Assembly (NCBI GenBank): GCA_904063045.1
Contig: CAJFCJ010000020.1
Span: 612,916 to 676,915, forward strand
Source of the DNA: Dimorphilus gyrociliatus
Taxonomy: Eukaryota > Animalia > Annelida
Direction: 5' to 3'
Length of the DNA stretch: 64,000 nucleotides
The notes below the pieces were generated by a model. That model was given only the letters and a program-made list of their open reading frames with translations. It ran no database searches and had not been told where the DNA came from. The position numbers and the translations under genes were made by a program. Position 1 is the first letter of the stretch, and the number at the start of each line of letters is the position of its first letter. Shown in pieces: positions 1 through 64,000 of this stretch.

Positions 1-150
1 ATTAAATTTTTTAATTTCATTCAAAATCTAAATATTTGCATAAGAGAAAAGAAAGAAGGGATTTTATAGTTAATGAAATATAATCTTTAAACCCTAATAT
101 TCGCTTTTACTGTTGAATATTATTGAATTGATATTATAATAAATATTTAC

Positions 151-1583
151 CCTAGTTTTAAAATCATCTCCAAGTGCTCTTAAGTAGTTTCTATGCTCTG
201 TATTATTTTTCTCATCGACACCGCCCGGCTTCCAGGACAAGTCGAAGTGCCTTCGATTAGACTTTGGTATATTCTCTACTATAAAGTTTTCTTTTAGTTC
301 TCGCCTCAGTTCTCTGACTTCTTCATCCACGCTCAATTTACTCTGCACCGAATCAGAACACGTTTAACGAACTCGTTAGTATTTGTCGTTCATTAACTTA
401 CATCTCTTGTTTTACAGTCAATAAATCTCTCAGCCGTAGCTTCATTCACATAATGCGGATCTAGCCCTTGAAATGTTCTAGTATAAGATATAATATTAAA
501 TTTATTATGATCTTCTAGACCCTTTTCGATCTCTAACTCAGTGACGCTAATAAAATAACGCCGTTTCGATTTCTCATCAATTCTATTTTTTTTAAACGCA
601 CTTTCTGAACATTCTCTCAAAGTGGTAGTAAGTTTTAGATAAATATTATTCCAGGAATCTGTTGCTTTTCTAGCCCTTTCCGGTTTACGCTCGTTACCAA
701 AATCCGGTAATTTTGTGGTTATCGCCTATCAAATTTCGTCCTTAAATAATTAATTAATGTCTAGAGTAATTAGCTTTTACCTGTAGTCGGTAACATTGAG
801 GTATAGTGTTTTTATCCAGTCTATACCAAGTTAATAGTAACTGTGAATTGGATTTAATCTCAAGAGCCTCTTCAAGTAGTATGTCAAATTCGCTCTTTTC
901 AATTCTATTAGGAATAGGCCGGAATCCGTAGCGATCTCCAATTAATGTCTTAAAAAGAATACTCCGTTAAAACAATGTATAGTTAGTGTTGTGTCGTTTA
1001 CATCATTTATTTTAATAAAACCTACAACGAAATTTGCTGATATAGATGCATTTTTACAGGCGTCAACTTCTCCTAAGCATAAATCAGTAACAGAGTGTTC
1101 ATTAGTCGCAGAATCAGTTACTCCCCATCTCATATCGATTACATTAAAATCTAAGTTGGATTCTAAGCATTTTTCGATCAGTTCCGGATAAATATTATTA
1201 ATAAAATAATTTCTCTCCGCCTTCATATCTATTTCGAAGTATTCATTGAATTGAAATGAAATGAAATAATATTTTGTTTCTATTAGAATAAATACCAGAA
1301 AAGGTTGAAGATAAAAATATTCGTATTTCTTTTTTACTTTTTTCAGGTATCTTTGTAACATTTCCCGCCAAGATGTCGTATACAGCATCTTTTCTTAAAT
1401 CTATTACTGCAGTTCTGGGATAGATTTGACTTTTTTCTACAATAGATTAATTATAAGTGAATGTTTGTCTTCTAAATTTCCCTAACGATTTTATATTTAT
1501 ATACTATATGATTAATTATTATTAATTAAATATGGTATACCTCTATTAGCCGCTTTACCATTTATAGCAGATTTGCAGTTCAT
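151..1583 (-). CDS. NWD1/NWD2-like NACHT-WD40 family protein, N-terminal DUF4062-like region (partial; runs off the left edge)
   Basis: Spliced from ATG 1583 (MNCKSAINGKAANR|EKSQIYP...KEIRIFLSSTFS|DMKAERNYFINNIYPEL...VIDMRWGV...LCLGEVDAC...ANFV|TLIGDRYGFRPIP...WYRLDKNTIPQCYRLQ|AITTKLPDF...). IFLSSTF-D-ER, DMRWGV and GDRYG-RP are NWD-type motifs. GT-AG introns (e.g. 1229-1295) keep frame. The NACHT and WD domains are not visible in the window. Confidence 0.85.
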
Positions 1584-2879
1584 ATTTTTAACAGATTTAT
1601 ACCGTATATTTCGCTGTTTTTTTTTCAAATGTTCCTTTCCTTAGTAATCTTATGATTGCTAATTTCATGAGAAGTTGAAAAACAAAAACAATAAAACGTC
1701 TGCTTTGTTTATTCGGTTACCATGAACGCGAGTTTTTATCGTAATCAAGTTAGTTTTTAAATCTTCCAATTGATATAAGTTTTGATTTACGACGATTCTC
1801 AATATAACAAACGAAAATTTCTTAATCCTTTCTTTGTATCACAGATCTTGAGTGGCTGCTTAACATTTACTTAAAAGACATTAAGACTTTACAGCGCTAA
1901 TCTGTATACACAGTCCTGCAGAGATCAATATACGGTGCAGTTGTTTACCCCGTTGTTAAGGAATAATTTATGAATGTTCTTCTTTTTTCTAATTTCTAAT
2001 TAAAATGTTTAAGAAAGAAAATATATAATAAAGTTACGAGACTAAAGGATAAGCCGCTTGGAAGTATAGAACGATTTATATTTTTAGTAATTAATTATAA
2101 ATTATCTTATAAACTAATAGAAAAGTCTACTTAATAAAAAGTTGCCAACATAATAATAAGTTATAATTTTGCTGTTTAGTCTACAATATATACTACACAA
2201 AGAAAATATATGCTACATACAGAAAATTGTATACACACTATACCCCGAGAGCGTCTATTATCGTTAGAAAATAATTTTTCTCTCTCAACTTTCTTTAGCC
2301 TGGGGCTCATACCTGGACGTTCCATTTAGAAAACTTCTATTCAAATTTTATCTCAAGGTAAATTAATTACTTTAGACGCTCTATTACATTTTTTAGGTTT
2401 AAGAAAAAAAGATACAAAGGTGGAGTATTAATACACCTAATTGAAGTACTATTTAGAGTTTTTGAGAGCTGGTGTACCTTCAGCGGCAAGCAAGGTATTA
2501 ACAACGGTAAAATCGACTATTTTTCCATTAGAGATTTTAATAATTGTAAGGCCTATTTTCTCTTGCAAAATACACGACATAACGATCTTTTTTATATACG
2601 TAAAACAAAGAGCATAAGTTTTTTTTTAAGAAAAAAAAAACACAGGTAAATAAAAAAAGAGAAGAATGAAAATCTTAGATATGAGAAGATCAAAAATTTA
2701 TTGATGTCAGCTTTATAAAAAGAAACTGTTGAATTTGCAGTTTTTCACATTAAAATTTCGTCGAAGTTGAGATGATGAGAAAGAATGAGGACGATCTAGC
2801 ATCAACGTAATAATTAAATAATTCGCAATGTATTTTCTACTTTATAAACAAAATAAATGAACTGTCACATACTTTATAA

Positions 2880-3437
2880 TCAAACGGCGAACTGACGTTG
2901 ATCGTAGTTGAAATTTACACTGTTAGTACCCTGAAAGTTTTGAGAAAATCTCTGATAGGTTTCCTCAGGCGTGGTGTACGCAGGATTATCGTAATTATCG
3001 TAATAGTTGTAATAATCGTAGAAACTGTCAACACCTGGTTCGTGATTGGCAAAAGTAGGATGCGTTGGTAAAGAATCATTGTCTTGCTTAAAATTTGGCG
3101 GAAGGTCTTGCAAATTATAGACATCTATACGATCCCATTTTCTTGATCGGCCTTCAATAGCATTTCTATCACGAACTGTCTCCTCACTTCTAATGGTCTC
3201 GTGAATTCTTTCGCTATATTCCTTGTTTTCTACCACAGATTCCGTTCCTTTTCTGGAGACGTTCTCGTAGATATTGTGATTTGTCTGGGTCTTGAGTACT
3301 TCTTCGTTTCCAATTTCCCTTTTCTTTTTCATTCGAAATTCGTTAATTATTAATAAAACAACTGCAATTATTATTCCAACGCCCGCTATGCCTAATATAG
3401 AGCCAAGAATAATATTCATTACCTTTACTGACACCAT
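2880..3437 (-). CDS. Orphan single-pass membrane protein (185 aa) with a Tyr-rich cytoplasmic tail
   Basis: Single ORF. Hydrophobic segment IILGSILGIAGVGIIIAVVLLII is followed by RMKKKR, then a hydrophilic tail with YENV and NPAY. Acceptor-like cagcag lies 7 nt upstream of the ATG. Confidence 0.6.
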   Translation of the reverse strand: MVSVKVMNIILGSILGIAGVGIIIAVVLLIINEFRMKKKREIGNEEVLKTQTNHNIYENVSRKGTESVVENKEYSERIHETIRSEETVRDRNAIEGRSRKWDRIDVYNLQDLPPNFKQDNDSLPTHPTFANHEPGVDSFYDYYNYYDNYDNPAYTTPEETYQRFSQNFQGTNSVNFNYDQRQFAV

Positions 3438-3579
3438 CTTTCACCTGCTGATATGTTATGTGATTATACTATAAAGATAACAGCAGCTACAATAAAGATA
3501 AGATTTTATAAACAACTAGTAAGATAAAGCATGAGGTTTATTTGACTCGAAACGAAATCTAAATAAAATACATGAAAAA

Positions 3580-6500
3580 TTAACTATTGTCTGTTGGGTT
3601 TTCCCACTGATTTTCTTCTTCTTCTGGAACAATATCACTCAATGATGCGTATGATGTTTTAGCTGTATCGACGCTATCTGTAATTGATTTAGTTCATATT
3701 ATGTAAATTATTGATATTTTGATAATAGAAAAAGTGTTGAAAAACATGTTGAAAAAATCTTTCACCTCCGAGTACAGAAGAGCTATCTTCCCTTTTCTTT
3801 CCTTCTACCGAGAGCTTTTTACGGACTATGTTTTTAATAGCATTTTTCGATCCTTTGCCCTTTACGTCTGCTTTGGTAGCCTGCTCATAATCAGGAGGTG
3901 CGTCCTCATCCCCAGTCGTATCAAGCGAATCCGATTCTTCTGCTGTGATAATGGAAATATTTCAAATTTTTGTTATACATCCTATTGGTTATAATCAACA
4001 GAGTAAACCGCCATCTAACGGACGGCTTATTATATTATTTTAAGAGGGATAGAAATGTGACCTAAGTGGCATTCTTTATCTTAGTTTACCTTGTAAACGC
4101 TTGGTTCTAAAAGAAGCATTCGTCAGAGCAGATTTCCTCAGGCGACCGTCTCTTGCAGCAGAAGATAAGGCTATGGATATACCTATGGGTCCGTCTTCTG
4201 GTTGGCCAGATGGATTTACTGCAAGAGAGTCTACAATAGCGTTCGTAACCTATAAGAAAAAAGGGAAGAGCAAAGGAATTACTAGGGCGACGGTCACGTA
4301 TAATCAATTTAGACACGTTCGAATACTCGTACCAGTAACACTTCATTTAAAAGTTCGTATTCGGCTCTAACGTACACATCGCTAACTACTGATTTTCCCT
4401 CTTTCGCACTTCCATTGAACCTGTTTATATTAAATTAAGAAAACATTTTGTATCGTGCAGCCATACTTCAAACGAATAGGTATTACATTGCAAAATATAC
4501 TCCGTCTAGGAGTTCTAGAAGAAATTCTGACGTAAAAGGTATTCTCGGGGAGTTATCCTCTATTTCAGCTTCAGCGTTGTTGAATAGAGTTCCTTTGTAA
4601 CCGCTTCTTAAAAGCCTTTGAAAAATAAAGTTTATAAAAAATCTTACTAAAAAGATTTCGATGGAGCGATGGAGGAAAGGAGAGAGTAAATAGTCAAAGT
4701 ATCCAACTAACTATCTATTTCTGTTAATGGGCATAAAAGTCTTTCGCCAGAAGGCGAACATATTGGTGCACTATACTTCGTTGCACCTGCTTCCGCCTTT
4801 TCTTCATTTCACCCTTATGAGTTATCAGTGCGGCCGAAGGCAGGGTCAACTATAGCCCGATATTTCCCTAATTCGCCCGTCTAATTAAAACGGCAAACGC
4901 GTTTGATCAAGGCAGCACGCAAACGGCGATCAGTCCCCCGGCCATTTTTTCTAGCTAGATGAGTCTTTGAAGCGAATGAAATTCAATAATTCGCCGGAAA
5001 AGCTTACCTGCAAGACCACTCGCAAAGATTTGTTCTGGACTTCAACGATAGTTCTGCTATAAAGCTATTATAAGCTCGTAGAACCTGTGTGAGGATCATG
5101 AATCTATTTTGAGCCGAAAACTCTTCGATTTGTTCGAAGGGTCCCTGCTGGAATGTGATGTTCTTGTCGTGATGGTAATTCATTAGTGCACTGTCGCTTA
5201 GTACTAATGATGTCAAACTTGGTGGCTGAATTAATGATAAATGCTTTATAGAATATTTTAAAAGAAATTGTGTAATTTTTATATATTAAAATAAAGTAAT
5301 ATAAGAGATATGGAGAAGAGTAATACACGTGACTAAAACAGAATTAATACTTTAAGCGTATGTTTACGCATGAAATTCTAGAAAAGCGCAACAGGCGTTA
5401 CTTCAAAAGACATGAAATGCGCATTATTTACGGATATGAAAACGAAGAATCTAAGCATACAACCCCATCAATACTCGCCAATCACGGATATAATAAGACG
5501 TTGGTAATTATATACGTATCGATGGGCGTCTAATATAATATTTCAATCTTTATAATAACTGCAATGTCACTAGGCTATTAGCGACGGCGGCGACTAATAG
5601 CATTTATCGCAAAAAGTCGGCAATGTAAAATATTCATAGTCTCATCAGACTAAACGCCGCCCAGCCAACACGATTACTTACTTCGTGATAACAGGACGCA
5701 GTGGCTACTGTTGGTACTGTGTATGTTCGAACTTTAGCTTGTCCACTCTCCTTTTCTACGACTTCCTGTTAGTGCTAATTCAGTTAGAACATTTATGCAA
5801 TAAACTTAAGGTAAAGAGAAAAAATACGCCAATTTCGTTGAAGATTGATAGAATGTAGCACATCAGTGGTACAACTGCTGATAACTAAAAAGATTACGAT
5901 ACCAGCACTACACCACTGCTAAACTGCATTCTGTATATTTAGGCGTCGAGCGTCTAAAATGCCGATTCTAACCATGTACGTATTGAGCGTTTCGTGCATA
6001 CCTATATAGAGTTACCATAGCAACATATTCCTTATATATGTTTAGCCATGATGATATTCATACTTTATATATCATTCACTTTCTCTGTCATTGTACAAAA
6101 CAGATGAGCATCTTATTAGAAGCATTTGGTTACTCATAGAAAACTTTTCACGAGTAATAATTTAACATTTAATAACAAGTCAAACGAAAGTTCTCTTTCA
6201 CACTAAAAAAGGCAAATATTTTATTCATAACCTCACTAAGTGCCTTTTACATTTGTACCCTACAAAATGTCTTCATACAAAAATCATTCTCTCAAAATAA
6301 AACAAACTCCTTCTTTCAACAACTTACGAAGCATACAAGACAAGAAGGAAAGAAAAGAAACGTAGAAAAATAACATTAGAAATAAGGCGTAAAAGAAAAA
6401 CCGAACACGACAAACCATACATGCAAACATATACACACCGCAACTTACTGACGTTTACTCTTGCAAACGGGTGTGGCTACTGCAATAACTGCAAAAGCCG

Positions 6501-6987
6501 ACACATTTTTATGCCGTTGAGATATGACAGTAGTGACGCAGGCGGCAGTTTCCATTCTAAACGTTTTCCTGGGGGTGTCAGCTACTAAACTTAGCGTCTA
6601 TACGAATATTTTTTGGGCGTGGCAAATTATTCGTTTCCTTTATGATAAAAAACCCTTTCGCCTTTCGCCTTAACGAATTGAAGCAGGTAAGAGAAGATGA
6701 AAGTACTCGTTAACGAGTTCAAAAGGGAAAGATAATCGTTACGTCACACTTAAGCTATTGTCCCCAAGAACTATTGCGACTATTTTCTCGACGCCTTATT
6801 ATTGATGCCCCTTAATATTCTCCGTGCTAAAGACAACCACACCCTCCCACATTTTCGGTTAGAGTTACATTATGAGAACAGCGAAATTGGCGCTAGATAA
6901 TAATCTTACCATATTATAGATTCCTAGCAAACATGTGGCTATGGAGCATACTCTCTGTTGAAATAAAAAAGCAAAATCTATATTTAT

Positions 6988-7018
<31 letters not shown>

Positions 7019-8482
7019 GGTATATATTAATAAGAAATAAATAAATACTCTAAGCATAATTGTATATGTAAGGGCAGAGGGGAGCGGGTGGTATAAATAG
7101 CTTTACAAAAAAAGCAAATATCGCCTATTTCGCATATTTATTACATAGCATGGCTCATAAACAGTATTTATCTGTAAATCTGTAAATATATCTATATGTA
7201 TATGTATATATATATATACTGAAAGCAGCATATATAATATATGATGAACGGACATTTCTATGTCCATGATAGAGGAGAGGCGGTATGAATAAAATGTAAA
7301 TATATTAATACACTATTACTTTCATACATTTTTTAAAATATTAATATACTTATGCAGAATATATGAAAGTAAATAGCACATTCCTATTATTTATTTACAT
7401 GGTCAAGCTTTATACTACAAATATACTTTCCTAAGCGATATAATTAAAAAAATAGGCAAAACGCACTTTTGTCTCTCTGTTGTAGACTGATGTCAGATAG
7501 GCTCCTATTAATGATGGGACAAGCTCCAATGTAAATTTTTTTAATTCATCATTAGACGCTCTATAAAACTCAAATAGTTGATGACAGACCGGTGAAATAA
7601 GCTGAAATTTAAGATAAAAGATTAATTATCAAGTAAATAGATGAAATATCGGAAAATATTAATATTACGTCATGATCAGGGTACTTTTCGAATAGTTCAT
7701 ATAACGTGTTGACAATTTCATCATTATTGCGAATGGTTTGCGCATAAGCTCCCAATTCAATTTTGGATGAATCCTTGAAAAAAAAACAAATAGTTTAGTA
7801 TTTCTTTTCACTGAGAATTCAATAGAACATCCGCCTACTTTTAATCCCCTTCCCAAAAAGTCCTCAAATTTCTTAAAGAAATATGGAGGAATTTGAATAT
7901 TATATTCATTACAGATTATAACAGAGCTCATTATGGATGGTGAAGGATACATATATTGTTTTCCAACTTTTTTCAACGTTAAACGAATCACTGCTCAATA
8001 TCACCACACCCAAAATGCACTAATGCGCTACATAAAAGTGCATTATATGAAAGGCGAGAAACTGCACCAGCAGTTTAGACAAAGGATAATTGACGCTTGA
8101 AATAGCTGGGTGTGTCTTCATCTTTTGCACCCGCTTTTTTGACTTCAAAGAGGAAAACGCCTGAGCTACACGTTAATTAACTATTCTAACACTTTTTTCG
8201 TTAAAAAAATTTTTATATTTCTATTTTTGAAAAGTAGGAATTATAATTTTCTCCCCAAACATAATAAGATTAAAATGTGTGATTGACGGGGAAAACGTTT
8301 TGGTTAGAAAATGATTCTAGGCAAAGAGAGATGCAAAAAAAATAGGAAAAAACTCTGATCACAACAAGTTGGAAATAAACAATACTATAACCTAAACTAT
8401 ATAATCAAATAAGTCAACTGACTTGTTTACATTCCAACAGCCACTCGGAAATTATGCTCGGTTGGAAACCTCTGTAACGCAT
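3580..8482 (-). CDS. FAM126A: Hyccin / FAM126 family (PI4KIIIalpha complex subunit)
   Basis: In-frame exon chain: MRYRGFQPSIISEWLLECKQ|DSSKIELGAYAQTIRN...|LISPVCHQLFEFYRAS...LELVPSLIGAYL...|RVCSIATCLLGIYNM|EVVEKESGQAKVRTYTVPTVATASCYHE|PPSLTSLVLSDSALM...AQNRFMILTQVLRAYN...|...RIPFTSEFLLELLDGVYFAM|FNG...RAEYEL...|...TNASFRTKRLQ... PVCHQLFEFYR and TNASFRTK are hyccin signatures. Stop TAA at 3582-3580. Confidence 0.93.
6011..6024. promoter_or_regulatory. Canonical RFX X-box inside a hyccin intron
   Basis: GTTACCATAGCAAC matches the 14-bp X-box consensus GTTNCCATRGNAAC. Confidence 0.5.
6991..7018. repeat. (TA)14 microsatellite
   Basis: Perfect TA run in a hyccin intron. Confidence 0.9.
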
Positions 8483-9194
8483 TACCTGCAAAGTAAAATA
8501 TTATTAGGCGCCATCTGCATGACTTAATGAGTAAGGTTTAAACAAAATAGTATTATATCATTAATATACTTAAAATGTTTTTAATTACTTTTAAGTTATT
8601 AGTAATCTCTTTTCTTAACTCATTTTAATTAACATCCACTCATTTTGATCTAAAATTTTCCTGCGGATTACTTTTAAACGAGAACATTAAAAGCCAAACT
8701 TTTAGCTAAATAATCTCTTTATACTTCCAATTTTTGATCCCACCACCTGACACTACCATCAACATAAAAATAACGAATTATTTCATTATACGAAATTAAA
8801 AACCTTGTCGAAATTTAGATATATTTTAATATCATGTTGTTTACTTGATAAAGGAACTTAAAAGTTAACTGACAATAATGGGATATAATATAATAAACCT
8901 ACGTTAATCAAATTATTCTCGAACGATACACTATAATATTCAATTTATTCAAGATTTCTGTCGTTTTTAGGGATTTCCAATTTTTCCATAATAAGGCTTC
9001 CTGTCCGAGCTGAATTTTTACACACAATAACGACGTGGAACCAGGTTCATAACAGGGTAAAAAATTTAAATGTCGAAGACATAGTCATGTGAATACTTAT
9101 CACGTGGGCTGTCTCATGGTAGTTACTCAGTCCATCCGATAAAAGTCGTAATTTCCTACAGACATTAGAAAAATTCAACAACACAACCTTCAGA

Positions 9195-10062
9195 ATGTGT
9201 AAATGTTCAACGAAAGCGTTTCTCCTTCTATTCGGGACAATATTATGGGTAAGTTTAAAATGTTTTACGCTTTGTTATTCTTGGGCAATAACAAGTCACA
9301 AGGAGGTGACTCATCAATGTATTAAATTTATACTTTGCTAATGTTTTTAAACGTCTGTATTAAAATAATTTTCAACTTTTTCAGGCACTTGCCGCTGCTT
9401 TGATCTGGGTATCTGTCCAAATATTCGTTGAATACAGGAATATAGAGGAGCTTGGGAAAGCTTTATATATCCTTGTACCAACGGTTGTTCTCATTTTATG
9501 TGCAGTATTGTTCTTCGTTGTCGGCCTCTTGGGTTGTATTGGTAGTTGTAAGGAGCATAAATGTTTATTGGGAACCTTCTGTGTCTGCATAATTATAATC
9601 GCTGTTGGTCTCATTGTTTCGGCTTCATTGTCGTATCATTATCGTCACAAGGTTGAGAAATCTGCTTCAAAAGTATTGGAAAAAGGATTGAATCATTATA
9701 AAAACAACAGTATTTGGAGAAATGAAATTGATTTCATTCAAGAAAAATTCAAATGCTGTGGTGTTAATAACGCCACCGATTGGATTGATACACCTTGGGG
9801 TCATCACCATCCGATGGAACCTTATCCAAAATCTTGTTACAAAAATGAAACATCTGAATTGTATTTAAGGAAGGATGGTTGCGTACCAAAGGTTAAAAAT
9901 TTTGTTGTTAATCATCTCGATATAATTTTGGGAACAGCTTTCGGATTTTTGGGTTTACTTATTCTTGGCATAATAGCATCTTGCGTTCTGCTTTGCTGGA
10001 GAAAGAAGAGAGAAGAAGTTCCTTATGTTGGTTTAGCACCAGATGGAAGTCAACGTGTTTAG
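9195..10062 (+). CDS. Tetraspanin (CD63/TSPAN3-like)
   Basis: Exon 1 9195-9248 (MCKCSTKAFLLLFGTILW|gtaagt), exon 2 9385-10062. Four hydrophobic helices, GLLGCIG in TM2-3, and FKCCG plus PKSC in the large extracellular loop. Confidence 0.93.
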
Positions 10063-10238
10063 AAAAACTATCAGCCCACCCTCTTTTTCTGTGCAGCAAT
10101 TTCTGTGCTTTTAATTTAACTTGAATACTTTTTCACTGAAAACATTAAATAACAATAAAAATTAAAAAATTGCACTTTTTATTTCAATACATAAATTGAA
10201 TTTATTAAATTCTACATTGTGTATCCAAATATCAATTC

Positions 10239-11402
10239 TCAGTCCACGTCGTGTATACCTTCGACAGGAGGGCTTCGAACAGAACTTAAAAAAGAGTCAG
10301 CCCAGGCTTTTGTCAGTTCTAAATTTCCCCCATTTTCTTTTAGTAAATCCTTTTTACCGTGTTGACCTAAAATCATTTTTGCAGCGGCAATAACAACTTG
10401 AGAAGTCAAATCAGGCTGAGTTCTAAGCAAGTCTTTAACATATTGTCGAACCTTTGGTTCTAATTCTTGGAGACACGATGTTCGTCCTTTTTTACAAGAT
10501 GTTTCGTTATCTGAGGAATGTGAGAGGCAGCTAACGTAAAATTTCCTCATACTCCTGACTGTAGATTCGCCAATACGACAACCGAATTTTTCTTTATAAT
10601 GTCGAACTGTTTCCGCTACTCCATTCATCATGGCATATCTTCCTAGTTCCTCTCTTGTCTCTTTAGTATATGTTGTGTACATTCCTCTAGGTTTTCTTCT
10701 CTTTAATCTTTGATTTGTTGGTGTTGGTTTATTAGTATATAAGGACTGCGGCTTTGAGGCTACAGGATGTTTAATACGAGGAAGAACTTCTGAGAGACTA
10801 TTTTTCTTATTTTTTTTCACCGGTTTCACGGGTTCGGACGTTTCAACAGTTTCTTCATAACTTGAGAGAATTTTTTGAGAAATATTATTAAAAACATTAT
10901 TTAGGGCAGGTTCTGGATTTAAATGAGAGACTGGAATTGCAGCTTCACCATAGACTGGATCCGATGTTAAGGTATGAGGTTCGTCGTCGATAAAAGACGA
11001 TGTTGTTGCCAAATTCGGGTCGTCTGAACTTGATAATCGGCTTTTCTTCGACTCTTCAAAACCCTCGATTAAATGATTGACTTGTTCTGTTTTGACCGGT
11101 CTAGCCTTTCTTTTATTCTTACGACTAGGAGAGGTAGAACATGTAATAGCCGTTACGGTATCGTTTTGTTCCCCATATATATCTGTTTCACCCTCACTTA
11201 GAACAATATCTGGCTTCTTGATTGGTAAGAATTGAGATTGTAGGTTGACTAGGAATATTCTCTTTTGGTCTATTGTGACACCAATTAAGCCTTCAATTTG
11301 TAAATCACTCTTAAAGTTTAAATTATCGCAGCAAATATTAGATACAGCATCCATCAATTGGACTTTTATTTTGTCTAGATCGTCGCTAGTATTTAATTCC
11401 AT
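10239..11402 (-). CDS. Intronless 387-aa protein with a C-terminal pogo/Tigger-type (Brinker-like + CENP-B/Tc5 HTH) DNA-binding module and no DDE domain
   Basis: YTKETREELGRYAMMNGVAETVRHYKEKFGCRIGESTVRSMRK, then KKGRTSCLQELEPKVRQYV...SQVVIAAAKMIL...LLKENGGNLELTKAWADSFL. The ORF stops about 13 aa later. No terminal inverted repeats were seen. Confidence 0.7.
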   Translation of the reverse strand: MELNTSDDLDKIKVQLMDAVSNICCDNLNFKSDLQIEGLIGVTIDQKRIFLVNLQSQFLPIKKPDIVLSEGETDIYGEQNDTVTAITCSTSPSRKNKRKARPVKTEQVNHLIEGFEESKKSRLSSSDDPNLATTSSFIDDEPHTLTSDPVYGEAAIPVSHLNPEPALNNVFNNISQKILSSYEETVETSEPVKPVKKNKKNSLSEVLPRIKHPVASKPQSLYTNKPTPTNQRLKRRKPRGMYTTYTKETREELGRYAMMNGVAETVRHYKEKFGCRIGESTVRSMRKFYVSCLSHSSDNETSCKKGRTSCLQELEPKVRQYVKDLLRTQPDLTSQVVIAAAKMILGQHGKKDLLKENGGNLELTKAWADSFLSSVRSPPVEGIHDVD

Positions 11403-11642
11403 ATTTATTTATGGAAATAATCACTTTTTTGGGTGAGCGAAAATACCGGACAAATGAAATTTGGGATAAATGACTGGTGGCGCCATCTATATATGAATTA
11501 AATTCACCCTTCTCTGATAATTTTGCAATTTATACGGAGTCTTATTTCCCATATTAAACTTCATACAAATAGTTTCAAAGGTTTTATTTAACTTTCTTAT
11601 CAAAAAAATAAACATTTCATGTTATCACAGATGAATAATATT

Positions 11643-13962
11643 TTAAGTTTGAAAAGTGCTTAATTGTTCACTATTTGAATCTATTATTTGGGCGTATTGA
11701 GATGGATTATTAGCATCAACCAATATGTAACCTAAATGGGGCTGTTGCATAGACTGCGATTGAGGCTGCACGTTGTTTATGTCATTATTAACGACCGTAA
11801 AAAAGGTATCACCTGGTGCATAAGTATAGGCAATAGTTTGACTTTCTTCCAGCTTATTGGACTCTGGATGAATCCCTACTGATTTTGCTGCGTCTTGCAT
11901 TAAATAGACAAGACTACTGCTTTCAATTGTATCTTCTTCGGTTCTTTGTTCCTCTGATATTTCATTACTTTCATTAGAGTCTTGACCTGTGGTTATTTTT
12001 GTTACAAAAGATTAATAGAAAAGTCTTTATATTGCATTTTACCTCTATTTGTGTTCAATTCAACTTTATGAGTTTTTTTGAGATGACGATTCAAATGATC
12101 TTGTCTACCAAAAGTTTGCGGACAATATTGACATAAGAAATCTTTCTTTTTCGTATGAACAATTCTGTGCCTCTCTAAGTCTTTTTTGGAAAAAAACTTT
12201 TTAGAGCATACAGAACAATTGTGCTTTTTATCATTTTCAGAAAGTAGAGTTCTTGAACCTAAATGTTTCTTAAGATGATAATCAATTTCTTCTTTTGTTT
12301 CAAACTTCTTATTACAAACTAAACAAGTGAAATCTCCCTTGTCAGCAGCATGAACTGACATATGGGTTTTGTAGCACAAAGATGATTGATAAACTTTATT
12401 GCATTCTTCACATATAAATTGCTTCTTGTTGGGATCGTGCGTATTTAAATGGCTCCTTAGATGATCTCTTCTTGAAAACATCTATATATAAGCTAAGTAA
12501 ATATTAGATATTTACATAATAATTTGCACTAACTCTTGAACAATAAGGACAATTAATAGTCTTCTCTTTATGGTTTAAAGAATGCCTATCCAGCTTGAAC
12601 TTGCTGCTAAACGCTTTATCGCAGGTTGAACATCTGTTTGAAGGAAGAAATATAAAAATACAAAAATTTTTAATATCTATCTCTTCATTTAATCGTACTT
12701 AAAAGGTCTATCTCCCGTATGCATATTGATGTGCGCTGCTAATCTTGAGGATGTCACGAAAACTGCTTCACAATGTGGGCATTTATGCGTCTTTCTGTCA
12801 GCCCAAGTTTGCTTTTTGGCGTCTCGCTTCTTCCTCGTTTCATTCTTCTCACATACTTTACTTTGTTCCACTAAACAACTATCGGAAGTAGATTTTAAAA
12901 CAATTACTACTGCTTTGAAACTTATTTAACAACTAACTTATCTCCATCTTCCATAGAATTATTCATAGCTTGCATGTCTACAGTTTCTAATAGTCTTTTG
13001 TTAGCACTCTTAATTTCTTTTTTATCATCAAGAAAGGCCGCTGTACTCGATCTTTTATTAACCTCAGCTATATCAGAGCTAGAGTGAAGATCTTTTAAGG
13101 CGTCCATCACATGATCTTCCGACATTGAAGATCTTTTTCTACTAGCTACAAAATCGTAAAAATTTAAATTTTTATATTTAGTTGCCAACCAACTTACGTA
13201 ATGGTTTAACATTCATTAATTTAGAATAATTTTCTTCATACCAAACAAGCAATTCCTCATTAGGCTCAATTTCTTTCGTTGTCATGAAATAAATTTCCGA
13301 TTGACATTGATAGGCTACAATGTTTATATCCTCTGCGACTAGTGCCGACCTCAAATAAATCTCCCAACTACATTTATTAGGATCGTTAAGATATATAGTT
13401 GACGAAGATCCATCAAATTGAAATATCTATTTATTAAAAAAAATGTTCCAGATTAGTTAAATGCTTTAAAGAAAACGACTAAAGTTACTTTATAATATTT
13501 AATATGTGTATTATTTTGACTTTCAGAATTTGAACCTTCCAAAGGACCAAAAATTGTGTCTTTAGCAATTCTTTTCTTAGCTATAACTCCATTAGCTGGA
13601 AAAATATTGTTATCTTAGTAAATTTAATATTAATACACATTTTTCATAGATGAAATTACGTTCTGTATCCGACAATTCATCAAATTTTTTCAATTGAAGT
13701 ATAGAGGGTAGAGTCAACTTGGCTCGAGGAGGAAGTAGTTTATCTTTAATTCTGTGCAATATATGCTTCGTACATGGGTTTGTGTATCCTTTCTTACATA
13801 TAGGACACCCTAAAAGGATTTAATAGACACTTCTTTATGGATGAGCTGATTAAGAGACGTCAGAAAAATTAGAAAGATGAAAAAGAAACTTACAATGAAG
13901 AGTATGATCAAAAATCGGTGTTGAAGACGAATTGTCGGACGTACTTAAGGAAGATGGAAAAC
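11643..13962 (-). CDS. PR/SET-domain + PLAG-type C2H2 zinc-finger protein (5' end uncertain; candidate ATG at 14233)
   Basis: Zinc knuckle WCPICKKGYTNPCTKH. PR domain GVIAKKRIAKDTIFGPLEG...CSWEIYLRSA...NIVAYQ...IYFMTTKEIEPNEELLVWY. Fingers KAFSSKFKLDRH, MFSRRDHLRSHLNTHDPNK, HAADKGDFTCLVC and DFLCQYCPQTFGRQDHLNRHLKKTH closely follow PLAG1/PLAGL2. Stop at 11645-11643. Confidence 0.85.
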
Positions 13963-14867
13963 CTGTTAATAAATATGTAATTTAACTTTGTTTAACGGTT
14001 CTATCCTATATTTCGAATCCATCAGGGCGCGCTGTTATGGGGGCAAGTACAGGTAATACCTATTATAATATATCATTCTATCGACATTATATACAAATTT
14101 TATGGAATCTTATGATATGATATATGATTAATTACCTTGTATCATTATGTAACATATAATCTTACAAGCATAAAGTTGTTTTCAAGCAACTTGTATTAAC
14201 CAATTTCTCCAACGCAACCCAAACAGACGCCATTTCCTTTCATATAATGGAATACGAACCCGGTTATTGCCTATTGTATCACGTGACTAGTCTTCTGAAA
14301 GTTAATTTAACATCATTAATATTTTAGGAAAATTGACCATCTTAATGTTCATTATTTTGCCAATTCTGTTTTATAATTAGTCTTCTGGGAAATTTTTATA
14401 GTGAGTAATATTCATACAGAATAAAAAAATACCCCCAACATATACTTTTTAATAGAACGAAGAACAACTGATAGTTTACATTTAGTAAATATAATTCGAT
14501 AATTATGTAATGCAACAATATACAGGTATTTATGTTGATCATAATAATTTACTATCATCTATCCTATATGATTATTTATGTAATTCTGTTAAAACGTTGA
14601 ACTATAGTTGAAATATAAAAGAGCTAAATAATAATAAAAAAACCCCTTTCAGACTGATTACACCGTATGGTGTTTTCTTAAATTGCGGCTTTTAATTATG
14701 CACATTGAATGTTACACTTTTAAAAAACTGCCGATTTCCATTCAATTTTAAAAGGTGGCTGATACAGTATTGACTCGCTTGCGCTTTTCCATATGCTTTT
14801 TCTGTTCTATTCACCGATGTGACCTGTGAAATTCGCCAAGCGATCAATATAACGAAGAGTTTATAAA

Positions 14868-16085
14868 ATGATAAAGCACTATCTTAGGAGAATATCTTGC
14901 TTTGTAACGCTTTTATTTTGGATTCCTGTAATGACATATATTTTGTTAAAGTTTACAAGGAATAGCAAATCGAATAACTTTCAAATGAATGATATGAATA
15001 GTCAATTACTGAAGTATCAACGAGATGGAAGGCATAATTTAAATGTAGAGAAAGAATTTAGCTTATACAATTGCTCAGAGACTGATTTAAAACGCATTAA
15101 AAGAAATGGTATTGTGCAATATTCTTTAATTGAAGAAAAATGCGAGGAGTTAAGTAAATTTAGGAGATATTTGGCCTCCTTTCCGAAAGAGAAATCTGAC
15201 AGCGCCATTTACTACCTTGTTAAAACGGAGAGATCTGAAATGATGATTGATGGTTTGATTAATATTTATTCAAGGTTTAATAAGAAATTTAATTATCCAA
15301 TCATATTGTTTCATGAACAAAAACTATCACAGCAATTGAAAGATGAATTCAGAAATATCTGTCCAAAGTGTAATCTATTTTTTCAGCTTATAAACTTTAC
15401 CGTTCCAACGCAATATAAAAGGAATTTACCTTTGATCGATAAATTACTTGTAAAGGATGCTGGTAAAGGTCGGATTTGCTCTAGAGCAGAGGATGTTAAC
15501 TATAGAACGATGTGCAGATTTCAGTCTTTTCTTGTGTACGAAGAACCTATTCTAGATCATTTAGAATATATATGGCGTTTAGATGACGATTCTCGAATAC
15601 TTTCTGATATTAATTACGATGTGTTTAACTTTATGAGAGCAAAAAAATTACTTTATGGATGGACGGTGGTCACTCAGGATGAAGTTTTATGTGTTAAGAA
15701 TTTATGGGAAGCAGTAAATTTATATGTTGAGGTCAATCTTTTAAACCGTACATGTTTTTTTCACAAGTGGCCTTATCCTCTCATTTTTATGAATAACTTT
15801 GAAATAAGCTCCGTTTCTCTCTTTAAATCGGACAGCTATACAAAATTTATATCTTATCTTGATAATTTAGGGGGTATTTATAGGTATAGATGGGGTGATG
15901 CCCCAATAAAGACCATAGCTGTTAGTTTATTTGTCTCATTGAATCAAGTTCATTATTTTGAGGACATAGAATATAATCATGGAGGAATGAGGAATCCTCC
16001 AGATCCAAAGAGGGTGCAAATTAATTGGCAAATAGATCCAAAGAAGATATTTGACTTCAAGTTTAATCCAAAAAAACATTTTTAA
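14868..16085 (+). CDS. GT15 family alpha-1,2-mannosyltransferase-like protein (Kre2/Ktr/Mnt type), type II membrane, intronless
   Basis: 405-aa single ORF with an N-terminal anchor (CFVTLLFWIPVMTYILL). Motifs RFNKKFNYPIILF, YRTMCRF, YIWRLDDDS, DINYDVFNFM, NNFEIS and GGIYRYRWGDAP are characteristic of Glyco_transf_15. Confidence 0.88.
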   Translation: MIKHYLRRISCFVTLLFWIPVMTYILLKFTRNSKSNNFQMNDMNSQLLKYQRDGRHNLNVEKEFSLYNCSETDLKRIKRNGIVQYSLIEEKCEELSKFRRYLASFPKEKSDSAIYYLVKTERSEMMIDGLINIYSRFNKKFNYPIILFHEQKLSQQLKDEFRNICPKCNLFFQLINFTVPTQYKRNLPLIDKLLVKDAGKGRICSRAEDVNYRTMCRFQSFLVYEEPILDHLEYIWRLDDDSRILSDINYDVFNFMRAKKLLYGWTVVTQDEVLCVKNLWEAVNLYVEVNLLNRTCFFHKWPYPLIFMNNFEISSVSLFKSDSYTKFISYLDNLGGIYRYRWGDAPIKTIAVSLFVSLNQVHYFEDIEYNHGGMRNPPDPKRVQINWQIDPKKIFDFKFNPKKHF

Positions 16086-16485
16086 TCTCAGAATCGAAAG
16101 TTCTATTATTTCAAAACACTTTGTTATATTTTGGAAGTATGAAATATAATATAACATAACAATTGTTCCTTTAACTTTTACTTTTGTTTATTTTTAGAAA
16201 AAATATTGCATTCTTGTTTTGCAGTTACATTGTAGTATTTAATCTAAAATATTCTATTTTTTTATCACACAATCAATGTTTACATTGATATAAAGAAAAT
16301 AGTTCATATTTCTCTTGTTTTTCAAAAAATACTTCCACAAAGATATTTAATAGAGTATATAGTTTAAATTAGTTAATGAAAAGTCATAATAGCAATATTT
16401 CCATTCTTTTTTTTAACAACTATATTAACAATATAAGAAAGAGCCTAATAACAACCAACAAATATCACATGCATCCTATTGCTTA

Positions 16486-18897
16486 TTAGGACCAGCTAGT
16501 GTCATATTTGGTCCACGTTGAAGGGGGAGAAAAATATACTCGCTTTTTGTTTAGCAGAAAAGGAATAATTCCTCTATAACCCATACGAGGAACACCTGAC
16601 TGTTATTGATAATGAAAAGATAGACGATTAATTTATTTCATTATGAGTAAACAGTCAATAATCTTACCTTAAAATCGTCCATAATTCCCATTCTCTTTGC
16701 CAAAGACTTGAAATCATTTTTGGTTACATACTCAATACGAACCTCCTTATGACTGGGATTTGTATTCTTGAGCACATCATTGATGGATACCAGAGGCAAT
16801 TTGTATATCCCTTTTACCCATTCAGAATCGTATCGATCCTAACAGAAACGTCATAAGATATTATCAATCATTTTAATAATAAGGAAATAAATTAAAATCA
16901 CCTTAGTTAAATAACTTAAATCTAATTTTGTAAAAGGCACAAATTTGGTATTCATTTTTATAAATTTGAGATGTTTATCAAAGAATTGCCCTCTGAAAAA
17001 GAGAAATAGGAAAAGATTGACGCGCATGTCCAAGTTTCAATAGGAAAATATTGAGCCTACTTGCTAACTCCCTTCTTCCCATGAGGGGAAATTTCTGTAC
17101 GAGGAATTTCTGGCCGAATGCACTGGCGATCTCTCCGTTGATCCGGTTGTCGCAACCAATCATCCCAAAATCTACATGAAAGATAAAAAAATGATTGTTT
17201 AGCTACTCTAATATCTCCATAGGTTCTTTTTGGTAAGTCGGGTCGTTAAGCTTGTTTATCTTATTTATTGAGCTATTTTATCAATATCCATTTAAGACTA
17301 GCAACTACAAATAAATATCACGTTGCACTATGTTAAACAGTAGGAAATTTTAAAGTGTATATTTAAACTTCCTATAAGATATGTTTTAAATAAAGCTGCT
17401 AGTTCAGACAAGCAATAGTTGTGTGTGCATAGGATATGGAAAATTATTGCTATTCTATAAACAAAGCTAACTACAGCCATTTATAAAGAATATCTAATTT
17501 GCTGCTTTTTATTCACTCTGGCTGACTCCTATCTATAACCTATATTTAACTCCTGTCTTAATAAGGCAGCCAGCTGTGAAACGCCCGTAAAGTTATATGA
17601 AATATATTCTTGACGATCCATTCATACTAACCCTTTTGGCCATTTATCTCGTAACTCAGACCACAGATTACTTGTAATCATCCATCCGAGACCAGGAAAG
17701 AAATCAGTCCTATACAATTTTTCTAGAAAAGAATACATGTTCCTTAGTTAGATAATTTTTTCAGAACAAAAGATAAAGTTACCATTTTGCGAATTATCAA
17801 CCATTGACTCTTTACCATTATCGTTCCACGCAGAGACGCAGAAAAGACTTGGATCTTTCATAAGATAAGGGTAAAGAGCTTCCATATATTCGAAAAAGTC
17901 CTTAGCAAATACCAAGTCATCTTCCACTATTATTGCAGCTTTATAGCCTTTTATGTCAAAGACTTGAGTTAAAGCCCATTTGTAGTGACGTGATATTTTG
18001 TAATACCCCTGAAGGAAAAAAAGTTTTTTTCGAATATGTCGTCTAATGTTTAAGAAAAAACAAAATTACCTCTAGCTTTTTTTCTTTGGGCTTGAGATCT
18101 TTTATTGGTGACTGATCAGGTTGCTGAGTGAAATGTTTGATCTCGTTACCAAACGATCGAACAACATCTGCAGTTGGTTGATGCATGCAGTCTTGACTTA
18201 CAACAATAGGAAATCGACTACTGGACGGTCTGGTATCAATAAGATTCTTCAGAGATGCCCGTAAGGCTTCAGGTCGGTTACAGGCAATCATTAAGATTGG
18301 TATTTGAATTTCTGACCCTAAATTATCATTTATAGGCTCTCTTTTAAAAATATCTGCAAGAAGATAACAATTCATTTTATTTTTATTAAATAAATATCAG
18401 TTGCAAAAATTTACCCATTTTATTATTTCCCTCCAGTTCCATTTTTAAACCCTGTAGCTGTTTTAATAAATATTGGTTCCATTCTCCTTGGCTTGCGATT
18501 GCATCAGCTAGGTCTTTTAATTTTTCAGTCAATTGCACCTTTTCTTCAGGCTGAAGTACATTAGGCAGATACTTTCCTTGAGTCTGTTAGGTTATAAGTT
18601 GTCATGCACTAAGCTCATGCTTGTTAATACTATAAATCAGTTATTTTTAACAATTATTAACGATTATTTTTGTATATTATTTTACAAATTTTAGATAAAA
18701 AGCAAGGAAAAACAATACGTAATGATTTCAGACATTAATAAGCTAGGAAGAACCGAGCTGTAATCTCGTATGACGAGGAGATACACTAACGATTGGCATT
18801 TACTTACCCTGGGCCTCGTAAACAGGTATATATAAGCAATCACATTCCAAATCAGAAAAATGGCAATTAATGTAAAAGTAACATGCTTCCTTCTCAT
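16486..18897 (-). CDS. MGAT1: Alpha-1,3-mannosyl-glycoprotein 2-beta-N-acetylglucosaminyltransferase (GnT-I, GT13)
   Basis: Signal anchor [22 protein letters not shown]. Motifs [40 protein letters not shown]...[17 protein letters not shown] and the C-terminal WTKYDTSWS. Multi-exon. Confidence 0.95.
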
Positions 18898-19123
18898 TGC
18901 CAGTAGTCATGACACGTAAGTCAAATCCACTTCCAGGAGTTAATTTAGAATATCTGAATAAAATTAAAATTGGATAATTATTAATAAAACAATGCTAGAA
19001 TACAAAATGTCCAATGTTACAATGTTTATATGTTTACAAATATATCATTTTCTACAATAGAAAACTCGTATATTCGTAATTCTCTTATTTTGTCTGCTAA
19101 AAAACTGATGTTTAAAGTAAATG

Positions 19124-19149
19124 TATATATATATATATATATATATATA
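19124..19149. repeat. (TA)13 microsatellite
   Basis: Perfect TA run. Confidence 0.9.
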
Positions 19150-21840
19150 GCTTATAAAGAATATATGTAAATTATAGACGCTTAAAATAATGAATAAATA
19201 CAGATCACTATGCATATGCATACACATCATATACGGACAATACATTCAGTTCTCCAAATTATGATTAATAAATGGTAAAAAACAAAATATACATAGCCAA
19301 ACAAGCTGAACGATTTCAACTATCAATTTCCAATTTGCAGTCAATTTCATTGTTCTGTTTTATCATTTTACATATAAATTTTTTTTCTCTGTTTATCTAT
19401 TCTATTTTATATCTATCTTGATATCAATCATACCTCCTTATTCAACTGAATAAATTATAACTTTCGAAGAAATTATCTAAATTACAATTTAATATTTCCC
19501 TGCAAAGATTGATAACATTGATTTTTTTTTTATTTAAAGATTAACTAAACGCATTACTGTCTATGTTCTATCAGAGAATAATTTAATTAAACCACGTCAC
19601 TATTTACCCCTACAAATTACAATATTAAAGCGTTGTTTCGTCTACATTATAACTATATTTACGTCAGCAGAAATCAATATAAATATATATATATGATCGT
19701 AAAATATAGTTTAAAACTTCTATAATAAAGAAAAAGTATGAACAGAAAATTCAATATTACCGAGCTAGAAACAAATGAAGAATTCTAATCGACTTTGCAT
19801 TAATATTTTATTGTGTAAATTTGAAAAACAGATCAACAAAATCCTTAGATACTTAATCTCTCTTTTAATAAATTGAAAATTATTTCGAACAAAAATGTTT
19901 TTAAATGAACAAGATATAACACGTTTCGCTTATTTAACTATGAGATTATTCATTACCCATATTGATAATTTGATCTTATAGATACTTTCTCTTACGCTGA
20001 GCAACGCTCCTAAATATTTAATTAATTTATTGAAAATTTACAGGTAAAATTTATAGAATGTAAAAATATAAACTATTCCGTATCCTATCTTATCTTTTAT
20101 AAACCAGGTCAAAAGTTCTTTTTTTAACTCAATCTGGTGTTTTTAAGGCGGCTGGCAGATACCAGAAAATCAAATATAAAAATTAGATATAGTAGTGAAA
20201 CATTTGTAAGCTCTATTTAAATTCAATAAAATATACTAATAAAAGAAGTACGTTTATATTTTAAAAAAAAAAGACAATTATAGAGATTTTTTAAAAATAT
20301 ATTTTGGTTGTTCATTCATCCTGTATTTACTGTAATCTTATCAGATTTTAGAAACTTTTGCCCAATGATCAATAATAATTTTCTCAGAAAACCTTTTAGA
20401 GAGTTTAGAATCTTCCATTGATGAAATGAATCAGTATATTATTTAAATAAATAAGCTATTCAAAAACACAACACCGGTGATAAATAAACTGCTTTTTACA
20501 TTGACAGGAAATAAAGATAATACCTAAAAATCTCAAACAATGCACAAGATCTTTTTTCTATCCAAGCCGAAGCCAACTTTCGTCCAATCGATTTACCAGC
20601 AATAAATAATCAACAAAAATTAGTTGACGTTCAACGTTGTCACCTCACGTGCCTTAAACGGTATTTTACGAGATCTGATGGTAAACCTAGAATGCGAACG
20701 GAGTTAGATCTTACTAATATGCTCCTATAATATACTCTCATGCCATTTTGCTATTTTAATGTCATTGTCTAACATTTAAAGACTTTTTCATTATTAATTA
20801 ATGAAATGAAGTCAACGTAATCAAACTTTAATACATATATATATGAACTATTAGTTTATTTATATTGTGACAGTCATTCAACGAATCGTTCATATTCTTA
20901 TTATCTCATTTATTATATAAGATATACAAAACTTGTCAAGAAATCCGTAAAGTAATAAACTTTTACTTTTTATAATCACCACATAAGCGCTGATCATAGG
21001 AAATACACCAAATGATCATTCTCTTTGCAATGAAACGCTATATTAGAGAGACTTTAGTGAAATGAATGTTTTTCAGTTATTAATGAGCTAGAGAATTGCA
21101 AAATTTCTATAAGTTTTAAAAAGGTTATGACATTTTCTTCTATGTTTAACATTATTGACAATTAATGTCTTTTTCTCTTACATCTATTATTTATGTCCAA
21201 TGAAAGTAAAATAGAGAAGAATGTTTTGTATAAAGTAAAGAATAACAACCGAAATTCTTCCTGAGTAGACTGCTTATTTGCATTTGCAGGGTGATTTATA
21301 CATTTTCGACAATATAATCAATTTATGTTTGTATCATTAAAAGTATTTGTCTTTGAAATGGCTTAAAGAGGATAAAGATAAAGATCTGCTTTCTAAAAAT
21401 ATCACCTCTTTTTATATGAAAATTCTATTTGTCACTTGTAATTAGTTATCTTTTATAATTGAATGAAAAACGGAATGGGCATGGTAATTGTCTAATTACG
21501 GTTTCTAAAAATAGAATGTTTTCTTCTTCGCATTTATTTTATTATTACATCATTTGCTCATTATGTTTGAATAGGCATATTTAATTAAAATTACATTGTT
21601 TAATAAAACTGAGTTGTATTTTGTTAATATTTATACTAACTTAGTTTGTCTTTCCCATATCCAACTTTTAAATACACCCATTTTTCAAATTATCAGTATA
21701 TTTACCCTTATCACAACTTATTCAGTTCGAAAATAAATGAAAATAATTTCATTAGCTACAAAGGGTTTCAGTTTAGTTTTAAACTCACTGTTTAGCGGAA
21801 CTTTTATTTTAATATTAAATAAAATATATTGGGAATTCCA

Positions 21841-23067
21841 ATGACGTCATATCTTACAGTAGTCTTTCCCCTAATCCGACATTTTCCCGCGCTTCAATCT
21901 ACGAAATTTCTCAATTCTAGATATCTGTTTAGTCTAAAGGTAAAGGAGGATGGATTGTTTTTCCTTCCTATACAATTATTATATCAATAATTCTTTCTTT
22001 TGATTGAATACAGGACCAAAAGGATATGAGTGAAATAGGCGAAGATTCAAAATATTTCGTCAAATCAACGAAAACCAGAGGAAAGGGAAAAGTGAAAAAA
22101 GAAAAACGAACAAGCTCTGAAGCCGAAAACCACGAAATAGACTTGAAAAAAGAAAAATGGGAACCTGAAAATTGGAAAATTCATATAAAAAATATAGAAA
22201 AAATGAGATCTGAAAGAGAGGCTCCAGTTGATACTATGGGTTGTGATGCTGTAGGTTTTTATTTCTCTTAAATGACTTATTTTATGCACAATCTAATATG
22301 TTAAGGTTGGCGATAAGAAAGCTGAGGGACATGTATATAGATATCAAGTTCTTATATCCTTAATGCTCTCCAGTCAAACAAAAGACCAAGTTAATGACGC
22401 AGCCATGTCAAAATTGAAAAAACACGGCTGCAATATTGATAATATACTGAAAACAGAAGATGACTTACTTCAGGAATTAATTTATCCCGTCAGCTTTTAT
22501 AGAACTAAAGTTAAAAACATAAAAAAGACTACAAAAATTTTAAAAGACAAATTCAAAGGCGATGTTCCAGATAATCTAGACGATCTATTGGCTTTACCGG
22601 GGATAGGACCGAAAATGGCTTTTCTTATATTACGCAGTGCATGGAATAAACTAGAAGGAATTGGCGTTGATACACACGTTCATAGAATTTCTAATAGGTT
22701 AAAATGGTTGCAAAAGCCAACAAAAACTCCAGAACAAACAAGACATGGTTTGGAAGATTGGTTACCGAAGTAATTCACTATATAAATATATATTAAACTT
22801 CTTTAATATTTTGTTCGGTTTTGTTAATTAAAACTAAAACTTTTCAGAGAGTATTGGGATACAGTCAATCATCTTCTCGTTGGCTTCGGCCAAACAATTT
22901 GTGCTCCAGTCAGACCAAAGTGCTCCGAATGTTTAAATAAAGACATCTGTCCCTCATTTGAAGGATTAAAATCAACAAAATCTGTCAGAAAACCTAAAAC
23001 GAGAAAGATTTCTAAGGAAGACAAAGTAGAAATTAAGGAAGAAACAAAAGAAGAGATTAATACTTAA
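21841..23067 (+). CDS. NTHL1: Endonuclease III-like DNA glycosylase
   Basis: [25 protein letters not shown], HhH motif [27 protein letters not shown] and the 4Fe-4S motif [17 protein letters not shown]. An in-frame upstream exon 21841-21939 splices to 22014; a second ATG lies at 22026. Confidence 0.95.
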
Positions 23068-23170
23068 AATTGACGTATTGTGTTCATTTTAAAAATCGTA
23101 CTACTTGAAAAGTATTAATTTTTTTAAAATAAAAAACTTTGATCAAAGTAATGAACATAAGTTATTAAAT

Positions 23171-23650
23171 ATGGATTCAAGTCGATCAAAACAATTTTAC
23201 AACAGTTCCGCTCGAGAAATGGGTGTTTTGATCGATAGTATATATGATCATTTTAATAAAATCAGTATAGATATGGAAGAATATAAAGAAGAACTGAAAA
23301 AAGAAAAGGAAGAGAATATAAAATTGATTCTATTGGTTGAAGAGACAAGGCGAAAAAGTAGTGACTATGTGAGAAGCGTTGAACAATTAAAACTAGGTCG
23401 CTCCATAAAGAATAGTGATAATTCACATACTTTTCTAAAATACAAAAATTACAATTTAGGTCTTTATGGATTCGCACCTGGTTTTCAAACAATTACAAAA
23501 GGCAGATGGAAAATTAAACAAGAAAGTAATGCTGTTCTAAATAACAACACAATTGAAGAAACGTCTACGAAAGGTAGAGAAAGAAAAGTGAAAAATATGA
23601 TAAATACAACGTTTAAAAGTCGGATACCTCAGAGAATTAAACTTCATTAG
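23171..23650 (+). CDS. Orphan ORF (~159 aa) with a short coiled coil
   Basis: Uninterrupted ORF in AT-rich DNA with the heptad-like stretch MEEYKEELKKEKEENIKLILLVEETRRK. No family recognised. Confidence 0.45.
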   Translation: MDSSRSKQFYNSSAREMGVLIDSIYDHFNKISIDMEEYKEELKKEKEENIKLILLVEETRRKSSDYVRSVEQLKLGRSIKNSDNSHTFLKYKNYNLGLYGFAPGFQTITKGRWKIKQESNAVLNNNTIEETSTKGRERKVKNMINTTFKSRIPQRIKLH

Positions 23651-24174
23651 CACAAATGGCTTATTAATTTGAGTAGGTCTTTGTAATAGGTAGAATAAAT
23701 AGTGCATTTCAGAAAAAATGAAAAAAACACTGCATGCAAGAAAAAAGTGATGAACTATTTTAGTTGCAGTCTGCAAAGACAGTCTAGGGTGAAATACGAT
23801 ATTTTTTGAAATATATCTTCACTAAGTGTGAGACAATATAAACTGACATAACATATTTGCATAGTACTATTAACTTAAACTCAATGACAAGTTTGATAAA
23901 AAAGCATCGTTATCTTGTACACACTGCGGACTAGAAGACAATATAGCTATTAGTAAAACTACCATACAACTAAGCATGTATACCAAGTGTACACGGATAT
24001 ATATTTTTTAGTTCCAAATAAGTCCATAAAACTATAAATTATATAATTCAAAATGTTTAGTATGATTACATATATAAATATATAGATATATATGTATGTT
24101 AATATATATATATATATATGCATATGTATAGTAATATATATATATGTATATATTTATATTAATTCATAGACTTT

Positions 24175-26496
<2,322 letters not shown>

Positions 26497-26848
26497 TTTT
26501 TCAGTTTTTGACCTGATTTAGAGATTTTAAACGAATGACGTTTCCGCTTCCGGCAGCATCAGCAAAAACATCTTCGTATAAAGATAATTTGTCGTATTTT
26601 TAACTTTTTCTTGTAGTAAAACATTTTCTTAAATTGAATAAAAAATATAAAGACTTTAAAACTTCTTTTTAGAGTTTTAAACATAAATATCTTAGTGACA
26701 TCTGCATTTTTTTCTATGACGTTCTACTTATTGGTCTAATTATTATCGTAATATCAACTGAAGAGGATTTTTATAATAGATCGTAGTAATTGTGTAATTG
26801 TTTTATGAAACATGAGAGGTAAATAAATACACTCATGACACAACATTG

Positions 26849-28153
26849 ATGGCTTCAAAGAAGGCTACAAAAATTAGTAAAAGAAAAAAACCTTCTTCGG
26901 TATTCGCCAACGCTAATCTACCCTGTCAAGTTTGTGGAATTAGTTCTAGCGGGTAAATATTAGAATGAAATTTAAAATTGACAAATTCATTTCACTTAAT
27001 AATACGATTTTCTTTTAAATATAGATATCACTACGGAGTTTTTACTTGCGAAGCTTGCAAAGTGTTCTATAGAAGAAGCTCATATAAGTTCGAAACTTAT
27101 AAATGTAGTAATGGAAGAAAGAGTTGTATACCGGGTACCGATTTTTCTTTTTCATGTAAATATTGTCGATATAAAAAGTGTTTAGATGTTGGAATGTCTC
27201 GGCAAAAGATTAAAATAGGTAGATACTCTAAAGAAAGACTAGATCAAAAAGAGCAACAACTCGCTGTATTTCATATGAATAAAATTTGTGTACCTTTACA
27301 AATTGACACAACTGAATTTGATGATGTATTTATTCAATGTTTAAACTTATTGGGTTCATTGAGAGAAATTGATTATCAAAGGGAAATAAAAAATTTCCAT
27401 GAATTATTCACATCGGCTGCTCAAGCTATAGTAAACGGAATTTTTACCCGGGATGACTATATACTTTATTTAGACATAATTGGTATTGAAGTAGATGAGA
27501 GGAAAAATTTTTTAACGTGTTTTGGAAAAATTTGGGAATTACTTGTAAAAAATACCATGATTAACATGTTGGAACTACCTGGATTGAAGGATCTCAATAG
27601 AGTTGAATTGATGGATGCAATGTATGTAGGGGATGAATTTTTCCATCTTATTATGTTAATTGCTATTATGAGGAGTTTTGAAAGAGGAACTGTAGACGTA
27701 AGTATAAGTGGTTACGAAATGAGAGTCGATAGAAATTTTCTTAGAAATTTAACTGATGATGAGTTTGCTGGCTATACAGAAAAATTACATGTTGCACTTG
27801 ATGAACTAAAACCAACATATGAAGAGCTGATATTCTTATACACTGCTAATTTATATCGTCCAAGAAACAAGTTATCATTATTAACTCCATACTATCAGCA
27901 GATTATTGTAGGCTTTACCAGATATCTTGAAAAAACATATGGTAACGAATATCCTCACCGGTTATTGAAACTAGTAAACTTGAAGGCGTTGCTTAAAGAA
28001 AGGAAGCATTTTATGAGAAGCTGGAGGAGGGCTCATAAGGATTACATGCGGCACGTTTACGAGAGTGAATTTCTTCAGATATGGTGGTCAAGAGATTCGG
28101 CAAGAAAGTGGAATTATTTGGAAAAAACATTTTTGACACAATGCTCAGCTTGA
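26849..28153 (+). CDS. Divergent orphan nuclear receptor (NR1-like DBD + LBD)
   Basis: Exon 1 MASKK...LPCQVCGISSSG|gtaaat. Exon 2 YHYGVFTCEACKVFYRR...CSNGRKSC...CKYCRYKKCLDVGMS...KIGRYS, then an LBD-like region (MLELPGLKDLNRVE; LKPTYEELIFL). Confidence 0.9.
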
Positions 28154-28517
28154 CACACGTTTTTTAAATGCAATTAAAATGAGAAACACTCTTGAATTGA
28201 CAAATAACTTGAATATTTCTGGATTAACATAACTTGTCCCAACACAAAATAATACTGCAAATTCTGCCATACTTTTTATTCTAATAAAACTTTTTCTTTG
28301 CTACCGCTGAGCAATAATACAATATCATGTAAAATCTCTTAATCATTTTTAGTAGAGTATGACAAGGCGTTGTTTGAAATTCCCGCCTATCACAATTCAA
28401 AAAATATTTTCGTAAAAACAAAAGAGCGTGAAAAAAATCGTTTAAGATGCTATTAAATCAATGTATCTTCTCTTTGAACGAAAAAATACACTTTTAAGAA
28501 TACGACAATCGAATATT

Positions 28518-28530
28518 GTTACATAGCAAC
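28518..28530. promoter_or_regulatory. RFX X-box-like element
   Basis: GTTACATAGCAAC about 64 nt upstream of ATG 28594. Confidence 0.5.
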
Positions 28531-28593
28531 CGTGAGCACTAATAGAAGGAAAACATAAACAGAAGAACCGCAACCGGCTAAGAAGTAAAGAGG

Positions 28594-29640
28594 ATGGCGG
28601 ATTTCAGTAGAAAAGATCTGCATTTAACTAGTACTGGAGTAGGTCATAGATACCAACCGGGATATTATTTTCCCAGTTCAAACTTTAAGGTTAGTTTACA
28701 TAAAATACTTAGAAAGAACGATTCTTAAACTCTTATTCTTTAAACTTAGGGTGTCCTTAAAGATAAACTGCCTCCAGAGTTAGCCTGTCCTGATGAAATA
28801 AAAGGCGAAAGATTTGGAACAACCACAGGAACCTTTCATGATAATAAATTTGCTGGTATTGAATATGGAAATGATCACCCTACTTATAAAAAAGCTCCAG
28901 CACTCTACAAAGTACATTATAATCGAAATGTTATAGAAAAATTAGGTCATGGTGGTCATAGAAGACCGCTTACAATGGGTAACGAAGAGAGTGAGATGAA
29001 GGCTAAATATAAAGCAAATAAACCTGACGCAGTATATCTATATGATAGATATCCAGCTCCCAATCCTCAGGGTATCTTATTTGGAGATCATCAAAAAGAG
29101 GGTCCTACTAAATTGGGTGAACAGAACACTAAAAATCCAAAGATGGCTGGAAGACCTTTCAAAGTCAATGATCTAAGTATTATGGAATTAAATAATCCCT
29201 ACACCACAACCAATATGAAAGAACATAGAAGGTGGACTCCTAAGGAGTTACATAATGTTGGGAAAAAAGATGTTGCAACTTATTGGGAATGTGAAGAATA
29301 TCCTAAAGCTTGGGGTTTTGGGCTGAAGCATAATCCGCTTCCAAAGCATGCTGTACCCAGAGAAAGACCGCCAATGAGAGATACTATGGTATTTAAAACT
29401 GCAACAAAAGTTGGTAGAATTCCCAACAGAATGATTCCAGTTCCCCATTCTGGCACTAAAACTGAGTATTGCGAACGTTACGAAATACCTTCCGATTCAA
29501 AATGTAAACAAGCTGAATATTGTCCGGTCGATACTCCCTACATTCTACCAGATCCTAGTTCTAGGACAGCGTTTACAGCTCCGGGAATGTATAAAACTGA
29601 ATATGAAAATATTGGTTGTGAACAAATCATCACTGTATAA
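28594..29640 (+). CDS. Uncharacterised ~328-aa protein, probably a ciliary microtubule-inner-protein-like product
   Basis: Exon 1 28594-28689 (MADFSRKDLHLTSTGVGHRYQPGYYFPSSNFK), exon 2 28750-29640 in frame with the listed ORF. Pro/Tyr-rich, with short T-x-Y/T-T-x-x-x-x-H motifs (YTTTNMKEH, KTEYCERY, KTEYENI) and an upstream X-box. Confidence 0.65.
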
Positions 29641-29987
29641 CACTCGCTTATTAATTTTCATAATAAACATGTACATTAAAAACATGAAGAGTTATTAGTT
29701 TAAAATATTACTGTTTTTATTTCATTTATCAGGGCAACCATTAGTTAAATAAATTATATATCTTGCTAATTAAGTGGAATATTCCATTGAAAAGGTTTAT
29801 TAATACAATTAACATGATACTCTCTACACGAAATACTGTTTATGTTCTAATTTCAAACATTTACTTATTTTGACCGAACAATAAAAATGTTCAATATTTT
29901 ATTGTGCAATAAATTTATATTTTTACTACAAGCCGTCAAAGGTTATGCACACAGGACACTCAATTGGAAAGAGTTTTTTTGGGTATC

Positions 29988-30940
29988 TTAATTAGCTTTT
30001 CCTTGACTTTTAACTTTGTTTATGGCGGCTTCGATTTGTTCCGAAGTAGCCAAATAGTAGTGTTTTATTGGTTTCAGGTCGGCGTCCAATTCGTAAACGA
30101 GTGGAATGCCTATTTAATAAGAAAAAAGACAATAAATCAGAGAGAATGTTTTGTATAAAGTATTTACTGACCTGTTGGTATATTCAATCCCATTATATCG
30201 GCATCAGACATATTATCCAAATATTTGACAAGAGCACGAAGACTGTTACCATGTGCAGCAATGATAATACTCTTTCCAGCCTAGAATCATTAATTTAGTA
30301 CGTTAAACGTTTAATCATGATAATTAACAGTCTATATTTTACTAACCAAGATTTGGGGAACGATGCTATCATGCCAAAAAGGTAGAACTCTGTCAACAGT
30401 ATCTTTCAAGCATTCGCTTAGGGGAAGGAGGTTTTTGTCTATGTGACTGTATCTTGGATCTCGTCCTGGCCATCTTTCATCAGATTTATCCATAGGTGGT
30501 GGTGGAGTATCATACGAGCGTCTCCAGATTTGAACTTGCTTTTCACCATGCTTGGCGGCAGTTTCGGATTTGTTTAGACCTTGAAGAGCACCGTACATGC
30601 GCTCGTTCAATCTCCAGCTTCGTTGGACTGGGATCCAGTGCAAATCCAAACCCTCTTGAATGTGAAATAGAGTTTTAATGGCTCTCTTCAGAACGCTTGT
30701 AAAAGCAACGTCAAAGTGAGTAAACCCCTTTTCCTTAAGAAACTGTAAAATTAAAATTGCAATTAAAAATTAGGTTTGTTCACACTGCAAAAGTTTTTTT
30801 TGTCCACCAACCGTTGCAGCCAACTTAGCCTCAGCAACACCAGTTTCTGCTAAGTCTGCATCGTACCAACCAGTGAATCTATTTTCCTTGTTCCAAACAC
30901 TTTCTCCGTGTCTAACAAACACAATTTTGTAGGTTGCCAT
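29988..30940 (-). CDS. PGAM: 2,3-bisphosphoglycerate-dependent phosphoglycerate mutase
   Basis: [75 protein letters not shown] and [14 protein letters not shown]. Four coding exons. Confidence 0.97.
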
Positions 30941-31290
30941 ACCTCTTGTAGTGAATAAATCTAAATTTTTTCTGAAGGAGAAAATGTTTGCGAGATTTGA
31001 CCTTGACACAACAGACAAAAGTCATAGAAGGTTAAAATTTTCGTATAAGCTTAAAAATACAGATACCTTGCTAAATTCTTAACTCAACAAAATCTGATAA
31101 ATTTTTCTACAGAATGCATAAATGTTCAACGTGGAATTCTTCAAGAACATGATTACGAACCTATTCAACCGAATGAGTACGCCATCTGTAGTTAAATTAA
31201 GAAACCATGAGGCAGGCTTATCAGAATATTTTATAGTTAATATTTTGACCGGCAAAATTTTAAGAGACAAGGCGATCTAGGAAATTTGGG

Positions 31291-32576
31291 ATGGACAGTC
31301 TAAATCCTTCTGCAGAAATTTCGCAATACGAAAATGGTTCGTTTTTTAGTAAAATGACAAAAAAGGGCAATGAAATATACATGGGGTTGAAAAAAAATCA
31401 TGTGTGTACATATGTTTTCAGATTTGCAACTAGCAGCCGAACTGGGAAAGAGTTTATTAGAACGTAACGAAATACTAGAAAAGCAATTAGAAGAATATGC
31501 AGAAATTAATTATCAACAAGAACAAGAATTGAAGGTATCCTATTAAATAAATAAATAGTACAAAAAAATTAATAAAGTACTAGAAGATTATCTATATCAT
31601 CTTCTTATCTGATGAACAAAAAATTCTTATGTTTTAGAATTACTCGAAACAAGTTCAATTATTAAAAGAATTTAATGAATCTCGTTTAAAAGTTTACGAA
31701 GAAGTTGAGAAACAAAACAATGAATTAGATCAACGAAGTCATCATTTTCAGTCTGAAAATGAAAGACTGCGTGAAAAAATTAACTGGTTTGTAAATGAGA
31801 GAAAAAGAAATATTCGATTAAAGACTGTAGGGCGTTTACTAATTTAGTTCATTTGTAGGCAAAACGAACGCATTGAGGCCTTAGAACGACACAGTGATGA
31901 GTTGCAAAAAAACATTGATGATTTTAAAGCTGACATCTCTAAGAGGTCAGCAGAGAAAGAGCAGAAGCGAAATCTTCACAAGCGGCGAACACTAAGCGTG
32001 CCTTCACTTCGTCGGAAGCCACTACCGGAAACTGGCTTTGCTCCGCCGCCTTCAGTTGAAGAAGTTCGAGATACTGCCATTGTTACGGCGCTAAAGACTA
32101 CTGTTAAAAATTTAAAGCATGATCTAAAACTGGAATATAAGAGATCATCCGTAATGGAACAACAAATTTCTGAATTATCTACTCGAGTTGAACAGCTAAA
32201 TATAGATCTTGAAAGCGCAAAAGCGAAAAATTCGATATGTATTCGAGATAATTCAGGAATTCTCGAGGATGATTCGTACGAGCAAGGATCGAACGAATTG
32301 GTTCAGATTACACTAAACGATGACGAAAAATCATTATTCGGAGAACTAAAAGAAATGGCTGCCTTTCGTAGCAGCAAGGATGCAGCAACGCAAACGATCC
32401 CACTTCGAAAGCCAACAAATTTGGATAGACCTAAGAGTTTGCAATTTCTCACGCCAAAAAATCCAGTAGAGGGTCGCTTTGAAATCAGCCCTAATGCAGC
32501 TGAATATAAGCAACTATTCAGAGAAATTCACGATAATATCAAAAAAGCACTATCTTTTGACGAAGCGATAGATTAA
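31291..32576 (+). CDS. CDR2L: Cerebellar degeneration-related protein 2-like coiled-coil protein
   Basis: DLQLAAELGKSLLERN, YSKQVQLLKEFNESRLKVYEE and the C-terminal EYKQLFREIHDNIKK. Four exons in frame. Confidence 0.85.
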
Positions 32577-32913
32577 ATAGTATCTAAGCTATCCTCTCCC
32601 GTCTCAATTACCTCTATAGAAGCATTCAAGTACAAACAAACGAATTGTATGCATATTTATGACACAGTCAGCCAGTCTCCTTTTCTCTCTACCTTTCCTT
32701 CTCTCTTTCTCACTTTCTCCATTTAAAAAAAAGCTTCCTTAGAAAATTTATCTTTCTTTTTTTTGAAGTTGAAATCAATTAAGCAAAGAATTCTAGTCGA
32801 CGTCAATTTTCTAGCCGAATAATAAGCAAATTGTGTTCAGCGTTCACGTATTAGAAGGGGAAAAAAGGGTAAATAATGTATTATCTTTTTTTGATTATTA
32901 TATATATAGAATT

Positions 32914-32939
32914 TATATATATATATATATATATATATA
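32914..32939. repeat. (TA)13 microsatellite
   Basis: TA run between two convergent genes. Confidence 0.9.
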
Positions 32940-33088
32940 AAGTATTTGTAATATTTATATTGTTTTTTATTTATCTCTTCAATTTTTTTTTGTTCTCTTG
33001 ATAAATACTGAAATACAATCAATAAAAATTGATGTAAAAGAAGTCTATTGGAGGATTGTTGATAATTTTTTTAATATTTACATAATAT

Positions 33089-35213
33089 TTAAATTTTATT
33101 TGCAGCTTTTAGTTCGTCAAATCTTTCAACTTCTTTTAAAAAAGGTACTAAATGCGCTTCAACAATTTTATATGCAGGATCTTCGAAATCGTCTATTTCT
33201 TCATCATCTTTTGGATAAAGTATTGAATTTATGTTCTGTGCAATATCAGCTCTTCCACAGCCATTAAGACCTTCCATTAAATCATCTAGCTTAGCCCTTG
33301 TGTGATAGCGTCTCCAACGATTGAGAGCATAACGTGCCCTTTCGTCATTACCCTTTCTACTTTCTCTTTCTGTAAATTCTTCTATATCCCTATCCAACGT
33401 TAACCGACCTCTGGTGGGTGCAAAAGGTAAACTTCGATAAAGTTGAGGCCAATCCGTATTAATTGTCATACAAACAATATTGCAAGCTTTCTCAAAAGGA
33501 TCTGTCAAGAAGCGGATTTTAATTAGAATGATTAACGATATATTGTCATTGATACAAACCATCCTCGCTGCGTTTACCAGGTAACCTTGCGTAATTAACT
33601 TCGACTGGTTGTTGATGAAATATTTTGTTAATTGAATCTGGACATGTTTTGTATAAATAAATCTTCTTGGCTAATTCTAAAGAACCAATAACGTCGTGAT
33701 ATTCCAATTCATATTTAATTCTTTGTTCAATCATTTCCTCTAGTTCGTTATTTAATTGCTTACACAATTGTCTTTCGCTAAGTAGCGAGTCTCGTTTAGT
33801 TGTTATCCAATTCAACTTTAGATTGCAGCCAGCTATACTTCTTTTAACATCAGGTAGTTCGTGCTTAAGATCACGTAAATCTTTCGTCAGCTTATTGTAT
33901 TTTTCATAATATAAATTAGTGGGATATTCGTTTATTCGCTTAATTAACTCATCTCTTCGATACTCCTTTATTTCCATATTAATTTGTAGCCTGTTACTTT
34001 TATCCAAGAGAGTTTCAACATCAACAAGTAATTCATCTTCTTTCTCTACTAATTTTTCAACTTCTTCTTCTAGCTTTTCTAACTCATTAGCTACCTGGTT
34101 TTTACGATAATTAACCTGGTGATATCTGTGCTGGTGTTGACGAACTTCCTTAAGTAGCTCTTCCCTCTTCTCCTCGAGATCACTTATATCATTCTTAAGA
34201 AATTGGGAATAATTCTTATCCGTTTCTACCCAAGTTAACATTGCATCACAAGCTAATCGTAAATTTTCGCAAAGCGTAGGAAATAGAGCGAGAAAAGCAG
34301 CTTGAACAACGTCTAAACGCCTACATACTTCGATACCGTATTCTCCTAAGTCATAGACGAATAAACCTTCTGTTCTCCATTTATGCGATAAATATTCAAC
34401 TTTATCAACGTTTGTTTTAATTTTTGCTGACAATTCCTTTCTCTGAGTTTCGTAGGTCCTCGCAGTCTCAAGATTAATATCTTCTTCGAGTTCGTAAAAG
34501 CTCATACAATATTTATCTAAATATTTTAAAACTTTCTTTGTTTGCTTAACAATTTCAGAAAATTTGTCAGGAATAGAATCTCTAATTTTCCTATAACACT
34601 CTTTAAACTTATTAATAATTTTTGCGTCAACAGCAAATTTACGTTGAGGATCTTCACACCATTTAATTATTTCTTCAATTTGCCATACACGACTCAATTC
34701 GCTTAGTTCAGCCACTTTTGACATAGTATTAACACATTTGTTCCACTTGCGAATTTCATCAATATAAGTTTTACCATCATAAAATTGTTTCTCCGCCAAT
34801 TTAATGGACCTAATTATATTCGAAATTTGAGCAGATAATATTTTATGTATAGTCTGAAGGCTCTCTTGAGGTTTATTCTCTAAACGTCTAAGATCTAATC
34901 GACCAGTTCGGACAAAAAATGCCATTACAGAGGATGGCGGTTGTAGAGACGAGAAGGAGGAGGATGAGTAGGAGGAGGCAGATGGCGATAGGCTACTAGA
35001 TGATTCGTTGCTAATAAATAACAATTCCGGTATGGCTAAATTCTTTGCACTAGGGAAAAAGAGAGATAAATGAAGCGTGTTAAATAGAATAAGCTAGAAT
35101 TGTGTATAAAGTAAACAGAAGTTCTTTGTGTATTGTTTCTACAAATTCATATGCCTTATCGACTTTTACTGTTTTTTTTCTATTACCTCTCGACCAATTC
35201 CTTCTTCGTCCAT
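33089..35213 (-). CDS. Long coiled-coil protein with a C-terminal death-fold domain
   Basis: Three exons (ATG 35213 MDEEGIGREVIEKK|HAKNLAIPE...; ...SED|DPFEKAC...). About 250 aa of heptads, then DWPQLYRSL...DIEEF...ARYALNRWRR...AKLDDLMEGLNGCGRADIAQNI, a death-domain pattern. Confidence 0.75.
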
Positions 35214-36096
35214 TGTAGAATATCCAACTTCTTAGCGGAGTATTGCCTACTATTCATCACTAGGAGATGAAGCTAATGTTTTTTTTTAACAAATAGCTAT
35301 TACTTTTTATAGAGCTTGAGGAGCGATGCTCAAATTGTTACAGTAGGGTTTCCATTTAGGTTACATTTTTATTTATAAAGTAAATATCAAAGTATATTTA
35401 TTATTTACATTTGTTATTGGCGATTATTGTTATTCAGCCACTCTTAACCTACTAGTTTTAGAAATATAATCTTTTTAAGTAAAAATTCTGTTATATTCGT
35501 ACCTGTCGTTGATTCACCTCTGGTAAGAGCAGGTGCTTTTTGCTTTAGTTCATTTCCCTCCTTCCTTAATTAATTGTTCGAAATGAGAAAATTCGCCAAC
35601 AAAGAGAGAATAAAGTAAAATCCGTTCAATTCTCTCTGTACACTCGCGACATTTGCGATTGAATATTGACGTTCTAAAGACGCTAGCCGAACTAAAAGCA
35701 TATAATTGCATAGTCAATAAGCTTTGAAAGACAAATGTATTGTATCCTAATATTGACGCGTACGCGATATTACTTTTGATTTATACAACAGAATAATAAC
35801 ATCGATTGTTTGAACAAAGTGACGAAAAGCCCCACAACGTTTGAATGAAATTCTTTTGGAGCTTATGGAACGATCAATCTCGAGGTAGTTCTTCAGATTA
35901 CGTTACAAGAATTCCTTTTCATGGTCAAATCAAAGCATCTTTTAACAACATCTATACACAAATATAACAAATTAAAACCATTAACAATATTTTTGTTATT
36001 TGAACACATTATTATTGTGTGCACCGTTTCTACAATTGTTTGCGACGTATTACACAAACGTTAATAAATTAAAAACGTAAAGAAAAAATTGTACAC

Positions 36097-39000
36097 TCAA
36101 ACGTCTGATATTCTTAAATATTCATCAATACTATGGCTTTTATCATGACGCCATTTAAGCTTATCCGTTGGATGGAATGCCGTTGAATTAACGTTAGATT
36201 CCTCTTCCGATATACTAAACGCTCTTCTAGGATCTATAATAAAGAAAAAAAAGAATTAAAGTATTAGTTTTTTGATCGTTAAATAAGAAAGAAAAACAAA
36301 GAAGAGTATAAATTCATAATAAAAGAAAAATAATGATTAAATAAATAATTCAAGATAACTTCTATATTTCTTTTGAAAAATCAATAAAGGAAACTTGAAA
36401 AAACTTAAAAGGAATAAAAAGTTTTTTGTTTGTTTGAAATGAAGAAGTTTTCAAGAAATTACATAAATAAAAATTCGTGCCAAAAAAAAAATATTCAACT
36501 ACACCGAAACATGAAAAAAAAAATCAAAAAAAAAATCAAGTCACAATCACGTGACAACACGCACTCATCAACCTCCAATTTCTCCTGCTGTCGATGCTAC
36601 CATAATAATCTCTCTTTCCGGTATATTTTGGATCTTTTTCTATAAGGTTAGAATTGTTGATTATTGCTTTTTATGACCAAAAATTATAAGAGAATCAATT
36701 ACCCCAGCTTTCTCTGTTCATGTTTTGAAGAGCTTCGATCTCAGCAATTAGACTCTTCCTCCTTCTCGTACTTCCAGATTCTTTCCTCCTAAGACGCTCA
36801 CTTAATTCGTCTTTTTCGCTTTGCAGTTGTCGAACGATCAAAGAGTGTTGAGCTTGCAATGATTCACTGTCTGCAGTAGCTTCTTCTTTATCCTGCGGCA
36901 TAAATATATACATTTATCTCGATATCACGGTTAAAATAAATTTTTAAGTCACTAACATGTAAAGCCTGTCGAAGCCGTATATGGAGAGATCGCTTTTCAT
37001 CTTTGATTCTTTCGATATCGGTTTCCTTTAGTTTCAAATCTAATGAGTGAAGTTGACAATCGGAAGACGCTGTTGTCACTTTCTTGCTGAGTACCTCTAT
37101 GTCGTGTTCCAATTTTAAATTTAATTCATCGTTTCTGAAAGAAGTCGAAAATTTATTATAGAAAAACTTGTTAAATACATTCTGATGCGCATTTTGTTCT
37201 GAAATAATTGTACCTTTCTAATAACTCTTCAACTTTTTCTTTCAATTCTGTAACAAGCTTAGCTTGCTTTTCTATTCTTTCTTCCATTTGTGCTTTTTCA
37301 AGATTCGATAGGCTTAGTTTATCGCCAACGCACTTAATTTCTTTCTGCATCAACTCCATATCTTCGTCGTGCTGTCTTTGTAATGACTGTATCTCTTCAG
37401 AGGACAACACCTTACGTTCTAAATCAGCATATTTCTTCCTTTCCATTTCTAATTCTTCTCGTTGTGCTTTCCTTAATGAGTCTAGAGCTGTAAGAAAGAA
37501 AAAACAATTAATTAGTAACAATAAAATCCCCAGCGTCATTACTACATTATAGGGTCTTTAGTAGACTCCGTATATGGAACGTGACATATGTGTAAGATGG
37601 TTTTTTAATACGTATTAAAGTGAGTAAAAAAGACACGATTACAGTACAACGTCGGAAAAACAAACCTGTAACTAAACCTCCGTCTATAAGCATATAAAAT
37701 AATCGAGAATATGAATGTTGACACTTGAAGGCTCTCATTTCAATATGTAACGCACTTATTTTTCAACGAGAACTAAAGCGTTACTTACCGGTTTGTGTTG
37801 CACGTACTTCTTCCTTTAATTCTTCTTCTCTCTCCAGCTTTAATTTTTGTAATTCCCTTTCATGAGTGACTTTCATCTCATTTATGATTTGTTCGTTTGT
37901 ACGCTCAATACACACCAATCCTCTGTCATATAATTCTTTCATTCTCTCCATTTCTTGCTTGTACTTTGACACTACCTTAGTTTCATCTTCAGGAGAATTT
38001 CGCATTAGTATACTCATACTTTGCCATTCCTCCTTGGCTTTGTTCATTAACCGCGTATGAGTTGCTTTTTCAACTGCCAAACGACGCTTATTGCTGTCAT
38101 ATGCATCTTGTAATTCACTTTCTAATTGATGAATTCGTGCTTGAACGGCGCTATCCTCTCGTCTACTTCCCATAAGTCTTTCCAATTCAACTTGAAACTT
38201 TTGCCTTTCTTCATCAATTTGTTTTTCATATCTGTCCCGTTCATTTTGCAGCAGCAAATCACTTTCAGCTTGTAAAGAACTAAATTCAATTTGGTAGCGA
38301 CTACTTTTTTCTTCTAAGGCTAATTGTAACTTCTCTACTCTATTTCGTAAATGCTCGATATCACTATCTCTTTCATTTTGTAATTTTTCCAAGTGAGCCT
38401 TACAAATAGCGTCTTCCGCCTCCATTTGTGCTACTCGAGCGTGAAGAACAGCCAATTGATTTTCTTTATCTTGTCGAATTTGTTCGAGAGCAAGATGGGC
38501 TCTATGCAATTCTTTTTCCATATTCTCAATCTCCGAATATAATTGTTGCCTATCGTCTTGCCGATATTCTACTTCCCGCTTCGTCTCAACCTCTTTACGA
38601 TCAGTGTATTTTGCTTTGAGTTCTTCCAATTTCGCAGCGTGCTCATATTTCAAAGTGTAAGCAACATAGGCCAATTGAGCATGGAAAACCGCCTCTCTTG
38701 CAACGATATCAGCGAGGTCATTACCAGATGCGGGCCTACACCTTTTTTGTAGAGAGTCTTCAACTTTGCCCAAGTCGGCTGCTAACTGGGCTAATCTGGA
38801 GGTTAACGAACAGCTCATCTCCATGCCGTCGGCACCAAAATGCTTTAGATAATTAGCCATACTGTCCTTCATAGCAGCATCCTGTTGCAGGGAATCAGCA
38901 ACAAGAGAGTCAATATGAGCTTTGTAGACATCAGGAGGCGAACTGGGTAAACCAGAATCAGTCCTATTAAACATGTGTAGTAATACTCTTTTTTCGAAGT

Positions 39001-42000
39001 GCTCATGCATATATGCTAGTTGACCAGATATGACCGCTTTCTTAGTGACAATATCAGCGAGTTCTTCGAGTAATGTATCGTCTGCCTCTTCAATAGTTTG
39101 TACATCGAAAAATGACTTGAAGTGTTGCATTGTTTGTTGGACTTCCTCAGCGAGAGCTTCATTTACATGCTTTGCTTTTTCTTCATTTTCGGGTAAAGAT
39201 AACGATGTTTCGGAAGCCTTTCTTTGAAGAACCGCTTGTACTTTGTTTTCCTTCGACACTTTGGCAACTTTAGCAACATTTTCATTCAAGTATTTTGTTA
39301 CTGCCTGTTCTAACGCTTTCTCGCGCTCTTCTAGTCTTTCCTTTGCTAACTTAAGTTCACTTTCTACCAAATCAATTCTTTCTCTATCATTAGAGCAGGT
39401 ACAAAGACCTCGTCTTAAATGAGAGACAGCAGCCGATAATTCGGCCTGAACAAGAGCTGATCTGGCTACCGGACACAAGCCTTCAATGTCTGTTTGTGAA
39501 CATCGGCTAACGGCTTCTGAAGCTAGGACATTACCGAGAGCATCACTCTCTATTTTTGTCTTTGGCACCTCCGTCTTTTGCATGGACAAGTATAATTCTG
39601 CCTGAAGTACCATCTTCTCTGCCAATAATTGTGCATAAGTAGATAGGGAATCATTTTTGGCCTTATCTATCTGATTTTTCTCCACTTGCATCTCTTCCAA
39701 TTTACACTCCAATTCTAATATTTGCGAATGAGCGTCCCGCATTTCGCTTAAATACATATCTCTTTCAGTCATTTGCTTGTTCGTCTGACTTCTAACAACA
39801 TATGCCATTTCCCCAACCACTATTGCTTCTATAGCCAATTTTTCAGCAAGGGCGTTTAATTTCAAAGTTTTAGTCCCATGATCGTCCATTTTATCGATCT
39901 TCGATTCTTTGTTATAAATTGAATCATACTCAACGGAATCAGTTACGAGTAAAGCATCTTTTAAACCATGAACAACATTTTCCAGAGTATTTTCACTCGC
40001 CCTACTGAAATCCAATGATTGTAAAGCACTAACAAGATCTTTTAATTTCTTTCTGGTCGAATCGATCATATCCAACGACAAGCGCAATTTTTTTCTAGCG
40101 TCTCGATATTGCTTCTCAGTCGCCTCAAGATTTGAAGTTTTATCCTCTGTGCTAATACTCTCTAAAACTCTCACTAAGCGATTATGCAAAACTTGTAATT
40201 GATCCGTTGAAGATGATTCTGATGTTGTTGAGCATGTATCAGAAATAAGGTCGTCGATTTCTGTATCATGTTCTTTATCATTTATACGTGGCGAATTATC
40301 GATACCCTGCGAACCATCAGGAGCTATTACAGCAACCTGCGGAGGAGGTCCAAGATTAATTGGAAGCGACATTTCCTCACTCTTTTCTTTTTCTTCTTCC
40401 TCTTGCTCATATGCATTAATGGAGAAAGTCTCCTCTAATACTTGCACTTGTTTGTCTATATCACTTAAAATTTGTAAATCAATAACTAGGCTCTCACGAC
40501 GTTTTTTTCTTTCGGTTACTGTTAATTTGTTAGTTAAATCCTCCACTCTGGCACACATAAGTCGTAGTTGTTCCTGATAGTCCTCATCGACTGATTCTAG
40601 TTGCTGCTTAATACCAGCATAAGCAATTTCAATCTTATCTAAAGAATCTTGAGTTTCGTTGCAACGTTTTCTTAAACGTTTTATTTCGCTTATTGCTCTC
40701 TCATATTTTCGTCGACTTTCTGCCGGATCATCTGCGTCACTTCCTTCGCTTTCTTTATTCACTTCTTTGAGATTCTCAATATTTCGCCTTGCTTCTCTGA
40801 GTTCATTGTCCTTACGAGTCATAGAAGTCTCAAAATCTTCTCGTAGTTTGCGCTTTTCTTCTTCAACTCGTTGTAGTTCACTTATTGCTTCTTTATATCT
40901 AGTTTCCATGCGGCTATTAATTTCCACGGACGATTTCATATTTGATAACTGCTTCGCAAGTGTTTCTTTTTCCTTCACAGTCTCCATTAATTCTTCATTC
41001 TTTGCATTTATCATTTCCATAACTTTTTCATTTTCTCTTTCTAATTCGGCCATTTCGGATTCGTATTTTCTAAATTCGACTTTGCTGGCATCATCGTCGT
41101 GCCTGGCGACAGCTTCTATCTCTTGATTTGCCTCTCGTAATTTTTCCTCCGATGTTGCCAATTCTTGTCGTATTTTCATACCTAGACAACGTTACATATA
41201 TAGTTATATATATATATATATATATATATACAGTATATGTATATAAATATTTGCAATTATATAATACAATATTGTTGAATTATATGGATGTAAGAAAATA
41301 TGTGTAATTTTACCTTCTTCCAGTTCATGTTCTAGTTGACTTCGCAAAACAGAACAATTTCTGTTAGACTCTCTTAAAGTATTCTCAGTATCTTCCAATC
41401 GATTTTGTAAATCAGCAATTTCTTTATTTTTCTCTTGGAGGAGTACATCCGATCTGTCCATAGGCGATTCATTGGCTTTTTTCTGCTTGGGGGCTTCAAG
41501 TTCTGCCTCGAGCGTTTGTAGTCTTTCTCTTAGTTGATCGTTTTCTTTCAATGCACTTTGGAACCTTTCCTGCTGGATTCGTAATGCTTGCTCTTTTGAT
41601 CGAATTTTTATTTGACATTGAGATAGCTCATCCGTAACGGCTCGAGCCTCAAGCATTGAATCTTGTAATTGACCTTCTAATTCGTCAACATCAAGCAATT
41701 TAGTTTGTAGGCTTTTTACACGATTTTTTGTCTCGTCTAATTCAACACTTTTTCTACGCAAGAAATCGTCTTTCTCAAAAAAGTCACGCTCTAATTGTTT
41801 TAATTTCATATCCTTTTCCGCGTTTTTATCTTGTTCCTTTCTCAAATCAGAACGAAACTGATCAATTTGTCGTTCAGCGGAAACCAGACGTTGAGCACAA
41901 GCGTCTAACTGACGCCTGTAATTTTTCGCCTCATCGGCGTGGCGTGTGGCCGTTTGTTCTGTTGCAGCAACCTGTTCGCTGAGTCTAGACATCTGCTTTG

Positions 42001-45000
42001 AAATAATTAATCATAATAACAGATGTAATTTTCCAAAAAAAAAATTTCTACCTGAGCTTTGATCATTGTAGCTTGCCTCTGATGATCAACTAGTTTAGCT
42101 TGTAAAACATCGATACTTTCCCCTGTATCGCTGTCGTCAAGATATGTCTGCTACAACACATCATTTTTATAAGTCTTGAGAGGCAAACATAATTGTTATA
42201 ATTTTCTTACCACCTGACTATGTTTACGAGAGGGTGTTGAGGGTGAACCCACTACAGAATCCCGGGAAGCCTGTCGCTGATGAGTCTTTGATCTTAATTC
42301 GCTAATTTGATGCTGCAGTTTTGAGTTGCGATTCTGGCTTTGTTCCAATTGTGTCTTCAGCGAATCGACCTGAAAAATAAGGAGGAAAGTGCTAGAATCA
42401 CCAAGGTAATACTTGTAAATATATCAACAAGTTCGATTAACCGATGTATGAGAGATAAGTAACTTAATGTTTAAAAAAATTCTGTTAAAACATAATAATG
42501 TAGCTAAAAATATTTTCCTAATGTAGCTCTATGACAAATTAAAAACGCGGTAACGCTACAACTGAATGACGAGCACTCAATGACAAGTAACTCAGTGCAT
42601 ACTGCGCGTAGTTGGTTCTACAGGTGAATATACTGTCTATGGTGCATCATTCTAAACATACGCCAGTTTTATAGTGTTGCTTTTTTGTTTGGCACATATT
42701 TAACTTGGTATCCGTTATGACTGAAAGTGTCTTTCCTACGACTTGTTAACTTAGCAGCACTTACAGCAATTACTCAATTAATTTTCTCAGTGTGAAGTAC
42801 GTTTTAGTGTAACCGAATAGCGAAGAAAATATTGAAGGCCGAAAAAAATTTTTTTACTGTAGTTCTTTTTTGAAATGTTGTTAGGAGGTGAAATAATTAA
42901 TGACTATTAGACGTCGATTAGGTAAATCGATCGTATTTGCATTAGCAAAATGTACAGTTGTCAGTGAAGCGTCTCATTAGAAAATAAGAAATTACCTCAG
43001 TTTCCAGTAGATCTACCAGAGCTGTATCCCCAGCACTTATTGCACCGCTCGATGTTGATTTGGCCAGACTTTTCTTTTCTGCCTTATCCTCCTCTCCCAT
43101 ATCCATTTTGTCTCCTTGTTCGTACTTACTTTTTGTCGGGGTTCCGGGAGTTGAATTACTTGGGCTGCTACTCCCGCTTCCGCCTCCCTTAAACATAGAA
43201 TTTAACGATTTTACTCTACACGCGAATTTTTTAAACGAATCCATATTTTGTCGACGAGCTAATAAGATGACGTAGGTATGACTGGAGGAAATGAAGTGAC
43301 GCCGACACAAAGAATGTGGCGCCAGTAGCGACAAGATCAATGGTTGATCGACGTCTCGCAGAAAGTACTTGTTAGCAAGGTTTGAAGAGTAAATTTAAAA
43401 TATCGCCTTGGTATTTTTGTACTTAATAGCTCAAAAGCTTTGCAATTAGTTTTACAATATTATGGTATCGTTAATGGATACCAAAATATATCAATTGTAA
43501 CCAATAAAAAGATTAAATTAAATTCTGCTAAAAAACCTACCAGTCTCTTGGAAGAGTGTGTTTCCCCGTTGGAAATTGTTCTTAAAGGTGGACTTTTTAC
43601 ACGAGGTGACTTGGCTCTAGAACGTTCTTTTATTTTTGCTGATGGAGCCTTTGACTTTTTAGATATCATCTTCCCTCCACAGGGTGATGAATTATTTTCT
43701 GATGAACTTTTGCCATTTCTTTCACCCCTTGGTGTACACGGCGAAGAACTAGTACTTCTTTCAGAATCCGTTCTATTCCTCTTATTATCAACATCAACGT
43801 TATTACCCACTTCGTAGAATTTGGGTTTATTTATAAAGTCAGTTAGTGAACGTTGATGAATTCTTCTAACGTTCTTTTCAACTTCATCAAGTTGTTCGTC
43901 TTTTGGCAGATCGGGAAGTTGCCTACCAGATGGCGCTTGCTTTTGATTGTAATCTAATCCAAATTTCAGCGATTTTTTACTATTGGGACTATCCAAGCGT
44001 TGAGTTTCAGGAGCAACGCCCGCATGGTGCATGGCTTTCCTCATTAGTGTTAACCAATTATTCCTGATACCAGTAGTCATGGCAGAGAGTGTCGTAGTTC
44101 CTTTCAAACTCTACAGACGACTAACTTATATACAATTTACAATATCAAATTCTGACAAACCTTTATTTCAAAACCATAGTTTCTTCCCACTTCCTTCTCA
44201 TACAAATGAGTACAATCGCGTAGATCAACGTTTCCATCGGAATGGCCAGCTTCTTCGGCCCTAGAATCCTTATAATATCGTAGCTGTGTTCCATTAAGTA
44301 CAAACCAATGCTTTTGCCAATTTTCTTGCCCAATATCTTTTATATTTTCCCGATTTCCGTTTACTTTATCCTTTAGTCGAACAAGCCAGCCTTTTTTTGT
44401 ATATTGAGAGTATTCCTAAAGATCAAAGAAAATAGAAGTGTGCTTTAATTTTGTTTAATCTAAAGAGCAATTAAATTTACTTTTGTAACGATTAAAAGTA
44501 AATATATATTAGCTGACAAATATAAGAGATTTTAACTCATTCAATTTAATAGCTTTCGATATTTGGCAATAATAAAAGCAGAGAAATTTGCTGAAATATG
44601 AAAGGTAGTTTGTTTAAAATTAAAAAGAATACCACTGCACTCAAAAATCGTATACGTAAAAAAACACAATGATAGCAACGAGTTGAAAATTAAACAAAGT
44701 CGAATTAGATTAGAACAAACAAATATAGAGACCAGTAATCGCGCATGGTGCAACTTACAGACTCGTAACGTTTTCTAACTGGATAAAAGCTTTCAGATTC
44801 AGTACGTGCAGGACTTGAATCGCTTGTGTTTATCTGTTTTATTTAAGCACTACGATCACGCATAATCAATTGATAAATCAAGAGTTTAAGTTTTACTGTG
44901 AATAATTATATTTTCAAAGCATGCAGCATGCTCTGAAATATTATTGAAATATATTCCAAAAATCACCTTATGTTCATCTGTGGCATTTCTTATTGTTAAT

Positions 45001-48000
45001 GGACTAGTTCTAGCACCAGTTTTTTCGCCAGGATTCCAACTTCCTAAGCGTATAGCTCGGGACGGTGGTAAATTTCTGTCCGACGTAAAAGAAGTACGCG
45101 AAGTAGCTTTAGAGGATCTAGGAAACGTATTATCCCAATCAGTTTCCTTCCTAGTCACAGATCTCGACCTTCTAGTTCGAGGTTTATCATGTTCATCCAA
45201 ATCGGAGGCATTGTAATCGAAAATAGGCTTTGAACTAGGTAAATGAGCAAAGCGTTCGTATCTTGATAATGGTCTCTTTTTTGAATCACTCAAAAGAGTT
45301 TCGTATAAGCTCTTAGGCTTACTGTCCTCTGATTCGGGAAGGTCACTTAAGCTACTACTTCTTTTTAATCCGTCGCTAACTGAACCTTTATGTTTCATAT
45401 CACGCACCCCTTTAAATGTCCTTATATCCGGTGGTATACCGTGCATAACTGGGGCATCGGAGGTTGAAGAGCAATGGGCAATTAGAGATGACGTATCACT
45501 AGGCGGGTTGCTCGTAACGCTTGACTGAAAAGAGCATGCAACATGCTAATTGATAGAGATAATAAATCTATCATTAGAAAGCTTACGGGCAAGAAATGAT
45601 AATAATAGTTATAGTAAAATTCCAAATAATCCATATAGGTAAAATTAGAATGATTAACATCATCTAGAATACCGTGGTATCCGTAAAAAGTACCCAACAT
45701 ATTTTTTTTCAATCAAACAATGACAAGAAGTTATACATTCCACAAAACTAGTTGCAGTCAATCAAACTACCGGTGTCGAGTGCTCTAGGCGACTTAAATA
45801 CCATAATAAATAACAGGCGCCCCGTTAATATGTCTCGACATGCGCAGATAGAGAATTTCCCACTTATCCATAATTTACAAAAAAAAATTATCAAATTGAA
45901 CACTTTGCTCTCTTTTGGAGGATGAAAGCTTTACATATTTACTCCCTGTCATATAAACCTTTACTGGTATAAGTTAGTATACAAATTTAATCAGTTTATT
46001 AGGGATATAGAATTTATACAGTTTATATTTTTTCAGACAACAAAGCGTTATTTTCCAACAACAAATAATAAACTGAGGTTTTTTTATATTCAGATCCTAA
46101 ACTCATATAAAAATCTAACAGTAAAACTGTTGAAAAAAGGTTACCCCTATCACAGCCCTTTTGTATGCTATGTAACGTGAGCAACTTTAGCCTAAAAGGA
46201 ATACTTCTACCAAAAATGAAAGTAATCGCATTTACGTGTATCAAACTACTGCAAACATTGAATGAATAGTGTCTATACTATTAGATACAAGTATTTAAAA
46301 AAAGAAAACTAACTGATTATATCAAAATGAATTCATACAATAGATCATTCGTATGATTTTACCTTGAACGAATTTTACCAGCAGATATAAAATCAATATC
46401 AAGTCTCATTCAAACTACTATCAAATTGTTAGCATGCCTTTAAAAGCATATTCGTAAATACAACTACTATATAAATTGGTGGTTTTCAACTCAATTTCGA
46501 AGTTTACATATAAAATTAAATCCTAAAATCAAACACCTACCTCGTTCATAATCTATATTTTTTTCTCGAGGTATACTTTGCTAATGCAACAATTCAAATG
46601 AAGACTCAATAAGGAACGCATGCACCAACTCATCCAAAAAGGATTAAATCTTAAAAGACGGTAGTATTGTTAAATTCTCTCACAATTTTTGTTATTATTT
46701 ATAGATAGTAAATGGGGATTGAGACCCAAAAGTTCAAAAAGTAACTCGTATTTTTTACTATCTAAGCTTTTACCTATTAATCCCTTTAATATTGTTTAAA
46801 AACATCGCGAAAACAACTATTAATCAAAAACTCTTAATATATACAATGGCAATATGCAAAAAATAATTACCGGATTAGAGATGAATATATCTAACAGCTG
46901 TCCAATTAAAACAATATACATAGTCAATTTGGTTTCTACAATAGACTATTGATATTTACAAAATACTATAATAAAGCTTATTTTATCAATCAAGGGAAAC
47001 TCAAAATCTGTAATTTACTCCAATGAACATTATTGAATAATATTACAATGGAACATTTGTGTTGATTAAAAAGAACAAACAATCAATCTCTCTAAAGAGT
47101 AATTAATGTAATATAAAGCCGCTCCAATATGTAGTGTAGATATATAAACATATATATTAAAACTAAGTAAATATTGTATAAACTGATATATATCCTTATC
47201 AAGATTTTTGCAAACGATTTAGATAACAACCATCAGTTATATTGAATGTTTTCTTTTCGCATTGAGAAAAATCAATACCATCCATTATTCTTATTATTAC
47301 CATCTACCAACTATTAATTTTAACAACAAAAGAGACTTGTCATTGAAATGTTCTTTAATTCTTCGGTTTCGAATAATTTATATTATTCAAAATCCTTTCT
47401 TTTATAATAATAATAACTACGAATTTAATCCAGCTATAACCTATATTTCCTGAATAATTGACAGAACAGTAAATCCTAAGAAAAAAAAACCTTAACATTG
47501 TAACACTTTATACGCTGAACCTTTAGATTAATAAATAGTCGCACGTATTTGTAAAATTGATACACAATTGCGAAATTATTACCTTTTTAGTATTATCATT
47601 TAATACAGGTGTTGATCTTCTATGTTTTGTTTTCACACTTCTTGGATACATTATTAAAACGTCGTACCACCTATGTCACGTCATTTAGTATCATTAGGAG
47701 CTGTAAATCTGATATATTCGTTAATTTTACCTATTAATTTCCTCTTTATTTGTTCCTTTAATAAATGTTTTTTTCTTTGGAATTTCAATAGATAGAGAAA
47801 ATTGATGTGACGTTATATCTTGCGCTTCATTTACGTCGGTGCATGTATTCATATCAATAACCCCTTGTGGTATAGTGTGAATCTATGAAAAAAAGAACAA
47901 ATTAAAATCATTATTAACGTAAAAAAGACATTCGTTTTTATTTTTAACGAATATAAGTTTACAGACGACAGATGGCGCAGTGGTACAAAAAAAAGAGTAA

Positions 48001-50040
48001 AAAAATTGGTTTGTTGCACGTGTAACCTAATCCCCATAATCGTAGAAAATACGTTCAACAACGCTGGTAATTGAAAATTAGGAAAGATCAATCCGATTCA
48101 ATATCGAACAATCTAAGTAGGGGATTAACAAACCATTTTAAAAATTATTATTATTGAATAGAAACTTGGAGTTGAATTTCTAAAAACAACCCTCCCATGT
48201 CCTTTCAATACTAATAACCTATATTGTATATGAAAAAATATATTCTCTATCACTTCATGAAAGGTGGCACGATGAAAAGTTGCTCACATGAAGTACCTTG
48301 GCGCCACCCCTTTGGGGATTACTCTTTTGTCAAGCAGAAGCTTGGGAAAAGAGAATATCTTGCACCCATAATAAATACTTCAAACTTGTAATCAAAGACA
48401 TATATTTAGACAAAAACCGCAAAAATTTCTCTACATGATCGAATTAATACTATTAATGGATCTGAGGCCGTTTTAATAGAACTAGATTACGGACTGTGTG
48501 GAGAGAATGGTGCAATCTGAGAATACAACTAAAATTTTTGTTCATGTATCATTAAAATGATTCGTTTATACTATGGTTGAACATTAAAACGAATAATATT
48601 TGACAAGAGCCATTAAAACTGTCATAAAGACTGTTGTCGGCAAATTGAAAGTGGATTGAATAGTAAACACATCGGAAAGGAAGAATACATATTATAGAGA
48701 GAACAGATTGAAACACGTGTTCTTCTCGCTCAACATTTCTAATTTATTGACATAGAGAGATCCATTATCATTTCCTTATTGCCAATTGCGTAAATGTAAA
48801 ACAATCGATTAAATTCTAGTATTAATATCTTTATAAGAGAAGAGGACTTATATAGATAGCAAAAAGAGCATGTTTTATAGCAACCTAATAATTTATGACC
48901 TACATGCAGCTGTTCAGCCTTTCTTTGGTTCATTCATAGGTCATTCACAAAGTTAATTATATGTTTATAGAATGAAAGAAACGGTTAGTTAGCTCTTAGA
49001 TAAATCGTTTAAAAACAGAAAACTTTTTTCTAAGGTTGATAGGTCAAAACAAGCAGGCTCCGATCAGACATAATCCTTCTATTTTTAAACAAAGTGATTA
49101 GATCTAAGTTTATTTTAACATATGGAGCGCAGTCAAGAATTAAATTAGCGAATTAGTCATTCCTCCAAAGCGTATTCTATCATTTATTAACAATTATATA
49201 AGCATCTGTAATTTTCTATTTACATCTGAAGCTTATCAGATAATTTTTATCGAGTCAATATTCTGCTACTAATTCCTACTCAGTATTCTGCTTATACAAG
49301 AGAATATTTCATAGCAATAAGTTACGATAAACACATATAGAGATATTGAGTTCAGCGTATAAAAGACGCTTTTGTACTTTTTTCAGTAATAATCTAACTT
49401 GCTATTTTCTTACGATTCATATGAGAATTCTTTTAAATCCTTATGTAATTTAGAAGAAATAGATTCTAAGGATCCTTACATAACAAGAGTAAAAGTATAT
49501 TACAGCACGGGAGCTAAAGCTTTTTAGGCAATACTACGTTGTTAAAATAGGTTAATGGAAACAGTATATCACCAAACAATAACAAAATACCAAGTGGCGT
49601 TTTTATATGATCGCGTTCGATACGTGCGTTGATATAGTATAGGCGAACTTACACTTTCATCCACCGAATAGGTTAACTCTCCGTCGTCGTAGAGTACAAA
49701 AAATCTTCTTTGCCATCTCTGCAATAGATTGTATGTGATCGTTAATGTTACATATCATTTACTAGCAAATTTTTCATACAAACCCTTGTTTTATCTAAAG
49801 GATTATTAAAATCGAATTGTTCTGGTGCAACAAATAAGTAGCCACATTTTGATATTTTTCTTGATGCCTGCAAAAAGTTACGTAATTCTTCAGGTTAGGG
49901 AAAGTAATCATCTTCTGTAAATCCTTTACCTTGAGATGTTCCAAAGCTTCAGGTGAATGCGATTCTTTATCCTTAAAACATTGCTGACATCTACTTTTAT
50001 TAAAAATGTTTGGAATAAACTTTTGACAGCGGTTAGTCAT
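36097..50040 (-). CDS. MPRIP: Myosin phosphatase Rho-interacting protein / outspread homolog (2 PH domains + long coiled coil)
   Basis: N-terminal [21 protein letters not shown]1 KCGYLFVAP...[17 protein letters not shown]...IDMNTC...FIKGT. PH2 KKGWL...WQKHWFVL...[11 protein letters not shown]...GRNYGFEI...[13 protein letters not shown]. Also LVDLLETE and [37 protein letters not shown]. The 3' end is approximate because of alternative last exons. Confidence 0.92.
41205..41230. repeat. (TA)13 microsatellite
   Basis: TA run in the intron just upstream of the giant MPRIP exon. Confidence 0.9.
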
Positions 50041-50540
50041 TGGTAAAGTCTATGATCGATATAAGTGCACTGAGCGAAAATCAGAACTTTTCACACAAAA
50101 CAGTCTAAGAGCTTTTTCTTGGTCCAATGTCGAAAATAGTCGAAAATATCCTTGCTTTTTTCTCTCTATAACCAATAGGAGCAAAGTGAGAGACAACAAG
50201 AAGTTAAAAGCTAAATAAACGCATTAATCAATTTAAAAGTTCCAAAACGCTCGAAAGTGCGTAAAATGCGTATTAATACATAGTTACTACTCGGTATATA
50301 ATATAGGAGAGCTGGCTAAAATAGTTCGTCTAGGGTAGTGCTGACATCTGCCGGAATTACTTGTGTATGACATCGGGGTCAGTAACTCGGATACCCAAAG
50401 TCTCATATAACTACGACCTATCAGTTGATGATAAGGGTAAAGAGCTGTTATATAAGCTCTTTCGGTTAAAAATATATTAAAATTGCTATTTTTTCCGGTT
50501 AATTGCTTAGCCATATAAAAAAAATATTACCTGGTTGAGA

Positions 50541-52955
50541 ATGGACTGGATAGTTTCTGCAAGTTCAACATTTAAAAATTCATTTGAGAACTGGACAAAT
50601 GACAAGACGGCAACTAAAAAGATTTTAATTGTGGCAGGCACCAGCGGAACTATTTATGTTCTGTATAAAATTTTGATCAAGCCGTTCTTCAGTCCCTTAA
50701 ATAAAGTAAGGACTCAATAGTTGAGAACATTTAATTTTTAATATTAACACCATCGTCAATTAGATTCCTGGACCGCCATTTGGAATAAAAAATTTTATAT
50801 TTGGAAATGTCGCAAATGCAATGGAAGGAAGTGGTTCGGAAGCTGGAGAAACATCAATCAATTGGGTTCGAAAGTATGGGGGTATTGTACATTACCGTCA
50901 TTTACTTGGCGAACATAGAATCCTTGTAGCAGATCCTCAAGGTCTTCGTACTATTTTAGTGAAAGAAGACGAAAAATTTCTGCGAGACATCCAACTTGGA
51001 ATTGGCAGGTAAGGGAGAGAAGCCTGTGTGTATATGTGTGTGCGTTAGAAAGAGATAATAAGATATTTTTTATGTACTATATAAACTGTAGCTGCACAAA
51101 CATAACGTTTTCAAATAAGAATATTTAGTTAACCTTACGCAACTTAAGTTGATAAAACTATTTAGATAACTTCTCTTTTTTCCCTTCTCAAAAGTCGCCT
51201 TAATATCGTACTATTGACAAACGATGGCGCCGAGCATAGCTATCAAAGGAAGCTGGTTAATCCACACTTTACACAAATGTCTTTAAATGCTTCCTTCGAT
51301 ATATTTTTGGAACAAGCCCAAGATCTTAAAAATTCCGTAGAAGATCAATTAAAAGGAGTAACAGAAAAATTACTACCAATTCAAAACATGGTGACTGATT
51401 GCGTTAGTATAGTTTTATCAAGAAGCATTGTCTACATGGTTATTTTTAATATAAAATTCTAATATTAGGTAAAAGAATTCATTTGTCGATATGCATTTGG
51501 TGAATTTCCAAAAATGGAAGATTCAAGTCAGAATATTGTAACAGCTCTTATGTCTGCACTATCCTTATCGCCAATTGTAAGGTCGGCATACTATTCATTT
51601 AAATAAACATGTAAAAAATAAGTAATATGATGCGATATTATTCCAGTTTTACTCAAACGATTCCAATATTAGGTTGGCTCCCAACGAAATCAAATAGAGC
51701 CTTAGCGAAAAACATAAAATTTGCAAATGATTTTGTCAAAAAATTGATGGAAGATAAAAGAGCAAAACTGATGACTGATCAGGGTAAAGAAGAAATGAAA
51801 AAAGATTTGGTCGGAAGACTGTTCCTTGAAGCTGATTCATCTAAACCACTAACTGAAGATCAAGTAGCGGGACTAATCAGTACAATTATATTTGCAGGTA
51901 AACAGAACAAGGAATCTTACGGTTATATTAAGCTTAAAACATTCAATATTTAAGGATTCCAGACAACATCGACAGCAATCACTTGGTGTTTACATATCTT
52001 GTCCGAAAAACCGGATATTCAAGAAAAAATAGCTCAAGAGGTAGCTGAGGTCATGGTTCACGATGGTTGTTGGACATGGAGCAATTTGGATAAGCTTGTT
52101 TATCTAGATGCAGTTTTTAAAGAGAGCCAAAGGTCAGTTTTTCGATGGTGTTACTTGAGATAAAAGAGTATGGCATGTTCTCGTAAATTTAATTTAAAAA
52201 CATATGAAAGAAATATTACCTTTGCAGATTTTTCAATCGTGTAACATGCCTACCCGTGCTTTCTGTCTTAAGCTTTTGTTTATTAAGAGTGGGTGGTGCA
52301 TGACTTATTTTTAATTCAACTTAGTAGTTAGATGGCGCTTCCATCAGAATGTAGTTATTTGTATACAATATACTATATATATATATTATTTACATATATA
52401 TATATATATATATATTGTATATCTCTATACAGTATACTTTCGTAAAATATACTGCAGTAAATATTTTGAAGAGACGTTAATATTAAATGTAGTTTGTTCT
52501 ATAGATTAATACCCATTGTGAGCTCTGTCTTAAAAAAAGCCCAAAGAGGAGCTAAGATAAATGGCTATGATATACCTGAAGGAACAGTTGTTGTTGCTCA
52601 TCTTGGTGCTGCTATGAGGTAGAAACGCTACTGATTTATTTATTTAAAAAATGTAAGTTTAAAAAATTTTTAATGCAGGAATCCTCATGTTTGGGAGGAT
52701 CCTGATGAATTTAAACCAGAGAGATTCCTAAATACCACAATGGATAAGTATATGTATCAATTTTTGCCCTTTGGTACCGGTGCTCACAAATGTCTAGGAC
52801 ATCAATTGGCAAAAGTTGAAAGTCGTCTAATTTTAGCTTTGCTTATACAAAACTTCATTTTCGAAAGGCCACCAGGCTATAAAGTGCGCAAAGCGTCGCA
52901 ACTACTTATAACTCCAAATCCAAAAGTTGAATTGATAGTAAAAAGAAGAAATTGA
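50541..52955 (+). CDS. Cytochrome P450, family unassigned
   Basis: N-terminal anchor + IPGPP, I-helix IFAG|FQTTST, ExxR (ESQR), KPERF and heme motif FLPFGTGAHKCLG. About nine short introns. Confidence 0.95.
52395..52414. repeat. (TA)10 microsatellite
   Basis: TA run in a CYP intron. Confidence 0.85.
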
Positions 52956-53839
52956 TATAATGAAAATACGCAGAGATAATAATTACTTCTTATTTACAAT
53001 TTAAAGAGAAGGTGATTTTGATGCTGGTGATAACGAAGAAAATTTAACCAGTTATTTCTATAAATGTTACTTTGGCCTTTTTTTTTAAATAAATATTATA
53101 TTTAAAGTGATTCGACAACAACGATATCTAATCGTTTAATTTGTAGGTTTACATCATTTTGTACAATTTGCTTGAGGCCGCTCATATAAATTCAACACCA
53201 ACGTATTTTCAACAATTAGGTGAAAGAAGACTGGGAATGCATTAACGAAACAAGTTGGGCAATCCGATATTCAGAAAAGGCATATCTGATCGTTTCGAAG
53301 GATCGGCTATAAAGTCAAATATATACAAAGTCTGAGTAATGGGAGTGGCGTATTTTCTTGTGTAATACAACCGAACTATTACATTTCGAATGAAAAATTA
53401 ATAATGATATAAAGAAGCGGGCGGTCCCCTCATTGCTCAATCCCATAGCTTAATGTTATTGGCAAAATAATAGTACATAGGCCTATAAGACTACGTAGAT
53501 AAATAATATAGTTTTAGAAGACCGTGCATAAAAAAATGGCGTACACGCTTTGTGACGTAAGAGCCATTTTTGAAAAGATTAAAGAAACCGATCATACGCC
53601 AGGTGTCGCTCCGTCGAATCAGCTACGAGAGAAGGGTGAAGGTCAAATTTGACAACGTGGTCTCCACTTTGAAGAAGATAGGCAGCCTGCCAAGCCATCT
53701 GTTGCTTTCAGTAGCGCCTTTTATCGAAGAAGCTTAGGGAGACTCTGAAAGGAATACCGTGTTCGAATAATTACTTTAGATCGATTCGAGATCGAACGAT
53801 CAATTGTCAAATTTCCGCTGACTTCAGAAGAAAGACGTA

Positions 53840-55745
53840 ATGCGAAGAAGAGCGGGAAAAATGGAATTCGAGCCTGATCAAGAAATGAAGAACGCCGCCG
53901 AATGTTTATTAGGACTGGCGAATTCTAGGCCGGCTAGGCCTAGTAGTTTACCAATAACAAACTGTTATCCGCCTACTGCTTCCGATTCGGATCAAGCTGT
54001 TTTCCAGATTGCCCGAATACTTACTGATCTCACAAAGTATAAACAAGAAGAACCAAAAGAGAAAAAATTAAGAGAAAGAAAACGAAAATCTTCAAGTTCA
54101 AATGCACGAAGAAAGAACGCAAAAAAGACACATGCTTGCCCGTATCAGTTTTGTGGAAAAGTGTACGGAAAGAGTTCGCACTTGAAAGCTCACCAACGAA
54201 CGCATACAGGTAACGCCCATCTTTTCTACTAGTATCTTGACCTATTCTAGTAAGGACACACAGACGTTTACAATAATCTACCGAGGTCACAGGCAAAATA
54301 GATATAATTAGAAATCTCGTTTGTTTCTATAGAAACTAATGTAGTAAAGATCTGTTCGATATATTGACGTAAAAATAAGTATTTAACTAAGGGGCCCAAC
54401 TTTTTGTGTTAAATAGTAAAACACACAAGCTTATTTATTAAAATACAAGTATATGTAGTAAAGCATTTATAGATAATTTCCTATCGACATAAACACGTTG
54501 AGAATCGTACAAAATCAGTCAGTACGTGGCTAAGAGCTTAGAAAACGAAACAGTTCCTTGGTACATCTTAGAGAAAACGTATATTACTGATATTTTTTTA
54601 CATATATTATAGCGTATGCGTATTATTAACAATTGATTAAGATCCATTATAATGGAATGATTAAGAGGCCTATGAATCGATAACTGCTTCTCTAACGAAC
54701 AGATAGAACGTGTATAGCTCTAATATTTGTTATTAATTAGACAAGAACACTTCTTACGATTGTTCTGTTGGAATCAAATGAAACCCAAAAGATTTTTTTT
54801 TATGTAAAAGCTTACAAGCGAACTAGCAACCGACGAAGCTAGTGAGCAGGCAGGCAGGCAAGCAGGCAGGCGGGCGAGCAGGCAAAGCTGTTAAAAAATA
54901 CCATCGGTCTTAGACGCTTGCATAAATTTTGACTGAAAACCGTCACACCTACTTTTTTTTTGAAAAAAACGAAAAAAGCACCTGCTGCCGAATATTGTCC
55001 TCTTTTGCACCTGTCACACCTGTCGCGTGCCGGGACAAGCCCCCGTCTTCTTTGTTGGCGCGAAATTGTAGATAATTTTCTAAAATTGAATTATAAATGA
55101 CGAACGGTTAAAAATAAATAAGCGGCTCTTGCCAAAGCAAATAGAAGTGTAGTGAGAAGAGGCTGTTAGTGATTATCTTTGACTTGACGCCCTCCGGGAA
55201 CTTCTCTTATAACGAGCAGATCTGGTATTTAACTCCTTCGATGAGTTTGATCGATATTTGAACAATACTATATGCCACTCTCTTATCACGTGATAATAAT
55301 TCAACTTATGTGTTAAATTATAGACAAAGATTTCCCATTTTAACCGGTTGTTGGCTTATCCCATATCTTGATCCCTGTCGAAATCCTTACAAATACATGT
55401 AAATAAAACCATTTAAATGTAAAATTTTCCCTAACAGGTGAGAGACCGTTTGAATGCAGTTGGCCAGAGTGCGTAAAGAAGTTTGCTCGTTCTGACGAGT
55501 TAGCAAGACATTACCGAACGCATACGGGAGAAAAGCGGTTCCAATGTCCTCTGTGTGAGAAAAAATTTATGAGGTCGGATCATTTGAAAAAACACGCCAG
55601 CCGGCATCCGGACTTTGATCCAGATATGTTAAAGAATGGTTTACATATCATTAACGATACGTTGAACAGTGACGGAATGTCTTCCACAACCTCTTCCATA
55701 CCGTCACCAACGCCATCTGATGGTAACTCGGTCAAGAATATGTGA
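53840..55745 (+). CDS. KLF9: Kruppel-like factor, KLF9/13/14/16 (BTEB) group
   Basis: Sin3-interaction motif AAECLLGLA. Three fingers [27 protein letters not shown]|[61 protein letters not shown]. Intron 54210-55437. The start could be at 53861. Confidence 0.9.
54846..54884 (+). repeat. Imperfect (GCAG)n tetranucleotide repeat
   Basis: gcaggcaggcaggcaagcaggcaggcgggcgagcaggca in the KLF intron. Confidence 0.75.
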
Positions 55746-56638
55746 CTTGGTCGTCTTCTGTCATTTTCAAGTGTTCAGAACTTCCCCTCCGCGTTTTCTT
55801 TACGTCTGCAACTTTTCGTAAATCATGCTCTAGTCTTTATTTTGTGCTTAAACGGCCGTTGTGTGCTGTAATAATACAGTTTTCTGTTTAATATAAACTT
55901 AACCTGCGTTTGAATTGACTTTTATAAATATAAAAAGCGTTAAACTTTCGTTACGTAAATCAACTCAAAATCTAACTGATGGAGACCACACGTTGGGTTC
56001 GCTCTAATTAAACTCTTTTCGGCAAAATTAAACAAAGATTTCTTACTCAAGTACGTGCTTTGATAATTTGGGGTTATTCAAATCTCTTTTACTTTACTCG
56101 GCGGAACACTCAAATAGTTACTCTAACAGACTCCTATCTGACCTATTTCAGAACCCTGCTGAGAACCAAATAACGTACATTGCTTTAATAATCACAGTAG
56201 GCAGTCACTGTTATAAGCTTTGTCAATTGAATTTTAACTTTCAGGTATATTTACTAAAGACGTGATAATAATAGGAGATTCGATTTCTTTTAATAATCGA
56301 AATTTTTTTAATAAATATTAGTCTCCAATTTAGACCTAATTATTAAGTTTTATAGTTTTATTGGAAATGATATTTACTCAATAACTTCTGAATACAATTG
56401 TCCTATACAATTTACTATTGCTACATTGAATAGGAAATTTGTAAATAACATTTTGTAGGCTTTTTTAGGGAAATATCCCGTAGATGGAGCCAGGCTCTGG
56501 CAAATGTTCTAACCAATGAAATTCTTACTATCCATACACAAGCATTATTATTGGTTGCTGAACAATTATGCAATAGAACAGGAAGCTCTGTTAAGCGTGT
56601 TCTACTTCCGGCGGCATTGAGCGAAAATAACCGAAGTT

Positions 56639-57648
56639 ATGGATGAGGAGCAAGAAACTTATAATTTATGGCGGATCAGAAAGACTGTAATGCAGGTATA
56701 AAGTTTAATAGATAACACTCTTATTTTATTTTTACAATACGACAAATTTAACTGAATTTTTAATAGCTTTGCCATGATCGAGGCTATCTCGTCACTCAAG
56801 ATGAATTGGATATGACGTTTGACGACTTTAAGGGTACATTTTGCAATAACGCAAAGTAAAGTGCAATATTTTCTGATTTACTTATCTCTAATTTTCTCTA
56901 TTCGTTATTTTCAGTCAGAGGAGGCCGAACCGAAGCGACTTAATCATTCTGGTCGCTCACAATGATGATCCAACAGATCAATTATTCGTGTTCTTTCCTG
57001 AAGAACCTAAAGTTGGAATAAAAACCATCAAAACCTACTGTCAAAGAATGCAACAGGAGAATATTTCTAGAGCAATTATAATAGTTCAGTTAGGCATGAC
57101 CCCCTCTGCTAAGCAAGTTGGTTTTGCTTCTCTTATAATATCTTTGATATTTTACTAAATGGATACTTTTATCACTTTATTTCAGTCTTTAGTTGATCTC
57201 GCACCAAAGTACATTATGGAGCAATTTATGGAAACTGAGCTTTTAGTGAATATAACAGAGCATCAAGTTAGATTTCTTTAATCGCTTTTTTAAGATATCC
57301 ATCTTAAAAATTTCTTTCATCTTTTTCAGTTGGTTCCCGAGCACGTGTTGATGACTCCAGATGAAAAAAAAGAATTGTTGGATAGATAGTAAGCTTCTAC
57401 GCTCCAATTATGATTGATTATTAAAACTTTCTTTGCTTATTTTAGTAAATTGAAAGAGTCTCAGTTACCCAGAATTCAGCAGGGAGATCCTGTTGCGAGA
57501 TATTTTGGTTTAAAACGAGGACAGGTCAGTGCAACTTAGAGTTCTTTTATAAAATACTTAATCAATCCTTCTAATTTTTTAGGTTGTTAAAATTATTCGT
57601 CCGTCAGAAACGGCAGGAAGATATATTACATATAGACTTGTTGTTTAA
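56639..57648 (+). CDS. POLR2E: RNA polymerases I/II/III shared subunit RPB5
   Basis: [19 protein letters not shown]|LCHDRGYLV..., [99 protein letters not shown]. Confidence 0.98.
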
Positions 57649-58629
57649 GTTCATTTACCTTTTATTACGTTTAAATATATGTGAACATATGGCTAAAAAG
57701 TAAGAAATATATCTATGTTTATATAGAATTTAAAGTCGATCTATAAAACAATCATGAGATTTGATCTTTTTGTTCAATACAAAGATCGAGTTATCAAAAT
57801 GGCTTTTGTCAAAAGAAACATAATAATTATACTTAATGTTTCTTATTGTTGGAACTATTCTTTATTACTAAAACAGTTATTATTTTTAAATACAAGTAAA
57901 TTTTTGAATAGATAAGAAAGACGTTAAGAGATCCTGTATGGTAGGCTAAGAAGAGAGTCTTGTTTCATGATCAGAAATATTAGAGCGATAAATGATAACA
58001 GCTCTTTCGCACTCATTATGGGATGAACTTTATCAAACTAGCCGTAAGCAAAGAAAAAAGCTGCCGACTAAAAAAAAGTAGACTAGACAGCTATGAGATA
58101 AACCAGAGCTATTTTAGTTAACCGCTGACATACGCATTTCTTTGCCCTTCTCTTTGATTTAAGGAAAACGCTACAATCGACAAGCATATGATGGGATAAT
58201 TTATTTAAGCATTGTCCAAAGTTTTTGTTCTATTTACATTTTAAACACTTCAATTCAAGAGATGCGTTTAAAATGTTAAATTTTAATTTCACCATCAATT
58301 AATCACAGCAGACGAAATTTCCACAGCAAAAATCCTGTACAATTCATTTTGGCACTTGTGGTTTCGAGAACATTAAGGAAAACAGTGAGAAAATAGAAAA
58401 AGAAAATAAATACTAATTATCATAGAGGAGAAAAGAAAAGAATAGTAAAATAATCAACATAACTGAGACTCTGTTCCTCCGATAAGGATAAACTACACAC
58501 GAATAAGGGTCAATATGGGTATCAATTCAATCAAACTAGTTTGCAGGATCTTCTGATGCCTCCTCCAAAATTCAAATGAACTAATTGCATTCGTTATTTG
58601 AAAGGTTAGGTTCTGGCAAAAAAAATTCA

Positions 58630-61268
58630 CTAGAAATCGGAAGCTCCAGCGAATTGAGGTTTTGCAGGAGACTGATTGACATTACGCTGATTATAAGCTT
58701 GTGGAGCCCTACGATTTTCAGATTCTTGAATCAACCTATATGTCTCAGAATCTTGCATATTAAAATTTTTAGAACCGGGGCCGCCCGTTACTCTGTAATT
58801 TGGAATTCAGGTTAGGGAAAATATTTTTGCAATAAAAAGAATCATACTGTAGAGTTCCTTGTCCAGGTCTTCCAGTAGTTTGGCTTACCAATGCTTCTTT
58901 AGCATTCTCTCTCGAGTAAAGAGCTAAAGGAGAGTTATACTGCAAGTGTTTGACTTGAGCAGTGTCAGAATTCTGATCAGCAACTTGCTGATATTGTGGT
59001 CCATCAAATCCATGATGGATATTTTGAACGCGAGGTTGATGAACTGCCTGCACATCCGGATTTGGCGAAACAGATTTGAAATTAACCCTTTGGGCGGGCG
59101 GTTGCTGTCCAGAAATTTCATTAGATCTATTAACTTCCCATGGTTTCAAAGTTCCTGATAAAATTATTCATAGAAATAAACATCTGGTATCTAATCAAAA
59201 GATTAAATTGTGTAACTCACCAGAATTTTTAAGGGTACCCATCCAAGCAGGAGGTGCACTGCTTTGTTGCTCGAAACGGTTCACTTCCATAGGCGCCCTG
59301 TTTACAGGTATAGGAGCGTTGGTGTTAGGCGCTCTAATCGGGGCCCAAGATTGTTGTGGTTTAGGTCTAGAAGAATTGGGGGTCCATCCTGGTTCCTTTA
59401 AACCTGAAGGAATTGAGGCCCAATGTGACGGATCTGGTTTTCGCCAGGTTCGGGTTGTGTATTGGCCAGGAGGGACACTGGATGCTCGAAAATTCCGGTC
59501 TGTCGGAGGGGTTCGGGATGGTTAGTGACTTTAATGGATTAATAATATAAATTTGTATCCTATTCCTTACTTATACTTGTCGTGAATTAATACGTCTTCT
59601 TCTAAAATAAAACTAAGTTAATTTCAGTTAGTGTCAGTAAATTTATATTCGTCTAAAAAAAGAGCACCAATAGAAAAACTCTCACACTCCCGAAAGTTTT
59701 ACTGTATAAACACAATGGTATGCAATATACAGTAGAACAGAATTCCTCGTTTAATTAAAAACTAATTAAGTAAGAGTATCGAATCTATTATTAAAATATG
59801 ATACATTACAAGTGTGGATTTTTGGTTTACCAGTTAAAAGCATGCCTAAACGGAAAAAGTAGATAAATTATAAATAGATATTTTTTATGAATCATAATTT
59901 GAAAGAAGAAAAAGATATTAAAGGTTGAATTAAAGGAGAGTGAGGAGAAAAACTGGACCTACAAAATGAACTTACCTCTATTCTGCGAAAAGTCCATATT
60001 ATTTCTTACTGGAGCGTTGGTGAACATTCTTTTTATTTCCGAAACTGGTTTATGATTGTAATCTTCATCACCTTGTTGCGCTATCTCACCAATGTAGTTA
60101 GCTGAAAAAAGAGCGTTATCCAAGCTTCTTTTAACCTGTGTCAACATACTATCCGGCTTTCTTGGCTGAGAATAGTCTACTCCAAAAGATGGTGCCGAAT
60201 TTGTTGGTGTCTTCTGCGGTGGGCAGAAAGGTTGCGGTCTGTAGAGCTATATATATACGAGATTATTTCCCTAAATCAAGTGTTTTTTTAATTTTTGAAA
60301 TATGTTATTGTTTATAATACTGTCGCATTTCTCTTAAGATAAGTCCTTGTCAAATTACCTGTGCTGGCTGAACTGGTTGAGTATAACCGGTAAAGGGCTG
60401 CATAGTTGGTGCTGCGTTGTACTGAGATCCGCTGTAAAGTAAAAAAATTATAGAAATATACGTCTGTAAACCAGTCGAATTCGAGGAAAGTTTATGTATA
60501 AAATCATCACGTGACAGACTATCTAGAATAAGAATTGTGAGGGAGGAAAACATTTTATACAACCAGCAATATTTTCTAACAGTTTCCTTTCTATTAATAG
60601 AAAACCCTTGTTTTTTCTTTTAAATCAAGGTATGATGCTTATCTACGATATCCTTTTTGTCCTTGAGTAACAATATCTTGTTAGACGTCGTATTATTTTA
60701 AACTTGCGAAACGTGAGATTATTGACCTAGTCGGACAGCAGTATACACTTTTAGGCGTTCGTACTGCACCATTCTCTCTTATTTTTCTCTCTCTCTTTTT
60801 CGTTTTTTGGCGGTTATAAAAAAATATTGAGTTTGCTAGGACTATAGTGTTTCTACACACAATTTTACAAATATTTTAAACATGTTTGTATACTAATGCA
60901 TATATACATACCCTCTTTTTATTCTTAAACTGCAACTTCCTCCGCAACCTTTAATTACGTCCTGGGCTTGTTTATGGGTCATATGGGATGCATCATAGTT
61001 TTCTATAGCATTGATAATGTCCCCTCTATGAAGTTCTCCTTCTGCAGGACTACCAACAAAAACCTGTTGAATAGACACCTTAGTGAGTCAATGACCTTCG
61101 GAATTCTTGACTAAAGAGCTCGAAAATAATGGAAAGATTATGAAAAAATGTCTTCACCCTCTGTATTGTTAAGGGTGTCTTAAAATCCTTTCCACCCTGT
61201 AACCGAAAACCCCAGGGCGTCGAAAAAGAATCTCTGTAGAGACGGACTTGGAATTCCGAAGACGCCAT
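58630..61268 (-). CDS. PDZ + Zasp-motif protein without LIM domains (Zasp66/PDLIM-like)
   Basis: PWGFRLQGGKDFKTPLTIQR|VFVGSPAEGELHRGD...MTHKQAQDVIK, ZM motif VKHLQYNSPLALYSRENAKEAL and SETYRLIQE. Stop TAG at 58632-58630. No LIM Cys/His pattern was found. Confidence 0.85.
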
Positions 61269-62432
61269 AGTAGTTACTTTTTGCTGGAACTGAGGGTTGT
61301 TTGCAGCTCACGGCCGCATAGTTGTCTAAAAGCGAGGCTTCTCTTTCCTGACGGGTATTTTTGGTTTATCTAATACTTTCTTTTTTATTTACACTACTCC
61401 ATCTAGCGGTCTATATTATATTTGAAATTCGCTAGTGAGCTATTTAAAATCTAAACAGTTTCACTAAAAAATGATTTCATTCCAGTCATATTTTTAAATA
61501 TTAATTTACCTTATACTGTATTTTTAGAAAGGTAAAAGAAAAAGCAGCAAAATGAAACATAACCTGCAGAGAGATTGCCTTTTTAAATATTTTTATAAAA
61601 GATCCGGTAATCATGTAATTTTCCTTTTAATTCATTTAATTTTTTTTTATACTATCGATCTTTTTTTTGTAATTTTGAACTGATCGAAATATTTCGCTTA
61701 AACGTTTCAATATGATATATTTTTCCAAGTTTACACTTTAGAACATAAACGCTACATAATTCATAAATAAATATTTATAGAGAAGAGAAAGAGATAGATA
61801 GAGATGGAGAGAGAGTGGAGGGGAGAAAGATTTAGAAAGGAGGGAAGATATTCAGAAATAAGCTGGAAAAACACTAACGACACCTACTAATATCAAATTT
61901 TCAGAAAGAAACTTTTTAGATGACTTTTCATATTTTGTAAGATAGTTTCCCTCCCCTTCTTTCATTTTTTCTTCGATACCTCTAGTATATAAAAATCATA
62001 GGTATTTAACTCGGTCAACTGCTTTACAACAACACTCGGCGAGATTATCAACATATCTCTGCGTAACATATTGCTGCAGCGTCAGGGTATATAACAGCAG
62101 AAGAAAATTCTTCAGATGCTTGTTACCCTGGTTAGGTTAGGCCATGTTCAGGTTTTATTAGAATTGAGCTGAGGTAGGAAAACGACATGGACTTATAACT
62201 AAAGTCTACGAGAGACTAAAAACTGATATCCTTTCGTGGCCTTTAGCTTTCGTATGCAAAAAAAAGTGGGAGAGGGCAGGGGGAGGTGCGGTAAAATTTT
62301 ATGTTCTTTTTCAGCCTACCTAGCGGAACGCTATACCCTCTACAATACACGCAGGCAGCGAAGTAGGCATTTACCAGTCTGCAATGCAACGGCTAAAAAT
62401 ACGTCGGTCGAGAAAATTTTGCTGAGTTTAGC

Positions 62433-64000
62433 ATGAGTGAAACAATCTGCCTGCGACGGCCTTCTTCCGACGTTCCTTGGGGTTTCCGGCTTAAAGGAGG
62501 AAGAGATTACCAATGTCCAATAATAGTTCAAAGGGTAAGTGATTGATTATTGAGTATAAATGGTAAATAAACAATTTTTTCGTTAAGTTTGTTTATTCGT
62601 TTGTTTTCTTAATTAAAAATCGACTGTTTTCGTTCTACAACTTAATAATAGGTAACCGTGGGTAGTATAGCTGGGACGGGACTATCGGTTGGTGATATTA
62701 TTACAAAAATTGGCAGCTATGACACGGCTAATTTAAATCTGAATGAAACGCAAGAGTTGATAAAATGCTCTGGAAATTTACTGCAGTTAAACGTTATCAG
62801 GTTGTATTCTATTTTTAATCAACGTATGTAAATTATACTCTTTTTTATGCCTATACTTTAAAAAAAGCAGAACGGGACAATCTGGCCAACAATATCACCC
62901 ACAACAACAATACTACCAGCAGCAGCCGCAGCAGCAATATCAACCATACGAACAGCAAAACTTTCAACAAGCCTACTATTCTCCCCAAGAGCAAGTGGAT
63001 CCTTATCAAAACTCTTACTATTCTTCGCAATATAATCAATCTAGTGACTGCTACGGCGGTCAGAACTATACTGGAGGTTACAGTTCACCTACTCCTCAAA
63101 ATCAACGCTACGAGCAACCAGCTTACAACCGATATCCGTCGTATCAGTCAAGTGGAACTTTTTCTCCTAGTAGCGAAATATCTAACCAGCAAGGAATGAG
63201 CCAGACAAGCGATAGAACTTACTCGCCAATTAGAAGTGTACAAGCGCCCATATCACCGGTGACAGAAAATCCTCCCAGTCATTACAATCAGTATGGAGCA
63301 CCTATTCAACAAAATAGAACCTTTTCTCCAGTGAGCTCGATTCAATCTCCACCTTCTACACCTAATCAACTTAACTACGGTACAAATCAAATGCAAGCTC
63401 CCTTTGGGGGATCTCCCCGTTATCTTCGTCAGACATCGTCTGACTTCAACGCTAAGCCGAAGCCGTTTGGATTTAATCAGGCTGCAGTGTCATCGTCAAC
63501 AAGCGAATTATCTGATAATTCAGAGGTTCGGCATTGCTTCTCGCCACCTCTTTCTGCCCCCTATGTACCAAATACGTCTGTATCTGTCCCACCTCCAGCA
63601 GTTTTATCAACTAATCCTCCTCCCGCTCCTCCTCCCGCTCCTCCTCCAGTTCCTCCTCCTCTACATTCTATTCCTCAGGTAAACCTATTATAGACGATAA
63701 AAAAAGACTTTGTTTCAGGAGGATTGTCAATATAGTTGTTAATCTCTTTTTTGTGTTTCAGGCGCCTGCTATAACTAATACCAGACTTGAACAGCAATTG
63801 GAAAACATACAAAAATTCGGTTCTCTTCCTAAACCTGTAATGACGAATATGACTGAGCTGGAAAAACCAAAAGATAAACCTAAGAGTCCCATCTCGGACA
63901 ATAGAGTTCAACACAAAATACCTGATGCAATTTTAAATATGGCTGCAAGTAAAGGATCTGACAAGAAACCATGGTCATATGCTCCTGATTTGGATGTCAT
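62433..64000 (+). CDS. Second PDZ (Zasp/PDLIM-type) protein with a Gln/Tyr/Pro-rich region (partial; runs off the right edge)
   Basis: MSETICLRRPSSDVPWGFRLKGGRDYQCPIIVQR|VTVGSIAGTGLSVGDIITKIG...LQLNVIR|TGQSGQQY..., joining the 62995-63693 ORF, then APAIT...KKPWSYAPDL. Confidence 0.85.

Follow-up and report, generated by a model that had tools for sequence, protein, structure and literature searches.

The 64,000-nt stretch of Dimorphilus gyrociliatus DNA analysed here (the window) carries a GT15 glycosyltransferase gene. In our judgement (probability about 0.8), it is a functional, transcribed and long-resident annelid gene encoding a type II, Golgi-type GT-A protein, and it belongs to an animal clade distinct from the Kre2/Ktr/Mnt enzymes. 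GT15 enzymes are best known from fungi. On animal GT15, the literature that we found consists of a CAZy count giving one GT15 gene in a snail genome (PMC10295696) and of the statement, in a comparative study, that PF01793 occurs only in fungi (PMC5225481). What this locus adds to a family usually treated as fungal is a separate GT15 clade that shows conservation, expression and purifying selection in annelids and has brachiopod relatives.

Gene structure, expression and residence in the host genome

The open reading frame is intact and begins with ATG (Table 1), and the earlier note had described both the 405-aa frame and its GT15 identity correctly. The in-frame TAA upstream of this ATG leaves no longer N-terminus possible in the coding exon. 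Expression, one of the checks proposed earlier, is seen in transcript contigs from the runs of two studies, which cover the gene and show a spliced 5′ UTR. Thus the gene is intronless, as had been claimed, in its coding sequence, but its mRNA is not: two GT..AG introns lie in the 5′ UTR. The second of them is removed in run X3 and retained in run X2, where one contig runs unbroken from 14456 to 16091. Record 8 of X3 also contains the piece 14134-14400, a region that it has in common, in one merged contig, with exon 1 of the PRDM-like gene, which is divergent to GT15. The two runs are labelled 'DNA?' (X2) and '?' (X3). We treat them as RNA-derived because all joints in three genes show strand-consistent GT..AG borders. 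A joint in run X6 (14874 to 15274) was rejected as an intron on its AG..AA borders, its 21-nt side and the 2% of words in that run, and is probably a chance or foreign match.

Table 1. Features of the GT15 locus and its neighbours, in window coordinates
Feature	Position	Strand	Basis and remarks
PRDM-like gene (PR domain and C2H2 fingers), context only	12005..14400	-	head-to-head with GT15, several short introns; CT..AC joints, Pfam PRDM2_PR and zf-C2H2
5′-UTR exon 1, 3′ part	14360..14400	+	X2 record 4: 41 nt upstream of joint
5′-UTR intron 1, 55 nt, GTGAGT..AG	14401..14455	+	joint 14400->14456, seen in X2 as in X3
5′-UTR exon 2	14456..14525	+	between two transcript joints
5′-UTR intron 2, 127 nt, GT..AG	14526..14652	+	joint 14522->14650 (cut +3) in X3; splice sites read
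5′-UTR part of coding exon	14653..14867	+	transcript joint at 14650/14653, AG at 14651-14652; in-frame TAA at 14850
GT15 glycosyltransferase CDS	14868..16085	+	single exon, 405 aa and stop; ORF list of the window, Pfam, gap-free cover in transcript contigs (record 4 of X2, record 8 of X3)
Putative type II signal-anchor	14892..14954	+	residues 9-29, ISCFVTLLFWIPVMTYILLKF, basic KHYLRR before; read from sequence, AF2 helix and conservation
GT-A catalytic domain	15132..16001	+	about residues 89-378; Pfam envelope 89-371, pLDDT >90 over most, Foldseek
Asp239-Asp240-Asp241, canonical DxD	15582..15590	+	alignment to 1s4n, group-wise residue table, motif census
GNT-I family (MGAT1-sized) gene, context only	16170..18955	-	tail-to-tail with GT15, at least 8 short introns; CT..AC joints, Pfam GNT-I on three exons

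The gene sits on a 1.8-Mb contig, with the PRDM-like and GNT-I genes within about 100-500 nt of it. The multiple short introns noticed earlier in the neighbouring genes are real, measuring 55-460 nt by transcript joints. The GC content of the gene region (0.31) equals that of the flanks, and both synteny and splicing agree with the earlier opinion that the composition is host-like and the DNA no contaminant. In a relative (locus L001) the gene order is collinear (tetraspanin, 387-aa ORF, zinc-finger gene, GT15, GNT-I), and the GT15 protein is 71% identical to that of the window. Between the GT15 orthologues of two relatives dN/dS is 0.07; compared with the window gene, the same two give pN of 0.18-0.21, with pS saturated at 0.76. 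By its host-like GC, intron-bearing neighbours, shared gene order, transcripts and dN/dS, the GT15 gene is a resident host gene. The possibility of a pseudogene was rejected on the intact reading frame, the intact catalytic residues, the expression and this low dN/dS.

Protein fold and active site

By HMM, fold, catalytic residues and topology, the protein is a member of the CAZy GT15 / PF01793 family. The match to PF01793 (Glyco_transf_15) has an E value of 7.2e-47 and scores 160.8 bits, with a curated cut-off of 25 bits, and runs over residues 89-371 and profile positions 31-323 of 325. The AF2 model has a pLDDT of 89.8. GT15 structures take the first 11 places among its Foldseek matches (E 1e-25 to 1e-22), and the next family, the GT8-like XXYLT1, follows at 6e-09. 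For 7boo, 1s4n and 5a07 the Foldseek E values are 1e-25 to 1e-23 and the TM values by target 0.63-0.76. Sequence matches in PDB are to the same three, Ktr4 (5a07), Kre2/Mnt1 (1s4n) and CmsA/Ktr4 (7boo), at E 2e-35 to 2e-34.

The N-terminus reads as that of a type II protein, with the basic KHYLRR, 21 hydrophobic residues, a stem and the catalytic domain in succession, and the anchor is where the earlier note had seen it. A single long AF2 helix (residues 2-35) spans the predicted anchor and is followed by a low-confidence stem at residues 36-65. The hydrophobic N-terminus is kept in both relatives (in L003, and in L001 from an in-frame upstream Met), and an equivalent one is present in the GT15 proteins of Owenia and Lingula. 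All of the motifs that had been quoted were located, namely YRTMCRF (quoted as YRxMCRF) at 212-218, WRLDDDS at 236-242, NNFEI at 309-313 and RWGDAP at 341-346.

For comparison, the fungal reference set comprised S. cerevisiae Kre2p/Mnt1p (1s4n-1s4p) and Ktr4p (5a07), C. albicans Mnt1, which has been presented as an antifungal target (PMC11077754), and A. fumigatus CmsA/Ktr4 (7boo). The window protein shares with these enzymes the Pfam and CAZy family, the GT-A fold and the succession of type II anchor, stem and catalytic domain, at only 24-30% identity. Eight residues are identical to those of ScKre2: Y212 (Tyr220), R237 (Arg245), N310 (Asn327), E312 (Glu329), R341 (Arg358), D344 (Asp361), A345 (Ala362) and H371 (His388). 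Roles in the GT15 active site, including the Mn ligand and the donor mannose contacts, are taken from work on CaMnt1 (PMC11077754). All the donor-mannose contacts of the CaMnt1 model (equivalents of R234, N316, D350, A351 and Y209) are identical in the window protein.

The differences begin at the metal site. Fungal GT15 enzymes have Glu247-Pro-Asp, with Glu247 as the Mn ligand, and CaMnt1 is without a DxD (PMC11077754), whereas the window protein has a canonical DxD, with D239 as a conservative change at position 247 (ScKre2 numbering). All animal and prokaryote-type sequences of the residue table have Asp at the equivalent position. The fungal motif is W-R-[VIL]-E-P-x, and its E-P, replaced by D-D in the window, is found in 27/27 named fungal matches and in all 6 fungal rows of the residue table. 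Among the base/phosphate contacts, Lys119 stands for fungal Arg130 and His149/Glu150 for Asn160/Asp161. On the acceptor side, fungal Trp325 is replaced by Met308 and fungal Tyr214 by Cys, and the fungal acceptor loop of about 8 residues that carries Cys322/His323 is missing. The fungal disulfide cysteines are missing as well, including those aligned to Cys254 and Cys322.

Probable activity

Judging from these residues, the protein is likely a Golgi, Mn-dependent, retaining transferase of a GDP-sugar, probably mannose, with a non-fungal acceptor site. The gene probably gives the animal an uncharacterised glycosylation activity. Asp239 and His371 would hold Mn2+ with the diphosphate of the GDP-sugar; the donor hexose would be held by Arg237, Asn310, Asp344 and Ala345; and Tyr212 would stabilise an oxocarbenium-like transition state, the sugar being transferred with retention. 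Golgi location, donor, linkage and acceptor are our inference: the sugar is most likely mannose, joined by an alpha-1,2 linkage to a glycan of the lumen that is probably unlike the fungal acceptors. Mammals are not known to import GDP-mannose into the Golgi, and the annelid would thus have to possess a transporter. An active enzyme would predict alpha-mannose (or other GDP-sugar) extensions in spiralian glycans and would raise the question by which route GDP-mannose reaches the Golgi lumen in these animals.

Possible, although on the whole unlikely, is a genuine GT15 enzyme with some other activity, such as transfer of mannose-1-phosphate (as by Mnn6/Ktr6), use of another GDP-sugar (for example, GDP-fucose) or another mannose linkage. 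GDP-fucose is imported by the animal Golgi. Consistent with this alternative, the acceptor-side residues and two base/phosphate contacts depart from Kre2/Mnt1, and the genes of prokaryote-type relatives adjoin those of GDP-mannose 4,6-dehydratase and GT11 fucosyltransferase, which is a GDP-sugar context. Moreover, GT15 includes mannosylphosphate transferases, namely Mnn6 (PMC5225481). However, the complete identity of the donor-mannose contacts with the CaMnt1 model argues for mannose.

Relationships and origin of the animal GT15 genes

Homologues were found in another annelid, Owenia fusiformis (two unnamed proteins, P0138 and P0144), and in the brachiopod Lingula anatina (three proteins, P0071, P0137 and P0072, annotated as 'glycolipid 2-alpha-mannosyltransferase-like' and 'omh1'). 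In the maximum likelihood (ML) tree the animal sequences, including that of the window, are monophyletic (97/94) and the fungal ones form an exclusive clade (100/100). Animals and fungi are grouped with moderate support (87/68; 81 in another tree), which would make them sister groups. A DDD clade of 59 rows (SH-aLRT 96) includes many anchor-bearing environmental sequences. In the motif census WRLDDD is the signature of this separate clade, with Owenia, Lingula and the environmental sequences, whereas fungi have W-R-x-E-P. By sequence and tree together, the window gene belongs to an old GT15 clade of animals, known so far from spiralians, that is separate from Kre2/Ktr/Mnt. The clade is recognised by its predicted N-terminal anchor, WRLDDD instead of E-P-x, 'FHE' in the base-binding strand where fungi have 'LND', and the lack of a Cys-His acceptor loop. 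The 'fungal-type' label given to the protein earlier is therefore not upheld, as it lies outside the fungal clade and has WRLDDD.

With the Owenia and Lingula proteins the window protein shares the clade, WRLDDD, FHE, NNFEI, the N-terminal anchor and a single-exon coding sequence (seen in both non-dinophilid animal genes checked, P0071 and P0138). Identity to them is nevertheless only 29-34%, the dinophilids sit on a long branch (1.2 substitutions per site), and the loci have no shared synteny. Dinophilids also have an insert of their own at about residues 190-203 (LIDKLLVKDAGKGR), and Met at position 308, where Tyr is usual in the animal clade.

GT15 proteins with WRLD[ST]D but no anchor were found among archaea (Ca. 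Methanoperedens P0153 and Natronomonas aquatica L092), in one bacterium (Verrucomicrobiales MAG L091) and on 122 IMG/VR contigs. These prokaryote-type proteins have in common with that of the window PF01793, the DxD, FHE, the short acceptor loop and the catalytic residues, at about 30-35% identity. However, they are only 250-320 aa long and have neither anchor nor stem; their genes lie in dense clusters for surface glycans, and the tree places them outside the animal clade.

Several origins of the gene have to be weighed. That fungal, protist or microbial DNA was mis-joined into the animal assembly can practically be dismissed; nothing speaks for it beyond the fungal reputation of the family. 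Besides the host-like GC, spliced animal genes lie a few hundred bases away on both sides, one transcript contig extends into the shared upstream exon, the sizes of the 5′-UTR introns match those of the neighbours' introns, the relative with the same gene order was sequenced independently, and the stretch is present in runs of two studies. Acquisition of a fungal Kre2/Ktr gene by this animal lineage is very improbable too. In favour of such a transfer are the fungal standing of GT15 and PF01793 and a coding sequence without introns amid intron-rich neighbours. However, the tree joins the worm sequences to Owenia and Lingula and not to the exclusive fungal clade, and forcing fungi and dinophilids together is 10 lnL worse (AU p 0.037). 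Identity to fungi (24-30%) also stays below that to animal-clade and prokaryote-type sequences (32-39%); the protein has neither the E-P motif nor the Cys-His loop and disulfide cysteines of fungi; and relatives whose synonymous divergence is saturated keep the gene in synteny. As its branch is an old animal one, common to annelids and a brachiopod, the gene is no recent loan from a fungus. The horizontal acquisition suggested in the earlier note, if taken as lineage-specific, is thus not supported, given the animal clade and the synteny in dinophilid relatives, while the other option offered there, a patchily retained family, fits the data. A tree of vertical metazoan inheritance, which the note had set against transfer, was largely obtained in the form of that animal clade, without identified holozoan outgroups. 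Nor is the intron-free coding sequence evidence of recent transfer, because P0071 and P0138 are also single-exon. More generally, to find an intron-free coding sequence of a mainly fungal family in an animal does not by itself speak for horizontal transfer.

An ancient transfer deserves more attention, although we regard it as rather unlikely. Theoretically, a single GT15 gene without anchor or introns, donated by an archaeon, a bacterium or a large virus, may have founded the animal DDD clade before the annelid-brachiopod split. The anchor and the 5′-UTR introns would then have been gained later, and fungi would have acquired or retained their GT15 genes independently. The coding sequence is intron-free in each of the three animal genes checked (those of the window, P0071 and P0138), and the unnamed members of the DDD clade are all called as single ORFs. 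The DxD, FHE and short acceptor loop are common to animals and prokaryote-type proteins but not to fungi, and P0153, from a genuine archaeal glycan cluster, is 39% identical to P0071. A tree constrained to unite animals and the archaeal-type group is worse by only 0.55 lnL (AU p 0.42). No vertebrate or insect member was among the matches listed, in searches that were not exhaustive. On the other hand, the intron-free coding sequence is weak evidence, and the shared motifs may be ancestral states, as fungi are on a long branch (1.5-1.6). The grouping of animals with fungi in the ML tree is also what vertical descent in opisthokonts, accompanied by many losses, predicts. A spiralian Golgi mannosylation branch of a kind regarded as fungal, in which the DxD clade would derive from an ancient archaeal, bacterial or large-virus transfer and would add alpha-mannoside extensions to worm, brachiopod and mollusc glycoproteins, seems doubtful to us. 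It would require an animal Golgi GDP-mannose supply not known in model animals.

About 50 of the DDD-type relatives are unnamed. They lie on contigs of up to 2 Mb with sparse ORFs, microsatellites and reverse-transcriptase genes, which resemble large eukaryotic genomes.

The GT15 gene, its transcript and its neighbours

An earlier note on this DNA described a 405-aa ORF in Dimorphilus gyrociliatus as an intronless, fungal-type GT15 mannosyltransferase gene, perhaps acquired horizontally. The ORF is present as described and ATG-initiated, with an in-frame TAA at 14850, 18 nt upstream of the start codon. The family assignment holds: Pfam Glyco_transf_15 (PF01793) matches residues 89-371, nearly the full-length profile (E 7.2e-47, 160.8 bits versus a gathering score of 25). 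The sequence matches in PDB are GT15 structures only, namely Ktr4p (5a07), Kre2p/Mnt1p (1s4n) and CmsA/Ktr4 (7boo), at E 2e-35 to 2e-34. The GT15 motifs quoted in the note are found, and residues 9-29, hydrophobic and just preceded by a basic KHYLRR, resemble a type II signal-anchor. The host-like base composition was likewise confirmed, as GC at the gene (0.31) equals that of the surrounding 2-kb bins.

Contigs of two public sequencing runs, X2 and X3, were compared with positions 13200-19100 of the window. The runs come from two studies under two organism labels, with record types 'DNA?' and '?'. We treat both as transcript assemblies because their contigs skip segments of 55-460 nt in three adjacent genes, with strand-consistent GT..AG or CT..AC borders. 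X2 record 4 (14456-16091) and X3 record 8 (14650-16599) cover the GT15 CDS without a break. Upstream of it lie two canonical introns, one skipped in both runs and one spliced in X3 and retained in X2. The mRNA thus undergoes splicing, and the term intronless suits the coding sequence alone. Expression is read here from assembled contigs, which carry no level, strand or end information. A joint in X6, a run with 2% of sampled words, skips 399 nt inside the CDS (14874-15274); with non-canonical AG..AA borders and just 21 nt on one side, it was rejected as a match due to chance or to foreign sequence. At least one upstream ATG (14667) is present in the retained or adjacent leader. X3 record 8 also links, at 14134-14400, minus-strand PRDM-like exons to the plus-strand 5'-UTR exons of GT15; this one assembled contig points to overlap between divergent first exons or to a bidirectional promoter.

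Features of the window discussed in the text
Feature	Position	Strand	Basis or remark
Weak syndecan match, exon-sized ORF	2880-3437	-	
Tetraspanin, exon-sized ORF	9400-10062	+	domain match
387-aa ORF	10239-11402	-	no Pfam match at E 1e-3 or better
PRDM-like gene (PR domain, C2H2 fingers)	12005-14400	-	Pfam; head-to-head with GT15
Intron upstream of GT15 CDS	14401-14455	+	GTGAGT..AG
Second 5'-UTR intron of GT15 mRNA	14526-14652	+	GT..AG
GT15 CDS, 405 codons, single exon	14868..16085	+	ORF list
GNT-I family N-glycan gene, MGAT1-sized, at least 8 short introns	16170-18955	-	contig joints and Pfam; tail-to-tail with GT15
Nuclear-receptor zf-C4 domain, exon-sized ORF	26978-28153	+	
492-aa ORF	33546-35024	-	no Pfam match at E 1e-3 or better
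1132-aa ORF	37781-41179	-	no Pfam match at E 1e-3 or better

The database copy of the GT15 protein is located on a 1.8-Mb contig. In a relative, the contig L001 (protein P0002, 71% identical) is collinear with the window in the order tetraspanin, 387-aa ORF, zinc-finger gene, GT15 and GNT-I; the 387-aa ORF is itself conserved and syntenic there. The orthologue of a third species, P0003, is 66% identical. Both relatives keep the N-terminal anchor, in L001 with an in-frame Met that precedes the called start. Between the two relatives' orthologues dN/dS is 0.07; relative to the window protein pN is 0.18-0.21, with synonymous sites saturated (pS 0.76). Contamination, recent insertion and pseudogenisation are ruled out by contig placement, splicing, synteny and this dN/dS, and GT15 is a resident, expressed and constrained host gene. 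The zf-C4, tetraspanin and weak syndecan ORFs are ordinary animal genes confirming the metazoan context, and the very short introns, the high gene density and the run dates (2017/2020) are consistent with the published D. gyrociliatus genome (PMC7854359). The GNT-I transcript contig ends fewer than 100 nt from the GT15 stop codon (16086-16170), and one assembled contig spans both genes. This adjacency, which L001 shares, may be due to chance or to co-regulation of two predicted Golgi glycosyltransferases.

Family members and origin of the animal GT15 genes

By motif, the 162 homologues retrieved fall cleanly into two types. All named fungal proteins carry W-R-[VIL]-E-P-x, whereas W-R-L-D-D-[DE] is found in the worm protein, its relatives, the brachiopod Lingula anatina and about 80 further sequences; in the alignment the worm WRLDDDS stands opposite WRVEPDIK of Kre2p. 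With Lingula P0071 as the query, two proteins from Owenia fusiformis, an annelid, joined the set, along with a third paralogue from Lingula. All Owenia and Lingula proteins have a hydrophobic anchor at the N-terminus and carry the DDD motif, and a single-exon CDS is also seen in Lingula P0071 and Owenia P0138. On L008, a 2-Mb eukaryote-like contig, two single-exon DDD-type genes, 10001-11173 (+) and 15558-16703 (-), form an inverted pair 4.4 kb apart, a local family duplication in another organism.

PF01793 occurs outside eukaryotes too. Wider scans of other collections found GT15 on 122 contigs listed by IMG/VR as putative viral and in three prokaryotic genome records (an archaeal SAG, a Verrucomicrobiales MAG and Natronomonas aquatica, the last on a 171-kb contig), plus a Ca. 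Methanoperedens MAG (P0153 on L097) with unmistakably archaeal neighbours. These proteins have 250-465 aa, WRLD[ST]D and no anchor. Their genes belong to tightly packed clusters for glycan biosynthesis, together with those for GDP-mannose 4,6-dehydratase, GT11, GT2 and FkbM methyltransferases. In the Verrucomicrobiales copy (281-kb contig), GT15 is joined to a methyltransferase domain, and another GT15 ORF, a weak one, comes after it.

In a quick tree of 99 rows, the DDD clade (59 rows) has 96 SH-aLRT and the fungi 100. A careful tree of 51 rows (named taxa with prokaryote-type and IMG/VR representatives) places the worm protein within an animal clade of dinophilids, Owenia and Lingula (97/94). 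The fungi are exclusive (100/100), and forcing the dinophilids with them is 10 lnL worse (AU p 0.037). The reading as a fungus-to-animal transfer thus fails: the worm GT15 is neither fungal-type nor acquired by this lineage. Because Owenia and Lingula paralogues interleave, for example Owenia P0144 pairing with Lingula P0072, at least one duplication seems older than the annelid-brachiopod split. The gene itself goes back at least to the ancestor shared by the two groups. Animals and fungi are sisters (87/68), with prokaryote-type and IMG/VR sequences outside, and forcing the animals with the archaeal-type group costs 0.55 lnL (p 0.42). The animal clade may therefore descend vertically from an opisthokont ancestor or derive from an ancient transfer whose donor was a prokaryote or virus.

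A comparative study identified PF01793 genes in fungi only (PMC5225481), and one GT15 gene is counted in a paper on a snail genome (PMC10295696). The Lingula genes are auto-annotated by RefSeq as mannosyltransferases, and our literature search found no paper characterising or discussing an animal GT15. The worm gene is a further member of a known family, in an animal subclade visible in databases without description or characterisation. With the transfer reading gone, there remains an animal GT15 clade that is conserved and expressed and has a canonical DxD, which makes it a reasonable glycobiology target.

Predicted structure and active site

A confident AlphaFold2 model based on a 47-sequence alignment (pLDDT 89.8, pTM 0.82) has a long helix at the N-terminus and a GT-A domain, with residues 36-65 as a poorly ordered stem. 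The top Foldseek matches are GT15 structures only (7boo, 1s4n/1s4o and 5a07/5a08; E 1e-25 to 1e-22, TM by target 0.63-0.76), with GT8-type and UGGT domains next, none better than E 6e-09.

Residue roles of CaMnt1/ScKre2 (PMC11077754) were transferred through the 1s4n alignment and a group-wise residue table. The catalytic Tyr220 is kept as Y212, Arg245 as R237, the donor-mannose contacts Asn327, Asp361 and Ala362 as N310, D344 and A345, Arg358 as R341, Glu329 as E312 and the metal ligand His388 as H371. The other metal ligand, Glu247, is replaced by Asp239, giving the canonical DxD shared by every animal and prokaryote-type member; the paper on CaMnt1 emphasises that this enzyme lacks DxD (PMC11077754). 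Further differences from the fungal enzyme are His149/Glu150 for Asn160/Asp161, Lys119 for Arg130, Cys204 for Tyr214 and Met308 for Trp325 (Tyr in most of the animal clade). The Cys322/His323 loop, which contacts acceptor O6, is absent, and the disulfide cysteines are missing. Judging from the kept donor and metal residues and the altered acceptor residues, the protein would be a retaining, Mn-dependent transferase with a GDP-sugar donor, most probably GDP-mannose, and an acceptor site probably diverged from the fungal one. GDP-mannose import into the Golgi is not established in model animals. The GT15 family also contains the mannosylphosphate transferase Mnn6 (PMC5225481).
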